Source of the DNA: an uncultured Clostridia bacterium
GTDB lineage: Bacteria; Bacillota; Clostridia; Christensenellales; UBA1242
DNA length: 64,000 nucleotides
Direction of reading: 5' to 3'
Assembly: GCA_944381145.1 (NCBI GenBank)
Contig: CALWJZ010000001.1
Span: 136,635-200,634 of the forward strand
The notes beneath the pieces were generated by a model. The model had not been told where the DNA came from and did not search any database. It was given only the letters and a program-made list of their open reading frames with translations. Below are positions 1 to 64,000 of this stretch, in pieces. The position numbers and the translations under genes are program-made. How positions within the stretch are numbered: position 1 is the first letter of the stretch; the number at the start of each line of letters is the position of its first letter.

Positions 1-745
1 TTTGATTTTCCAGTCCAAGTTTAACAATCGCTCTATTTTCGTCAAGTAATGGAACGATATCAGCAACTGTTGCAAGAGTTGCAATAGTTGTATATTTTAA
101 GGCTTCTTCTAGTCCACCTAAAGCATGAACTAATTTCAAAGCGACGCCAGCTCCACACAATTCTTTGAAAGGATATAATTGATTGTCTAGTTTAGGATTA
201 ATAATTAATGTTTTTGGAAGATCACAAGGGATATCATGGTGATCTGTAACAATAATATCAATCCCTAATGACTTACAATAATCAATTTCTTCCACACATG
301 TTATACCACAATCTACTGTAATAATTAAATCTGGATTATATAAATTTTTAACTTTATCTATACTATCTTTGGTTAAACCATACCCATCAACAAATCTATT
401 TGGTAAAAAAACATTCGTAATTACATTTATACTCTGAAAATATTTGTATAAGATTGCAGAAGCGCTAATTCCATCAGTATCATAGTCTCCCATAATCAGT
501 ATTTTTTTATTACTAATTATATAATATTTAATTTTTTCTACAACTTCTTTCATGTTTTTTAATAAAAATGGATTATACAATTTAGACACGTCCGAAAACA
601 AAAACGCACTAATTTTTTCCTCTGTATCTATACCTCGTGAAAAAAGTAATTTGACTATATCTACGCATAAATCAAATTTATCTGCTAAATTTTGCAGTAA
701 TTTAGTATTAAATTTTTGATTATCAATTTTACTTACAAACTTCAT
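1..745 (-). CDS. recJ: Single-stranded-DNA exonuclease RecJ (5' part; runs off window start)
   Basis: Hand translation from ATG at 745: MKFVSKIDNQ...GDYDTDG...DGYGL...ITVDCGI...TDHHD (DHH motifs)...CGAGVALK...ATVADIVPL; follows secF as in the usual secD-secF-recJ order. Confidence 0.92.
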   Translation of the reverse strand, partial: MKFVSKIDNQKFNTKLLQNLADKFDLCVDIVKLLFSRGIDTEEKISAFLFSDVSKLYNPFLLKNMKEVVEKIKYYIISNKKILIMGDYDTDGISASAILYKYFQSINVITNVFLPNRFVDGYGLTKDSIDKVKNLYNPDLIITVDCGITCVEEIDYCKSLGIDIIVTDHHDIPCDLPKTLIINPKLDNQLYPFKELCGAGVALKLVHALGGLEEALKYTTIATLATVADIVPLLDENRAIVKLGLENQ

Positions 746-756
746 ATACAAACCTT

Positions 757-785
757 AAAATAAGCCCTTTGTAATAAAGGGCTTA
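757..785 (-). terminator. Intrinsic terminator after secF
   Basis: Perfect stem TAAGCCCTTT/AAAGGGCTTA (761-785) followed by a T run on the minus strand. Confidence 0.7.
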
Positions 786-787
786 TA

Positions 788-1813
788 TTACACTATTATT
801 TTATCATCAGATTTGTTTTGCTCAATTGATTTTTTCTTCTCAATTTCAATTCTTCTTTTCAAAATATTATCTTTGCTCTTCTTATACCAAAAAGACCACA
901 AACTAAAATTGAACATATACGCTGAAAATACAGAAATAATTAATCCAATTAATATAGAAATTACAGTATATATTAAAGATAAATCACCAAAAAACATTAC
1001 AGCAAATAATGATAAAGAAATAAGTGAAATAAAAATTATAGTAGGTTTAAATGTTTTAGAAATTGCATCATAAACCCTCTCTGAATTACTATATTTGTTA
1101 TATTTTTCAATGCTTAAGTTACTTCTAATACAATTGTTTACATATGTTATAATAAATGTAGAACAAATAGTCATAACAAAATATGATAAAACAAAATAGT
1201 AATTAAATGGAACTCTAGCCACTATCATTACAATAGTTAGCATAGCAATTTCGAATAAAATTGTCAATACAAAAGTTAAACCAGATACCAAATTATATCT
1301 AATTGAGTAATAAATCAAAACAAATAGCATAATACAAAAAATTGAAAGTATCGAATAACCTATTAATTCATTTGCATTTTTAGGTAAAACATCTGTTGTA
1401 TCTGTAGTTGTAATAATAATTGAACTATCAATTGTATCTTTGCAGTTCGATAATAAATCACTTTCAATAGTATTTTTTAGCTCATCAATCTTGTTATCAA
1501 AAGAGCCATCATCATTGGCGATTCTTACATATAAGCCATTTTGAGCACCTTCACCAATTCTATCAATTCTGAAATCATCAAATTTTTCAGATACAATTAT
1601 ATTTAATTGTTTTGACAATTCTTTATATTCATTTTCAGTAACAGTAGTATTAAACTTAACATTAAAAGTACTAACGTTTCTGAAATCGTAATCTAAATTT
1701 AAACCAAATACTGCTCCAAAAATTATAGATATCACTAACAAAACCATTGGAATTAACATCCAATATTTAAAATTTACAATAAACTTAAATTTAAAATTAT
1801 TCGACTTCATCAA
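788..1813 (-). CDS. secF: Divergent SecF-like protein-export membrane protein
   Basis: One N-terminal TM, an extracytoplasmic domain, then five TMs; overlaps secD; yajC/secD/recJ context; conserved Asp/Arg appear absent. Confidence 0.75.
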   Translation of the reverse strand: MMKSNNFKFKFIVNFKYWMLIPMVLLVISIIFGAVFGLNLDYDFRNVSTFNVKFNTTVTENEYKELSKQLNIIVSEKFDDFRIDRIGEGAQNGLYVRIANDDGSFDNKIDELKNTIESDLLSNCKDTIDSSIIITTTDTTDVLPKNANELIGYSILSIFCIMLFVLIYYSIRYNLVSGLTFVLTILFEIAMLTIVMIVARVPFNYYFVLSYFVMTICSTFIITYVNNCIRSNLSIEKYNKYSNSERVYDAISKTFKPTIIFISLISLSLFAVMFFGDLSLIYTVISILIGLIISVFSAYMFNFSLWSFWYKKSKDNILKRRIEIEKKKSIEQNKSDDKIIV

Positions 1814-3083
1814 CTGCTTCCTCCCTACTAAAGTTTACTTTTTTCTCATTTTTAAGGTTGAAAGCTGTATAATTAACTGCTAATACTTTATTCAAATACA
1901 TACTAGTAAAGGCTGTTGCAGGAATAGTTAAAAGTAAATTAATTGCTAACATTTTTATAGCACTACTTGGAACAATTAATAATAGCAAACTACTTCCAGT
2001 TACTATTAATAATATATCAAGCATAACAAATAAAGCTGATTTATATCCTGATGTAAATGATACAATAAATTTTTTCCCTGATGCATATTCATTTTTAATG
2101 CAATTCAAATAATACATGTGAAGAATAAAGTTTAATATAAACCCAATCATAAAGCCTATCCAACTAGCGAATGTAATCTGAAAATCACAAAAAGCTATTA
2201 TAACAACACTTAACATCAAAGCAAATAAGTATGACAACATCGAAACAAGACCTAATTGTTTGAACAAAATATATCCCAAAGCAATACAAGCTAAAATAAT
2301 AATGACTGTAGTCACATATATCACAATTTTTACAATTTCGCCCAAAGAACCTTTGACTTCAATAGGATCAAGATCAGTAGACATATTAACCCCAATTAAA
2401 GCACTGGCTAATTTATTAGCGTAATCTACACCAGTTTGTTTGTTAGTAATTTCTGATGAAGATATGAATGTATATCCTAAATTATTTTCTTCAGTTACTT
2501 GTGGTTGAGAAAAAACATTTTCATAGTCTTTATTTATATAAATATACATAGTTTTGCTATCGCTTTCACTTACTTCTTTTGTAAGATCAGCAAACTTTTG
2601 TTTACCTTCTTTAGTAAATTCAATGTAAACACCATGAGTTGTGCCACTTACCATATATTCAACTTTTTCAATATCATGACCAGTAATTTTTGCTTCTGCA
2701 TCTTCTCCTTCTGCACTTTTCATTTCAATCAAACCGACAATAAAATTATCACTAATTGAACTATCTGGAACCTCTAAAGTAATTCTATCTGAATCATTTA
2801 AGTAAACTTTAGCATCAGCATATTTTAAATTAAGTAGATATTGAATTCGTTCTACAGTTTTGTTATAGGCATCTTGCTTATTACCTTCATACCAATCAGC
2901 GAGTTCTAAATTATAAGTATTTTTTACACCACCACCTAACTCTAATCCTAAATGTAAATTACCAAGACCCATAAAATTGTAATTTGTTCCTGGTATAGGA
3001 AAAGAAATAAATGTAAGCAATAAAACTAATACAATAAATATGCTAACAAGTACATAATTTCTGACTGCTCTTTTTTTCTTCAT
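1797..3083 (-). CDS. secD: Divergent SecD-like protein-export membrane protein
   Basis: LGLELGGG (SecD LGLDLxGG motif), DRITLEVP, P1 domain then five TMs; TM4 Asp appears absent. Confidence 0.8.
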   Translation of the reverse strand: MKKKRAVRNYVLVSIFIVLVLLLTFISFPIPGTNYNFMGLGNLHLGLELGGGVKNTYNLELADWYEGNKQDAYNKTVERIQYLLNLKYADAKVYLNDSDRITLEVPDSSISDNFIVGLIEMKSAEGEDAEAKITGHDIEKVEYMVSGTTHGVYIEFTKEGKQKFADLTKEVSESDSKTMYIYINKDYENVFSQPQVTEENNLGYTFISSSEITNKQTGVDYANKLASALIGVNMSTDLDPIEVKGSLGEIVKIVIYVTTVIIILACIALGYILFKQLGLVSMLSYLFALMLSVVIIAFCDFQITFASWIGFMIGFILNFILHMYYLNCIKNEYASGKKFIVSFTSGYKSALFVMLDILLIVTGSSLLLLIVPSSAIKMLAINLLLTIPATAFTSMYLNKVLAVNYTAFNLKNEKKVNFSREEAVDEVE

Positions 3084-3332
3084 GTTAACTCCATTTTATT
3101 ACACATTTATAAATATATTAATAATTGTTTCCCGTTTTATAATTTCAAGTCATAATATACGAAAAAATATAACTTTATTAATAAACACTTCAACACAAGA
3201 GTATTATACAATAGTTCTCAAACTTTAGTCAATTTATTTTCAAAGAATTTAATTAACAAATATATTTTTGAAAAAAAAACTATCATAAATATGTCATAAT
3301 TTTGACATTTTATAATAGTTTTTCCATAAATA

Positions 3333-3725
3333 CTATTTTTTTATATTAACAAGAATTATTCCAATAAGTCCACCCATTAATGTTGTAAGTATCAAATCAA
3401 AAAAATTATTTAAGCCAAATGAAAAACTGAATTGAAGAATACTAAATATAACAAAACTTATAAAAAAATATGCTAACCCTAATAATAATCCTTTTAAGAA
3501 ACCTTTCTCCTTATTTGTGTTTAACATAATGTTTATTCCTATAAACAAACTTATAACTTTAATAATTTGATTTATAGGAAATATCCATGAATCTGCAATA
3601 TTAAAAAATCTAATTATCAATGCAAATAATAAAATCAATATTAAAGTTATAGAAACAGATACAAGAGTTCCTTTTAATATAGAAACCAATAAATTATTTT
3701 TTTTATCAATTAATTTCGAATTCAT
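3333..3725 (-). CDS. Four-TM membrane protein, TIGR04086-like
   Basis: 130 aa strongly hydrophobic protein with KEKGFLKG-type segment; sits between yajC and secD as in Clostridia. Confidence 0.65.
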   Translation of the reverse strand: MNSKLIDKKNNLLVSILKGTLVSVSITLILILLFALIIRFFNIADSWIFPINQIIKVISLFIGINIMLNTNKEKGFLKGLLLGLAYFFISFVIFSILQFSFSFGLNNFFDLILTTLMGGLIGIILVNIKK

Positions 3726-3746
3726 AATAAACCTTCCATATTTTTT

Positions 3747-3774
3747 TATAATATATGAATACCATTATTTAATT
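3747..3774 (-). promoter_or_regulatory. Putative sigmaE (mother-cell) promoter of the TIGR04086-like gene
   Basis: Minus strand tCATA-N16-CATATATT resembles the ATA-N16-18-CATAcanT consensus; AT-rich context lowers specificity. Confidence 0.35.
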
Positions 3775-3798
3775 ATGAATATTTAAATAATATTTAAT

Positions 3799-3822
3799 AA
3801 AAAAAAGGCTACTTAGCCTTTT
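3799..3822 (-). terminator. Intrinsic terminator after yajC
   Basis: AAAAGGCT-actt-AGCCTTTT hairpin with T run. Confidence 0.7.
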
Positions 3823-3825
3823 GAA

Positions 3826-4320
3826 TTATTTTGAAGATTTTTTAGTTGAAGATTTTTTTGTAGTTGGTTTTTTATTTGAAGTTTTGACTTCTTCAACAGT
3901 TTCTTTATTATCTTTGCTTTCAGTTTCTTCTTTTGTTTCAGTAGAAGTTTCTGTTTCTATTTTTTTGTTTTCTTGCACTTTGTCTTTATCTTCACCAACA
4001 ACAGATTTTTTATTGTCTATTCCACCTATTGCATTAATATGAATTGTCATAGTTGTTGGATTTTTTGAACTTCCAGTAACTATTGTAACAACTTTGCCAT
4101 CAGTTGTTTCTTCAATACTTTCAACAATACCATACACACCAGCTGTTGTAATAATTTTTGTACCTTTTTTAATTGAGTTATTTAATTCATTTCTTGCTGT
4201 TACTTCTTTCTTTTGTCTTAAATAAGTAGGAACTAACAACGCTACAGCAAGAACTATCAAAACTATTATAATCCAATTCTTTGCTAACCAATCTCCAAAT
4301 GCAGAAAGTAATGTATTCAT
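3826..4320 (-). CDS. yajC: Preprotein translocase subunit YajC with charged low-complexity tail
   Basis: N-terminal TM, RQKK, KKGTKIITTAGVYGIV motif; downstream of tgt. Confidence 0.88.
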   Translation of the reverse strand: MNTLLSAFGDWLAKNWIIIVLIVLAVALLVPTYLRQKKEVTARNELNNSIKKGTKIITTAGVYGIVESIEETTDGKVVTIVTGSSKNPTTMTIHINAIGGIDNKKSVVGEDKDKVQENKKIETETSTETKEETESKDNKETVEEVKTSNKKPTTKKSSTKKSSK

Positions 4321-4449
4321 TTTTTTCTCCTTATACTCTTTAATATAAACATATTATAACAAATACAAAAAAATTATCAAACAAAATATTGTTAGAATAT
4401 ATCAGTTTTTGTAATTAATTTTTTATAATTATAAATTAGTTAAAAATAA

Positions 4450-5619
<1,170 letters not shown>

Positions 5620-5682
5620 TCAAATTATTTATATTTTTTATAAACTTACAAATAAATAATTATTTTTAAAATATAATATTTT

Positions 5683-6738
5683 TTACAAAATTAAGGTTGC
5701 ATCACCAAAACTAAAAAATCTATATTTTTCTTTAACAGCAGTATTATAAATTTGCATTGTTTCATCATAACCACAAAAAGCAGAAACTAACATAATGAGT
5801 GTACTTTCTGGCAAATGGAAATTTGTAATTAATGCATCAACCATTTTAAATTTATATCCAGGATAAATAAAAATGTCTGTTTCTTTTTTACATGCATGAA
5901 TAATTCCATTATTGTCAGTTGCACTTTCTAAAACTCTTACACTTGTTGTGCCAACAGCGATTATTCTTCGGTTTTCACTTTTTGCTTTATTTAAAATTTC
6001 AGCGCTTTTGTCTGATACTTCTATATATTCGCTATGCATTTTATGATTAAGAATATTATCTTCATTTACAGGACGAAATGTACCAAGACCTACATGTAAC
6101 AAAACTTCTACTATTTCAACACCTTTTTCTTTTAATTTTTGAAGTAATTCCTTAGTAAAATGCAAACCAGCTGTAGGTGCTGCACTACTGCCAGTAAATT
6201 TGTTATAAACTGTTTGATATCTATTTTTATCTTTATATTGATTTTTAATATATGGAGGCAAAGGCATAATGCCTATTTGGTCTATAATTTGTTCAAATAC
6301 TCCTTCAAAATCAAATCTAATTATTTTACCTCCAAACTCAGTATTACTCAAAACTTCGCCTTTTAATTCATCAGAAAAATAAATAATAGTACCATTTTTT
6401 AGTCTTTTACCAGGTTTTGCAAGTACTTCCCATGTGTAAAAATCAATTCTTTTTAGTAATAATACTTCAATAATTGCTCCTGTATCTTTTTTACCAAATA
6501 ATCTTGCAGGAAGTACTCTAGTATTATTAACTACAAGCACATCTCCACTATGAAAATAATTAATTATATCACTAAATATTTTATGTTCAATTTGTCCACT
6601 ATCTCTATGATAAACTAGAAGCCTAGAACTATCTCTAGGTTCTTTAGGTGTTTGAGCTATAAGTTCTTCTGGTAAATCATAGAAATAAGTTTTTGTATTC
6701 ATTAAATCGTAATTATTCTTGTTCATTTTTTTCGTCAC
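5683..6738 (-). CDS. queA: S-adenosylmethionine:tRNA ribosyltransferase-isomerase (start may be 6726 or 6702)
   Basis: [51 protein letters not shown]. Confidence 0.96.
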
Positions 6739-7771
6739 TTTCGATAAATAATTTTAAATATTCTTGAGTTTTTGAGGATATTTTTTTCCCTAAATGTTTG
6801 TATGCATTTGGCAATACTACTCTTCCCCTTGGAGTCCTAGCAATAAAGCCTAATTGCAAAAGATATGGCTCATAAACATCTTCAATTGTGTTTGCATCTT
6901 CTCCTGTGGCAGCAGATAAAGTATTCAAACCAACTGGTCCACCATTAAATTTGTCAATGATTGTTTCAAGAAGTATTCTATCAGTAAAGTCTAGACCTAA
7001 ATCATCAACTTCAAGAATTTCAAGAGAATTTTTGCAAATATTATAATCAATCTTATTACTACCAGAAACTTCAGCAAAATCCCTAATTCTTTTTAATAAT
7101 CTATTTGCAATTCTAGGAGTCCCTCTACTTCTTTTTGCAAGTTCAATACAAGCATCTTTATCAATTGGAGTACCTAGGATATTTGCACTTCTAGTAATAA
7201 TCTTCGATAATTCTTCTGTAGAATATAATTCAAGTCTACAAACTACTCCAAATCTATCTCTAAGTGGACCTGTAAGCATACCAGCCTTAGTAGTTGCTCC
7301 AATTAATGTAAAAGGCTCTACATTAATTCTCATAGTTCTAGCACCAGGTCCTTTCCCCAAAATAATATCCAAAGCAAAATCTTCCATAGCAGGATAAAGA
7401 ACTTCTTCAACAGAACGACTAAGTCTATGAATTTCATCAATAAAAAGGACTTCGTTTCTTTGCATATTGCTAAGAATACTTGCTAAATCAGCTACTTTTT
7501 CAATAGCAGGTCCACTTGTAATTTTTATATTAGTTCCTAATTCGTTTGCTATTATATGAGATAAAGTTGTCTTTCCAAGTCCTGGAGGACCATATAGTAA
7601 GACATGGTCAAGAGCATCTCCTCTTTGTTTTGCTGCTTTTATATAAATATTCAAATTTTTTTTGATTTTTTCTTGTCCTACATACTCACTCATAGTGGTA
7701 GGCCTTAAAGTATTTTCTACTTCAGACTCACTTAAATTTTTTGTAGAGGTTATAAATCTTTCTTCTTCCAT
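6713..7771 (-). CDS. ruvB: Holliday junction branch migration ATPase RuvB
   Basis: LRP...[40 protein letters not shown]. Confidence 0.98.
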
Positions 7772-7778
7772 AATTTCC

Positions 7779-8369
7779 TTATTTGCTTAAATTTTTCAAA
7801 CATTTTTTAATAATTTCTTCAGTTGTATCTTCTTGTTCTGCAACATTTTTTACAATTTGTGTGGCATTGAATCTTGTTAAACCCATAGCAACAAGTGTTT
7901 CAATAGATTCTTCTACTACATTAGAAGTTATAGATATGCTATTGTTAGACGATATACTTAACTGCAAATCATCGAAAGTATTTTTTAAATCAACAATTAT
8001 TCTTTCTGCTGTTTTTTTACCCAAACCCTTTACTGATGATAAAAGCCTAATATTTTCACTAACAATTGCATCAATCAAATTTGTCACAGGCATAGCCGAA
8101 AGTATAGTAATTGCCATTTTTCCACCGATTCCACTAACACTTGTAAGTTTCAAAAATACAGCCTTTTCTTCTTTAGTAGCAAAACCAAACAATGTTATAG
8201 CATCTTCCCTAACTGCCATATATGTATGTAATGTGGCAACTTCTCCAATATTTGGTAATTCATATATAGTAGTTTCACTAACATTAAGTTCAAAACCAAC
8301 ACCATTACAATTCAAAACTACTAAATTATTTTCTTTTTCTTCTATTGTTCCAGTAATAAATGAAAACAT
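7779..8369 (-). CDS. ruvA: Holliday junction DNA-binding protein RuvA
   Basis: [39 protein letters not shown]. Confidence 0.96.
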
Positions 8370-8381
8370 AATCTCTCCTTA

Positions 8382-8876
8382 TTAATGTATATCTGTGCCT
8401 GAGAGCAATAAATTTGTTTGACTATGACATAATGCAACAGCGAGACCATCTGCAGCATCATCTGGTTTAGGAATTGCTTGTAATTTTAAAATAGCTTTTA
8501 CCATAAATTGAACCTGTTGTTTATCTGCTCTTCCATTGCTAGTTAATGCCTGTTTAATTTGAAGAGGAGTATACTCAAATAATTTAAGATTATTGTGTAT
8601 ACAAGCAAGCAAAATAACACCTCGTGCTTCTGCAACTGCAATTGCTGTTGTTGAATTTGTATTAAAAAACAATTCTTCTAATGCAACATGCTCAGGTTTG
8701 TATTTGTTTATTAATTCACACATACCCTTATAAATTTTTTCTAATCTAACAGGCAAAGTATCTTCTTTAGGCGTTCTTATAACTCCATAATCAATTACTT
8801 CGCTTTTGTATTTTCCTTTTTCTATAACACCGAAACCAACAATAGCAAGTCCGGGATCAATACCTAATATAATCAT
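8382..8876 (-). CDS. ruvC: Crossover junction endodeoxyribonuclease RuvC
   Basis: ILGIDPG, EELFF, YTPLQIK, KPDDAADGLA. Confidence 0.97.
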   Translation of the reverse strand: MIILGIDPGLAIVGFGVIEKGKYKSEVIDYGVIRTPKEDTLPVRLEKIYKGMCELINKYKPEHVALEELFFNTNSTTAIAVAEARGVILLACIHNNLKLFEYTPLQIKQALTSNGRADKQQVQFMVKAILKLQAIPKPDDAADGLAVALCHSQTNLLLSGTDIH

Positions 8877-8896
8877 AATATCACCTAATATTAATT

Positions 8897-8935
8897 AGTA
8901 TATAATTTTATAAAATTCAAGTCAAACAAATGTTT
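8897..8935 (-). promoter_or_regulatory. SigmaA promoter of ruvCAB with an overlapping putative LexA (SOS) box
   Basis: TTGACT (8920-8925)-N17-TATACT (8897-8902); AAAC-N4-GTTT at 8924-8935 overlaps the -35. Confidence 0.5.
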
Positions 8936-8986
8936 TATAAAATAAAAAATATATGCCAACATTTTAGCATATATTAAAAATCGTAT

Positions 8987-9718
8987 TTATTCAGATTTTA
9001 GATTAACATTGTGATAAACTTCTTGAACATCATCACTATCTTCAAGAGCATCAATCATTTTTATAAATGTTGATTCTTTATCTTCAGACAACTCAACATA
9101 ATTTGTAGGAATTAAGCCAATTGAACTATCCGCAATAACAATTGAACTTTTTTCCAAATTTTCTTTTACTTGCTCAAAGTCTTCTGGTGTAGTATAAATT
9201 TCAAATACTTCATCATCAATGCTTAAATCTTCAGCACCAGCTTCAAGAGCAATCATCATCATATCATCATCTGAAACACCATTACCTTTTTGAACATAAA
9301 TTATACCTTTTTTATTGAACAAGTAAGAAACACAACCAGTATTACCAAGCGATCCACCAAATTTATCAAATGTATGCCTAACATCACTTGCAGTACGATT
9401 TTTATTGTCAGTTAGGGCATATACAATAACTGCACTTCCACCAACACCATAACCCTCATAAGTCATACTTTCATAATTAACAGTATTTAATTCACCACTT
9501 GCTTTTTTAATACTTCTATTTATGTTGTCATTTGGCATATTAATTGCTTTTGCTTTAGCAATAATATTTTTTAATTGCGAATTAGAATTTGGATCTGCAC
9601 CACCAAGTTTAACAGCAACAGCAATTTCTCTTCCAATTTTTGTATACATTTTAGCATTTTGTTGGTCATTTTTTTCTTTAATACCTTTTATTTTTGTCCA
9701 CTTATTATGTCCAGACAT
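8987..9718 (-). CDS. YebC/PmpR family protein
   Basis: MSGHNKW, GADPNSN, YEGYG, DNKNRT, LEDSDDVQEVYHN. Confidence 0.95.
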   Translation of the reverse strand: MSGHNKWTKIKGIKEKNDQQNAKMYTKIGREIAVAVKLGGADPNSNSQLKNIIAKAKAINMPNDNINRSIKKASGELNTVNYESMTYEGYGVGGSAVIVYALTDNKNRTASDVRHTFDKFGGSLGNTGCVSYLFNKKGIIYVQKGNGVSDDDMMMIALEAGAEDLSIDDEVFEIYTTPEDFEQVKENLEKSSIVIADSSIGLIPTNYVELSEDKESTFIKMIDALEDSDDVQEVYHNVNLKSE

Positions 9719-9730
9719 ATAAATACCTCA

Positions 9731-10459
9731 TTATTTTAATAAATACATTATAATTCCTGCACTAACACTTGCATTTAAACTTTCAACATTATTATTCATA
9801 GGTATAGAAATGATTATATCTGAAATATTCGTTAATTTGTCACTTACTCCCTGACCTTCGTTTCCAATAATTACTGCAAACTTTTTATTTAACTTAGAAA
9901 CAGTTTTGATATCAACACCATTCATATCAGAACAGACAAATTCCAAATCATATGATTGTTTGATCTGTAATAGATTATCATAATCAGTTTCTATAAAATT
10001 AACGTCAAAAATATATCCCATGCTAGATCTTATGCATTTGTAACTATAAGGATAAACTGAATTTATAGCAAATATGGTGTTGTATCCAAAGGCACATGCA
10101 CTTCGAATAATTGCACCTAAATTACTTGGATCTTGAATATTGTCGAGAATCAAACAATGATCTAATTTGTCAAATTTTTTTTCATGGATTTTTGCAATTG
10201 CAAATATTCCATCTGATGATTTAGCATCAGACAAATATTTACATACACTTTCTGAAATTATATATGTTTGAATATTAAAATTTTTTACTAAATCAAATTT
10301 ATTTTCTATAACAAAAATTTGAGTTATCAAATTCTTTTTTTTCAACTCATTAATAATTTTAAAAGTTTCTACAAAGCAAAGTCCATTTGTTCTAGAAAAC
10401 TTTTTTTCTTTTAATTGAGTACAAAATTTTATTAATTTGTTATCTTTGCTTGTAATCAT
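9731..10459 (-). CDS. TrmH/SpoU family RNA 2'-O-methyltransferase
   Basis: DNIQDPSNLGAIIRSA, IGNEGQG, IPMNNNVESLNASVSAGI. Confidence 0.93.
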   Translation of the reverse strand: MITSKDNKLIKFCTQLKEKKFSRTNGLCFVETFKIINELKKKNLITQIFVIENKFDLVKNFNIQTYIISESVCKYLSDAKSSDGIFAIAKIHEKKFDKLDHCLILDNIQDPSNLGAIIRSACAFGYNTIFAINSVYPYSYKCIRSSMGYIFDVNFIETDYDNLLQIKQSYDLEFVCSDMNGVDIKTVSKLNKKFAVIIGNEGQGVSDKLTNISDIIISIPMNNNVESLNASVSAGIIMYLLK

Positions 10460-10479
10460 AACAACCTATATATAAACTG

Positions 10480-10508
10480 AAAACAAGTATCTTACAATAC
10501 TTGCTTTT
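10480..10508 (-). terminator. Intrinsic terminator after rplT
   Basis: AAAACAAGTAT...ATACTTGCTTTT imperfect hairpin with T run. Confidence 0.6.
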
Positions 10509-10523
10509 GCATATTTTATTTAA

Positions 10524-10880
10524 TTATTTCGCAAGTGCTTTTTTAGCAGTATCAACCAAATTTGCAAAAGTTTTTTCGTCTGATACAGCAAGGTCAGCAA
10601 GAACCTTTCTATTTAAATTGATATTAGCAACTTTCAAACCATGCATAAATTGACTATAAGACATATTATTTAATCTACAACCAGCATTGATTCTAGCAAT
10701 CCATAATTGTCTGAAATCTCTCTTTTTTAGTCTTCTACCTATGTATGCATATTGTCCAGCTTTCATAACTGATTGCTTAGCAACTCTATATAATTTGCTT
10801 CTAGCACCCCAGTAACCTTTAGCACTTTTTAAAATTTTTCTTCTCTTTTTTACTGCATTAACTGCTCTTTTAATTCTCAT
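10524..10880 (-). CDS. rplT: 50S ribosomal protein L20
   Basis: MRIKR...AKGYWG...[15 protein letters not shown]...[10 protein letters not shown]. Confidence 0.98.
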
Positions 10881-10902
10881 AAGTATTATCTCCTTCTACA
10901 AT

Positions 10903-11097
10903 TTATGCTGAAAGCAACTCTTTAATATTTCTTTCGTTAGCTTTTGCAACATATCCACCCTTTCTAAGTCTTCTTTTTCTAGAAGGTGATTTCTTAGTTA
11001 AGATGTGTCTTCTATTCATTTTATTTTGTTTAATTTTACCTGACTTTTTTAGTTTAAATCTTTTTTTTGCGCCAGAATGTGTTTTTTGCTTAGGCAT
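10903..11097 (-). CDS. rpmI: 50S ribosomal protein L35
   Basis: MPKQKTHSGAKKRFK; start set at ATG 11097 from AGGAG spacing. Confidence 0.97.
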   Translation of the reverse strand: MPKQKTHSGAKKRFKLKKSGKIKQNKMNRRHILTKKSPSRKRRLRKGGYVAKANERNIKELLSA

Positions 11098-11119
11098 AAT
11101 CAATTCTCCTTCATAAGTA

Positions 11120-11632
11120 TTATTTAGTATTTTTTGGTGATAAAACCATTACAATTTGTCTTCCATTAATTTCAGGTTTTGATGTTAAATCACTTACATC
11201 AGACAACATATCATAAAATTTTTGCATAATAGGTAAACCTAGTTGAGGATTAGCAAGTTGTCTTCCAAACATTCTAAGCGACACTTTGACCTTGTCCCCA
11301 TTACTCAAAAATTTTCTAACATTTTTTGCTTTGAATTGCATATCATTATCTGCAATATTCATGCTAAGTTGCATACCTTTAACTTCAGAAACCTTTTGTT
11401 TCTTCTTTGCTTCTTTTTCTTTTTTCATAGTATCAAATCTATGTTTGCCATAATCCATAATTTTGCAAACAGGTGGAGTAGCATTTGGTGAAAGCAATAC
11501 CAAATCCAACCCTTCGTTTTCAGCTTTTTGCATTGCTTCAGAATATGAAACAATACCTAATGCTTCGCCTTGACTTCCTATAAGACGAACTTGTGGAACT
11601 CTAATTTGTTCATTAATAAGTAACTCTTTAAT
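11120..11632 (-). CDS. infC: Translation initiation factor IF-3 with non-canonical ATT start
   Basis: Frame extends 33 codons upstream of the ORF-track start: ATT AAA GAG TTA CTT ATT AAT GAA CAA ATT AGA (IKELLINEQIR) with GGGGGT SD about 8 nt upstream; PPVCKIMDYGK. Confidence 0.95.
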   Translation of the reverse strand: MKELLINEQIRVPQVRLIGSQGEALGIVSYSEAMQKAENEGLDLVLLSPNATPPVCKIMDYGKHRFDTMKKEKEAKKKQKVSEVKGMQLSMNIADNDMQFKAKNVRKFLSNGDKVKVSLRMFGRQLANPQLGLPIMQKFYDMLSDVSDLTSKPEINGRQIVMVLSPKNTK

Positions 11633-11699
11633 AGTGGTATACCCCCAAAAAAATATTTTACATATTAAGTGCTGTAATTGGCACTATTGTAATAATAGA

Positions 11700-11812
11700 A
11701 TAAAAAAGTGAGTAAATAAATTTACCCACTCCTCATAAATAAATAAAAATATCTATTATTTAAACCTCGACAAAACAAAATTCGACGGGTGAGAAGTGGT
11801 CTTCTTCTTTAA
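11700..11812 (-). promoter_or_regulatory. L20 leader (ribosomal protein autoregulatory attenuator)
   Basis: AAGAAGACCACUUCUCACCCG 5' element and GAGUGGGUAAA/UUUACUCACUUUUUU terminator (11702-11732) upstream of infC-rpmI-rplT. Confidence 0.75.
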
Positions 11813-11823
11813 ACTACAAAGTA

Positions 11824-11852
11824 ATTATAGACACTTTTAATTTATTTGTCAA
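11824..11852 (-). promoter_or_regulatory. SigmaA promoter of the infC operon
   Basis: Perfect TTGACA-N17-TATAAT. Confidence 0.9.
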
Positions 11853-11870
11853 CACAATTTTTAATATTTT

Positions 11871-13073
11871 TTATTGTTCTAGCATCCAATCAATGTAAAT
11901 TCCAAAGCCTTTTGTTGCATCGTTTACAAAAACATGCGTTACAGCACCAATTAGTTTTCCGTCTTGTATTATAGGACTTCCACTCATTCCTTGAACTATT
12001 CCACCTGTTTTTTCAATCAAATCTTTATCTGTAACTCTTATAACCATGCTTTTTTCATTACAAGAAGATTGAAAATTAGTTTTAATTATTTCAATATCAT
12101 ATGTTTCTATGGTTTCTCCATCTAAACAGGATAATATTTGAGCTTTTCCAGGCTTTGCAGATAATCTTCCACCTATATCTATTGATGTTTTATCAACAAT
12201 AAAATTTTCAACATTATCTACAAAACCATAAACTCCGTATTCACAATTTTTATCAACACTACCTATTACATTTTCCCTGCTAAATGTACCTATTAATTCT
12301 CCAGCCTTTCCACTCTTGCCTTTTTTTATTCCAAGTATTTTACTTTCATATATATTGCCACCACTAACATCAATACATTCATTTGTTTCACTATCGTTAA
12401 TCGAATGTCCTAAAGATCCAAATCTTTTAGTTGTTGCATTAACGAATGTTAATGTACCAATACCTACTGCATCTTCTTTTATCCAAAGACCAAGTTTATA
12501 AGTATTCGTAATTCTATCTAAAGCAGGTTCTATAAAAATTTCCGATAATTCACCATTTCTTTTGACAGATAATTTTACTTTTTCTCCGTTACATGTTGAT
12601 AAAACTTGTGCAATATCATCTACATTGTTTACTTCAATACCATTTATATGTGTGATAATATCTCCCGTTTTCAAACCACTATTTTCAAATGGTCTTTCTA
12701 TACCATTTTTTGATAAAATATAGTTTCCACCAATTAAAATTACTCCATTAGATTGCAAAGAAAAACCAAGAGTTTCACCACCAGCAAAATATCTATCAGG
12801 TTCTAAAACATTAACTTTTAATTTCTTTATATTGAATAAATTAAATAATTTGTAATTTATTATATATTCATCAAACTCATTATCATCTGAAGCAGAAACA
12901 CTAACAACATTTGGAGATAGTAACCAACTACTTTTAAGCATGGTTTTTAACTCTTCTTGTGTTACATACATACCACTTGAAAGTTTAACCATAAAATTGT
13001 AAGGAAAAAATATTGATATTATACTGAAACTAAGTATAAGAAAAAACAATATAATTTTCCTTTTTATTTTCAT
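11871..13073 (-). CDS. spoIVB: SpoIVB peptidase (S55 with PDZ domain)
   Basis: GIGTLTF, FGSLGH, GGIVQGMSGSPIIQ, GAVTHVFVND; start at ATG 13073 from SD; downstream of recN. Confidence 0.95.
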   Translation of the reverse strand: MKIKRKIILFFLILSFSIISIFFPYNFMVKLSSGMYVTQEELKTMLKSSWLLSPNVVSVSASDDNEFDEYIINYKLFNLFNIKKLKVNVLEPDRYFAGGETLGFSLQSNGVILIGGNYILSKNGIERPFENSGLKTGDIITHINGIEVNNVDDIAQVLSTCNGEKVKLSVKRNGELSEIFIEPALDRITNTYKLGLWIKEDAVGIGTLTFVNATTKRFGSLGHSINDSETNECIDVSGGNIYESKILGIKKGKSGKAGELIGTFSRENVIGSVDKNCEYGVYGFVDNVENFIVDKTSIDIGGRLSAKPGKAQILSCLDGETIETYDIEIIKTNFQSSCNEKSMVIRVTDKDLIEKTGGIVQGMSGSPIIQDGKLIGAVTHVFVNDATKGFGIYIDWMLEQ

Positions 13074-13155
13074 AAAAAATACTCCTATCACTTACTAAGA
13101 GTATTTTATATAATAAAGCCAAAAATATACTTGTTTTTATTTGGTAAAACTTGGT

Positions 13156-14856
13156 TTATATTTGCTTTTTATATTGCAACGAATTTGCAATTATATCTTT
13201 GGCATGATTTATAGTAATCTCATTAGATGAATTACCTAACATTCTTGCGATTTCTATAATTTTTTCATCCGAATTAAGATTATGTACTGTTGTGATTGTT
13301 TTATTATTTTCTTCAAACTTTTGAATTTGATAATTTGAATCACCATAAGATGCTATTTGTGCTAAATGTGTAATACATATTACTTGATTAATTTTGGAAA
13401 TGTCACATATTTTTTGACCTACAACATTACCAATTTCACCACCTATTCCAGTATCTATTTCATCAAAAATATAAGTTTTATAATTTTGTGTATTTTGAAG
13501 AGATTTAAATGCTAACATAAATCTACTCATTTCCCCACCAGAAATAATTTTGCTTAAAGGTCTAGGTTCAATCCCAAGATTAGCACTGAACAAAAATTCA
13601 ATTTTATCAGCTCCGTCATAATTCACCGAATTTTCAATATTTTCCAATTTTAATTCATTCAAAAAACTAACTTCAAAATTAGCATTTTTCATTCCTAATT
13701 TTTTCAACTCTTCAATTAACTTAGTTCTAAATTTAGAAATTTCTGATTTTCTTATATTTCTTAACTCTACACATATTTCATAAATTTCCTTTAGAATATG
13801 TTTCTTACTTAAAGTTAATCTCTGTAATTCTTCTTCGGAATTTAATAATAAGTCTAATCTTTTATCTAATTCTTGTTTTTTGAGTAAAATATCTTCAATA
13901 GTATTTCCATATTTTCTTTCCAGATCTTTTATATCAGATAATCTGTCGTTTAAACTATCTAATTCAGCTTCTGAATAATTTATATCACTTTTGTGTGAAT
14001 TAATATTACTTAAAATATCTTCAATGTCGTACTTAATTGAATATAATCTATCTTTATCTGAATTCAAAGTTTCATCGTATTGCAAAGCGATATTAAGAGA
14101 ATTAATAGCAGACTTAACAATATCAACCAATGAAAAATCTCCATCTAAAGCATTTACAACCTGCTCTAGAGCAGTATAAATTTTTTCACTATTTTCCATA
14201 ATTTTTATTTTATTTTTTAATTGTTCTTCTTCATCAGTTTTGAGATTTGCATTAGATATTTCATCAATTTGAAATTTTAATAATTGAATATTATCTTCTC
14301 TATTTTTATCCAACCCACCTAAATTATTTATTTGAATATTTACATCATTTAACTCAAGAAGTTTAGTTTTTAATTTTTGTTTCAAATCGTACAATTTATC
14401 TTGAAAAATAGAATCTATTATTTTCAAATGATTTTCTGAATCAATCAAAATCATACTATCATTTTGACCAAAAATATCAATAATCTGATTTGAAATTTTT
14501 CTAATAATGTTTAATGTTACTAATTCACCATTTATTCTACATTCATTCTTTCCATTTATTGAAAAATATCTAGAAATAATAAGAGTACCCTCATTTTCAA
14601 CATTAACAGCAGATAAAATTTCATTCAAATCATTATTATTTATATCAACACTAAATACACCTTCTACTCTTGCAAACTCTTCTCCACTTTTTATTAAAGT
14701 TTTGTCAGCTCTAAGTCCAGAAAGAAAAAGTAATGCATCAACGATTATTGATTTACCTGCACCAGTTTCTCCAGTTAACACATTAAATCCTTCCGTAAAA
14801 TTAACAATGCATTTATCAATCAAAGCAAGATTAGTAATTTTTATTGTTTCTAACAT
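13156..14856 (-). CDS. recN: DNA repair protein RecN
   Basis: TGETGAGKS, coiled coil, ISGGEMSR, IFDEIDTGIGG, ITHLAQIA. Confidence 0.97.
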   Translation of the reverse strand: MLETIKITNLALIDKCIVNFTEGFNVLTGETGAGKSIIVDALLFLSGLRADKTLIKSGEEFARVEGVFSVDINNNDLNEILSAVNVENEGTLIISRYFSINGKNECRINGELVTLNIIRKISNQIIDIFGQNDSMILIDSENHLKIIDSIFQDKLYDLKQKLKTKLLELNDVNIQINNLGGLDKNREDNIQLLKFQIDEISNANLKTDEEEQLKNKIKIMENSEKIYTALEQVVNALDGDFSLVDIVKSAINSLNIALQYDETLNSDKDRLYSIKYDIEDILSNINSHKSDINYSEAELDSLNDRLSDIKDLERKYGNTIEDILLKKQELDKRLDLLLNSEEELQRLTLSKKHILKEIYEICVELRNIRKSEISKFRTKLIEELKKLGMKNANFEVSFLNELKLENIENSVNYDGADKIEFLFSANLGIEPRPLSKIISGGEMSRFMLAFKSLQNTQNYKTYIFDEIDTGIGGEIGNVVGQKICDISKINQVICITHLAQIASYGDSNYQIQKFEENNKTITTVHNLNSDEKIIEIARMLGNSSNEITINHAKDIIANSLQYKKQI

Positions 14857-14907
14857 AAATTATCCTAACTACAAAAAAGTATTAATTATAATTATATTAA
14901 ACTAAGT

Positions 14908-14941
14908 AAAAAAAAAATACAATTGAAAAATTGTATTTTTT
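14908..14941 (-). terminator. Intrinsic terminator between argR and recN
   Basis: AAAAAATACAATT/AATTGTATTTTTT stem with T run. Confidence 0.6.
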
Positions 14942-14946
14942 ACAAA

Positions 14947-15399
14947 TTAATTAAGCAACGAATTCAATTTATCTCTTACAAAGTATGCATCATCTTGGTC
15001 AGAAGTAATTATTAGAACTGTATCATCCCCATATGTACAACCTAATACTTGAGACATAGAAATTTGATCTATAAGTCCACTTACCATACCTGCAGTACCT
15101 TTTATAACTTTCACAATAGTTAAGTTCATTGCAGACTTGACAGAAATAACACATTCTTTGAAAATATTTAGACATTTATTAGATAGAGCTTGAGCAGTAG
15201 AACTTACCACGGCGTATTTGTATTTTTTGCTATCACTCAATATTTTAATCAATCCCAATTCTTTTATATCTCTACTAATAGTTGCCTGCGTTACATCAAA
15301 ACTAGCATCTCTTAAAGCTGAAACTAATTCTTCTTGAGTTTCAATTTCTCTTGTAGAAATTAATTCTAGTATTTTTGATTGCCTTGAATTACGAGCCAT
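14947..15399 (-). CDS. argR: Arginine repressor
   Basis: RQSKILELI, ETQEELV, TQATISRDIKELGLIK, GCTYGDDT; start ATG 15399 with GAGGTG SD. Confidence 0.95.
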   Translation of the reverse strand: MARNSRQSKILELISTREIETQEELVSALRDASFDVTQATISRDIKELGLIKILSDSKKYKYAVVSSTAQALSNKCLNIFKECVISVKSAMNLTIVKVIKGTAGMVSGLIDQISMSQVLGCTYGDDTVLIITSDQDDAYFVRDKLNSLLN

Positions 15400-15523
15400 T
15401 TTTTCCACCTCAAAATGTATTAATTTGTTATTTATTTGCTTCCACCATTACAAATAAACATTTCACAAATATATGTGATTGCAATAATTATACAACAAGT
15501 TTTATCTTTATGCAAGGGGTTTT

Positions 15524-15609
15524 TGAATATTTATTCATTTTTATTTTTATAAAAATTCATACTTATGCATAACAAAATTTCAAAATGAATAATTATGCAT
15601 TTTTATGTA
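15524..15609. promoter_or_regulatory. Cluster of ARG boxes upstream of argR
   Basis: TGAAT-N4-ATTCA (15524-15537), TTCAT-N4-ATGCA (15556-15569), TGAAT-N4-ATGCA (15586-15599), TGCAT-N4-ATGTA (15596-15609). Confidence 0.75.
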
Positions 15610-15846
15610 TAATGGCGTATTTTAGCCATTTTTTTACACTAAAATAACAAAATTGCAAACCAAAAAATACATTTATGCATATTTTTTGCATAAAAATAAA
15701 TAAACAAAACAATATTTTTAGTTTTCAAAATAACATATATACATAGCAATAATACAAATTATTAAATTAAAATAAAAAAAGCATCTAATAACATATTTTA
15801 CTTAATTCATGTAAAATACATCATAGACACTTAGACTATAAACAAA

Positions 15847-17529
15847 TTAAAAACTTTTTTTATATTGATTTATAAATTCATCAACATCAACTTCTAATTT
15901 TGACATATCTTTTCTTTTTATAAACTCAATTTTATTATTTGTAGCACCCCTACCCACAATGATTATATATGGTATTCCCAAAAGTTCAGCATCATTTAAT
16001 TTTACACCAAAACTTTCATTTCTATCATCTATCAAAACATTATCATCAATAGAATTAATTTGTTCATAAAGTTTATTGGCGACATTGATTTGTGTTTCAT
16101 CTTTATTATTTGCAATTACTATGTGAATTTTATAAGGTGCAATTATTTCTGGCCAGATAATACCTTTCTCATCACTACATTGCTCTACAATAGCACTCAA
16201 AGTTCTACTTACACCTATTCCATAGCAACCCATAATCATATATTGTGACTTACCTTTTTCATCAAGAAATTTGCAATCTAGAACTTCTGAATATTTTGTT
16301 CCTAATTCAAATATTTGTCCAACTTCAATACCTCTAACAATTTTTATTGGTTTATGACACTTTGGACACAAATCTCCAGCTATAGCTTTTTTTATATCAG
16401 CAAAATAATCTATTTGTAAATTTTCTAAATTCACATTTATATAATGATAATCTTGAATATTAGCACCAATAACAAAGTTAGTCATATTTTTTATGTCATT
16501 GTCTGCAATCACGATTGCATTTTTTAAATCTATAGCTCCAACATATCCTGCAACCGAACCAATTGATATAATTTCCTCAGGTGTAGCCATTTCAATTTTT
16601 GTAAGTTTTAAAGCATTTCTTACTTTGACTTCTTCAATTTCTCTATCGCCTCTACACAAAGCCACTACAATACCTTGATCAGTAGAATAAACAACAGCTT
16701 TTACAAAATTTTTGCTTGAAGTATTTAAAAAACTTGTTAATTCTTCTATAGTTTTTACTTCTGGGGTATGTACCATTTGTTTTTCTAATTTTACAATATC
16801 AGATGTATTAATTTCTTCAACAACACATTCAGCCTTTTCTGTATTAGCATAATATCCACATTCACAAACTACAAGTTCATCTTCACCAACATCAGCTTTA
16901 GCCATAAATTCAATTGAATTATTTCCTCCCATAACACCATTATCAGCTTCGACAGGCAAATAATCCAAACCCAATCTTGTAAAAATTTTATTATATGTAT
17001 TATACATTTTATTATAGGAAGATTTGAAATTTTCGTAACTAGTATCATACGAATATGCATCTTTCATAATAAATTCTTTTGCTCTTTGTAAACCAAATCT
17101 TGCCCTTATTTCATCTCTATATTTATTTTGAATTTGATATAATATAATTGGTAATTGTTTATAACTATTTATGCTTTCTTTAACTAAATATGTAAAAGGT
17201 TCTTCATGTGTAGGTCCCAAACAATAATCCTTGCCCGTACTATCTTTAAGTTTATACATGGTATTACCAAAAGTATCTAATCTATTAGCATATATCTCTT
17301 GTGGCAACAAAATTGGCATTTGCAATTCAATAGCTCCAGCCTTGTTCATTTCTTCACGAATAACTGCTTTTATATTTTCAAGAGTTTTTAGTCCTAATGG
17401 TAGATATGTAAAAATACCATTGCCTAATTGCTTGATATATCCTGCTCTAACAAGTAGTTTATGACTTTTTGTTTCTGCATTAGCAGGATTTTCTCTAAAT
17501 GTTTTAAAAAAAGTTTTACTAATTCTCAT
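15847..17529 (-). CDS. proS: Proline--tRNA ligase (bacterial type with INS editing domain)
   Basis: GPTHEE, KYRDEIRARFGL, MKDAYS, GIEVGQIFELGTKYS, MGCYGIGVSR. Confidence 0.97.
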   Translation of the reverse strand: MRISKTFFKTFRENPANAETKSHKLLVRAGYIKQLGNGIFTYLPLGLKTLENIKAVIREEMNKAGAIELQMPILLPQEIYANRLDTFGNTMYKLKDSTGKDYCLGPTHEEPFTYLVKESINSYKQLPIILYQIQNKYRDEIRARFGLQRAKEFIMKDAYSYDTSYENFKSSYNKMYNTYNKIFTRLGLDYLPVEADNGVMGGNNSIEFMAKADVGEDELVVCECGYYANTEKAECVVEEINTSDIVKLEKQMVHTPEVKTIEELTSFLNTSSKNFVKAVVYSTDQGIVVALCRGDREIEEVKVRNALKLTKIEMATPEEIISIGSVAGYVGAIDLKNAIVIADNDIKNMTNFVIGANIQDYHYINVNLENLQIDYFADIKKAIAGDLCPKCHKPIKIVRGIEVGQIFELGTKYSEVLDCKFLDEKGKSQYMIMGCYGIGVSRTLSAIVEQCSDEKGIIWPEIIAPYKIHIVIANNKDETQINVANKLYEQINSIDDNVLIDDRNESFGVKLNDAELLGIPYIIIVGRGATNNKIEFIKRKDMSKLEVDVDEFINQYKKSF

Positions 17530-17537
17530 ATTTTCTC

Positions 17538-17744
17538 CTAATCTAGCAATTCTTCCTTATATTTATCTAAGTCTTGTTTTATTACTGTAACTTTACCTTT
17601 AATATTATTCAATTCTTCATAGCATTGTTTTGCAAGTTCGACCCCTTGTTTATATAATTCAATGCCATCGTTTATACTTAAATTTTCATTATCCATTTGA
17701 ATTGCAATTTTTTGCAATTCATTTAATTTGCTATCAAAATCCAT
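17538..17744 (-). CDS. xseB: Exodeoxyribonuclease VII small subunit
   Basis: FDSKLNELQKI...LSINDGIELYKQGVEL; follows xseA. Confidence 0.9.
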   Translation of the reverse strand: MDFDSKLNELQKIAIQMDNENLSINDGIELYKQGVELAKQCYEELNNIKGKVTVIKQDLDKYKEELLD

Positions 17745-17748
17745 ACTT

Positions 17749-18918
17749 TCACCTAATTATTTTACAATTTATTTCTCCATCAATCATTGAAATAGTAGTA
17801 TCTAAATCTTTTAACTTTGAAATTTTACTTACAACTTTGTCATTCTGAATTATCTTTGAATAACCCATATCAGATATTTTTTTTGGATTAGTATTTTCTA
17901 ATTTTATGCTTATATTATCAACCAATTTTAATTTTAATTCCAATAAATTAATAATGTTATTTAATTTATTTGCTTGCAAATTGACAAAATTTTTAATTTT
18001 TAATAATTTGCTTGATGATATATTATCAATCTTTTCGTAATACAAGTCAATATCTTTTTGAATAAAAAGAATTTTATTATTAATTATTTTATTCAAATTC
18101 CCGATATTTTGATTTATATTATCAATCATTAAGTCTTTTCGCCAAGCAACAATTTCTGCTGCAGCTGACGGCGTAGGTGCTCTTAAATCTGCAACAAAAT
18201 CAATTATAGTAAAGTCTGTTTCATGACCAACTGCAGACACTATTGGCTTTTGTGAATTATAAGTTGCCGTAGCAACAATCTCACTATTAAAAGGTTCTAA
18301 ATCTTCAGCACTTCCACCACCTCTTGCAACAATAATTACATCTACGCTAGTATATGTTGAAAAAAATTCAATACCTTTTGCAATTTCTATATCTGCACCT
18401 ATTCCTTGAACTTTTGCTGGATATAATACTATATCTATAGTGTCATTACGCCTATGCGTTACATCAATTATATCTCTTATTACTGCTCCTGTTGGGCTTG
18501 ATACTACACCTATTCTTTTTACATATTTTGGAATGGGCTTTTTTCTTTCTGAATCAAAATATCCCAAGCTTTCGAGTTTTGCTTTTAATTTTAAGAATTT
18601 TTCATATAACAAACCTTTTCCAAAAGGCATAATAGATATTGCATTAAATGATAACTTTCCACCTTTGGCATAATAATTAATACCACCTTTTACCAATATT
18701 GTGTCACCTATTTTAGGTGATTCAAAATTTAAAGCACCAAATAGAACACATTGCAATAATCCATTTTCATCTTTTATATTAAAGTATGCTATACCACCTG
18801 AAATATTATAACTACTAACTTCTCCAAAAACACAAATATTTTGAAGCATTTCTTCTGCTTCAAAAATGTTTTTTATATAATTATTAACTTGTGATACTGT
18901 AAAATAATTATCTGACAT
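17749..18918 (-). CDS. xseA: Exodeoxyribonuclease VII large subunit
   Basis: TVSQVNNYIK, GEVS, TGAVIRDI, RGGGSAEDL, SAVGHETDFTI, DLRAPTPSAAAE. Confidence 0.96.
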   Translation of the reverse strand: MSDNYFTVSQVNNYIKNIFEAEEMLQNICVFGEVSSYNISGGIAYFNIKDENGLLQCVLFGALNFESPKIGDTILVKGGINYYAKGGKLSFNAISIMPFGKGLLYEKFLKLKAKLESLGYFDSERKKPIPKYVKRIGVVSSPTGAVIRDIIDVTHRRNDTIDIVLYPAKVQGIGADIEIAKGIEFFSTYTSVDVIIVARGGGSAEDLEPFNSEIVATATYNSQKPIVSAVGHETDFTIIDFVADLRAPTPSAAAEIVAWRKDLMIDNINQNIGNLNKIINNKILFIQKDIDLYYEKIDNISSSKLLKIKNFVNLQANKLNNIINLLELKLKLVDNISIKLENTNPKKISDMGYSKIIQNDKVVSKISKLKDLDTTISMIDGEINCKIIR

Positions 18919-19306
18919 TGTTCTTTAAAACTTTTGCAAGCACTCCATTTATAAAACTATAACTTTTGTCTGTTGAGTATTTTTTAGATAATTCACACGC
19001 TTCATTAATTATAACATTTGAAGGTGTATTTAAGTTAAATTTCAATTCATAAACTGCAAGAACTAAAATTGCAAGGTCAACTTTATAAATTCTATCTAAT
19101 TGATATCCAGAAGTATTTTTCTCAATAATTCCAAGTATATCATCATAATTAGCATTAATACCACCAATTAGCGAATTAACAAACTCCTTGTCAGTTTCAT
19201 CAAAATCAAATTCATCATTTCCAAAAAAAATGTCGGCGTCTGGCTCATGAAAAAATTTTTCAAACACCATTCTAAAAGCGTATTCTCTACTTTTTTTCCT
19301 ACTCAT
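18908..19306 (-). CDS. nusB: Transcription antitermination factor NusB
   Basis: MSRKKSREYA, DLAILVLA, VIINEA, FINGVL. Confidence 0.95.
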   Translation of the reverse strand: MSRKKSREYAFRMVFEKFFHEPDADIFFGNDEFDFDETDKEFVNSLIGGINANYDDILGIIEKNTSGYQLDRIYKVDLAILVLAVYELKFNLNTPSNVIINEACELSKKYSTDKSYSFINGVLAKVLKNNVR

Positions 19307-19355
19307 AAAAACTCCTATACAAAAGAAAGAAACCCTTGTAAATCAAGGGTTAATT

Positions 19356-19733
19356 TTAAACCAGTTCATCTTTTGGAAATTCAACACCAAGAACATGAAC
19401 ATTTATACGATTAATTTTAACATCAATCATCCCAGACAAACTATTTTTGATATTTTCTTGCACCCTATAAGCAACTTCAGTAACATTATAACCAAACCCA
19501 ACATTAATGTAAACATCAATATTCATTACATCTTTATTATATGTAACTTTCACACCTTCATAATAATTGTTACTGAACCATCTTTTTAGCATTGAACCAA
19601 AATTAGTAACTATGCTACTAACACCAGCAATTTCTTTTGTTGCAAGATTTATAACCGACAATACAATATTACTTCCATAAGTAACATTACCCTTAGCTTG
19701 TTTTTTGATATTACTTTTGTTATCGTACATCAT
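19356..19733 (-). CDS. Asp23/Gls24 family protein (YqhY-like)
   Basis: ATKEIAGV, IDVYINVGFG, VQENIK, INVHVLGV; upstream of nusB; start at 19733 from GAGG SD. Confidence 0.88.
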   Translation of the reverse strand: MMYDNKSNIKKQAKGNVTYGSNIVLSVINLATKEIAGVSSIVTNFGSMLKRWFSNNYYEGVKVTYNKDVMNIDVYINVGFGYNVTEVAYRVQENIKNSLSGMIDVKINRINVHVLGVEFPKDELV

Positions 19734-19833
19734 ATTTAATCCTCTAATAACTACTAAATTGCATTCTATATAATAATATACCATAATTATATAAATTATG
19801 CAATTAGAAAAAAGTGAATATCAAATAGTTTTT

Positions 19834-20349
19834 TTAAACTTCTGTAATTTTAATATTGTCAATTAAATAATCAGAATTACTTTTTACAACATCAACAATT
19901 TGTGCTACTTCTTGATTTGTAAGACCAGAAGTTTCAACAATAACATTAATAGTATTTGTACTTGCAGAAACTATAACATCTTCAAAACCTTTTGCTTTTA
20001 TTAAATTTTCAATATTCATGATGCTATCCATATTTTTTATTAATGCCAATCTTTCTGCTTCAGCATTTGCTTTTGCTTCAGCACTTGTTGTTTCACTAGC
20101 AATAATTGCATCTAAATATAAAATTTCTTGATTTCTTGTTTCTTGTCTATCATTTCTATAATTTGTAAAAAAATTTGCAGAAGTTTGAACATTGGCATTA
20201 GCTTCATTAGTAGCTAAATTGTTTAAATATATATTTACTCCACCAGTTACTAAAAGTAATGCACAGAAACAAGTAAGTATTATAATCTTTTTTGCTTTGC
20301 TTGACAATTTTTTATGAATTTTTTCTTTCTTTTCTTTTTTTTCTTTCAT
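19834..20349 (-). CDS. spoIIIAH: Stage III sporulation protein AH
   Basis: N-terminal TM, FFTNYRNDR, IENLIKAKGFEDVIV; last gene of spoIIIA operon. Confidence 0.9.
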   Translation of the reverse strand: MKEKKEKKEKIHKKLSSKAKKIIILTCFCALLLVTGGVNIYLNNLATNEANANVQTSANFFTNYRNDRQETRNQEILYLDAIIASETTSAEAKANAEAERLALIKNMDSIMNIENLIKAKGFEDVIVSASTNTINVIVETSGLTNQEVAQIVDVVKSNSDYLIDNIKITEV

Positions 20350-20361
20350 TTTAATTCTCCT

Positions 20362-20964
20362 TTATATTCCTTTTAATACACTAATTTTTTCTGTAGAAAT
20401 ATCTAGCAAAGTGGATATTGCGTTTAATATATCAAGTTTAATAGCTATATCATTTGCACCACTTGAAACAACAATCACCCCCTTTACTTCAGGTAGACTT
20501 TCTGACAAAATTAATGGATTTGAACTACCGTTAGTCTGAATAATAATCGGCGTAGATGAACTAGTTGTTGTAGACCCATTACTCGTATTACTTACTTTTG
20601 TATCGCTATCCAGAGCATATATTAATTCAGGACTTCCATCTACACTAACCATTACACTAACTTGTCCAGCACCTTTTATTTGTGAAAGCACTTTTTCTAA
20701 CTTCGTTTCTAATTGACTACAATAATTTACAGTAGAAATATATTCATATGCATTTGAATTTGTAGCCTGCAATTTAGATTCATTAGATTTGTTTCCAACA
20801 CCCATAAATAAGATTAAAGCAATTATGAATATTATAACAAGTATTATAATTTTAAGATTTTTATTGGAAAATAATTTTGTTAAATTAAATTTTTTTTGAT
20901 TAGTATCTTCAGCCTCTTGTTCTTCATCTATAATATCTTCAATCTTTACAATTTCTTTATCCAT
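20362..20964 (-). CDS. spoIIIAG: Stage III sporulation protein AG
   Basis: LEKVLSQIKGAGQVSVMV, PEVKGVIVVSSGA. Confidence 0.92.
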   Translation of the reverse strand: MDKEIVKIEDIIDEEQEAEDTNQKKFNLTKLFSNKNLKIIILVIIFIIALILFMGVGNKSNESKLQATNSNAYEYISTVNYCSQLETKLEKVLSQIKGAGQVSVMVSVDGSPELIYALDSDTKVSNTSNGSTTTSSSTPIIIQTNGSSNPLILSESLPEVKGVIVVSSGANDIAIKLDILNAISTLLDISTEKISVLKGI

Positions 20965-21418
20965 AGATTATAATCCTTTCGCTATCAATATTTATTGCAT
21001 TAATAATTTTTTGAAGTATAACTTCATACTTATTTGTATGCGTTAAATCATTTGTTAGAACTATATTTGTTGTATCAACATAAATATTTTCAATTTCAAA
21101 AACATTATCTTCCAAATTACTTTCTATTTCGACAGATACTCCCTCAATATTATTAGATTTTAAGATATCTTCAATTTTCAATTTGTAGTATTCATTTTTT
21201 GCATTCATAATATTATTAGTTAGTTCCGCGTCAATAATTTCATTACTATTCCGTATAGCATTGAAATCAAATTTTAATATTGGCGAAATCATCACAATAA
21301 CTGCAAAAATACCAAAAATAGTTTTGCAAAACGAATTAGTTTTACCATTAGGATAAATCAAATCAATAAGCACACTTAAAAATACTATACCAACTATACT
21401 AAGTAACCATGATGACAT
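20957..21418 (-). CDS. spoIIIAF: Stage III sporulation protein AF
   Basis: W...LIDLIYPNGK...GIFAVIVMISPI; operon position. Confidence 0.85.
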   Translation of the reverse strand: MSSWLLSIVGIVFLSVLIDLIYPNGKTNSFCKTIFGIFAVIVMISPILKFDFNAIRNSNEIIDAELTNNIMNAKNEYYKLKIEDILKSNNIEGVSVEIESNLEDNVFEIENIYVDTTNIVLTNDLTHTNKYEVILQKIINAINIDSERIIIYG

Positions 21419-21427
21419 AAAAAACCC

Positions 21428-22636
21428 CTAAAAAATATTTGCTGTACACATAATTAAACAAATAGTGATAACATACATGAAAGCAATACCTATTATTAAA
21501 ACGATTGGCATTATTAAAATTTTACTGCAATTAGTTAAAAAATTACTCATTTTTGTACTTCCTGTCATTTCAAGAATTCCACCAGATAATTGAAGTGCCA
21601 ATTTATATATTAATATAGTAATTATTGGTGAAATAATTGAGACAAATAAAATAAGAACTCCAATTAAACCAATTGTATTTTTTACTAAAACTGATCCAAG
21701 TATAAAAAAGTCCATTCCATCTGAAACATATGAACCAATTATTGGTATGTAACTTTTCATTGCAAACTTAGTAGCTTTTATGCTAACACTATCAAATTTA
21801 CCTGCTGATATACCCTGAATGCTTAAAAAACCAGTAAATAATGTAAATACAATCCCTATAACCCATTTGAAAGTAGAACTTAGAAAACTATTAATTTTAT
21901 TTAATTTTATTGTATCAGTTAAATGTCCAATAACAGTAAACAAAAATATAGTTATAAATAATGGATACAAAAATTTATCAAAAACAATACTAATAGCCGA
22001 TGTAAGTACAGCAACCAAAGGATTATATATTGATATAGAAGAAAAAGAACCTATTGTTCCAAGCAAAGTAATAAGAATTGGAAATATAATTTGCATTTGC
22101 GTCAAAATAAGATTAATAGTCCGATTTGTTAAATCTAAAATGTCCTTAAATGCAATAAGCACAACAATAATCATTACTGATAAAAAAACAAAACTTACAA
22201 CATCATTTGTATTTTTATTATCAGTTTTGAAATTATATATTAGATTATATAGAACACCAATTGCAATTAAAGTTAAAAGAAAAGGAATTATTTCTCTAAT
22301 GTCACCAAATACCAAAGCAAAAATTGCACTTGCAACTGATGTATAATTAGTAAAATATTCTCCTTCTAAAATTTGTGTAATTTTATTTTTGATTGAAACA
22401 TCAAATAAATTAATGTCTTCAAGATTATCAACCATATTTTGTATTTCACTTACATCAATTCCTTCAACAATATCATAAACACTGTTTGATAAACTTTCAC
22501 TAAATTCATCATTTTCATCTGCACTAGCAAAAAAATCTATTTGTATAGTTGATATCATTGCAAGCAATAACAACACAATAACAAGTAGAATTTTTTTGTA
22601 ACTTATTTTTTGTTTTTTCGAAAAGACAAATTTCAT
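21428..22636 (-). CDS. spoIIIAE: Stage III sporulation protein AE
   Basis: Multi-TM; KFAMKSYIPIIGSYVSD, GSVLVKNTIG. Confidence 0.92.
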   Translation of the reverse strand: MKFVFSKKQKISYKKILLVIVLLLLAMISTIQIDFFASADENDEFSESLSNSVYDIVEGIDVSEIQNMVDNLEDINLFDVSIKNKITQILEGEYFTNYTSVASAIFALVFGDIREIIPFLLTLIAIGVLYNLIYNFKTDNKNTNDVVSFVFLSVMIIVVLIAFKDILDLTNRTINLILTQMQIIFPILITLLGTIGSFSSISIYNPLVAVLTSAISIVFDKFLYPLFITIFLFTVIGHLTDTIKLNKINSFLSSTFKWVIGIVFTLFTGFLSIQGISAGKFDSVSIKATKFAMKSYIPIIGSYVSDGMDFFILGSVLVKNTIGLIGVLILFVSIISPIITILIYKLALQLSGGILEMTGSTKMSNFLTNCSKILIMPIVLIIGIAFMYVITICLIMCTANIF

Positions 22637-23019
22637 TAAATTAATTCCATTACCATATTAAATAAATTTGTAATTATAGGTAGACTCAAAGCAAAAATTA
22701 GCACTTTTCCAGCAATGATAATTTTATCTGCTATAGAATTATTTCCACTATCAATACAAACACCTGCTGAGAATTCAATTAAATAGCCCACCCCTATAAT
22801 TTTTAGAAGTGTCGTAAACATTGAATTATCCAGTCCTGTTTTATTGACAATCGTTGAAAAATAATTAAAAATATCTTGAATTCCACTCAAGATGTACGAA
22901 ATCAAAATTATACTACCAACAATTATGCAAATAAGTGAATATTCTGGCTTAATTTGCTTTAATAATACAGATAAAATTGATATTATTACACCCAGAATAA
23001 TAACTTTTATTAATTCCAA
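22636..23019 (-). CDS. spoIIIAD: Stage III sporulation protein AD
   Basis: LLKQIKPEY, LLKIIGVGYLIEF, CIDSGNNSIA; TTG start at 23019 with AGGAG SD. Confidence 0.92.
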   Translation of the reverse strand: MELIKVIILGVIISILSVLLKQIKPEYSLICIIVGSIILISYILSGIQDIFNYFSTIVNKTGLDNSMFTTLLKIIGVGYLIEFSAGVCIDSGNNSIADKIIIAGKVLIFALSLPIITNLFNMVMELI

Positions 23020-23029
23020 AATATCTCCT

Positions 23030-23227
23030 TTAATAAACTGCAAACAATGTTTTTACAGTATCAAATAAATCACTTATCATGTTTACGACAGAAAATAAAA
23101 CCACAATAATTCCAGCAAGAGTTACAAACGTTGCAATCTCATCTTTTCCTGCAATTTTTAATATTTGATTAATTACTGCAGTCAATATACCAATTGCTGC
23201 AATTTTAAAAATAATATCAATATCCAT
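23030..23227 (-). CDS. spoIIIAC: Stage III sporulation protein AC
   Basis: MDIDIIFKIAAIGILTAVINQILKIAGKDE. Confidence 0.95.
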   Translation of the reverse strand: MDIDIIFKIAAIGILTAVINQILKIAGKDEIATFVTLAGIIVVLFSVVNMISDLFDTVKTLFAVY

Positions 23228-23236
23228 TTCACACCA

Positions 23237-23689
23237 TCAAAAAAGCAAAATACAAATAATTATTCCAATTCCAATTATTAATTTAAAATACATTAGCCCC
23301 TTTTTTTGCAATTCATCTTTTGATTTGTTTTCTATTTCTACAAAAATATTTTCATAATAATTTAAATTATTTATTTCAAAATTCACATCACCATGACCAA
23401 TACTTTTAAAGAAATCAATAACTTTTTTCTTATCATTTTTCAAAAAATAATTAGAAAATGATAGTTTATTATTTTTTATAATATATCTACTTGTTTTGTT
23501 TATTTGTTTAAATATATTAGTCAATAAATCATTAATCTGATTTTTATTGAAAGAGATATTATTTTTTAGACTTCTACAAATATATACCAAATCAAAAAAT
23601 AATTTTTGTCTAACCAAATAATACATATACACAAAGATAGCGACTAAAACAAAACTTGCAAACAATAGAAAAATTAAAAACAATTTCAT
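23237..23689 (-). CDS. spoIIIAB: Stage III sporulation protein AB (divergent)
   Basis: TMs at both ends, FKSIGHGD, KKGLMYFKLIIGIG; located between AA and AC. Confidence 0.75.
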   Translation of the reverse strand: MKLFLIFLLFASFVLVAIFVYMYYLVRQKLFFDLVYICRSLKNNISFNKNQINDLLTNIFKQINKTSRYIIKNNKLSFSNYFLKNDKKKVIDFFKSIGHGDVNFEINNLNYYENIFVEIENKSKDELQKKGLMYFKLIIGIGIIICILLF

Positions 23690-24600
23690 TAAACACCAAT
23701 TAATACAAAGTTTTCATTAAAAATTCCTTCCAAAGTTCCTACACCATTTGAATTTGACAATACAACAAATCGTTCAAACAAATTCTTTTGTAACATATAT
23801 TTAAATGCTTGTTTGTTTTTTAAATCTTGTATTGAACTAGCATGTAAAGTGGCAATTACTTTTACACCACTTGTCAGAGCATTTTCAATAATATCTAAAT
23901 CTTTTTCAATATTAATTTCGTCAGTAACAATTACATCTGGTTTCATACTTCTTATACCATTTTCAAAACCAAATTTTTTTGTTGAATTTTTATAAACATC
24001 TATATTACTAAGATTGATTGTATTTTCTCCATCAAATATACTTGTAATTTCTTGTCTTTCATCAACGACTAAAATATTTAATAATTTTTCCTTTGAAGAC
24101 AACTGATAAATTAAGTCTCTCAAATATGTAGTTTTGCCAGCTCCAGGAGGCGATATAATTAATGTATTTTTTACAATATTATTTTGCACAATATAAGGAT
24201 AAATTTTGAGACTACAATTTTTCAATAAATGAGGAAATCTAAAATTTATAGATGAAATATTTTTTATGGTTTTTAATTTCCCATCTATTTGAACTGCTTC
24301 ACCACAAACTCCAATTCTTATACCACCACTTAAAGTTACGTAACCTTCTATTAATTGATCATTAATTGAATAAAAAGAATTATTACTAATTTTTTGAATA
24401 ATTGATTGAAGTTCTCCCATTGAAACTGTTAAAGATTCATTTGATATTTTGGAAAGTTGTGTATTACATAGAAAATAATTTTCACCTAAAATATTAACAA
24501 TTGTTGGATTGTTAGCTCTAATTCTTAATTCACATAGAGAATTATATGGAATTTTATTCAATGCATTACTTATTTTAGTTGGTAAAATACTATCTAACAT
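23689..24600 (-). CDS. spoIIIAA: Stage III sporulation ATPase AA
   Basis: ELRIR, GIRIGVCG, SPPGAGKTT, VDERQEI, IRSMKPDVIVTDEI. Confidence 0.95.
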   Translation of the reverse strand: MLDSILPTKISNALNKIPYNSLCELRIRANNPTIVNILGENYFLCNTQLSKISNESLTVSMGELQSIIQKISNNSFYSINDQLIEGYVTLSGGIRIGVCGEAVQIDGKLKTIKNISSINFRFPHLLKNCSLKIYPYIVQNNIVKNTLIISPPGAGKTTYLRDLIYQLSSKEKLLNILVVDERQEITSIFDGENTINLSNIDVYKNSTKKFGFENGIRSMKPDVIVTDEINIEKDLDIIENALTSGVKVIATLHASSIQDLKNKQAFKYMLQKNLFERFVVLSNSNGVGTLEGIFNENFVLIGV

Positions 24601-24736
24601 AAACACTCCTTTTTTTATAAATACTGATTGAGATTAAATAATATTAAAAAATAAAAAAAGTATGCAAAAATTTTTTATTGCATACTTAAAATTACAACAT
24701 TTTCAAACAAAATATTTCATAAAAAAGACAATATTA

Positions 24737-25588
24737 TTAAATATTTACATTGTTATATATATTTTTCAAAATTTGAGCATCTCTAGCCATATATTCTTTG
24801 CTTTCACATATAACAACACAATCTAAATCATAATCTTTTAGAACTTTTGCCAATGGTTGAAATTCAGGGCCATATATACTATCTTCTAGTGTTAAATGTT
24901 TTATTTCACCTTTTGGACCATATTCAATTTTACTAAAATGTATATGTGCCATTTTAGTGCGTTCTAAACCAATAATTTGAATACTTTTATCAATAATTTT
25001 TTTATAATCTTCATAAGTTCTTAAAGAACCTTGAGTAAGAGCATTAATATGCCCAAAATCAAATGTCGGCAAAAATTTATCATAAATAGTACAAAAATCT
25101 AATATTTCGTCATAAGTTCCAATTTGTGCTGATTTGCCCATAGTTTCAAGGCATACATACATATCATCATAATGATTTTCTATTATTTTGTCTTTTAAAA
25201 TATTTAATCTTTTTTTACAAAGCTCAACAGCTTCTTCTCTCGACAATTTACCTTGTGATGCAGGATGAACAACTAAATGATTGCCACCCATGAGTTTTAA
25301 CTTCCTTAAACTTTCTAAAACATAACCATAGCTTTTTTCTGCCATTTCATCACTAGGTGTAGCAAAATTGATGTAATATGGAGCATGAATTGATATTGTG
25401 ATACCAAATTTTTTCATTTCATTCCCAATTTGAATTGCTGTTTCATCTGGAAGAGTAAATCCTTTTCCAAAAGAGTATTCGTAAGCATCAAGACCTTTCG
25501 ATTTTAGCCATTTTGGAGCTTCTATTGTTCTTTTGTACCCATCATCATAAAAAGTTTTGCAATTCCCTGCTGGACCAAACTTAACCAT
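24737..25588 (-). CDS. AP endonuclease family 2 (endonuclease IV-like TIM barrel)
   Basis: FGPAG start, HAPYYIN, VVHP, LETMGK, DFGH, HIHFS metal ligands. Confidence 0.85.
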   Translation of the reverse strand: MVKFGPAGNCKTFYDDGYKRTIEAPKWLKSKGLDAYEYSFGKGFTLPDETAIQIGNEMKKFGITISIHAPYYINFATPSDEMAEKSYGYVLESLRKLKLMGGNHLVVHPASQGKLSREEAVELCKKRLNILKDKIIENHYDDMYVCLETMGKSAQIGTYDEILDFCTIYDKFLPTFDFGHINALTQGSLRTYEDYKKIIDKSIQIIGLERTKMAHIHFSKIEYGPKGEIKHLTLEDSIYGPEFQPLAKVLKDYDLDCVVICESKEYMARDAQILKNIYNNVNI

Positions 25589-25593
25589 ATAAC

Positions 25594-26457
25594 TTATTCC
25601 TCTAAATATGTATCTAACTTTAATTGATCTTTATGAGGTTTACAGACCCCAATTAAAGAACTATTATAAATCAAAAAAGAATTATTTTTTATTTCTTTGT
25701 ATTTAATAATCTTTCCTTCTAATAATTTTTTATAAATATCATTATTTATTTCAATTTTTTCAAAATTTGACAAAACTTGTAAAGGAGAAATAATATAATC
25801 AGTCAAACATCTTTCATTAAGTAATTTATCTAATTCAACTGAATTATCTAAGTTAAAAAAACCAACACTACTTCTTTCTAAAAAACTCATTGTAGCGAAC
25901 GTACCTAATTTTTCTCCTAAATCTCTACCTATTGCTCTTATGTATGTACCTGCACTACAAGCAATTTTAAATTTATATCTTGAATTGTCAATTTTTTTTG
26001 TTAAAGTAAATTCAAATATTTCAATTTCTTTGGGTGTTAAATCAAAATCAACGCCCTTTCTAGCTAAATCATATGCTCTTATGCCATTAACGTTTTTTGC
26101 ACTAAATTTTGGTGGCATTTGAGACATTTTCCCAACAAAAGATTTGATAGTATTTTTAATATCTTGTTCATTTGGAATAAAAGAACATGTATTAATAATT
26201 TTTCCAGTTACATCAAGAGTATCTGTAAGATATCCAAAATCAAAAATTACATTATAAACTTTAATTTTGGATAACATATAATCAAATAATCTTGTAGCTT
26301 TGCCAATAGCAACTGGCAACAATCCACAAGCAATAGGGTCAAGAGTACCCATATGCCCTAATTTTTTTATATTAAACTTTTTCTTTAATTTCTGAATAAC
26401 CTCATTACTTGTAATTCCTGAAGGTTTATAAATATTAATAAATCCTATCATAAGCAC
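25594..26457 (-). CDS. truB: tRNA pseudouridine(55) synthase
   Basis: KPSGITS, GHMGTLDP, QMPPKFSA, CSAGTYIRA. Confidence 0.96.
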   Translation of the reverse strand: MLMIGFINIYKPSGITSNEVIQKLKKKFNIKKLGHMGTLDPIACGLLPVAIGKATRLFDYMLSKIKVYNVIFDFGYLTDTLDVTGKIINTCSFIPNEQDIKNTIKSFVGKMSQMPPKFSAKNVNGIRAYDLARKGVDFDLTPKEIEIFEFTLTKKIDNSRYKFKIACSAGTYIRAIGRDLGEKLGTFATMSFLERSSVGFFNLDNSVELDKLLNERCLTDYIISPLQVLSNFEKIEINNDIYKKLLEGKIIKYKEIKNNSFLIYNSSLIGVCKPHKDQLKLDTYLEE

Positions 26458-26490
26458 CTTGTCTTTTATAATAATACTATATAAAAAAAT

Positions 26491-26520
26491 AAAAAAAATA
26501 GCAACCTATAGTTGCTATTT
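26491..26520 (-). terminator. Intrinsic terminator after rbfA
   Basis: AAATAGCAAC-ctata-GTTGCTATTT with T run. Confidence 0.75.
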
Positions 26521-26521
26521 A

Positions 26522-26872
26522 TTAAAGATTATTATCACTATTAATTTTTGCAAGAGTTTCTTCAATTCTACTTCCATATTCATAACTATCATCTAAATAA
26601 AAAGTTAAAAATGGTACTTTTCTTAAATCAATAGCCTGTGCAAGTTGCTTTCTAATAAAACCTGCAGAATGTTTAATTTGATTAAATACCTCTTCTCTAT
26701 TATTTTCTTCAAAAATAGATAAATAAATTTTTGATTGTTCAAGATCAGTAGTAGTGTCAACTTTTGTAACCGTTATTAATCCTTTAATCAAAGGATTTTT
26801 TATATCATTTGCAATAATATAACTTATTGCTTTTTGAATTTCGCTATTAACTCTTAGTATTCTTTCGCTCAT
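26522..26872 (-). CDS. rbfA: Ribosome-binding factor A
   Basis: RILRVNSEIQK, TVTKVDTTTDL, DLRKVPFLTFYLDDS. Confidence 0.95.
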   Translation of the reverse strand: MSERILRVNSEIQKAISYIIANDIKNPLIKGLITVTKVDTTTDLEQSKIYLSIFEENNREEVFNQIKHSAGFIRKQLAQAIDLRKVPFLTFYLDDSYEYGSRIEETLAKINSDNNL

Positions 26873-26881
26873 GATATACTC

Positions 26882-29350
26882 CTAAATTTGTTCTAAGCAA
26901 TATGCCTCTAAAATATCACCAACTTCAATATCATTGAAATTTTTAAGTTTAATACCACATTCATATCCTAATTTAATAGTTTTTACTTGATCTTTTTGTT
27001 GTTGAAGAGTATCTATAGCAGTATCAAATACAACTTCACCCTTTCTTATAACTCTAATAGAACTATCTCTATTAATATATCCATCAGTAACGTAACAACC
27101 TGCAATATTACCAATACTACTAATTTTGAATATTTGTCTAATTTCAGCATGACCTGTAATTACTTCTTCAAATTTTGGCGTTTGCATTCCATTTATAATA
27201 TTAGTAATATTATCAACTGCTTCATAAATAATTTTGGTTAATATAATTTGAACTTTATTTTTTTCAGCAAGTTGTTTTGCTTTTGCTTCAGGTTTTACAT
27301 CAAATCCAACTATTATAGCTTTACTAGCAATAGCAAGAATAACATCACTTTCATTTATACCACCTACTGCAGAATGAATAACTTGCACTTTTGCCTCTTC
27401 ATTATGAATTTTTTCAAGTGTAGTTTTCAATGCTTCGCAAGAACCTTTTACATCTGCTTTTATAATAACTTTTAGCACTTTTATCTCGTGATCAGCAGAT
27501 TGTTGTAAGAAATCTTCTAGAGTTATGCCATTATTTTTTTCAAGTTTCTCAATTTGTAATTTACTAGTTCTTTCTGCAACGATATTTCGTGCCATCTTTT
27601 CATCAACTACATAAGCCATATCACCTGCTTCTGGACAAACATCGAAACCTAATACTGATACTGGCATACTTGGACCTGCAGATTTTACACTTTTGCCGTT
27701 GTAATCTACCATTGCTCTGATTCTTCCAGATGCAACGCCACTAACCATAAAATCACCAATATGAAGTGTTCCATTTTTTATAAGTATAGTTGCAACTATT
27801 CCTCTACCTTTATCAACCTTACTCTCTAAAATAGTACCACTTGCTTCTTGAGTACTATCTGCTTTTAATTCTAATATTTCAGCAACAAGCAAAACAGCTT
27901 CTAGTAATTTATCAATATTTTGGTTTTTCTTTGCAGAGATAGGAACACAAATTACATCTCCACCCCATTCTTCACAAACAACATCATATTCAGTAAGTTG
28001 CTGTTTAACTCTATCAACATTGGCTTCTGGCTTGTCAATCTTATTTATTGCAACAATCATAGGTACTCCAGCAGCTTTTATATGATTGATTGCTTCTATA
28101 GTTTGAGGCATAATACCATCATCAGCTGCAACTACCAAAATTGCAATATCAGTAAGTTTTGCACCTCTTGCTCTAATAGCAGTAAAAGCTTCATGACCAG
28201 GAGTATCAATAAATGTTATAGAATTATTATTATAAACGACTGAATATGCTCCAATATGTTGAGTAATTCCACCTGCTTCACCTTGAATAACGTTAGTGTT
28301 TCTTATTGCATCCAACAAAGAAGTTTTACCATGATCAACATGCCCCATTACAGTTACAACTGGTGGTCTTGGCTCTGTTGCATTAGATTGATTATCAAAC
28401 ATTTCGTGTAATTTTTCTTCATAGTTTTTACTAATTTTTTGTTCTAACGTTACACCAAATTCTTGAGCTACTAGTTCAGCAGTTTGAAAATCTATAACAG
28501 AATTAATGTTAGGCATCATTCCAAGCATCAAAAATTTTTTGATTATATCAACAGCTGGTTTTCCAATTTTTTCTGATAATATTTTTACAGTTAGATTTTC
28601 TGTGTCAATGACAGCTCTGTCTATATTTTGTTTTTCAACAACAACTTGTGGTTTAGGTTTTTTAATCTTTGTTCTAACTCTGCCCATTCTTTCTTCGCCG
28701 TCTAAATCATAATCGTTGTCTATATCTATATAGCCCATTTTTATTTTAGCTTTTTTGCTTAATTCTTTCTTTTCTGTATCGAATTGTTTAGTTTTGTTTT
28801 TATTGCCAAAGTTTCTGTCTTTCTCAGTTTTTGCAATTAAAGGTTCTACAATATCAGTTTTGTTTAATTTTGGTTTATAACCGTTATTATCTCTTGGTAC
28901 AAAAGGCTTTTTATCAAACGATTTATTTTGATTAAAGTTATTTGATTGTTGCTTTTGATCTTTATTGAATTTATTGTCTTTTTGATTAAATTTAGAAAAT
29001 TTAGAATTATCAAAGTTAGTTTTATCTTTTCTAAAGCCTTTATCAAAAGATTTTAATTCATTTGATTTATTTGTGCTGAAAGTAGTAGGCTGTTTCTCAA
29101 TGTCTTTTTTTATATTTGTTGAAGTTACATTTGCCTCTTTGATATCATTATTAGTCTGGATACTGATATTGGCTTTCTTTAACTTGTCTTCGTATTCTTT
29201 TAAATTTTTACAAAAAGTATCCAAAGACATTTTTGACTTTGAAATATTAGAAACCATAGTACTTAATTCTTTACCACTTATGATTCCACTTAACTTTTTT
29301 AAATTTTCAAAAGAAACTGATTTTTGTTTATTATTTTCTTTATTTTCCAA
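26882..29350 (-). CDS. infB: Translation initiation factor IF-2
   Basis: RPPVVTVMGHVDHGKTSLLD, GGITQHIGA, DTPGH, NKID; TTG start. Confidence 0.98.
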   Translation of the reverse strand: MENKENNKQKSVSFENLKKLSGIISGKELSTMVSNISKSKMSLDTFCKNLKEYEDKLKKANISIQTNNDIKEANVTSTNIKKDIEKQPTTFSTNKSNELKSFDKGFRKDKTNFDNSKFSKFNQKDNKFNKDQKQQSNNFNQNKSFDKKPFVPRDNNGYKPKLNKTDIVEPLIAKTEKDRNFGNKNKTKQFDTEKKELSKKAKIKMGYIDIDNDYDLDGEERMGRVRTKIKKPKPQVVVEKQNIDRAVIDTENLTVKILSEKIGKPAVDIIKKFLMLGMMPNINSVIDFQTAELVAQEFGVTLEQKISKNYEEKLHEMFDNQSNATEPRPPVVTVMGHVDHGKTSLLDAIRNTNVIQGEAGGITQHIGAYSVVYNNNSITFIDTPGHEAFTAIRARGAKLTDIAILVVAADDGIMPQTIEAINHIKAAGVPMIVAINKIDKPEANVDRVKQQLTEYDVVCEEWGGDVICVPISAKKNQNIDKLLEAVLLVAEILELKADSTQEASGTILESKVDKGRGIVATILIKNGTLHIGDFMVSGVASGRIRAMVDYNGKSVKSAGPSMPVSVLGFDVCPEAGDMAYVVDEKMARNIVAERTSKLQIEKLEKNNGITLEDFLQQSADHEIKVLKVIIKADVKGSCEALKTTLEKIHNEEAKVQVIHSAVGGINESDVILAIASKAIIVGFDVKPEAKAKQLAEKNKVQIILTKIIYEAVDNITNIINGMQTPKFEEVITGHAEIRQIFKISSIGNIAGCYVTDGYINRDSSIRVIRKGEVVFDTAIDTLQQQKDQVKTIKLGYECGIKLKNFNDIEVGDILEAYCLEQI

Positions 29351-29379
29351 TATTAACCTCTCCAGCGTAACTTTCTATA

Positions 29380-29676
29380 TTATTTATTTAATTCATTAAC
29401 AATTGCATTAGATAAATTTTTATCACAAACTCCTATTAATTTGCAATTACTTCTTTTTATTATATCACCTAAAATTAAATTTTCAAGTACCAACAATTTT
29501 ATTTCATGATAATTACAAAATTTATCAATTTTTTGCAACATTTTATTATTTAGCGTTGAACATGCCAAAACAATATATGGAATTTTTTTTAACTTAAAAA
29601 GATTGTCATAACCAAATATAATTTTACCACTATTAATTGCAAAACCCAAATAAGCACTAAGATTATTTTTATTCAA
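29380..29676 (-). CDS. L7Ae/L30e-like protein (YlxQ-like)
   Basis: LSAYLGFAINSGKIIFG; between ylxR and infB; probable TTG start at 29676. Confidence 0.8.
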   Translation of the reverse strand: MNKNNLSAYLGFAINSGKIIFGYDNLFKLKKIPYIVLACSTLNNKMLQKIDKFCNYHEIKLLVLENLILGDIIKRSNCKLIGVCDKNLSNAIVNELNK

Positions 29677-29926
29677 AAAAACTCTCCTTAATTTTATCAT
29701 ATACATCTTGAGAAATATTTTGCTTAAATGTTTTATTTAATAATTTATTTTTGATTAATTTTTCTATGCATTCTTGATTATTACAAATATATGCGCCTCG
29801 ACCATTTAATTTACCAGATTTGTCCAACAAAAAATCATCATTATTTTTTACAATCCTAATCAAATCTTTCTTTGGCTTACATTGTTTACAAGAAATACAT
29901 GTTCGCATAGGTATTTTTTTTATCAT
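29669..29926 (-). CDS. ylxR: YlxR/RnpM family RNA-binding protein
   Basis: PMRTCISC, KKDLIRIV, GRGAYIC. Confidence 0.93.
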   Translation of the reverse strand: MIKKIPMRTCISCKQCKPKKDLIRIVKNNDDFLLDKSGKLNGRGAYICNNQECIEKLIKNKLLNKTFKQNISQDVYDKIKESFFE

Positions 29927-29936
29927 TTCAGACTCC

Positions 29937-31061
29937 TTAATTCAAGTCATCAAAAGCATCTTCATTATCAAATAAATTATCATAATTATTTTCAGAATTA
30001 GAATCATCAAGATTCAAAGAAGGTACAGCACTTTTTGCCTTGACATCAATCTTCCAACCAGTAAGTCTTGCAGCAAGTCTTACATTCTGACCAGATTTTC
30101 CAATTGCAAGGCTTAATTTGTCATCTGGAACAACAGCCAAAGAAGTTTTATCTTCGGTATTAGTATGAATGTATAATACAGTGGCAGGACTAAGTGCAGA
30201 AACAATATATTCACCTGGTACATCACTATATGGAATAATATCAATTTTTTCTCCATTTAGTTCGTTAACTATTTCGTTAACCCTCATACCTTTGTTACCA
30301 ATACAAGCACCAATACAATCTAATGATTTATTATCACTGTAGACTGACATTTTTGTTCTATAACCTGCTTCTCTAACGATATTTTTGATAACAATTTCTC
30401 CATTAGCTATTTCAGGTACTTCAAGTTCAAACAATTTTTTAACAAAACTAGCAGAGCTTCTAGATAATTGCACATAGGACATATTATATTTGTCCCTAAT
30501 ATTTTTTACAACCACTTTTATTCTATCATTAATTTTATATTTCTCACCAGGTATTTGATCTTTTAATGCCAACACACCTTCAATTTGTGTCATACCAAGG
30601 TCAACATAAACATTATCACCTTCTATTCTTCTTATAATTCCAGTAACAAGTTCATCTTGTTTTGTATTTACCTCGTCCATAACTTTGTTTCTTTCAGCTT
30701 CTCTCAATCTTTGCATAACAACTTGTTTAGCCGTTTGAGCAGCAATTCTTCCAAAATTTTTAGTTGTTTCTTCTTGTTGAACGACATCTCCAACTTTATA
30801 ACTTTTTTTAATCAATTTAGCCTCTGCCAAACTTATTTCTTTATCACTATCCAAAACTTCATTTACTACAGTTTTGTAAGAATAAATTTTAATAGTATTC
30901 TTTTCTGGATTAAGTTTTACAAAAGCACTTTTAGCTTCACCAAAATTTTTCTTATAAGCACTAGTAAGTGCAGTTTCTAATGCCTCTATAAAATATTCTT
31001 GATTAATACCTTTTTGTTCTTCTAAATCTTTTAGTGCTTGAAAAAAATCTTTGTTTATCAT
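29937..31061 (-). CDS. nusA: Transcription termination factor NusA
   Basis: FGRIAAQTAKQV, REAGYRTK, GACIG, SLAIGKSGQNVRLAA. Confidence 0.98.
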   Translation of the reverse strand: MINKDFFQALKDLEEQKGINQEYFIEALETALTSAYKKNFGEAKSAFVKLNPEKNTIKIYSYKTVVNEVLDSDKEISLAEAKLIKKSYKVGDVVQQEETTKNFGRIAAQTAKQVVMQRLREAERNKVMDEVNTKQDELVTGIIRRIEGDNVYVDLGMTQIEGVLALKDQIPGEKYKINDRIKVVVKNIRDKYNMSYVQLSRSSASFVKKLFELEVPEIANGEIVIKNIVREAGYRTKMSVYSDNKSLDCIGACIGNKGMRVNEIVNELNGEKIDIIPYSDVPGEYIVSALSPATVLYIHTNTEDKTSLAVVPDDKLSLAIGKSGQNVRLAARLTGWKIDVKAKSAVPSLNLDDSNSENNYDNLFDNEDAFDDLN

Positions 31062-31070
31062 ATATTCCTC

Positions 31071-31532
31071 CTAAAAATCCAAGTGTGCACAAATATTTGC
31101 TATTAAATTTCGTTCAATCGAAATACATTCGTTATTATATTTTACATTAATAGAGTTTTGATTAAAACTTAAAAGCGTAGCAATTATCATTTTTTCATTA
31201 CAAAATGGTTTATAAAATTTAATATCAACCATTTTGTTCAAATGCTTATTAAAGTCATAATCAGTTTTAAAATTTCTATCAAGTCCATATGATGATACAT
31301 TAAAATTATATGATTGCCCATTAGTAATATCGTTATCATCAAGGGGTTTGTCCAAAGCCTTTGAAACCTTTTCACAATCATTAATTGTAATACCATTAGG
31401 GCTATCAATTGTTAACGCTAAAACATAACCACTAAATTCTTTTTTGTACTCCAAATCGACAAAAATATAACCTAAATTTTCAACAATAGGCTTGATAATC
31501 TTGATAGCTTTATCAACAACTCTTAAACTCAT
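31071..31532 (-). CDS. rimP: Ribosome maturation factor RimP
   Basis: IDSPNGITINDCEKVS, YNFNVSSYGLDR. Confidence 0.93.
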   Translation of the reverse strand: MSLRVVDKAIKIIKPIVENLGYIFVDLEYKKEFSGYVLALTIDSPNGITINDCEKVSKALDKPLDDNDITNGQSYNFNVSSYGLDRNFKTDYDFNKHLNKMVDIKFYKPFCNEKMIIATLLSFNQNSINVKYNNECISIERNLIANICAHLDF

Positions 31533-31551
31533 AAATCACCTTATTATTAAA

Positions 31552-31592
31552 CAAAATTTAAGAGTGAACCCTAAAATCAGGAAGTCCACTCT
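31552..31592 (-). promoter_or_regulatory. rimP-nusA leader hairpin (putative NusA-dependent attenuator)
   Basis: AGAGUGGAC...GUUCACUCU stem with a weak U tract, downstream of TTGATT-N17-TATATT and upstream of rimP. Confidence 0.55.
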
Positions 31593-31671
31593 AATAATCT
31601 AGTATTAACTAAAAATAATATATCATAAAATTTATCTAAAATCAAGGCTTTTTTGCACTTTAATAGTATTT

Positions 31672-33228
31672 TTATGTAATATGAGAACTTAATTTTATTA
31701 CAACATCTGCTGTTGCCATTGCATCAAAAACTGCTCTATGTGCATTTTCTAATGATATTCCTAATTTTTTACAAACTGTAGATAATTTAAAGTTTTTAAG
31801 TCCAGGTATAAATGCTCTAGCTAAATAAAGAGCATCTATTTGTTTATTATCAAAAATATAACCACTCTTTTTCCCAAACAAATTTATAAATTTATAGTCA
31901 AAATCTATATTATAGGCAATAATAGTACAATTATAACAAAATTTATAAAAATCAGCTATGACATTTTCAATATTGGGTGCATTAATTACCATATTATTAG
32001 TTATCCCAGTTAAAGCAGTTATTTCTTCTGGAATATTCCCTTTTGGTCTTACAAAAGTCTCAAATGTTTCAAATTTTTTCCCTTGTTTTAGTTTTATAGC
32101 ACCTATTTCAATTATTTCACATTTACTAGCTTCTAGCCCAGTTGTTTCTATATCAAATACTACAACATCATTATTTAGTAAATATTCTCCTACATTATCA
32201 GACTGTTCAAAAAGATTACTTTGAATCATTTCATTATATATTTCAGGAAATACAACTTTATATTTTTCATTTGGTTCTTTTTTTATAATAATATTCTCAA
32301 CGTTGTCTTCATCAACTCTTGTGCAAAATGCCAAGGAATTAACTTTCAAGTTTAGTCTACCATTAAATTCTTCTACATTGCCTCTGACAATAATGTAATC
32401 ATCATCTTTTAAAATTAACATTTTATTTAAATCAGCTTTATTAGGAAAACATACACAATTAATCCTGCCAGTTTTATCGATTATATTAAAACTATAATAT
32501 GTTTTAATTACATTATTTCCATCTTTATCAATTCTTTTACTTTCAAAATTTTTTTGTGTTAAAAACTTAATAATGCCTGAAATTTCAATATTTTCAATAG
32601 TATTTTTAATTGAAGAAATTTCTATTGGGCAACCATTAATTTCGCCAATAATATTATTTATATTTTCAACTTTATATGATTTTATTAAATTTTCACTACT
32701 AGAATTATATATAGATTCTAATAAAGATTGATTATCATCAATTGTATATTCTTCAATATTTTCCCCATTTTCAATAAATTTAACTTCTAAATTAAAAGGC
32801 TCAAAAAAGAACCCTTCACCATAATCTAATATTTCTTTTTTTACATTAGAATTAGATAAATAATTGTATATAAACTTATTACAATTAATTGTAACAAAAA
32901 TTTCATTTGCAATTTCGACTTTAATTTGCTCTTTATTTAAATTAACTGCAACACTTGCAAAATTTTTTTTTATAAAGTTATAGACAACTTCTCTTACTAA
33001 ATCACAATCTATATATGCCTTTTTGCATTTAACAATTATATTTACATCTTTATTTATATATTGTTTAATGAGATTTGTAAGTATTTGTTTGTCTTCATTT
33101 TTTATTTCATTTTTATAAAGAAATTTAAAAATCAAATCATGCGACTTTTCATCAAAAATAACACTTACAAGTTTGAAATCAATGTAAGCGTTATTGGTCT
33201 TGTTGTTAATAAAATCGAGTAGTTTCAT
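31672..33228 (-). CDS. PolC-derived protein: N-terminal domains + OB fold + DnaQ-type 3'-5' exonuclease, no PHP or polymerase domain
   Basis: OB segment YSFNIIDKTGRINCVCF...IIVRGNVE; exo motifs VVFDIETTG, YNIDFD, HRAVFDA; stops at 518 aa; occupies the polC position between rseP and rimP. Confidence 0.8.
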   Translation of the reverse strand: MKLLDFINNKTNNAYIDFKLVSVIFDEKSHDLIFKFLYKNEIKNEDKQILTNLIKQYINKDVNIIVKCKKAYIDCDLVREVVYNFIKKNFASVAVNLNKEQIKVEIANEIFVTINCNKFIYNYLSNSNVKKEILDYGEGFFFEPFNLEVKFIENGENIEEYTIDDNQSLLESIYNSSSENLIKSYKVENINNIIGEINGCPIEISSIKNTIENIEISGIIKFLTQKNFESKRIDKDGNNVIKTYYSFNIIDKTGRINCVCFPNKADLNKMLILKDDDYIIVRGNVEEFNGRLNLKVNSLAFCTRVDEDNVENIIIKKEPNEKYKVVFPEIYNEMIQSNLFEQSDNVGEYLLNNDVVVFDIETTGLEASKCEIIEIGAIKLKQGKKFETFETFVRPKGNIPEEITALTGITNNMVINAPNIENVIADFYKFCYNCTIIAYNIDFDYKFINLFGKKSGYIFDNKQIDALYLARAFIPGLKNFKLSTVCKKLGISLENAHRAVFDAMATADVVIKLSSHIT

Positions 33229-33242
33229 AAAAATCCTTTTCT

Positions 33243-34304
33243 TTAGAACAAAAATAAATGCAATATATCTACTAAAATTACTAAACCAAATAGCAAGATT
33301 AAACCTATAGTATGAATTTTTGCTTCAATATTTCTAGGTACTGGCTTTCGAAATATCCATTCTATAAGTACAAAAACCATTCTCGCACCATCTAATGCTG
33401 GTATAGGCAAAAGGTTGAAAACTGCCAAATTAACTGCGATTAAAGGGAAAAGAAGAACTAAATTTTTTATACTTGCTTGTGTCGAGACTGCTATAGTTTG
33501 TATTGTAGTTATAGGTCCTCCAACACTCTCCAATCCAATTTGTCCAGTCAACAAATCACCAAGAATGACTAAACATTCCCAAGCCATATTAAATGTGTAA
33601 GGTACACATTTAAGTAAACCTTTACCAAAACTATATTTTACATATTCAGTTGTAACGCCAATAATTTTTGATTGTACAATTTTTTCTCCATTTTTATCTA
33701 ATACATAATTGCCATCACTATCTACTTGATATTGTTCATATTTCTGTACTTTGACATCAATAATCTCACCATTTCTATCTATTGTAAGAACAATATCTTC
33801 TCCAACATCTTTATCACTCATAAGATTAATAATTCCACCATTCAAAAATGTTGGTTCGACACCATCTACTTCTAAAATAATATCATTTTTTCTCAATACA
33901 TTTTCATTTCCATTTGTTGCAACAACACTGTCAATTTGAACAATTCCTGACCCAACACTAATAAGAAGAATGAGTGTAAATAAAATGCCTGAAATTAAAT
34001 TAAACAAAGCCCCTGAAGCCAAAACGATTAATCTTTTCCAACAAGGATAAGAATTAAAACAACCTTCTTCATTGCCTTCTTCATCTTCACCTTTAAATGC
34101 ACAATATCCACCTAAAGGAATCCATCTCAAACTAAAAATTTCGCCACTTTTTAATTGTTTACTAAAAATTGCTTTGCCAAAACCAATTGAATATTCTTCA
34201 ATCTTAAATTTAAGCATTTTACCCGCTAAATAATGACCTGTTTCGTGAATCATAATCATTAGTAGCAACACAACTATAGCAAGTATTACATAAAGAACTA
34301 TCAT
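33243..34304 (-). CDS. rseP: RIP metalloprotease RseP/RasP (M50 with PDZ)
   Basis: IHETGH (HExxH), IPLGGYC, NLLPIPALDG. Confidence 0.95.
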   Translation of the reverse strand: MIVLYVILAIVVLLLMIMIHETGHYLAGKMLKFKIEEYSIGFGKAIFSKQLKSGEIFSLRWIPLGGYCAFKGEDEEGNEEGCFNSYPCWKRLIVLASGALFNLISGILFTLILLISVGSGIVQIDSVVATNGNENVLRKNDIILEVDGVEPTFLNGGIINLMSDKDVGEDIVLTIDRNGEIIDVKVQKYEQYQVDSDGNYVLDKNGEKIVQSKIIGVTTEYVKYSFGKGLLKCVPYTFNMAWECLVILGDLLTGQIGLESVGGPITTIQTIAVSTQASIKNLVLLFPLIAVNLAVFNLLPIPALDGARMVFVLIEWIFRKPVPRNIEAKIHTIGLILLFGLVILVDILHLFLF

Positions 34305-34317
34305 TAATTACTCCAAA

Positions 34318-35265
34318 TTATAGTAAAATAAACATACTAATAAGAACAACTACAGAATTAAAAATCAAACCATCAACCCTATCCATAACACCACCATGAC
34401 CAGGGAAAATAGTACCATAATCTTTTACTCTTGCACTTCTTTTCAATGCACTTGCCACTAGATCTCCTATTTGTCCTACAACAGAAGTAACAAGAGAAAT
34501 TATTAATATTTGCCACCAGTAAATATTAAATAATACCATGGCTTCCTTAAATATATTATTAATCGAAAATAAATAATATACTAATAATCCACCACAACCA
34601 CCAAATATTAAACCACCAATTGCGCCACTTATTGTTTTGTTTGGGCTAATCAACGGACATAATTTTGGACCTTTTACCAACATGCCTACTACTAGAGCAA
34701 AAGTATCTGTGAACATAGTGATAGCAAAAACGAATGTTAAGAAAAATAAAGTTATTATTGAAGCATTTTCATATTGAAAATATTCTACAAAAGCAAATTC
34801 AAAAAAGTGATTAATCACAAACAAACTTGTAAATAATAAGGCTGGATAAATCATAACAAATGCTGAATTCATGCTTTTTTTGAAAGCATATTTAGCATCG
34901 CTTTCAAATACACCATATCTATCTTTTTCTTTCTTAGTTATATTTGTAAATAGATAAGTATAAAGAAAATTAATTAAGAAAAGAGCAAACATGATTATTA
35001 CAAAATAAAGTATATAATGCATCCAATCTCTTTCATTTAAAATACCTATCGACATTGCAATATAAATTATAGCAGGAAAGCATCCAACAAAAATAATATT
35101 AGTAAAAAATCTTTTTCTTTCTAAAACCCTAGCAACTTCTACACAACCCATAATTGCAAGAATTCCTATAAACACATCAAATGCATATGATGTGTATAAT
35201 CTAGACAACAAAAAAATCGCAGTTACTAATAATATTATTGCCCCCGTAAAAATTCTTTTTTTCAT
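34318..35265 (-). CDS. cdsA: Phosphatidate cytidylyltransferase
   Basis: TDTFAL, ISPNKTISG, GQIGDLVASALKR, KDYG...FPGHGGVMDRVDG. Confidence 0.95.
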   Translation of the reverse strand: MKKRIFTGAIILLVTAIFLLSRLYTSYAFDVFIGILAIMGCVEVARVLERKRFFTNIIFVGCFPAIIYIAMSIGILNERDWMHYILYFVIIMFALFLINFLYTYLFTNITKKEKDRYGVFESDAKYAFKKSMNSAFVMIYPALLFTSLFVINHFFEFAFVEYFQYENASIITLFFLTFVFAITMFTDTFALVVGMLVKGPKLCPLISPNKTISGAIGGLIFGGCGGLLVYYLFSINNIFKEAMVLFNIYWWQILIISLVTSVVGQIGDLVASALKRSARVKDYGTIFPGHGGVMDRVDGLIFNSVVVLISMFILL

Positions 35266-35396
35266 ATGTTACCTCTCCATAGCCAATCTAATAGTGTACA
35301 AATTTCAAAGTTTGCACACAAAAACATAGGCATAATGCAAATATATCTTAATACATTTTGAATTATACCCCAAAATTATATAAAAATAATAATAAT

Positions 35397-35966
35397 TTAT
35401 ACTTCCATGATTTCTTTTTCTTTATTGTTATTCATTTTATCAATAGATAATATTACATCATCTAATAATTTTTGAACATCTTTGTCTAATCTTTCCATTT
35501 CATCTTCTGTAATATTACTATCTTTTTTCATTTTTTTGAAGATGTCTAAAACTTCTCTTCTAGCATTTCTACAAGCAACTTTAGCACTTTCGGTATATTT
35601 GCTAATTTCCTTTGCTAGTTCCTTACGTCTTTCTTCAGTTAATTGTGGAAAAATTAATCTGATTACTCTACCATCATCACTAGGATTAAGTCCTAAATTT
35701 GCACCTTCAATAGCTTTTGAAACTGCTTTTAACATTGAATTGTCCCAAAGATTCACAAGAATCATTCTTGCTTCGGGTACAGAAATAGTAGCCATTTGAC
35801 TAATCGGTGTCATAGTCCCATAATAATCAACCATTATTTTTTCAATAATTTTTGGATTTGCTCTACCTGCTCTAATTTGCAATAATTCATTTTCGTAATG
35901 ATCAACAACTTTAGATAAATCATTTTTAAATTCATCTAAATACATTTCAATTTCTTCAGTATACAT
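35397..35966 (-). CDS. frr: Ribosome recycling factor
   Basis: IRAGRANP, VDYYG, NPSDDG, PQLTEERRKEL. Confidence 0.97.
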   Translation of the reverse strand: MYTEEIEMYLDEFKNDLSKVVDHYENELLQIRAGRANPKIIEKIMVDYYGTMTPISQMATISVPEARMILVNLWDNSMLKAVSKAIEGANLGLNPSDDGRVIRLIFPQLTEERRKELAKEISKYTESAKVACRNARREVLDIFKKMKKDSNITEDEMERLDKDVQKLLDDVILSIDKMNNNKEKEIMEV

Positions 35967-36200
35967 AAAAATCTCCTATATAATTACTAATTAATTTTAC
36001 TATAATTAATGATAAAAAAGCAAACAAATAACTATGTAATGTAAAATTATTTATAAATATATTTAAATTAAATACTAAAAAAATGTCATAAATTAAATAA
36101 TTAAACTTAGAAAATTATTACTATTTATATTTGTAATAATATTAGGTAATTAAAGAATTATTATCATGCATAATTATTTTAATTACAAGAATTATAATAT

Positions 36201-36226
36201 AAAAAACTCCACAAATGTGGAGTTTT
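36201..36226 (-). terminator. Intrinsic terminator after tsf
   Basis: AAAACTCCACA-aa-TGTGGAGTTTT. Confidence 0.8.
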
Positions 36227-36240
36227 AATTTTATTTAAGC

Positions 36241-36888
36241 TTAGTTTTTCATTTGAGCCATAACTTCATCAGCAAAATTATCTTGTCTTTTTTCTAGACC
36301 TTCACCCATTTCATAACGAGTAAATCTTCTAATAGAAATTTTTTCACCAATAGTAAGAATTGCTTCGTTTAATAATTCTCTAATAGTTTTGCTTGGATCT
36401 TTCACAAAAGGTTGATCTAATAAACAAACTTCTTCATAGAATTTCTTTACTCTACCTTCTATCATTCTATCAACAATAGCTTCTGGTTTTCCTTCATTAA
36501 GAGCTTGAGCTTTTAAAATTTCTTTTTCATGCTCCAATACATTAGATGGAACTTCTTCTTGATTGATATAAAGAGGTTTTGACGCTGCAATATGAAGTGC
36601 AACATCTTTACAAAAAGATACAAAATTTTCACTTCTAGCAACAAAATCTGTTTCACAGTTAATTTCTACCAAAACGCCGATTTTTCCGCCCATGTGAATA
36701 TAAGAATAAACCAATCCCTCAGCAGCAATTCTATCAGCTTTTTTAGCTGCTTTTGCAATTCCTTTTTCTCTCAACCATTCTGTTGCTTTATCAAGATCTC
36801 CATCAGTTTCAGTCAAAGCATTTTTGCAATCCATAATTCCAGCATTAGTTCTTTTTCTTAGTTTTACAATATCTTCGTTTGAAAACAT
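36241..36888 (-). CDS. tsf: Elongation factor Ts (short form)
   Basis: [38 protein letters not shown]. Confidence 0.97.
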
Positions 36889-36908
36889 ACTTTACACTCC
36901 CATTTAAA

Positions 36909-37703
36909 TTATTCTTCGCTCTTTACTTCTTCAGAAACATTATCTTCTGATTCAGTAGTTTTTTCTGCAACGACTTCTTCTTGAGATTGTTCTGCAGATG
37001 TGTCCTCTATAGCAGGAGCAACACCTTCTCTAGCTTCTATTACAGCATTTGCCATAGCACCAGCTATCAAAGACACAGCTCTAATTGCATCATCATTACC
37101 TGGAATTACATAATCAATTGGTTCAGGGTCGCAATTTGTATCAATCAAAGCAACAACAGGAATATTAAGTGATTTTGCTTCTTGAACAGCAATATGTTCT
37201 TTCTTGGTATCAACAATGAACAAAACATCTGGTAGTTTTGTCATTTCTTTGATACCACCTAAATTTTTCTCAAGTTTATCTCTTTCAGCCTTTAATTTTA
37301 TTACTTCTTTTTTAGGAAGCAAATTAAACTCGCCCACTTTTTCCATATTATTAAGCTTATTTAATCTTTCAACTCTGCTTCTAATAGTTTTGAAATTAGT
37401 AAGTGTACCACCCAACCAACGAGAATTGATATAGTACATACCACATCTTTTAGCTTCATCTTCTATAGCCTTTTGAGCTTGTTTTTTAGTTCCAACAAAC
37501 AAAATTATTTTTCCTTGGCTAGCCATTTCCTTAATGTAATCGTAAGCCTTGTCAATTAGAACTACTGTATCCTCTAGATTAATGATATGAATATCATTTC
37601 TAGAATTAAAAATATATTTGCTCATTTTTGGATTCCATTTTCTTGTTTGATGACCGAAATGAACTCCAGCTTCAAGCAATTGTTTCATTGAAATTACTGA
37701 CAT
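36909..37703 (-). CDS. rpsB: 30S ribosomal protein S2
   Basis: [46 protein letters not shown]; start 37703. Confidence 0.98.
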
Positions 37704-37911
37704 ATTTTCCTCCTTGTTTTTTCCTCCTAGGTGTTTTAACTCCATAGGCTAAGCAAATAAGCCAACAAACCTATAAATCAATAATCATTTGAGAATTTAA
37801 TTATTGCCTTATTTTTAATATGAAATAAATTTTTTCATACAAAAAACAAGATACACCCAGTGTGTAATAATTCAACTAGGAAATAATATCATAAAAATAA
37901 TAAAAAATCAA
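37704..37911 (-). promoter_or_regulatory. rpsB promoter and putative S2 autoregulatory leader
   Basis: TTGATT-N17-TATTAT with extended TG (37883-37911); CUGGGUGU (37853-37860) can pair with ACACCUAG (37727-37734) next to an upstream GGAGG. Confidence 0.5.
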
Positions 37912-37970
37912 TAATTTAATAGCAAATTTTACAAAAAAAGTGCAAAAGAATTTTGCACTATATAAATTTA

Positions 37971-38324
37971 TTAATTTTGTTCCCCTGAATTTGTATCTTC
38001 ATTGGTTGTATCGACATTTATTCCTTCATCTTTAAGCATCTGATAATATTCTTCAAATACTTTATCGACTATTTTGTCGTCTTCAACTATTACTAAGCAA
38101 TCTTCATCATCAATCTCATCAATAACAAATACTAATGCTTCATCATCAGCAATACCTTCCATAACAGTTACTGGTTTCAATATTGCATAAGTTTTATCTT
38201 CAATAGGAACAAGAGCTATTTGTTCAAATTCAACTTCTTGATTATCTTCGTTATAAAGTTTGATATTTTCCGTATTGTTTTCATCTAGTAACATATCAAT
38301 AGGTGATAAAAATTCTTCTGCCAT
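37971..38324 (-). CDS. DUF1292 domain protein
   Basis: Acidic; LYNEDNQEVEFE...YAIL; follows ruvX as usual in Firmicutes. Confidence 0.8.
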   Translation of the reverse strand: MAEEFLSPIDMLLDENNTENIKLYNEDNQEVEFEQIALVPIEDKTYAILKPVTVMEGIADDEALVFVIDEIDDEDCLVIVEDDKIVDKVFEEYYQMLKDEGINVDTTNEDTNSGEQN

Positions 38325-38345
38325 TTTCAATTCTCCTTAAATTAA

Positions 38346-38777
38346 TTATTTCCTATTATTAACATCTAGATAGTCTTGCAAAATTATCGAAGCAGATAAT
38401 TTATCAAGAACCTGTTTTCTTTTTTTTCTAGATACATCGGCAGAAATTAGGATTTTTTCAGCCGAAACTGATGTCAGGCGTTCGTCAATAAAATCAATTT
38501 TTACATCAATATAATTTTTCAAAATATTTGCAAATTCATAGGTTTTTTCGACCCTAACGCCTTTAGAACCATCCATATTAATAGGAAGACCAATTACAAT
38601 AATTTTGACATTATTTTCATTAGCAATTTTTGCAATATGTTTGCAATCAGCATCTAAATTTGTTCTAGTATAATTTTCATAGCCTGACGCCAAAAATCGC
38701 GTAACATCACTTAACGCAATTCCAATTCTTACATCGCCATAATCTAGAGCCATAATTCTATAATATGAATCATTCAT
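38346..38777 (-). CDS. ruvX: Holliday junction resolvase-like / pre-16S rRNA nuclease YqgF (RuvX)
   Basis: RIMALDYGDVRIGIA, GLPINMDGS, DERLTSVSA, DKLSASIILQ. Confidence 0.95.
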   Translation of the reverse strand: MNDSYYRIMALDYGDVRIGIALSDVTRFLASGYENYTRTNLDADCKHIAKIANENNVKIIVIGLPINMDGSKGVRVEKTYEFANILKNYIDVKIDFIDERLTSVSAEKILISADVSRKKRKQVLDKLSASIILQDYLDVNNRK

Positions 38778-38859
38778 ACACATATGATATCATATAAAAT
38801 TTAATTTTCAAAATTAATTTAATGAAGAATTTTTATTTTTGACAATAAATTAGTAAATA

Positions 38860-39000
38860 TTAATTAGTAATCTTTTTTACTTGTTCTTTTACAGCTTTTT
38901 TACCTTTTTCGACAATTTCTTGCGCCTTGTAATTATTAGTTACTACTATAGCACCTGCAATAAATCCCAATGCCATTCCAATTAAAAGACAATCTTTCAT
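38860..39000 (-). CDS. Small 46-aa membrane-anchored protein (not in ORF track)
   Basis: MKDCLLIGMALGFIAGAIVVTNNYKAQEIVEKGKKAVKEQVKKITN*; AGGAGG SD at 39006-39011. Confidence 0.75.
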   Translation of the reverse strand: MKDCLLIGMALGFIAGAIVVTNNYKAQEIVEKGKKAVKEQVKKITN

Positions 39001-39060
39001 AATATCCTCCTAAATTATCTAATATATATTTTATTTTGTCAAAAATATTGTTTTTTATAC

Positions 39061-39105
39061 AAAAAAAACTAACTACATGATTTTAAAATTATGTAGTTAG
39101 CACTT
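39061..39105 (-). terminator. Intrinsic terminator after the iscS-iscU-like pair
   Basis: CTAACTACAT...ATGTAGTTAG stem with T run. Confidence 0.65.
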
Positions 39106-39108
39106 TTA

Positions 39109-40092
39109 TTACTTTTTTCTAAACCATGAAAAAAGTGATTTTTTTTCTTTTTCTTGTTTGTTTTGAGTATCTAATTCATTTTTGTTTTGATTTTTTTCTA
39201 TAATTTTATTATTTTTATCACTTTTATCATTTACATTATCAAATTCATTATTTAAATTTATTTTTTGCTTATCTAAATTTTTCAAATTGTTTTTCATTAA
39301 TGATATAGCATTATCTAAACTTGAATGATTAGTTTTATTATTTGAATCAGTTTTTGAATTGATTTTTTTGAGAATATTATTTAAATTATTTGAATTAATC
39401 TGTTTTTTTTCATTATATTCTTTTATTTGAATTTTTTTATTCAATAAATCAAGATGAGAAATTTTATTAGTCTCACTAGATTTTAAGTTTTTGTTTTCAT
39501 TATTCTCATCAAGGATTGATTTTATTGTATTTTGAATTAAATCTGTTTCATCGACAAGTTTTGTAATATTTTTTTTCTCTATATTTTTCTTTGTTTTCTT
39601 ATCTAATAAGATTTCATTAAGTTCATCATCTACTTTGATAGTTTTAGAATTTTTTGTAACTTTTTTTTGTTTATGCAAATTTTGACTTTCACTTTTTAAA
39701 TTCTCACAAGGTTTTATAGTTCCTTTTTTTATTCCCTTTTGATATTTTTTTATTAACAATTGAAAAGTATCTAATATAATACTATAAACATGAACTTTTG
39801 AGTCATCTAATTTAGTAAATTTTGAAAGATCTTCTTCATTAATGTTTAATGCTTCATCAATTGATTTTCCTTCAACAATCTCACAAAAATAAGAACATAG
39901 AGCAAGAAAGGTTGTACAACCAGATGCTTTATATGATATTTTCTGAATAATATCGTCATTATTTATTTGCGCAAAAAACTTTACCATATCACCATAATTA
40001 TTTTTTTTTGATATAGCAGAAACATTAGCCTTTTTCAAAGAAAACAAATATTTTAGATCGTTTAATCTATCTATTACATCTTGATTATACAT
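39109..40092 (-). CDS. Degenerate IscU/NifU-N domain protein with long Asn/Lys-rich C-terminal tail
   Basis: aa 1-120 align by eye to clostridial NifU (MY..V.D, YGD, GC, GKSIDEAL, KVH); directly downstream of iscS. Confidence 0.7.
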   Translation of the reverse strand: MYNQDVIDRLNDLKYLFSLKKANVSAISKKNNYGDMVKFFAQINNDDIIQKISYKASGCTTFLALCSYFCEIVEGKSIDEALNINEEDLSKFTKLDDSKVHVYSIILDTFQLLIKKYQKGIKKGTIKPCENLKSESQNLHKQKKVTKNSKTIKVDDELNEILLDKKTKKNIEKKNITKLVDETDLIQNTIKSILDENNENKNLKSSETNKISHLDLLNKKIQIKEYNEKKQINSNNLNNILKKINSKTDSNNKTNHSSLDNAISLMKNNLKNLDKQKINLNNEFDNVNDKSDKNNKIIEKNQNKNELDTQNKQEKEKKSLFSWFRKK

Positions 40093-40093
40093 A

Positions 40094-41266
40094 TTAGTTT
40101 ACCTTCTTTTTATTTTTTAAAGGACTTGCGTTTCTTAATTTCTGAACTTCCTCACAAAGAGTTCTAACTACATAATCAATATCATCTTTTGAAATATTAA
40201 TATCAAATGAAAATCTTATCGTTCCTCTAATTTGTTCATCTGTAAGACCAATAGCTTTGAGAACATGACTTTTTTCAAGAGAACCTGACGCACAAGCAGA
40301 ACCAGTTGAAACAGCAATTCCTTTTAAATCTAGTAACATTATAAGATTTTCGCCTTCAATATTATCAAAAGTAACCGAAACTATACTTAAAGCTTTTTGA
40401 TTTTGATTCCCATTAATTTTGATATCGGGTATTTCATACTCAATTTTTTTTATAAAATACGAAGTTAATTCAAATAATTTTTTATCTTTATAATCTAAAT
40501 CTCTAGCATTTAATTCGACGGCTTTTCCAAAACCTACTACAGCAGGAACATTAACTGTTCCACCTCTTCTATTTTGTTCTTGTTCTCCTCCAAGCATAAA
40601 CTTATTAATTTTAACATTTTCTCTTATATAAAGAGCTCCTACACCTTTTGGTCCATGAATTTTATGAGCAGATATACTCATTAAATCAACACCCAAATCA
40701 TTGACATTTAATTTAAATGCACCAAGCGCTTGAACAGCATCTACATGAAAATAAGCGCCATAAAATTTAACTATTTCACTTATTGCTTTTATATTCTGAA
40801 TAGTCCCAATTTCATTGTTTACAGCCATTATAGATACAATAGTAGTTGTAGGTTTAATTTCGTGCAACAAATCAGAAATAGATACTAATCCAGTACTATC
40901 AACGGGAAGATATGTAACCGTAAACCCTTCTTTTTCTAGCTGTTTACAAGTATCAAGAATACTATGATGTTCTATTTCACTAGTAATAATGTGCTTACCT
41001 TTTTTTATATTAGCATAGGCAACACCTCTCAATGCCCAATTATTAGATTCTGTTCCACCACTTGTAAAAAAGAGTTCACTATTTTTTGCACCAATATAGT
41101 TAGCAATAATATCTCTTGCATTATCTACACCTTTTACAGCTTCCCGTCCAAAAGAATGTAAACTACTACTATTACCGTAAATTGAGGTAAAATATGGCAT
41201 CATTTCTTGTAAAACTTCACCACCTAACATAGTTGTTGCTGCATTGTCCAAATATATTCTTTTCAT
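40094..41266 (-). CDS. iscS: Cysteine desulfurase IscS/NifS
   Basis: IYLDNAATT, FTSGGTES, SAHKIHGPKGVG, STGSACAS; start 41266. Confidence 0.95.
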   Translation of the reverse strand: MKRIYLDNAATTMLGGEVLQEMMPYFTSIYGNSSSLHSFGREAVKGVDNARDIIANYIGAKNSELFFTSGGTESNNWALRGVAYANIKKGKHIITSEIEHHSILDTCKQLEKEGFTVTYLPVDSTGLVSISDLLHEIKPTTTIVSIMAVNNEIGTIQNIKAISEIVKFYGAYFHVDAVQALGAFKLNVNDLGVDLMSISAHKIHGPKGVGALYIRENVKINKFMLGGEQEQNRRGGTVNVPAVVGFGKAVELNARDLDYKDKKLFELTSYFIKKIEYEIPDIKINGNQNQKALSIVSVTFDNIEGENLIMLLDLKGIAVSTGSACASGSLEKSHVLKAIGLTDEQIRGTIRFSFDINISKDDIDYVVRTLCEEVQKLRNASPLKNKKKVN

Positions 41267-41347
41267 AAAAATAACCCCATAAATTTGATTATATATATAA
41301 TAAAACAAAAAAGCCACTATGTCAATAGTAGCCTTATAAAATCTCTA

Positions 41348-41650
41348 TTACTTAATTAGTTCTAAAATACGATTTTCACTAACAAGCCCAACAGAAGTTG
41401 CGATTTCATTTCCATTTTTGTATATTTTTACAGTAGGAACAGACATTATTCCAAATTCTCTAACTAATTCTTCATTTTCATCAATATCAATAGTAGCTAA
41501 TTTTATATTTTGTTCTTTTGAAACTTTTTCTAGTATTGGCTTTAACATTTTGCATGGCATACACCATGTACCAAAAAAGTCAACAATAACAGTTCCTTTA
41601 TAATTCAAAACTTCTTCTTCAAAATTTTCTTTGTTTATTTCAATTTCCAT
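41348..41650 (-). CDS. trxA: Thioredoxin
   Basis: VDFFGTWCMPCK, IMSVPT. Confidence 0.9.
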   Translation of the reverse strand: MEIEINKENFEEEVLNYKGTVIVDFFGTWCMPCKMLKPILEKVSKEQNIKLATIDIDENEELVREFGIMSVPTVKIYKNGNEIATSVGLVSENRILELIK

Positions 41651-42326
41651 AATTTTCTCCTTTATTAATAATTTTTTCTACTACAAATGCCGAAAGCATA
41701 CAACCAACCATGGCAGGAAAGTATGCAATACTTCCAATTATATTATTGCTAGATTTTGATTTATTTTTAGCATAGACAACATCATGATTTTTAATACTTT
41801 TTTTTCTCAAATTATGTCTCAAAACTTTTGCTAAACCATCATTATAAGTATTATATATATCATCAATAACAATTTCAGGTATTCCAGTTCTGTTACCAGC
41901 ACCCATAGCAGATATTATAGGAATATTATTTTTATGAGAATATTCAATCAGAGCAATTTTGCTTGAAACTGTATCAATAGCATCAATAATGTAATCAAAA
42001 TTTGATAACCCAAAATCTTCAATATTTTCTTTTGTTAATTTTTTATTAATTGCAGAAACCAAACAATCTTTGTTTATATCTTCTGCTCTTTTTTTCATAA
42101 CATCAACTTTATTTAAATTTAATGTAGAATCCAACGCAATTATTTGACGATTTTTATTTGATTTATCAATTACATCAAAGTCAACTATTGTCAATCTACC
42201 TACACCACTTCTAACTAACATTTCAACGACATAGCCACCAACGCCACCGATGCCAAAAATAATAACATTTGATTCTTTTAATTTCTTTAACTTATCACCA
42301 ATAAGCAGTTCTAATCTACTAAACAT
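41640..42326 (-). CDS. tcdA: tRNA threonylcarbamoyladenosine dehydratase (ThiF family)
   Basis: FSRLELLIG, GIGGVGG, DFDVIDKSNKNRQ, DAIDT, SAMGAG. Confidence 0.88.
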   Translation of the reverse strand: MFSRLELLIGDKLKKLKESNVIIFGIGGVGGYVVEMLVRSGVGRLTIVDFDVIDKSNKNRQIIALDSTLNLNKVDVMKKRAEDINKDCLVSAINKKLTKENIEDFGLSNFDYIIDAIDTVSSKIALIEYSHKNNIPIISAMGAGNRTGIPEIVIDDIYNTYNDGLAKVLRHNLRKKSIKNHDVVYAKNKSKSSNNIIGSIAYFPAMVGCMLSAFVVEKIINKGENYGN

Positions 42327-43572
42327 TTTGTTTTAAATACTCCACAACATCATTAGACCAAATTTTTATTTGTTCACTACTTCTCATGTTTTTTATAGAA
42401 ATTTTATTTTCATTTATTTCGTCATCACCAATCACAATTACAAATTTTGCATTTATTTTATCTGCATATTTAAATTGTGATTTTATACTTCTGCTCATTA
42501 AATCGCTATCAACTCTAAAACCTTTATCTCTTAGTGATTTGACAAATTTTATGACATAATTTTCATTTTCAGTATTACTAGCAACATAAACATCAACTGG
42601 CTCTTTTTCCTTAAGATGAATATTTTTGTTTTCTAAATAAGTTAGCAATCTTTCTATACCAATACCAAAACCTATTACTGGAGTATCTTTTCCACCAATA
42701 CTACCAACCAACTTATCGTATCTTCCACCACCACCAAGTGCATTTTTGCCTAAATTTTCATCAAAATCCCAAAATTCAAAAACCAAATCAGTATAATAAT
42801 CTAAACCTCTTACAAGTTTAGGGTCAATTTGATATTTGATCCCAATTGAAGTTAACATTCTTGTAATGTCATTAAACTTAGATTTGCATTTTTCACATAA
42901 GCATTCTGATATCAGAGGTGCTTTAGCCAAAAAATTTTGACATGTAGTACTTTTGCAATCAAGCAATCTAAGAGGGTTAGTTTCATATCTTTTATGACAG
43001 TCCTCACACATATTATCTAAATTTGGCAAAACAAATTCTCTAAGTATTTTTTTGTAATTTTGTTTACATTCATCACAACCCAAAAAGTTAATTAAAACTG
43101 TTGGTTCAATATTAAATGATTTATAAAAATCATAAGCAATCAATATGGCTTCGATATCACTAGCCAAAGAATTAGCACCAAAAATTTCAACGCCAAATTG
43201 ATGATGTTCTCTAAGCCTACCTGCTTGTGGTTTTTCATACCTATAGCAAGGCGTTATATAAAATAATTTTACAGGAAGAATTTCATTCCCCAAACCATTT
43301 TCAATGTAAGATCTAACAACTCCTGCTGTACCTTCAGGTTTTAAGGTTATACTTCTATTACCTTTATCCAAAAAGGTATACATTTCTTTGTTTACTATGT
43401 CACTACTATCCCCATCAGATCTAACAAAAAGTTCAGTACTTTCAAATACTGGAGTTGATATTTCTTTTAAATTATATTTATCTGCAATATTATTAGCGAC
43501 ATTTCTTATAATTTGCCACTTATAACTATCTTTTGGCAATATATCTTTTGTACCTTTTGGAATATTAATCAT
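42319..43572 (-). CDS. hisS: Histidine--tRNA ligase
   Basis: PKGTKD, LKPEGTAG, YRYEKPQAGRLREHHQFG, LVRGLDYYT, GGGRYD. Confidence 0.97.
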   Translation of the reverse strand: MINIPKGTKDILPKDSYKWQIIRNVANNIADKYNLKEISTPVFESTELFVRSDGDSSDIVNKEMYTFLDKGNRSITLKPEGTAGVVRSYIENGLGNEILPVKLFYITPCYRYEKPQAGRLREHHQFGVEIFGANSLASDIEAILIAYDFYKSFNIEPTVLINFLGCDECKQNYKKILREFVLPNLDNMCEDCHKRYETNPLRLLDCKSTTCQNFLAKAPLISECLCEKCKSKFNDITRMLTSIGIKYQIDPKLVRGLDYYTDLVFEFWDFDENLGKNALGGGGRYDKLVGSIGGKDTPVIGFGIGIERLLTYLENKNIHLKEKEPVDVYVASNTENENYVIKFVKSLRDKGFRVDSDLMSRSIKSQFKYADKINAKFVIVIGDDEINENKISIKNMRSSEQIKIWSNDVVEYLKQNV

Positions 43573-45641
43573 TTTTTCTCCTTATATTCAATAATGTTGC
43601 TTAAATCATCTTCATACGTAATAATTAATTCATGTAATGCTCTTGTAGAAGCAATATATAGCAAATTCCTATCAATTTCAGTTACATAATTCTTAGACAC
43701 ATTATATAAAATAACTGCATCAAATTCAAGTCCTTTACTATTATAAATTGATATTATACATGTTTTATTATCGTAAAAATCAACATTATCATCAATTAAA
43801 TTTAAATTCAAATTTTTGAGTTGACATGCCAAATCTTTAGCTTCATTATTTGTTTTTGTAATTATCGCTATAGATTGATAACCCTTATTTTGTAAATTAT
43901 GTATTATATCACTTAATTCTTTTGACTTTTTTTCACTTGAAATTTTTATAATTTGTATTTCATTACCATGTCTATCTACTGCATTAACATCAGATTTTTG
44001 ACCTATTTTATTATAAAAATTTACAATTTCTTGGGTAGATCTATAAGTTTTATTCAATTCCAAAACAATGTTATCACCATTCAAAATATCCTTAAATGAA
44101 GCAATTATGTTTTTTGAAAGATGTGGATTAATAGTTTGATTATAGTCACCAAGTAATGTTTTTGGACAATCATATAAATAATTCAAAATGTACATTTGCA
44201 CTGCACTATAATCTTGCATTTCATCTATTACTAAATAAGAAATATCATCAAATTTATTTAGACCATATATAAACATTTTGAAAAATAATATTGCATAAGC
44301 ATCTTCATTTTTTACTTTGTTTCCAACTAAACTTAACTTTAAGCCTTTAAAATTTAAAAAATTCATATATGCTTTAACACAATTTTTGTTATTTACATTC
44401 GCATAAAGTTTTGTGAAAATATATTGTTTATATTTATTGATTTTGTCTACATTTTTAATTTTATAAAAATAAATATCAAAAATATTGTCCGTAATCCATT
44501 TAAATCTAGTGAACAAATCTCTGTCTTTATACTTTCCAAAAAAGAGGTCATTTATTTTACTTGCATCAATTAAAACACCATTTACCTCAAAATCATTCAT
44601 ATGAAAATTTTCAATATAATTTTTATTCGCAAATTCAATTAATTCGAGCAAAAAAGAATAACTAGTTTTGTAATTATATTCTTCTAAATTTTGACAATTA
44701 ATTAATCTTTCGATTTGTTCATATTTTTTTTCTAAAATTAAATTTTTTTTAAGATAAAATCTAGCAATATCATCTAATTGTATCTTCTGAATATCATCTT
44801 CAGCCAAGTCAGGCAAAACAGAAGAAATATACGAAGAAAATGCGTTATTTGGAGAAATAAAATTTATATTTTTAGATAAAATTTTACCTTTCAATTTATA
44901 AAGAATAAATGCAATACGGTGTAATGCAATTGCAGTTTTTCCTGATCCTGTTACACCTTGCACTATCAAATTTTTGCTCTCATCTCCTCTGATAATTGCA
45001 TTTTGTTCTTTTTGTATTGATTGTACAATTGTTTTCATTTGCTGAGAAGTATTTTTTGCCAATGCTTCTTGTAATAAATTATCATCGATATTAATGCTAC
45101 TATCAATGTAATAATTCAATACACCTTTATCAATACCAAATTGCCTTTTTGCTTTTAATTCACAATTAAGTATTGATGAATTAGTTTTGATTTGACATTT
45201 GCCAATTTCATTATCATAGAAAATATTTGCAATAGGTGAACGCCAATCAATTACTTTAAATGTTTTGTTATCATTATTTATTAATGAATGAATTCCAATA
45301 TAATACTTTTCGATTTGATCGTCGCCTGATTCAACAATATCAATACTAGCAAAGTATGGTTTATTTTTCATTTTGATATAAGCATTTTTATCTTTTTCCA
45401 AATTTGCTGAATAATTTTGAATATCATCAAGTCTTGACTGCAAACTCACAATTTCTACAAAGTCATCATCATTAAATTTATTTGCATTATTTTTTAGATA
45501 ATCAAAATATTCCTCTTTTGAATCATTAAAAGTATTCTCCACAAGTGAAGAATTTTTTTCAATTTTATTGAGTTTATCATCAAGTAAAGCAAGTGTTTCT
45601 TTTAAATATATGCTTTCTTTTTCAAAAATATATTTATCCAT
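43569..45641 (-). CDS. helD: HelD-like RNA polymerase recycling ATPase (UvrD superfamily)
   Basis: KPYFASID, YYIG, IDWRSPIA, IVQSIQKEQNAII, QGVTGSGKTAIALHRIAF, IDEMQD, KGLEFDAV, YIASTRALH. Confidence 0.85.
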   Translation of the reverse strand: MDKYIFEKESIYLKETLALLDDKLNKIEKNSSLVENTFNDSKEEYFDYLKNNANKFNDDDFVEIVSLQSRLDDIQNYSANLEKDKNAYIKMKNKPYFASIDIVESGDDQIEKYYIGIHSLINNDNKTFKVIDWRSPIANIFYDNEIGKCQIKTNSSILNCELKAKRQFGIDKGVLNYYIDSSINIDDNLLQEALAKNTSQQMKTIVQSIQKEQNAIIRGDESKNLIVQGVTGSGKTAIALHRIAFILYKLKGKILSKNINFISPNNAFSSYISSVLPDLAEDDIQKIQLDDIARFYLKKNLILEKKYEQIERLINCQNLEEYNYKTSYSFLLELIEFANKNYIENFHMNDFEVNGVLIDASKINDLFFGKYKDRDLFTRFKWITDNIFDIYFYKIKNVDKINKYKQYIFTKLYANVNNKNCVKAYMNFLNFKGLKLSLVGNKVKNEDAYAILFFKMFIYGLNKFDDISYLVIDEMQDYSAVQMYILNYLYDCPKTLLGDYNQTINPHLSKNIIASFKDILNGDNIVLELNKTYRSTQEIVNFYNKIGQKSDVNAVDRHGNEIQIIKISSEKKSKELSDIIHNLQNKGYQSIAIITKTNNEAKDLACQLKNLNLNLIDDNVDFYDNKTCIISIYNSKGLEFDAVILYNVSKNYVTEIDRNLLYIASTRALHELIITYEDDLSNIIEYKEKK

Positions 45642-45693
45642 TTTTTTTCGATATACTTGCGTAGTATAACATATTTTTATTCATTTTCAAATT

Positions 45694-45731
45694 AAAAAAA
45701 CAAAATTGCATAAATTATACAATTTTGTTTT
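45694..45731 (-). terminator. Intrinsic terminator after hslU
   Basis: AAAACAAAATTG...CAATTTTGTTTT stem. Confidence 0.65.
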
Positions 45732-45754
45732 CAATCAATACTTTAAGTTTATAA

Positions 45755-47068
45755 TTAAATAATGTATTTTTTCAAATCATATTTTCTCGTAGTTTCAGCA
45801 AAAGTTTTATCTACATATTCTTTATCTATTTTGATATCAATTAATTGATGTTCTCCATTTGCATTAAATGAAATATCTTCAAGCAATTTTTCCATAATAT
45901 TATGAAGACGCCTAGCTCCTAAATTTTCACTAGTTTCATTTTCTTTCTCTGCAAGAATTGCTACTTGTTTCAAAGCGTCTTCAGTAAATTCCAAATTGAT
46001 ATTATCTACTTTTAACATCTCACTATATTGTAAAGTAAGTGCATTTTTTGGTTGAGTTAAAATATTATAAAAATCATCTGCATTTAAATTGTTTAATTCT
46101 ACTCTAATTGGAAATCTACCCTGAAATTCTGGTATCAAATCTTCTATTCTGCTAATATGAAAAGCACCAGCTGCAATAAACAAAATATAATCAGTTTTAA
46201 TAGTACCATACTTTGTAGTAACTGTAGAACCTTCAACCAAAGGTAATATATCTCGTTGAACACCTTCTCTACTAACATCTGGGCCTCTATTAGCAGAACC
46301 TTTACCTGCAATCTTATCAATTTCATCAATAAAAATTATACCATCTTGCTCTGCACGTCTTATAGCTTCCGAATTAACACTATCATTATCAATTAATTTG
46401 TCACTTTCTTCTTGAAGCATTAATTCATAGGCTTTTGCAATAGTTAATTTTTTTTTCTTTTTTTGTGGTGGAAAAATACTGCCCAAAACATTCCCCAAAT
46501 CCATATCAGGCCCCATTCCTGGCATAATACCTATTGGTCTAGCCTGTTCACTTATAAACAATTCAATAACTTCATTATCAATTTTGCCAGAATCCAAATC
46601 TTCTTGAATTTGTTGCTTCAAAACTGAAATGTCTGTGTTTGGATTTTTTTCTTTTCTACTTGGCAAAATAGCATCGATTAATCTATTATCAACTATTACT
46701 TTTGCTTTGGATTTTACTTCTGCAATCTTTTCTTCTTTTACAAGTCTGACAGAATATTCCACCAAATCTCTTATCATTGATTCACAGTCCCTACCAACAT
46801 AACCTACTTCTGTAAATTTTGTTGCTTCAACTTTGATAAATGGTGCTTTAACAAGTTTTGCTAGACGTCTAGCAATTTCTGTTTTTCCTACACCTGTAGG
46901 TCCTTGCATGATAATATTTTTAGGGGTTATCTCATCACGAAGTTCCTTAGGTAATTTGCTTCTACGATAACGATTTCTAAGTGCAATAGCAACTGCTTTT
47001 TTTGCCTCCATTTGTCCTATTATATATTTGTCTAGCTCATTTACAATTTCTTTTGGTGACAAATTCAT
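45755..47068 (-). CDS. hslU: ATP-dependent protease ATPase subunit HslU (ClpY)
   Basis: PKNIIMQGPTGVGKTEIARRLA, EATKFTEVGYVGRD, FIDEIDKI, GVQRDILP, GARRL. Confidence 0.98.
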   Translation of the reverse strand: MNLSPKEIVNELDKYIIGQMEAKKAVAIALRNRYRRSKLPKELRDEITPKNIIMQGPTGVGKTEIARRLAKLVKAPFIKVEATKFTEVGYVGRDCESMIRDLVEYSVRLVKEEKIAEVKSKAKVIVDNRLIDAILPSRKEKNPNTDISVLKQQIQEDLDSGKIDNEVIELFISEQARPIGIMPGMGPDMDLGNVLGSIFPPQKKKKKLTIAKAYELMLQEESDKLIDNDSVNSEAIRRAEQDGIIFIDEIDKIAGKGSANRGPDVSREGVQRDILPLVEGSTVTTKYGTIKTDYILFIAAGAFHISRIEDLIPEFQGRFPIRVELNNLNADDFYNILTQPKNALTLQYSEMLKVDNINLEFTEDALKQVAILAEKENETSENLGARRLHNIMEKLLEDISFNANGEHQLIDIKIDKEYVDKTFAETTRKYDLKKYII

Positions 47069-47070
47069 AT

Positions 47071-47604
47071 CTAAACCTCCTCAATAGTCAAGTGGTCGTT
47101 AGTATAAACACACATATCACTTGCAATTTTCATACTTTTTTTTGCGATTTCAAGAGCATCTAAGTCAGTGTTTTCCATCAAAGCTCTTGCACTTGCCATA
47201 GCATATAAACTTCCACTACCAATAGAGCATACATTACTTTCAGGCTCAATTACTTCTCCACCACCTGAAATAATCAACATCATATCTTTATCTGCAACTA
47301 TCATCTGAGCATCTAATTTTCGTGGGTATTTATCATCTCTAAACCCTAATGCAACTTCAACAGCACTTCTAAGCAAGTTTCCACTAAATTTTTGTAATAA
47401 TTCCTCAAATCTTGCCTCAAGTGCAAAAGCATCAGCTACAGATCCAGCGAATCCAATAACTACTTTATCATGAAAAATTCTTCTGACTTTTTTAGAATTA
47501 TTTTTCATAATAACATGTTCACCTAGAGTAGCTTGTCCATCTCCAGCAATTACAGTTTTACCATCTTTTTTGACACCTATAATAGTTGTACCCCTTAATT
47601 CCAT
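47071..47604 (-). CDS. hslV: ATP-dependent protease subunit HslV (ClpQ)
   Basis: GTTII, AGDGQATLG, GFAGSVADA, IGSGS, CVYTN. Confidence 0.97.
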   Translation of the reverse strand: MELRGTTIIGVKKDGKTVIAGDGQATLGEHVIMKNNSKKVRRIFHDKVVIGFAGSVADAFALEARFEELLQKFSGNLLRSAVEVALGFRDDKYPRKLDAQMIVADKDMMLIISGGGEVIEPESNVCSIGSGSLYAMASARALMENTDLDALEIAKKSMKIASDMCVYTNDHLTIEEV

Positions 47605-48905
47605 TTAATTTTCTCCTTAATTTCTTTTATTTTTGCAATAGATATCTCTGCCAATTTTTGATTTTTTTGTTTTTTATCTTTAACTTTGAATTCATTATAA
47701 TTAATTAATCCCAAATTAGCACTCATAGGTTCAAAATCTCCTACTTTGTTTGCTATATATTTGGATAATGCACCTATTAAAGTATGTTTATCAAAGTCAA
47801 TCAATTCTAAATTATTTAAATACAAAAACATATTAATTCCAGCCACTAAACCACTAGATATACTTTCAACATAACCTTCTACACCTGTAATTTGTCCAGC
47901 AAAAAATATATTTGGTTGATTTTTCATTTGATAATGCTCATTTAAAACACATGGAGAATTAATATATGTGTTTTTGTGCATAGTTCCCAATCTTTCAAAT
48001 TCAGCATTTTCTAGTCCAGGAATTAACCTAAAAATTCTTTTTTGTTCAGAATATGTCAAATTTGTTTGAAAACCCACCATATTGTAATAATCATTGTCAA
48101 ACGATTCTCTTCTTAATTGTACGACAGCGTATGGTGTTTTACCTGTTTTTGGATCTTCCAAACCAACAGGTTTCAAAGGTCCAAATCTTATGGCATCTTC
48201 ACCTCGTTTTGCAAGAACCTCAATAGGCATGCAACCTTCATATACCTTATTCTTTTCAAAATCTTTTAGTTCTACAGTTTCTGCTGAAATAAGTTCATTA
48301 TAAAATTTTAAATATTGTTCTTTGTCAAATGGACAGTTAATATAATCTTTTGTCCCTTTGTCATATCGATCTTTAAAGTATGCGATATCAAAATTAATAG
48401 TTTCAAAACTAACAATTGGTGCAATTGCATCAAAAAAATATAATTTATCTTGACCAATCATATCTATTATATTAGTACTTAAATCGTCTGACGTCAATGG
48501 GCCAGTGGCAATAACTGTAGGAAAACTGGTATCAATTTTTTTTATTTCTTCACGTATTATAGAAATATTTTTCATATTAGATAAATATTCAGTTATTTTT
48601 TTACTAAATAATTCTCTATCTACAGCCAGACTTGCACCTGCTGGTATTTTACATTCATCAGCTACTTTTATAAGTAAACTATCAAGTTCTCTTAATTCTT
48701 GTTTCAAAAGCCCACCAGCAGTCAAAATATCATTACTTTTTAATGAATTAGAACATACTAATTCAGCAAGATTTATGTTATGATGTGCCGATGTAAATTT
48801 TGGTTTCATTTCATATAAATTGACGGTAATATTTCGTTTTGCTAATTGATAAGCACATTCACAACCAGCAAGTCCGCCACCTATAATATTAACTACTTTA
48901 TTCAT
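47595..48905 (-). CDS. trmFO: tRNA (uracil-5)-methyltransferase TrmFO (Gid)
   Basis: IIGGGLAGCE, AELVCSNS, LAVDRE, ATGPLT, FGPLKPVGL, GQITGVEGYVES. Confidence 0.96.
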   Translation of the reverse strand: MNKVVNIIGGGLAGCECAYQLAKRNITVNLYEMKPKFTSAHHNINLAELVCSNSLKSNDILTAGGLLKQELRELDSLLIKVADECKIPAGASLAVDRELFSKKITEYLSNMKNISIIREEIKKIDTSFPTVIATGPLTSDDLSTNIIDMIGQDKLYFFDAIAPIVSFETINFDIAYFKDRYDKGTKDYINCPFDKEQYLKFYNELISAETVELKDFEKNKVYEGCMPIEVLAKRGEDAIRFGPLKPVGLEDPKTGKTPYAVVQLRRESFDNDYYNMVGFQTNLTYSEQKRIFRLIPGLENAEFERLGTMHKNTYINSPCVLNEHYQMKNQPNIFFAGQITGVEGYVESISSGLVAGINMFLYLNNLELIDFDKHTLIGALSKYIANKVGDFEPMSANLGLINYNEFKVKDKKQKNQKLAEISIAKIKEIKEKIKWN

Positions 48906-50982
48906 TCTCACTTTCTTTTTTCTTTACATTTTCTACATAATCACAATTTTCATTACTACATTTTTTTCTCAGTTTGCCATACACTTCTTTTTGTGTTAGA
49001 TAACTTCCACATTTTGGACATATTTCTTCGATTGGTATTTCCCAAGAAATAAAATCACATTTAGGATAATTATTGCAACCATAAAAAACTTTTCCGTTTT
49101 TTGACTTTTTCTCAATTACATCACCTTTGCATTTTGGACATACTGCAACAACTTTTACAATATTTTTTATATTTTTACATTGTGGATAATTACTACAAGC
49201 AAGAAATTCTCCATATTTACTTACTCTTTTTACCATCTCATGCCCACATTTTTCACATATAATACCTGTATGCTCTGGTTCTGTTGGTTGTCCTAATAAT
49301 TTGTCAAGATAGTCATTAAATTTTTTCATTACAGACAAATAATCTAATCCGTTATTGGCGATATCGTCTAATTTTGATTCCATATCTGCTGTAAAATTAA
49401 CATTAAATAAACCTTCATAATTTTTTATTAAAAATGCAATTAGTTTTTCTCCTAGTTCAGTAGGTTTTAGATATTTTCCATCTTTTTCAACATACTTTCT
49501 ACTTGTTAATAGTGTAATGGTTGGCGTATAAGTTGCTGGCCTACCAATTCCCTTTTCTTCCATTTCTTTGACAAGTGATGCTTCGGTATACCTAGGTGAT
49601 GGTTTGGTAAATTTTTGAGTGGTAGTCATATCTACGAAGTTTAAAATATCACCTTCAATTAATTCTGGAAGTTTTGCATTTTCACTTTCGTCTTCTTCAG
49701 TATTTTCTAACTTTTCTTTCTTATTAGAATTATATAACTTCATAAATCCATCAAAAACAGGAGTTTTTCCACTACATTTAAATGTGTATTCATTATTATT
49801 TATTTCTACTACAACTGAATTAAATGTTGCTTCAGACATTTGACTTGCTAAAAATTTATTGTATATCAACTTATATAATTTATAATTTTCAGGACTTAAA
49901 TAAGGTTTTACACTTTCAGGAGTTCTTTCAAGAGAAATAGGTCTTATAGCTTCATGTGCATCTTGAGCAGAACTTTTTACTTTATAAACATTAGGTGTAC
50001 TAGGAAGATATTTTTCACCAAATTGAGATAAAATATATTCTTTTGCCATTTTCTGTGCTTCAGGTGCAATTCTTACACTATCAGTTCTAATATATGTAAT
50101 CAATGCAACTTTTCCTTCATCACCAATTTCCACACCTTCATAAAGTTGTTGTGCACACGAAGTGACTTTTTTCAATGACAAACCTAGTTTATTTAATGCA
50201 TCTTGTTGCATGGTACTTGTTGTAAATGGTGCAGATGGGTGTACTTTTGACAAAGATTTCTTAACATTTTTTACAACATAATTTCCATTTTTTAGTGCAT
50301 TTAAAACTTCATCAACCTCTTCTTTATTTGACGGAACAAATTTTTTATTTTTGAATTTAACAAGACTAGCTTTAAAGATATCACTATTTTCTTTAGTTAA
50401 ACTTGCAACTACCGACCAATATTCTTTAGGTACAAAATTTCTTATTTCATTTTCTCTATCCACAACCAATCTTAAAGCTACACTTTGAACTCTTCCAGCA
50501 CTTAAATTAGGCTGAATGTTTTTACACGCTTTTGGTGATACACGATAACCTACAAGTCTATCTATAACACGCCTTGTTTGTTGAGCATTAACTAGATTTA
50601 AATCAATAGGTCTAGGATTTTCAAGACCTTTTGCTATCGCATTTTTTGTGATTTCGTTAAATTGAATTCTTACATTATCATTAGGATTAAGACCTAAAAT
50701 ATTACATAAATGCCAACTAATTGCTTCTCCCTCTCTATCAGGGTCAGTTGCCAAATAAATTTTATCTGCTTTAGCACTTTTTTCTTTTAACATCTTAACG
50801 ATATCTTGTTTATCTGGCATTATAGTATACTGCATTTCAAAATTATTTTTAGGATTAACACCCAATGATTTTTGTGGTAAATCTCGTACGTGACCTTTTG
50901 TAGCCACAACTTCATAATCACTACCTAAATATTTTTTAATGGTATCTTTCTTACCGATACCTTCAATTATAACTAGTTTCAT
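48898..50982 (-). CDS. topA: DNA topoisomerase I
   Basis: GHVRDLP, LATDPDREGEAI, SAGRVQS, ITYIRTDS, GIGRPATY; C-terminal zinc ribbons. Confidence 0.98.
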   Translation of the reverse strand: MKLVIIEGIGKKDTIKKYLGSDYEVVATKGHVRDLPQKSLGVNPKNNFEMQYTIMPDKQDIVKMLKEKSAKADKIYLATDPDREGEAISWHLCNILGLNPNDNVRIQFNEITKNAIAKGLENPRPIDLNLVNAQQTRRVIDRLVGYRVSPKACKNIQPNLSAGRVQSVALRLVVDRENEIRNFVPKEYWSVVASLTKENSDIFKASLVKFKNKKFVPSNKEEVDEVLNALKNGNYVVKNVKKSLSKVHPSAPFTTSTMQQDALNKLGLSLKKVTSCAQQLYEGVEIGDEGKVALITYIRTDSVRIAPEAQKMAKEYILSQFGEKYLPSTPNVYKVKSSAQDAHEAIRPISLERTPESVKPYLSPENYKLYKLIYNKFLASQMSEATFNSVVVEINNNEYTFKCSGKTPVFDGFMKLYNSNKKEKLENTEEDESENAKLPELIEGDILNFVDMTTTQKFTKPSPRYTEASLVKEMEEKGIGRPATYTPTITLLTSRKYVEKDGKYLKPTELGEKLIAFLIKNYEGLFNVNFTADMESKLDDIANNGLDYLSVMKKFNDYLDKLLGQPTEPEHTGIICEKCGHEMVKRVSKYGEFLACSNYPQCKNIKNIVKVVAVCPKCKGDVIEKKSKNGKVFYGCNNYPKCDFISWEIPIEEICPKCGSYLTQKEVYGKLRKKCSNENCDYVENVKKKESENE

Positions 50983-51020
50983 AATTCTCCCTTATCAATA
51001 TACAACACATAATTGAACAA

Positions 51021-52130
51021 TCAATTATCTAGTTTTAAATCTTTTAGCATATAGTAATTACCAGGAATTTTTTCTACTATTCCTTTTAGTTCCATACGCA
51101 TAAGTAATGTTGCTAAATTTTTTGTTTCTAATTTAGTAATTTTAAGCAAATCATCAAAATGTAATTCTTGACCAACAAGGTTATCATATATTATTTGTTC
51201 ATCAATTGTCAATTCTAAAACTTTATTTTTGGAGAATTTATCAATAAATTTATCATAAAATTCTAAAATATCACTAGAACTCAACACCATTCGAGCCTGA
51301 CCGTTTTGAATGATTTTATTACAACCAATTGAATATATGTCATTAATTCTTGCAGGCAAAGAAAAAACCTCTCTATTATATTCCAAAGCATAATTTTTTG
51401 TATGCATACTACCACTTTTTTCGTTTGCTTCGACAACAAAAATAGCCTTACTTAGACCTGCTATAATTCTATTACGTATTGGGAAATGAAAATTAAGCGC
51501 AGGTTCATTAGGTTTATATTCAGAAACTAATAAACCACCTTTTTCAACTATTTGATTTGCTAAATTTATGTTGCTTGTAGGAAAAATACTAAGCAAGCCA
51601 CTACCTAAAACTGCAATAGTTTTGCCATTCACTTCCAAACATGATTTGTGTGCAACAGTATCTATACCCTCAGCAAGACCACTAACTATAGTTATATTTG
51701 AGCTACTAACATCTTTAACGATTTGAGCTCCTACTGATGAACCATATTTTGTACATCTTCTTGAGCCAACCACAGCTAAACATTCAGATTTTAATAAGCT
51801 TATATCACCCTTGCAATACAAAAGAATAGGAGGACTACTTATTTCTTGCAGTAGTTCAGGATAGGTATTGCTTCTAATAGTAACAATCTCGATTTTTAAT
51901 TGTTCATAATTGTTTATCAATCTATCAACATACAAAAAATTATTATTATTTTTCAATTCATTATATTCTGATTCGTCAAAAATTTTTAGCAATTCACTTT
52001 TATGATTAGATAAATTACAAAATACTTCTTCTAGATTTTCATAATTATCAATTAACGATTTTGCTTTTTTGTAACTCATAAAGTCAAATGTTGTAAGCCA
52101 TATTATATACTTTTCTTCTTTGTTATACAT
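51021..52130 (-). CDS. dprA: DNA-processing protein DprA
   Basis: YPELL, AVVGSR, VSGLAEGID, FPIRNRIIAGLS, SGSMHT, GCNKII. Confidence 0.95.
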   Translation of the reverse strand: MYNKEEKYIIWLTTFDFMSYKKAKSLIDNYENLEEVFCNLSNHKSELLKIFDESEYNELKNNNNFLYVDRLINNYEQLKIEIVTIRSNTYPELLQEISSPPILLYCKGDISLLKSECLAVVGSRRCTKYGSSVGAQIVKDVSSSNITIVSGLAEGIDTVAHKSCLEVNGKTIAVLGSGLLSIFPTSNINLANQIVEKGGLLVSEYKPNEPALNFHFPIRNRIIAGLSKAIFVVEANEKSGSMHTKNYALEYNREVFSLPARINDIYSIGCNKIIQNGQARMVLSSSDILEFYDKFIDKFSKNKVLELTIDEQIIYDNLVGQELHFDDLLKITKLETKNLATLLMRMELKGIVEKIPGNYYMLKDLKLDN

Positions 52131-52131
52131 T

Positions 52132-53664
52132 TTAACCCCAATATTTATTATCAAGCGTTCTATACGAGATAGCTTCCATTATGTGTTCATCTTGAATATC
52201 TGTACTTCCTTCTAAATCTGCAATTGTTCGTGCAACTTTAAGAATTCTATTATAAGCTCTAGCACTTAAATTTAATTTTTCAAAAGCATATCTTAACATT
52301 TTATCGCTTTCATGACTTATTTTACAATGTTTTTTTACTTGTTGGTCATTCATTTTAGCATTAGAGTATATTCCACTATCTTTATACCTTTCCAATTGTA
52401 TCTCTCTTGCTCTATCCACGCGAATTTTTATACTTTCACTAGATTCTTCTAGATCTTCACTTCTTAATTCATCATAAGAAACACTATCAACTTCTATGTG
52501 CATATCAATTCTATCCATAAGAGGACCGGACAATTTATTTAAATATTTATGAATTGCTTGAGGAGTACACTTGCATTCTTTGTCTTTCGAACCATAGTTA
52601 CCACATGGACAAGGATTCATGCTTGCTATCAAAGTAAATACAGCAGGATATTCAATAGTACTTTCTACTCTTGAAATTGTAATAACTCCATCTTCAAGTG
52701 GTTGTCTCAAAACCTCAAGACAATTTCTATTATATTCAGGCATTTCATCTAAAAAAAGTACACCAGTATGAGCAAGACTTATTTCACCAGGTTTGGCAAG
52801 TCGACCACCACCAGTTAAAGCAAGTGTGGTTGTAGTATGATGTGGAGAACGAAATGGTCTACTAACAACTATACCATCTTTGTTATCTAGTACACCTGCA
52901 ATACTATGTATTTTTGTAACTTCAAGAGCTTCTTCAAAAGTGAGTTCAGGCAAAATACTTGGAAAGCATTTTGCTAGCATTGTTTTTCCACTTCCTGGTG
53001 GACCAATCATTAAAACATTATGTCCACCTGCTGCAGCAATTTCCAAAGCTCTCTTAGCATGAGCTTGTCCCTTAACATATTTGAAATCTAAAGATTTTCT
53101 CTTTCTTTGTTTTATATCATTATAATTAGAATGCGTTGTAGCAATTATATCTAATTCTCCGTTCAAAAAATTAACTGCTTCCTTTAAATTACTAACACCA
53201 TAAATTTCCATACCCTCTATAAAACTAGCCTCAATACAATTTTCTTTAGGAATAATTACTTTTTTGAATCCATCAAGTCTAGCAGAAATTAGAATAGGCA
53301 AAACCCCATTAACTTTTCTAATTTCTCCATCTAAACCTAATTCACCGAATATAATATAGTCTTTCAGTTTATCGCTATGGACCTGTTCTGTTGCCGATAA
53401 AATACCCAAAGCAATAGGCAAATCATATAATGGTCCATCTTTTTTTGTATCTGCTGGTGCCAAATTGATAGTAATTTTCACAATTGGATATTTTAAACCA
53501 CTGTTTTTGATTGCTGATTTTACTCTTTCTTTGCTTTCTTTTATTGCTGTACCAACCAAACCCACAATTTCATATCCAGGCAAGCCTTGATTTATATCAA
53601 TCTCACATTTTACCAAATAGCCATTGATACCTGTAAGACCATAACTTTTGATTGTTGATAACAT
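52132..53664 (-). CDS. comM: YifB/ComM Mg-chelatase-like AAA+ ATPase
   Basis: KESKERVKSA, NLAPAD, AAGGHNVLMIGPPGSGKTM, RSPHH, LFLDE, LSGPLMDRID. Confidence 0.94.
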   Translation of the reverse strand: MLSTIKSYGLTGINGYLVKCEIDINQGLPGYEIVGLVGTAIKESKERVKSAIKNSGLKYPIVKITINLAPADTKKDGPLYDLPIALGILSATEQVHSDKLKDYIIFGELGLDGEIRKVNGVLPILISARLDGFKKVIIPKENCIEASFIEGMEIYGVSNLKEAVNFLNGELDIIATTHSNYNDIKQRKRKSLDFKYVKGQAHAKRALEIAAAGGHNVLMIGPPGSGKTMLAKCFPSILPELTFEEALEVTKIHSIAGVLDNKDGIVVSRPFRSPHHTTTTLALTGGGRLAKPGEISLAHTGVLFLDEMPEYNRNCLEVLRQPLEDGVITISRVESTIEYPAVFTLIASMNPCPCGNYGSKDKECKCTPQAIHKYLNKLSGPLMDRIDMHIEVDSVSYDELRSEDLEESSESIKIRVDRAREIQLERYKDSGIYSNAKMNDQQVKKHCKISHESDKMLRYAFEKLNLSARAYNRILKVARTIADLEGSTDIQDEHIMEAISYRTLDNKYWG

Positions 53665-53784
53665 ATATCCTCTCTTTGAATAACTAAATTCATTATACCT
53701 ACAAAAAAAATTAAAAACAACAAAATTATATCAAATAAAAAATTTTTCCTTACTCATAATTGTATACTAAATTATAAGATACAT

Positions 53785-53815
53785 AAAAAAGACGTGAAGT
53801 CTATCACATCTTTTT
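53785..53815 (-). terminator. Intrinsic terminator after thrS
   Basis: AAAAAGA.GTGA...TCAC.TCTTTTT imperfect stem. Confidence 0.6.
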
Positions 53816-55583
53816 ATTCTAATGATTTGTTATTAATTTCTGTCAAAATTCGTTCTATAAATTCGTCAAGCGCAACAACACCAATATCTCCGACACTTCT
53901 TTTTCTAACAGACACAGTCTTGTCTTGAACTTCATTATCACCAACAATTAATGAATAAGGAACCTTCTCAAGTTGTGCTTCTCTAATTTTTTTGCCAATT
54001 TTTTCGTTTCTATCATCAATTTCGACTCTAATTCCGTAGTTTGATAATTTCTTTGCAACTCCTTGAGCATATTCCAAATGAGAATCTGCAATATTTATAA
54101 TTTTTACTTGTGTAGGAGCAAGCCATGTTGGAAATGCTCCAGCAAATTTTTCAATTAAATAAGCAAGAGTTCTTTCATAACAACCTATACTTGTTCTATG
54201 AATAATATAAGGATTTTTCCTTGATCCATCTTTATCAACATATTCCATACCAAATTTTTCTGCAAGCATTTGATCAATTTGTATGGTAATCAAAGTATCT
54301 TCTTTACCCCAAACATTTTTTATTTGAATGTCTAATTTTGGACCATAAAAAGCTGCCTCGCCAATGCCAATTTTATATGGAATTTGCAAATGATCAAGTA
54401 TTTTTTTCATGGCATCTTGAGCTTCATTCCATTGCTCTACAGTACCTATATATTTCTCTCTATCATTAGGATCCCATTGTGAAAATCTATAAGAAGCATC
54501 TTCATATAGCCCCAAAGTTTTTAGCATAAATATAGCTAATTCTAAACAATTTTTAAATTCTTCTTCCAATTGTTCTGGAGTACACATTAAATGTCCTTCG
54601 GAGATAGTAAATTGTCTAACTCTTATTAATCCATGCATTTCTCCACTTGCTTCATTTCTAAATAATGTTGAAGTTTCATTGTATCTTAATGGTAAATCTT
54701 TATAAGATCTACTTTCGTTTAAATATGCTTGATATTGAAAAGGACAAGTCATTGGTCTTAATGCAAAAACTTCTTTGTCTTTTGATTCATCACCCAAAAC
54801 AAACATACCATCTTTGTAATGATCCCAATGTCCTGAAATTTTATACAAATCACTTTTAGCCATAAAAGGAGTTTTTGTTAATAACCAACCACGCTTTTGT
54901 TCTTCATCTTCAACAAATCTTTGAAGCAATTGAATAATTCTTGCACCCTTAGGCAAAAGTATAGGCAATCCTTGACCAATATAATCTACTGTTGTAAATA
55001 ATCCTAATTCTCTGCCAAGTTTATTATGATCTCTTTTCATTGCTTCTTCAAGCATGTTGATATATTTTTTCAAATCATTTTTATCAAGGAAACCAAAGAC
55101 ATAAATTCTTTGCAACATTTTATTCTTTTCGCTACCTTTCCAATAAGCACCACTTACTCGATTTATTTTGTATGCAAAACTACGAAGATATTTTGTATTT
55201 TCTACATGTGGTCCTTTGCATAAATCAATAAAATCATCACCTAAATAATAAGCAGATATTACATCGTCATCTGATAGTTCATTTATTAGTTCAATTTTAT
55301 AAGGTTCATCTTTAAATATGTTTAGTGCTTCAGTTTTAGAAATTTCAATTCTTTTGAAATCTTCATTTCTTTCAATTATCTCTTTCATTTTTGCTTCAAT
55401 TTTTTCAAAATCATCGTTAGAAATAGAAGTATTTAAATCAAAATCATAATAAAATCCATTATCAATAGCTGGACCAATTGCTAATTTTACATTTTCTATT
55501 CCATATAATTCTTTTATCGCTTTTGCTAAAACATGACTCATACTGTGTCTATACATCATTTGCTTTTCATCTTGTTCACTCAT
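53814..55583 (-). CDS. thrS: Threonine--tRNA ligase (lacks N-terminal TGS domain)
   Basis: RHSMSH, GPAIDNGFYYDF, DLCKGPH, RDHNKLG, RPMTCP, HGLIRVRQF, YGPKLD, IHR. Confidence 0.97.
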   Translation of the reverse strand: MSEQDEKQMMYRHSMSHVLAKAIKELYGIENVKLAIGPAIDNGFYYDFDLNTSISNDDFEKIEAKMKEIIERNEDFKRIEISKTEALNIFKDEPYKIELINELSDDDVISAYYLGDDFIDLCKGPHVENTKYLRSFAYKINRVSGAYWKGSEKNKMLQRIYVFGFLDKNDLKKYINMLEEAMKRDHNKLGRELGLFTTVDYIGQGLPILLPKGARIIQLLQRFVEDEEQKRGWLLTKTPFMAKSDLYKISGHWDHYKDGMFVLGDESKDKEVFALRPMTCPFQYQAYLNESRSYKDLPLRYNETSTLFRNEASGEMHGLIRVRQFTISEGHLMCTPEQLEEEFKNCLELAIFMLKTLGLYEDASYRFSQWDPNDREKYIGTVEQWNEAQDAMKKILDHLQIPYKIGIGEAAFYGPKLDIQIKNVWGKEDTLITIQIDQMLAEKFGMEYVDKDGSRKNPYIIHRTSIGCYERTLAYLIEKFAGAFPTWLAPTQVKIINIADSHLEYAQGVAKKLSNYGIRVEIDDRNEKIGKKIREAQLEKVPYSLIVGDNEVQDKTVSVRKRSVGDIGVVALDEFIERILTEINNKSLE

Positions 55584-55589
55584 AATTTT

Positions 55590-55850
55590 CTCCTTTACAA
55601 AAAAATCCTTTATTTTTACATAAAGGACAAAATTTATATTTATCCCTATGTAAAATTACATAAGGACGAGTATTTCCCGTGGTTCCACCTTATTTGGTTT
55701 GAAAACAAACCCACTTAATTATCTAAATCAGTTAGACATCTGTGCACTCAGAAAGTGGTATAGAAAGTAATTTTATCTAAGGCTCTCAGCAATTTGCCTT
55801 ATTCTCTGTAAATAAGTGATTACAATCTACATGTCTTTCGTCATAATGCT
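55590..55850 (-). promoter_or_regulatory. Thr T-box riboswitch
   Basis: T-box AAGGUGGAACCACGG (55677-55694), AGAGA and GCUGAGA stem I loops, ACC (Thr) specifier at 55757-55759, terminator hairpin with U7. Confidence 0.9.
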
Positions 55851-55860
55851 AATTATGTGT

Positions 55861-55889
55861 ATTTTAGTACTAAATTTTTGTTTTGTCAA
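55861..55889 (-). promoter_or_regulatory. SigmaA promoter of thrS
   Basis: TTGACA-N17-TAAAAT just upstream of the T-box. Confidence 0.8.
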
Positions 55890-55905
55890 GCATACATCAA
55901 AAAAT

Positions 55906-56631
55906 TTACAACAAAACACTTACTTTATCTTCAAATATATAAGAAATTAAACTAGAAACTTTTTGACTTAAACTATCTATACAATTAATTATTATTTTTT
56001 TAGGCGCAAACATAACTAAATTTACAACAATGCCTATTTCATCATCTTTCTCAATTGTTTTTATTTTTTTCCTTTTTTTATCAAGCAAAATCATTTCTTT
56101 ATTGCCTTCTTCAAGATACATAATATCTGTTTTTCGCTTTGAATGATTTGCTAAAAATTTCAAAAAATCCAGATATAAATTTTGTCTATCATATTTGATA
56201 AAATTTTTGTTATAATATTGCAAATCTCTTTTCCAAATTTGAATAAATTTATTTAATTTAAAATAAACAAAAGACCTAATATTAACAACTTTAGTAAGTT
56301 TGCTTATACTTTTAGCATACCTTACTTCATCAACCAAATCAACTAATACAATGTTAGTTAATAAAAAAGAATTTAGACTTTTGTCTTCGCTAAAAATAGT
56401 TAAATTCTGTTCATAGAACTCTAATTTAACCAATTTTAATATAATTTCATAAACAAAATTTTTAACTATTTGTATATAATTTTTTTCAATTACTGCAATA
56501 CTGCAAATTAAATCTTTTTCAAAAGTAATTACAACAATAACACTTTTTCCAAAAGAAGACTTAAGTACATTTTTTAATTCTAAAAAATGTACTATATCAT
56601 AAGGTTTTCCAATTAAAGTAATTTCCCACAT
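55906..56631 (-). CDS. Putative sporulation protein, YtxC-like (divergent)
   Basis: FVYFKLN, YLDFLKFL, MFAPKKIII segments; adjacent to thrS like Bacillus ytxC; CATATAAT -10-like element upstream. Confidence 0.55.
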   Translation of the reverse strand: MWEITLIGKPYDIVHFLELKNVLKSSFGKSVIVVITFEKDLICSIAVIEKNYIQIVKNFVYEIILKLVKLEFYEQNLTIFSEDKSLNSFLLTNIVLVDLVDEVRYAKSISKLTKVVNIRSFVYFKLNKFIQIWKRDLQYYNKNFIKYDRQNLYLDFLKFLANHSKRKTDIMYLEEGNKEMILLDKKRKKIKTIEKDDEIGIVVNLVMFAPKKIIINCIDSLSQKVSSLISYIFEDKVSVLL

Positions 56632-56694
56632 AATAGCCCCTTTATGATATTATATGCGTAAATAAACAATATATTTGATAAAAAATAAAAAACT

Positions 56695-56725
56695 AAAAAA
56701 AATCTATCACAGATTGATAGATTTT
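56695..56725 (-). terminator. Intrinsic terminator after the DUF1667 gene
   Basis: AAAATCTATCA-caga-TTGATAGATTTT stem. Confidence 0.7.
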
Positions 56726-56728
56726 CGA

Positions 56729-57061
56729 CTATTCGCCTATATATTTTTCTCCAGTTACAACTATATTCGCTCCAGTATTTAGGACATTTGATATAACTAC
56801 ATCTCCAATTTTAGCATCAGTTAAGTTCAATTTAGAAATTTCATCAATAACTTTACTCACCATAAATTTTGGAACATCTTTATCTGTTTTTACTGGCACA
56901 ATATTTTCTCCCATTTTTGCAAGATAAGTTACCGTTCTCATTGGACATTTTTGTTCTTCTTTGGCATATTCTAGCCCCCTTGGGCACATATTGCCGTAAA
57001 TATTTTCTCCATCAATTGTTATTTCGCACCCCCTAGGGCACTTGATACAAATTAATTTCAT
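56729..57061 (-). CDS. DUF1667 family protein (CxxC metal-binding)
   Basis: LICIKCPRGC, GNMCPRGLEYAKEE, VPVKT; typical third gene of the clostridial glpA-like cluster. Confidence 0.85.
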   Translation of the reverse strand: MKLICIKCPRGCEITIDGENIYGNMCPRGLEYAKEEQKCPMRTVTYLAKMGENIVPVKTDKDVPKFMVSKVIDEISKLNLTDAKIGDVVISNVLNTGANIVVTGEKYIGE

Positions 57062-58281
57062 AATCTCTCCCTAGCACAAACTATAATATCGGAATTTATA
57101 CCTTTTTTTGATAGTACAATACTGCTCATTTCACCAGGATTTAAGGCTATTACGCTTTTCTTTGCAATTTCTTTACCATCGCCAAATATTACAATTTCTG
57201 CATTTTTTATTTTGTTTGTAACTCTAAAATATATTTCGACATTATCATCATTTTCAAAAAACGAATTTGGAACAGTATACCTAACACCTGTGCCATTTTC
57301 AATTTTATGTTCATTTGTTTTTTGAAGTAGATTTTTTGCATACAATCCTGCATTTTTACCAGCTAATAAACTTTCTGCTGTAACATTATCAACTAAATCA
57401 TGAACTTGCAATACATTTCCACAAGCAAAAATTCCGTCACTACATTCTCTAAATTCATTAACTAAAAATCCATTTGTTTTTGGATTGATAGGTAAATTTG
57501 ATACAATGTCATTTTCTGGCGTTAAACCTACAGACAAAACTACCAAATCACAATCTATATATTTCTCAGTTTCTTCAATAGAGTTCATTTTATTATCAAC
57601 TTGTGCGTATTTTACGCCTTCTACTCTATCTTTCCCTATAACCTCTGTGATTGTAGTATTATAATATATTGGTATATCAAAATCTTCTAAACACTGCCTA
57701 ATATTTCTAGGTAATCCACTTGACGAAGACATAATTTCTAGAACCATTTCTACTTTCGCTCCAGCATATGTAAGTCTTCTTGCCATTATAAGTCCAATAT
57801 CACCACTGCCAAGTATTACAACTTTTTTTCCTGGTAATTTTCCATGAAAATTCACTAACTTTTGAACTTGTCCAGCTGTCATAATTCCGACTGGTCTAGT
57901 ACCTTTTAATTTAACATTTCCTGCAGTTTTTTCTCTACAACCCATTGCAAGTACTATAGCTTTTGGTTCAAGTACTTCGCAACCATGTGGGCTAATAATT
58001 GTTATTTTTTTACCTTCTATTTTTGTGACAAAAGTATTTAGCATTACATCAACATTTGTTTCTTTCAGTAATTCCACAAATTTATTTGCATACTCTGGTC
58101 CAGTTAGCTCTTCCTTGAAATAGTGCAATCCAAAACCATTGTGTATACATTGATTAAGAATTCCGCCCAATCTATTGTCCCTTTCAATGATAAGTGTGCT
58201 AACTCCACATTTTGAACACTCAATTGCGGCACCCATACCAGCTGGACCACCACCAATTATAACAACATCATACTTTCTCAT
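57058..58281 (-). CDS. NAD(P)/FAD-dependent oxidoreductase
   Basis: GGGPAG, LGGILNQCIHNGFG, ELTGPEY, GSGDIGLIMARR, GNVLQVHDLVD. Confidence 0.9.
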   Translation of the reverse strand: MRKYDVVIIGGGPAGMGAAIECSKCGVSTLIIERDNRLGGILNQCIHNGFGLHYFKEELTGPEYANKFVELLKETNVDVMLNTFVTKIEGKKITIISPHGCEVLEPKAIVLAMGCREKTAGNVKLKGTRPVGIMTAGQVQKLVNFHGKLPGKKVVILGSGDIGLIMARRLTYAGAKVEMVLEIMSSSSGLPRNIRQCLEDFDIPIYYNTTITEVIGKDRVEGVKYAQVDNKMNSIEETEKYIDCDLVVLSVGLTPENDIVSNLPINPKTNGFLVNEFRECSDGIFACGNVLQVHDLVDNVTAESLLAGKNAGLYAKNLLQKTNEHKIENGTGVRYTVPNSFFENDDNVEIYFRVTNKIKNAEIVIFGDGKEIAKKSVIALNPGEMSSIVLSKKGINSDIIVCARERL

Positions 58282-59684
58282 TATTTAATATTCCCCACAA
58301 TTATTCTACTGTTTTGATTTTCTTTTGTAACTTCATCAATAGAAATACCTCTTTCTCTAGCTATTAATTCCATAACTTTCATAAAACAAAAACCACCTTG
58401 ACATCTACCCATACCAGCTCTAGTTCTTCTTTTGATGCCATCTAAAGAAATAGGTTTCAAAGGCGAATGAATTGCATCAATGATTTCTGCTTCACTAATC
58501 ATTTCACATCTACATATTATTTTCCCATAATTACTATTTTCTTTTATTAACTCATTTATTTTTTCTTTCGACAAATTGCTTATTTTTTGAGGTTCATATC
58601 TTCTTTGCATAGTATTCTCTTTGTTTTCTATTCCTAACAAATTCAAAACTTCTTCAGCAATTGCTGGACATGCTGTAAGTCCAGGAGAACAAATACCAGT
58701 AACATTTATAATATCCGTATTATTTGGATCTTTTTCAATTACAAAATCATCACCAACAATTGTTCTAACACCCGAAAATATTCTGATATTTTTTCTTAAA
58801 TCAACATTACTCAATAATTCATTTGCTTTTTCTGTTATTTCATCTAATCCTTTTTGAGTAGTTATTGTAGAATTATCATTTGACAATATACTAGTAGGTC
58901 CAACAATTACATTACCATGTACGGTAGGAGATACCAGTATTCCTTTTGAATGTTCAGACGGAAGTGGAAAAACTGTAAAACCATTTAACGCTACAGCTCC
59001 TTTGTCTAACAAAAAATACTCTCCTCTTCTAAATTCTATGTTGTAAGTTTTTGCACCTAAAATTTTAGCAATACTATTATGTTCTCCACCACATGCAATC
59101 ACAATTTTTTTAGCATAAACTTCATTTATTCCATCACTTAAACAATAATAGTTATCTATTTTTTTAAATTCTTTAGTATTAAAATTAAACATAATAGTAG
59201 CACCGTTTATTACACTTTCTTCAGCAAGAGCTATTGCTAATTTATATGGCGAAACAATTGCCGATGTTTTTGCAAAAAGTCCACATGTGATATTTTGTGT
59301 TATACTAGGTAATTTTTTTAGTATTGCATTTCTATCCAAAATCTCAAGACCATCAACACCATTTTTAATACCTCTATTATATAATTCTTTCACTTTTTCC
59401 AAATCATTACCTATTACCAAAGCACCATTTTGAACAAGAGGCACTTTTAATTCTTCGCACAATTTAGGAAATAATTTCGCCCCACGTACGTTCAACTTAG
59501 CCTTTAATGTTCCAGGTTTAGCATCAAATCCTGCATGAACAATACCACTATTAGCTTTAGAAGTTTCAGTCGCTACATCACTATTTTTCTCTACAAGAAT
59601 AGATTTAACATTAACTCTAGTTAATTTATTTAAAATAGCCGTACCAACTACACCACCACCAATTATTGCAACTTCATAAATCAT
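58281..59684 (-). CDS. FAD-dependent oxidoreductase, glycerol-3-phosphate dehydrogenase (GlpA/LhgO-like) with C-terminal BFD-like [2Fe-2S] domain
   Basis: GGGVVG, SKANSGIVHAG, SPGLTACPA, ICRCE...RTRAGMGRCQGGFC; divergent from glpK. Confidence 0.85.
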   Translation of the reverse strand: MIYEVAIIGGGVVGTAILNKLTRVNVKSILVEKNSDVATETSKANSGIVHAGFDAKPGTLKAKLNVRGAKLFPKLCEELKVPLVQNGALVIGNDLEKVKELYNRGIKNGVDGLEILDRNAILKKLPSITQNITCGLFAKTSAIVSPYKLAIALAEESVINGATIMFNFNTKEFKKIDNYYCLSDGINEVYAKKIVIACGGEHNSIAKILGAKTYNIEFRRGEYFLLDKGAVALNGFTVFPLPSEHSKGILVSPTVHGNVIVGPTSILSNDNSTITTQKGLDEITEKANELLSNVDLRKNIRIFSGVRTIVGDDFVIEKDPNNTDIINVTGICSPGLTACPAIAEEVLNLLGIENKENTMQRRYEPQKISNLSKEKINELIKENSNYGKIICRCEMISEAEIIDAIHSPLKPISLDGIKRRTRAGMGRCQGGFCFMKVMELIARERGISIDEVTKENQNSRIIVGNIK

Positions 59685-59872
59685 TGTTTAATCTTCCTCC
59701 AAAAAATATATATATAGAGTTAATTTAAAATTATAAATAGTAATTTTACTATTTAATATTACTTAACTTTATAGTATCAAAACATATTTTATTATGTCAA
59801 TTAATATCAATTAAATTGCATCATTTGAATATATTTGCTAAAATTTAATTGAAATAATTCTAAGGAGTTTCT

Positions 59873-61345
59873 ATGAAAAGATACATAATTGGACTTGACG
59901 AAGGGACAACATCAGCAAGAACACTTATATATGATGTAAAAGAAAACAAGATTATTTGTGTAGTAAATGAAAAATTTAATCAATATTTCCCTAAACCTGG
60001 CTGGGTAGAACAAGATGCGAATGAAATTTATAAAACTCTTGAAACAACTATGTATAATGCAATAAAAGAAGCAAAAATAAAATTTGATGATATTATTGGT
60101 ATTGGTATAACAAATCAAAGAGAAACTGTCGTAGCATGGAACAAAAAAACAGGAGAAAGTGTTTTTCCAGCAATAGTATGGCAATGTAGAAGAACAAGCA
60201 ATTTTTGTGAAAATATTAAACCATCATTAAAAAAATATATCAAAAAAACTACAGGCTTAATTGTTGATGCCTATTTCTCTGCTTCAAAAATAAAATGGCT
60301 TTTAGAAAATAATTCAAAAGTAAAAAAATTATTAAATGATGATAATCTTTGCATAGGTACAATTGATAGTTATATTACTTATAGATTGACTAATGGAAAA
60401 TCATTTATAACAGATACATCAAATGCAAGTAGAACAATGTTGTATAACATCAATACAATGGACTATGACAATAAATTACTTAAAAAATTTAATATACCTA
60501 GGCAAATACTTCCTAAAGTTGTGTCAAACGGCAAGCAATTAGCAGTAGCACAAACAAAATTAGGAGATATCCCTATTGGTTCTATTTTAGGTGATCAGCA
60601 ATCCTCTTTATTTGGACAAGGTTGTTTTGAAATAGGTTTAGCAAAATCTACATATGGCACAGGTTGTTTTATTTTAAGTAATACAGGAAATAAACCATTT
60701 CATAATAAAAGACTATTATCCACTATTGCATGGACTATTAACGGTGAAACAACATATGCTCTGGAAGGTAGTATATTTAATGCAGGAACTGTCGTTAATT
60801 GGATGATTGACGATTTGAAAATATTAGAAAGCAATAAAATTTCAAGTGAAATTAGTAATAGTTTAACTGATACAAATGGAGTTTATTTCGTACCAGCTTT
60901 CACTGGAATGGGTGCACCATATTGGAAAACATATGCAAAGGGTGCAATTGTAGGATTAACTAGAGGAACTACCAGAGATCACATTATTCGTGCAGGACTG
61001 GAAAGTATTGCTTATAATACTTATGATATTATAAAATGCATGGAAGAAGATGATATAAAAATAAAAGAATTACGAGTAGATGGCGGAGTAAGTAGAAATG
61101 ATTTTCTGATGCAGTTTCAATCAAATTTATTAAATACCAAAGTAATAAAGCCTAGTTCTTCAGAATGTACTGTTTTAGGAACAATTTATATGACCGGTTT
61201 AGCACTAGGCTATTTCAAAAATTTGAGTGAAATAAAGAAACTTATTGAAGTAAGTAAAATATATACTCCAAAAATGAATAATACTACTAGAAATGAATTA
61301 CATAAAAATTGGATAAAAGCGGTACAACAAACTATTGGAAAATAA
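59873..61345 (+). CDS. glpK: Glycerol kinase
   Basis: GLDEGTTS, GITNQRET, AIVWQCRRT, DAYFSASKIKW, TDTSNASRT, GDQQ, KSTYGTGCF, VPAFTGMGAPYW. Confidence 0.95.
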   Translation: MKRYIIGLDEGTTSARTLIYDVKENKIICVVNEKFNQYFPKPGWVEQDANEIYKTLETTMYNAIKEAKIKFDDIIGIGITNQRETVVAWNKKTGESVFPAIVWQCRRTSNFCENIKPSLKKYIKKTTGLIVDAYFSASKIKWLLENNSKVKKLLNDDNLCIGTIDSYITYRLTNGKSFITDTSNASRTMLYNINTMDYDNKLLKKFNIPRQILPKVVSNGKQLAVAQTKLGDIPIGSILGDQQSSLFGQGCFEIGLAKSTYGTGCFILSNTGNKPFHNKRLLSTIAWTINGETTYALEGSIFNAGTVVNWMIDDLKILESNKISSEISNSLTDTNGVYFVPAFTGMGAPYWKTYAKGAIVGLTRGTTRDHIIRAGLESIAYNTYDIIKCMEEDDIKIKELRVDGGVSRNDFLMQFQSNLLNTKVIKPSSSECTVLGTIYMTGLALGYFKNLSEIKKLIEVSKIYTPKMNNTTRNELHKNWIKAVQQTIGK

Positions 61346-61357
61346 TGGAGAAATGTA

Positions 61358-62275
61358 ATGAAGACTCTAAAATTAAAAGGATATCAAGATTTTGAATTAG
61401 TTTGCTACTTATGGGACAATGTAGAAAATCCCAAAGGTGTATGTCAAATTATTCACGGTATGCAAGAACATGCAAAAAGATATAATGATTTTGCAAAATT
61501 TTTAAATAAAAAAGGTGTAATTGTTTTTGCAAGTGATTTAAGAGGACATGGACAAACAGCTATTTTGAATAATTTGCCATTTGGATATTCTGATGGAGAT
61601 ATCTTTATGGAAATAGTTTATGATCAAATAAAAATAACTGATTACTTGTCAAACAAATATAAATTACCTATATCAATTTTTGGTCACTCTTTTGGTTCAT
61701 TTATCGCTCAAAGATATATGATAGAAAATGGATTTAAAATAAATAACATTATTCTTTGTGGATCTACATATACAAATTCTATGCAATTTAAAGCTGGATA
61801 CCAATTAGCAAAAATTTGTAGAGTATTTAAAGGCAAAAAATCAAAAGCGAAATTATTAGAAAAATTAAGCATAAAAGGTTATGGAAAACATTTTGATAAT
61901 GGTAACTGGCTTTCACGAGATGAAAACAACTGGATAAATTATAAAAACGATAGTCTATGTGGAATGACTTTTCCAAATAATTTTTATTGGTCATTTTTCA
62001 AAAATGCAAGACATAACTATAAAAATTTAAAAAACATACCTTTTTACTTACCAATTTTAATAATTTCGGGTTCCAATGATCCTGTTTCAGGTAAAAAAGG
62101 TACTATTAAATTATTTTTTACATACGGTAAGGCAAAAAAGAAAGTTTTTTTTAAAACATATCTTAATGCTCGTCACGAACTATTAAATGAAATTAATAAA
62201 GAAGAAGTTTATAATGATGTTGCAAATTTTATATTAAATAATACAATTGATTTTATACCAGTAAATATTGAATAA
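61358..62275 (+). CDS. Alpha/beta hydrolase (lysophospholipase / monoacylglycerol lipase-like)
   Basis: HGMQEH, DLRGHG, GHSFG nucleophile elbow, GSNDPV, RHELLNE. Confidence 0.88.
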   Translation: MKTLKLKGYQDFELVCYLWDNVENPKGVCQIIHGMQEHAKRYNDFAKFLNKKGVIVFASDLRGHGQTAILNNLPFGYSDGDIFMEIVYDQIKITDYLSNKYKLPISIFGHSFGSFIAQRYMIENGFKINNIILCGSTYTNSMQFKAGYQLAKICRVFKGKKSKAKLLEKLSIKGYGKHFDNGNWLSRDENNWINYKNDSLCGMTFPNNFYWSFFKNARHNYKNLKNIPFYLPILIISGSNDPVSGKKGTIKLFFTYGKAKKKVFFKTYLNARHELLNEINKEEVYNDVANFILNNTIDFIPVNIE

Positions 62276-62309
62276 ATATAAAAAAATTTTAATAAATATT
62301 AATACACAA

Positions 62310-62343
62310 TAAAAAAACTGCTAAAAATTTAGCAATTTTTTTT
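62310..62343. terminator. Bidirectional terminator between the hydrolase and dCMP deaminase genes
   Basis: A-tract, TGCTAAA/TTTAGCA stem, T-tract, between convergent genes. Confidence 0.7.
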
Positions 62344-62353
62344 ATTAAAATTT

Positions 62354-62842
62354 TTAAATTTGTATATTTATAATTTTATTTTTAGATTCAAATTTAGTAT
62401 ATTTTACACCACATTCATCAAATAATTTCTTTGATACTATGTTTCCATCAGTCCCATCATATTTATCAGATAAATAAATTACCTGCTTAATTCCTGTTTG
62501 TATAATAGCCTTTGCACATTCATTACAAGGAAATAAATCAACATAAATTTTTGCACCTTCAAGATCTTTTTTTGACCCTCTGAAATTCAAAATAGTATTC
62601 AATTCAGCATGGCAAACATACATATATTTAGTATTCAAAGGATTACCTTCTCTTTTCCAAGGAAAAACTTTATCATCAAAACCATTAGGAGCACCATTGT
62701 AACCACAACAAAGAATTCTATTGTCATTAGATACTATACAAGCACCAACCTGAGTATTTGGATCTTTACTTCTTTTTGCTGATAAAATTGCAATAGCCAT
62801 AAAATATTCATCCCAACTTAAATAATCTTTTCTTTCATCCAT
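62354..62842 (-). CDS. dCMP deaminase (ComEB-like)
   Basis: SWDEYFM, RSKDPNTQVGACIV, GYNG, HAELN, PCNEC. Confidence 0.93.
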   Translation of the reverse strand: MDERKDYLSWDEYFMAIAILSAKRSKDPNTQVGACIVSNDNRILCCGYNGAPNGFDDKVFPWKREGNPLNTKYMYVCHAELNTILNFRGSKKDLEGAKIYVDLFPCNECAKAIIQTGIKQVIYLSDKYDGTDGNIVSKKLFDECGVKYTKFESKNKIINIQI

Positions 62843-62937
62843 ATATATCACCTTCCATATTTTGTTAATTGTAACATAAATACAAAAATATTAAAAGAAA
62901 AATATTATTAATTTAAAATCAAATTAACTCATATTGT

Positions 62938-63235
62938 TCTATCAAGCGTCACAGGTACACTCCCGTACCAGTCATGACTTTAGTCATGTGGAGACTTTGT
63001 CTCCTTTCAAGTCTGGGCACAAAAAAAAAGAACCTGTTGGTTCTTTTTTGGTGCTGGTGACCATGACTTGGTGCAGAAAGTGTATTACACTTTCAAATTA
63101 GCGCAGATAGTCTCTATCAAGCGTCACAGGTACACTCCGTGCCAGTCATGACTTTAGTCATGTGGAGACTTTGTCTCCTTTCAAGTCTGGGCACAAAAAA
63201 AAAACCTGTTGGTTCTTTTTTGGTGCTGGTGACCA
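62938..63235. repeat. Tandem direct repeat (~125 bp, period ~175 bp) containing the tRNA-Leu 3' end, its terminator and multiple short hairpins
   Basis: Copies at 62938-63063 and 63113-63235 differ only at a few positions (tcccgtacc vs tccgtgcc; A-run plus g). Confidence 0.92.
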
Positions 63236-63307
63236 GACTTGAACTGGTACGGTTGTTACACCGCAGGATTTTAAGTCCTGTGCGTCTGCCGATTCCGCCA
63301 CACCAGC
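63221..63307 (-). tRNA. tRNA-Leu (TAA), CCA encoded
   Basis: GCTGGTG acceptor stem, CAGGA-CTTAAAA-TCCTG anticodon arm, long variable arm, TTCAAGT T-loop. Confidence 0.96.
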
Positions 63308-63333
63308 ATAACTTGTCCAAATTTACAAATAAA

Positions 63334-63408
63334 TGGAGGCACCTCTCAGATTCGAACTGAGGCATGAGGGTTTTGCAGACCCGGGCCTTACCACTTGGCT
63401 AAGGTGCC
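63334..63408 (-). tRNA. tRNA-Cys (GCA), CCA encoded
   Basis: GGCACCT acceptor stem, GGGT-CTGCAAA-ACCC anticodon arm, GTTCGAAT T-loop. Confidence 0.96.
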
Positions 63409-63427
63409 ACTAAATTCAGACAAAAGC

Positions 63428-63456
63428 ATTATAACACATAACTTATTATTAGTAAA
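63428..63456 (-). promoter_or_regulatory. SigmaA promoter of tRNA-Cys/tRNA-Leu
   Basis: TTTACT-N17-TATAAT with extended TG. Confidence 0.75.
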
Positions 63457-63593
63457 GTGTTTCAATGAAAATTCTCATAAAAATTAACTAAAATAATTTT
63501 TATAAGAATAATATTATTTATGAAATAAAAATATAAAATGTTCAACTACAAAGTTAAAATAATATAGATATATGAAATATGTAAAAAATGAAT

Positions 63594-64000
63594 TTACTTA
63601 ATTTTTGCGTTGTTATATTGTTTATTAAATAATGGTAATAACTCCGATTCAACTAAAGGTTTCATATCCATAGGCATCTCTGCATTATCTATACAAATCA
63701 AAGTAATATTTTTAAAATCATCAAAATATTTTGCAATATACATTGTGTTTACTATTTGATTAATAGCTTTGGCATTAAATTTTTCAAAAGAATAGAATCC
63801 TTCAATTGCTACATTTGACATTCTTATAAATTCGTTGAAATTATAAATAATTATTACATTTGGCTTATTATTCTCAAATTCTCTTTTGGTCCTTTCAATA
63901 ACCAAATTTACTGTTTCTACTGTTTCAATTTCAGTTTTATTAAAAGGTATATTTATAATTTCCATTTTTTGATGAGATTCAAAAATTTCTTCAGGACGTG
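63594..64000 (-). CDS. C-terminal part of a degenerate Rho-like protein (5' end outside window)
   Basis: Frame is open to the window edge: xRPEEIFESHQKMEII...VNLVIERTKREFENNKPNVIIIYNF aligns by eye to Rho ERPEE...[25 protein letters not shown]. Confidence 0.55.
   Translation of the reverse strand, partial: RPEEIFESHQKMEIINIPFNKTEIETVETVNLVIERTKREFENNKPNVIIIYNFNEFIRMSNVAIEGFYSFEKFNAKAINQIVNTMYIAKYFDDFKNITLICIDNAEMPMDMKPLVESELLPLFNKQYNNAKIK

Follow-up and report, generated by a model that had tools for sequence, protein, structure and literature searches.

Among low-GC Gram-positive bacteria, PolC is regarded as the universal and essential replicase. The PolC-type alpha subunit of DNA polymerase III in Bacillota (NF001688/TIGR01405; E. 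faecium 9QPC/9QRN and G. kaustophilus 3F2B) is a protein of about 1420-1470 amino acids that is encoded in the gene order rseP-polC-rimP-nusA and carries an N-terminal domain (NTD), an OB fold and a DEDDh exonuclease, the last of these as an insert that splits the PHP domain. The other close comparison is E. coli-type epsilon (DnaQ; 5FKV, 2IDO), a DEDDh exonuclease that stands alone, binds both alpha and the beta clamp in the Pol III core, and serves a DnaE1 replicase. From complete genomes three replication systems have been distinguished, DnaE1 only, PolC with DnaE1, and PolC with DnaE3, according to PMC3919608 and PMC12926913. The former (Timinskas et al., NAR 2014) records PolC variants that lack the exonuclease insert and also 'some' Clostridia that have DnaE1 only, and because of these records the clostridial PolC and DnaE1 system can be called evolutionarily plastic. 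The same paper relates the PolC NTD to domain V of tau and proposes that it contacts the clamp loader; this domain is unresolved in the 2025 cryo-EM structures (PMC12592400). It is an accepted idea that in Bacillus subtilis the PolC exonuclease proofreads for DnaE in trans (ref. 97 of PMC12926913).

Here we describe a short PolC (sPolC) of 518 amino acids in which the NTD, the OB fold and the exonuclease are kept in the same order and at the same locus as in PolC, and the polymerase is lost. It is thus the reciprocal product of the exonuclease-less PolC recorded in PMC3919608. Neither the searched passages of that paper nor those of the 2026 survey PMC12926913 mention a protein of this kind, and literature searches on PolC with Christensenellales/Christensenellaceae and on ibezapolstat gave no description of it.

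The sPolC gene lies on the minus strand at 31672..33228 of the window, by which we mean the whole stretch of 64,000 nucleotides that was analysed, and it comes from the metagenome-assembled genome (MAG; 38 contigs, 99.87% complete) of a chicken-gut Clostridia bacterium. The original prediction of a 518-amino-acid ORF between rseP and rimP was correct: the ORF has an ATG start and a TAA stop (31672-31674), and a ribosome-binding site, AAAGGA (33234..33239, minus strand), could be read from the sequence 5 nt 5' of the ATG. The conserved upstream neighbour of polC, rseP (33243..34304, minus strand), ends with its stop at 33243-33245, and the ATG of sPolC follows 14 nt past that stop; since the two genes adjoin in this way, sPolC is probably co-transcribed with cdsA-rseP. 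On the other side is the conserved downstream neighbour rimP (31071..31532, minus strand), followed by nusA (29937-31061) and infB (26882-29350) in the order rimP-nusA-ylxR-ylxQ-infB. The gap between the sPolC stop and rimP is non-coding and only 139 nt long, so that no PHP or polymerase remnants lie downstream. Promoter and terminator scans around sPolC gave no signal over shuffled background, and when the region was scanned with Rfam for riboswitches or other leaders, the only matches were two tRNAs at 63.2-63.4 kb. The placement rseP-x-rimP-nusA-infB was seen in 43/43 short forms at named loci.

The NTD, OB fold and exonuclease that had been proposed from the sequence were borne out by Pfam and by a MAFFT alignment that set sPolC beside seven full-length PolCs from its own order, and in which the NTD and OB fold are collinear with full PolC. 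The NTD (residues 1-154; 32767..33228, minus strand, as are all domain coordinates below) is made of two tandem alpha/beta (KH-like) subdomains homologous by alignment to PolC NI/NII, and its AF2 pLDDT is 94.9; the Pfam NI/NII models gave no match to sPolC at E<=1. When the NTD model alone was used in a fold search, the matches were weak, to tandem KH/BON-like folds (E 2e-4 or worse, TM 0.25-0.45), and tau domain V was not retrieved. A flexible connector (residues 155-179; 32692..32766; pLDDT <50 and variable in alignments) leads to the OB fold (residues ~180-304; 32317..32691), which is supported by Pfam PF01336 (tRNA_anti-codon, residues 243-299, 35.4 bits vs a cut-off of 27), by the alignment and by a fold match to PolC, 9qpc_A, that spans 378 columns. 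The basic beta-hairpin of this OB fold (FESKRIDKDGNNVIKTYY) is longer than in full PolC, which is without the extension in the alignment. What comes next is a linker of 48 amino acids (residues 305-352; 32173..32316) in the place of the N-terminal half of the PHP domain, and the alignment agrees with the earlier claim that 'ELHLHT...AITDHG' was replaced by a linker; the C-terminal PHP half is absent as well.

Residues 353-518 (31675..32172) form a DEDDh (DnaQ-type) 3'-5' exonuclease domain, which matches RNase_T (PF00929) over residues 356-509 with 109.5 bits against a cut-off of 24. The motifs quoted in the original prediction are present at the coordinates that we checked, namely motif I, VVFDIETTG, with D359 and E361 (32137-32163), motif II, AYNIDFD, with D444 (31897-31917), and motif III, HRAVFD, with H497 and D502 (31723-31740), and with all five catalytic residues in place sPolC is predicted to be a 3'-5' exonuclease. 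Its C-terminus comes directly after motif III in the alignment, 6-7 residues past the last helix of the domain. The Pfam scan of sPolC found no PHP (PF02811), no DNA_pol3_alpha, no PF07733 palm/NTPase, no PF17657 fingers and no HhH, and unlike PolC the protein is without either PHP half, the palm, thumb and fingers, or HhH.

The family models tell of the same descent. The best NCBIfam model was PolC PRK00448 at positions 414-587, with a weak extra match to positions 9-320 of the PolC model NF001688. The PolC family cut-offs were failed by sPolC (187.1 bits vs 873 for NF001688 and 150.2 vs 1043 for TIGR01405), the cut-off of the epsilon family TIGR00573 was passed (105.7 bits vs 71.5) and that of TIGR01406 dnaQ_proteo was failed (91.8 bits vs 222.7). 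The nearest relatives of its exonuclease in both sequence and fold are the exonuclease domains of PolC; further fold matches take in the DinG exonuclease, ExoX, ExoI and RNase T, and the match to epsilon has E ~1e-9. The collinear alignment, the best family and fold matches and the locus together establish that sPolC is derived from PolC. Like epsilon, it is a stand-alone DEDDh exonuclease in a genome with a DnaE1 replicase, but unlike epsilon it arose by reduction of PolC and not from a dnaQ gene, it has no C-terminal peptide for the PHP domain of alpha, and it has an NTD and an OB fold in addition.

A beta-clamp-binding-like motif in the linker was overlooked in the first reading of the sequence. 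This motif, Q336-S-N-L-F340 (QSNLF; 32209..32223, minus strand), lies 22 residues before exonuclease motif I. A Qxx[LFMIV][FLMIY] motif was found 22-23 residues N-terminal to motif I in 120/121 database homologues, with the remaining one at 6 residues, and 16-24 residues ahead of motif I in 43/43 named loci; in the form Qxx[LFM][FL] it occurs in every examined short form with intact catalytic residues. At the linker position it was missing from about 47 full PolCs, save for two chance QTEFI. Full PolCs instead end in a QLSLF-type clamp motif (16 of 17), and this ancestral C-terminal motif is absent from sPolC because the portion of the protein with the polymerase was deleted. The linker peptide is therefore exclusive to the short forms, and from its pattern and position QSNLF is likely a sliding-clamp docking motif at a new site. 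The clamp motif of epsilon, QTSMAF, follows its exonuclease domain; both proteins thus have a clamp-type motif adjoining that domain, before it in sPolC and after it in epsilon. The AF2 pLDDT was 82-95 for linker residues 321-350 and 82 at the motif, and with such fairly high values the motif might be a structural part that packs on the exonuclease domain and not a free docking peptide.

The whole 99.87%-complete genome has one DNA_pol3_alpha match, and this is DnaE. This lone C-family polymerase passes the cut-offs of NF005298 (1454 bits vs 1260) and NF004226 and has its own N-terminal PHP, a C-terminal OB and an internal clamp motif, QFSLF, at residue 922. A profile search for a PolC-type PHP or polymerase, and with it for a complete polC elsewhere, found none anywhere in the genome. 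In terms of genome content, the DnaE-only replisome that had been suggested was upheld, and replication in this clade appears to be carried out by DnaE alone. The suggestion that sPolC is one half of a split PolC was ruled out, as the sole other C-family gene is a complete, standard DnaE. The PHP proofreading site of DnaE1 (HHDHEHCDH) was intact in 21/21 genomes, 11 of them with the short form and 10 with full PolC, and this rejects the idea that loss of the PHP site in DnaE1 created a need for sPolC. In E. coli alpha an active-type PHP site is not kept, and in the trans proofreading of B. subtilis the exonuclease is in an active PolC and the partner DnaE3 has an inactive PHP, whereas the present genome is without a PolC polymerase and has a DnaE1 with an intact PHP. 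As DnaE1 keeps a complete PHP site, a separate proofreader is not obviously needed. Because the dnaX frame of this genome is only 390 amino acids, the idea that the tau-like NTD of sPolC replaces a lost tau C-terminus was also tested. It was rejected, since the C-terminal domain is present as a separate ORF of 121 amino acids and almost every other family with the short form has a DnaX of 502-617 amino acids (388 in G040).

The distribution of sPolC was surveyed in 201 genomes, each >=90% complete, from 39 families of one order, probably Christensenellales. Full PolC was found in 99/201 genomes and all the others had the short form only, consistently by family, so that the short form accounts for 17 of the 39 families and about half of the genomes of the order. 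At the locus, no full-length polC was found in any of the genus's 24 genomes, nor in another 16 families. The short-form genomes form one nested clade in the DnaX tree (100/99) and are separated from the others by a single branch in the DnaE tree (SH-aLRT 100), as are the short proteins in the PolC tree (100). In genomes from outside the order PolC is seldom lost (7 of about 290, of which at least two and perhaps three are assembly breaks). There are >1800 sPolC homologues; the best 120 listed are mostly 510-530 amino acids long with identity down to 38%, and among the named loci identity to sPolC falls to 27%.

The sPolC gene is under purifying selection, the NTD and OB fold included. Between species, where dS is saturated (>1), dN/dS was 0.07-0.30 overall, 0.15-0.44 for the NTD and 0.05-0.17 for the exonuclease, which is the most strongly conserved part. 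Because of this saturation, within-species variants from independent assemblies were added, and these comprised 11 synonymous and 10 non-synonymous changes with no stop or frameshift (pN/pS ~0.21). The five catalytic residues (DEDHD) were intact in 177/177 sampled short forms, and sPolC has the sole PF00929 match, that is the sole DnaQ-type exonuclease, in this genome. From the low dN/dS of the exonuclease, its intact residues and its being the only one of its type, it follows that the catalytic function is clearly selected in this lineage. In two families, f25 and f39 (genera g42 and g71), syntenic orthologues of 495-550 amino acids have all five catalytic residues replaced, and the DnaX tree places the two families apart. 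As these orthologues were retained, exonuclease activity is dispensable in f25 and f39, and part of the selected function of sPolC must be non-catalytic, either scaffolding or DNA handling. A stand-alone DnaQ that always compensates for the dead exonuclease was considered and rejected, as it is present in G048, G147, G197, G092 and G156 and absent in many; extra exonucleases also occur in lineages with a live sPolC exonuclease. Thus, the proofreading subunit of the original prediction stands in so far as the DEDDh residues are intact, but with the PHP site of DnaE1 complete and the gene kept in dead-exonuclease lineages, proofreading cannot be its sole selected function.

The explanation that we favour, and hold somewhat more probable than all others together, is that in a replisome with DnaE1 as its only polymerase sPolC acts as an accessory exonuclease, similar to epsilon and tethered to the clamp. 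The ancestral polC lost, in its original place, both PHP halves and the entire polymerase, and retained the NTD, the OB fold and the intact DEDDh 3'-5' exonuclease. The clamp-binding peptide of the PolC C-terminus went with the polymerase, and QSNLF in the linker before the exonuclease would now serve instead. With the chromosome replicated by DnaE1 alone, the two pockets of the dimeric beta clamp would be shared, one taken by the internal QFSLF of DnaE1 and the other by the QSNLF of sPolC, and the NTD and the OB fold, a fold that binds single-stranded DNA, would add further anchoring. Acting in trans, the exonuclease would then trim 3' ends that are mismatched or frayed, much as epsilon works at the side of alpha on the E. 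coli clamp. That sPolC binds the clamp, is present at the fork and edits the products of DnaE1 is inferred.

A different weighting of the same observations is that sPolC is mainly a scaffold that keeps the architectural place of PolC, contacting the clamp loader via the NTD, single-stranded DNA via the OB fold and the clamp via the motif, while the PHP of DnaE1 proofreads and the exonuclease is optional and was lost in some lineages. The dead-exonuclease orthologues, which two families that are apart in the DnaX tree have kept at this locus, the PHP site intact in every examined DnaE1, the selection on the NTD and OB fold, and the clamp loader contact proposed in PMC3919608 all fit with this. 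It is nevertheless unlikely, at about one chance in four, because the exonuclease is the very part that is most conserved, its catalytic residues are intact in all the sampled members, and this genome has no other DnaQ-type exonuclease. Less probable again is that the inherited polC locus now encodes an exonuclease of DNA repair or nucleic-acid turnover unrelated to the fork (cf. ExoX, the N-terminal exonuclease of DinG, or RNase T-like enzymes), with QxxLF a structural part of the linker. The database name of the homologues, '3'-5' exoribonuclease', the fold matches to such enzymes and the high pLDDT around the motif would agree with it, but the PolC-specific NTD and OB fold are retained, in order and under selection, the motif is at a fixed distance from the exonuclease exactly in the lineages without the C-terminal clamp motif of PolC, and PolC exonuclease domains remain the closest relatives.

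That the gene is an artefact or is decaying, whether as a split polC half or through a break in the assembly or a nonsense mutation of recent date, is extremely improbable. The genome is a MAG in 38 contigs, but the ORF is within a 204-kb contig with both neighbouring genes present, independent metagenome assemblies from other studies have the identical arrangement and differ by substitutions only, and the short form occurs also in genomes of 2-7 contigs (G021, G015, G018). Two separate deletions are common to all short-form members in the alignment, no PolC-type PHP or polymerase exists elsewhere in the genome, and the gene is under purifying selection. The relatives, the shared deletions, the independent assemblies and the variant pattern rule out an assembly artefact or a recent nonsense mutation; the latter had already been doubted in the original prediction.

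A bolder form of the favoured explanation, to which we give a little less than an even chance, is that this is an undescribed replisome type in which DnaE1 is the sole polymerase and an obligatory sPolC bridges the clamp loader, the clamp and the template. The two-polymerase replisome would have collapsed to one, and a core of the alpha-beta-epsilon type would have been re-created by domain loss. On this account, which we hold tentatively as a whole, sPolC would join an NTD resembling tau domain V to an OB fold, a clamp-docking peptide of new origin and a usually active exonuclease, and since the protein persisted through two losses of exonuclease activity, bridging would be its essential role. 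It would apply to a deep clade of about half of the order, 17/39 sampled families, almost all of them uncultured gut bacteria.

What the finding means is that a large, mostly uncultured gut clade dropped the PolC polymerase and long kept the remainder under selection, with a new putative clamp motif. As a natural 'separation of function' allele, sPolC may inform on the poorly understood NTD and OB fold of PolC, it is a testable model for the origin of epsilon-type stand-alone proofreaders, and it gives a way into the question of which nuclease, PHP or DnaQ, proofreads in Clostridia. The causal link that has been proposed from the PolC polymerase to strong gene-strand bias is weakened, because about 75-83% of the genes in this genome are still co-oriented. 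These commensals should lack the target of PolC inhibitors such as ibezapolstat, a point of relevance to claims that such drugs spare the microbiome, and if the undescribed replisome type is real, the commensals of the whole clade would be without a target for PolC-directed antibiotics.

The gene for sPolC (short PolC) lies at 31672..33228 on the minus strand of the window and encodes 518 aa between an ATG start and a TAA stop, with AAAGGA ahead of the ATG, the rseP stop 14 nt upstream and, downstream of the TAA, 139 nt followed by rimP-nusA-ylxR-ylxQ-infB. Pfam placed an OB fold at residues 243-299 and an RNase_T/DnaQ exonuclease (Exo) at residues 356-509 and gave no match to PHP or polymerase domains; the top NCBIfam model was that of PolC (PRK00448) at 187 bits, which is far under the cut-off of 873. 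The DEDDh catalytic set is present (D359, E361, D444, H497 and D502). In an alignment of sPolC to seven full-length PolCs from the order Christensenellales, its PolC-like N-terminal domain (NTD) and OB fold were collinear with PolC, a 48-residue linker stood in for the N-terminal half of PHP, the exonuclease came after the linker, and sPolC ended where the second half of PHP would start. Pfam, the catalytic residues and the alignment thus agree that the original prediction described the domains and motifs of this ORF accurately. Relative to full PolC, the OB fold has a first beta-hairpin (residues about 205-245, window 32500-32620) lengthened by about 10 residues, and the hairpin's basic stretch, consensus SFxSKRKDxxGN, is conserved and was found in all short forms. 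At codon 501 (window 31727-31728), which falls between the catalytic H497 and D502, the window strain has F501 (HRAVFDA); in three other assemblies of the species TTT is replaced by CAT, giving His and the family consensus HRAVHDA.

The AF2 model of sPolC, built from an 81-sequence alignment, had a mean pLDDT of 91 and a pTM of 0.49, so that the domains are confident and their relative orientation is uncertain; the connector at residues 155-179 was disordered. The top Foldseek match was E. faecium PolC (9qpc_A, E 1.9e-18, 378 columns over OB plus Exo), and the next were DnaQ domains, among them E. coli epsilon and the Exo of T. maritima PolC (2p1j). A separate model of the NTD (pLDDT 94.9) showed two tandem alpha/beta units, with weak matches to tandem KH/BON-like folds. 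In the literature the NI/NII region of PolC is described as two KH-like subdomains, distant relatives of tau domain V, and the NTD is proposed as a clamp-loader contact (PMC3919608); the NTD is unresolved in cryo-EM structures of PolC (PMC12592400). The predicted NTD fits the published KH-like NI/NII, and kinship with tau domain V is unproven thereby.

The MAG is 1.2 Mb long and 99.87% complete, and the contig that contains the window measures 204 kb. One DNA_pol3_alpha domain was found in the whole genome, within a 1180-aa protein that clears the DnaE equivalog models NF005298 and NF004226 and is built like a DnaE (PHP, palm, fingers, HhH and C-terminal OB), and no PolC-type PHP or polymerase remainder was found in the genome. 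This bears out the proposal of a DnaE-only genome and rules out the other proposal, that sPolC is one half of a split PolC, since the sole other C-family gene is that of DnaE. An assembly artefact is ruled out by independent chicken-gut metagenome contigs from other studies, which span rseP-sPolC-rimP unrearranged and differ by substitutions only. The 21 variants listed in the ORF, 11 synonymous and 10 non-synonymous, include no stop or frameshift, and pN/pS, from variants of independent assemblies, was about 0.21.

The other 24 genomes of the genus all have a form of about 520 aa, and none has full PolC. In the order, where 201 genomes of completeness at least 90% from 39 families were surveyed, 99 had full PolC, mostly of 1320-1650 aa, and the rest had the short form alone; the state was consistent by family, with 17 families short and 22 full. 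All single-contig genomes of the order in this survey had full PolC, and these would presumably include cultured members such as Christensenella. In a sample of the class, full PolC was found in 282 of 300 genomes, and of the 18 without it, 11 belong to the order; among the other 7, at least two and perhaps three are assembly breaks. More than 1800 homologues of sPolC were found in the protein database, the best 120 being mostly 510-530 aa and 38-99% identical. In three class genomes of one genus (G290, G317 and G441; family f73, genus g173) canonical PolC is absent, a normal DnaE is present, and a protein of about 1090 aa matches the PolC model weakly and only at positions 22-421 and 590-738; it may be a second, different reduction of PolC.

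In a tree of the N-terminal region of DnaX (37 genomes from 31 families), the short-form genomes, 22 in number, were one clade (100% bootstrap, 99% SH-aLRT) nested among full-PolC genomes, and the DnaE tree gave the same single split. A further tree, built on the NTD-OB-Exo columns that short and full forms share, placed 44 of 44 short forms to one side of a branch (support 100%). All short forms have in common the two deletions, the lengthened OB hairpin and a linker motif, and because identity within the family drops to 27% the truncation is ancient; on these comparisons the short form is one old event. A clade-wide short form, two common deletions and the lack of decay among the variants also confirm that it is not a recent nonsense truncation. 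Within the genus, where dS is saturated, dN/dS was 0.07-0.30 overall, lowest in Exo (0.05-0.17) and below 0.45 in the NTD.

Several features of the genome may be recorded here. In the window genome dnaX is split (contig C15, locus L170), a first ORF of 382 aa with domains I-III (544-1692) being followed 11 nt later by a 121-aa ORF (1704-2069) whose homologue is the C-terminal domain of DnaX in the genus-mate G021, where DnaX is a fused protein of 498 aa (L171, 524-2020). Open frames of 383-399 aa suggest the same split in G013, G015, G018 and G055; in all other families of the order DnaX has 502-706 aa, with the exception of G040 (388 aa). A stand-alone 243-aa PHP-family protein and whiA are directly upstream of dnaE (contig C8, locus L010, 6258-6989 and 6998-7990), and pfkA follows it. 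On the plus strand of window 1-60000 the GC skew is -0.18 to -0.33, the AT skew is mostly negative and the minus strand carries nearly all genes; by crude ORF calls, about 75% genome-wide are on the contig's majority strand, or 83% with one switch per contig. This genome, though it lacks a PolC polymerase, thus retains the gene-strand bias and purine asymmetry that typify bacteria with PolC. The sign of the GC skew switches at about 60-62 kb (window 60001-64000), and a pair of tRNA genes occupies 63224-63307 and 63337-63408, both minus.

In 16 of 17 full-length PolCs a QLSLF-type clamp-binding motif is at the extreme C-terminus, so that the truncation took it away from sPolC. A pattern Qxx[LFMIV][FLMIY] was found ahead of Exo motif I in all 121 database homologues, at 22-23 residues in 120 and at 6 in one, QDNLF being commonest, and 16-24 residues ahead in 43 of 43 short forms from named loci; it was not found there in about 47 full-length PolCs except for two chance QTEFI at -6. 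The putative clamp motif of the window protein is Q336-S-N-L-F340, and DnaE1 has an internal QxSLF near residue 920 in every genome examined. The beta clamp is a dimer with two pockets, as established for E. coli alpha-beta-epsilon, and as DnaE1 and sPolC both have a motif it is plausible that each would sit on the clamp by its own. Alternatively, the linker around the motif, with an AF2 pLDDT of 82-95, could pack against the exonuclease domain.

Whether sPolC is a proofreader, as was originally proposed, is answered in part. In favor of it, sPolC is the only DnaQ-type exonuclease of the window genome, and the catalytic residues of Exo are intact in 177 of 177 sampled short-form members, which also weighs against the main rival, a chiefly architectural role. 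Against it, the PHP active-site signature HHDHEHCDH is complete in every DnaE1 examined, and in families f25 and f39 (L146-L159) syntenic orthologues (rseP-x-rimP-nusA) of 495-550 aa with open frames have all five DEDDh residues replaced, e.g. D359H/E361N in one f39 genus (g42), and most still have a Qxx[FL] pattern. The HHDHEHCDH signature is graded 'active' for proofreading in a 2026 survey (PMC12926913). Since f25 and f39 are not grouped together in the DnaX tree and one f39 genus retains a live-type exonuclease by its catalytic residues, the exonuclease was probably inactivated on two or more occasions in lineages that retained the protein, which implies separate selection on a function of the NTD-OB-linker part. 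Additional DnaQ-like ORFs, roughly 200 or 440 aa long and separate from sPolC, are present in some f25 and f39 genomes. A chiefly architectural role, to which the dead orthologues and the intact PHP point, nevertheless seems unlikely to us; we lean, by a little, towards an epsilon-like accessory exonuclease that is tethered to the clamp and also serves in scaffolding.

A published description of sPolC was not found in the literature, including the searched passages of the replicase surveys (PMC3919608, PMC12926913), which drew on complete genomes. It is almost certain that sPolC is a functional, PolC-derived protein without a polymerase and that this clade replicates with DnaE1 alone.
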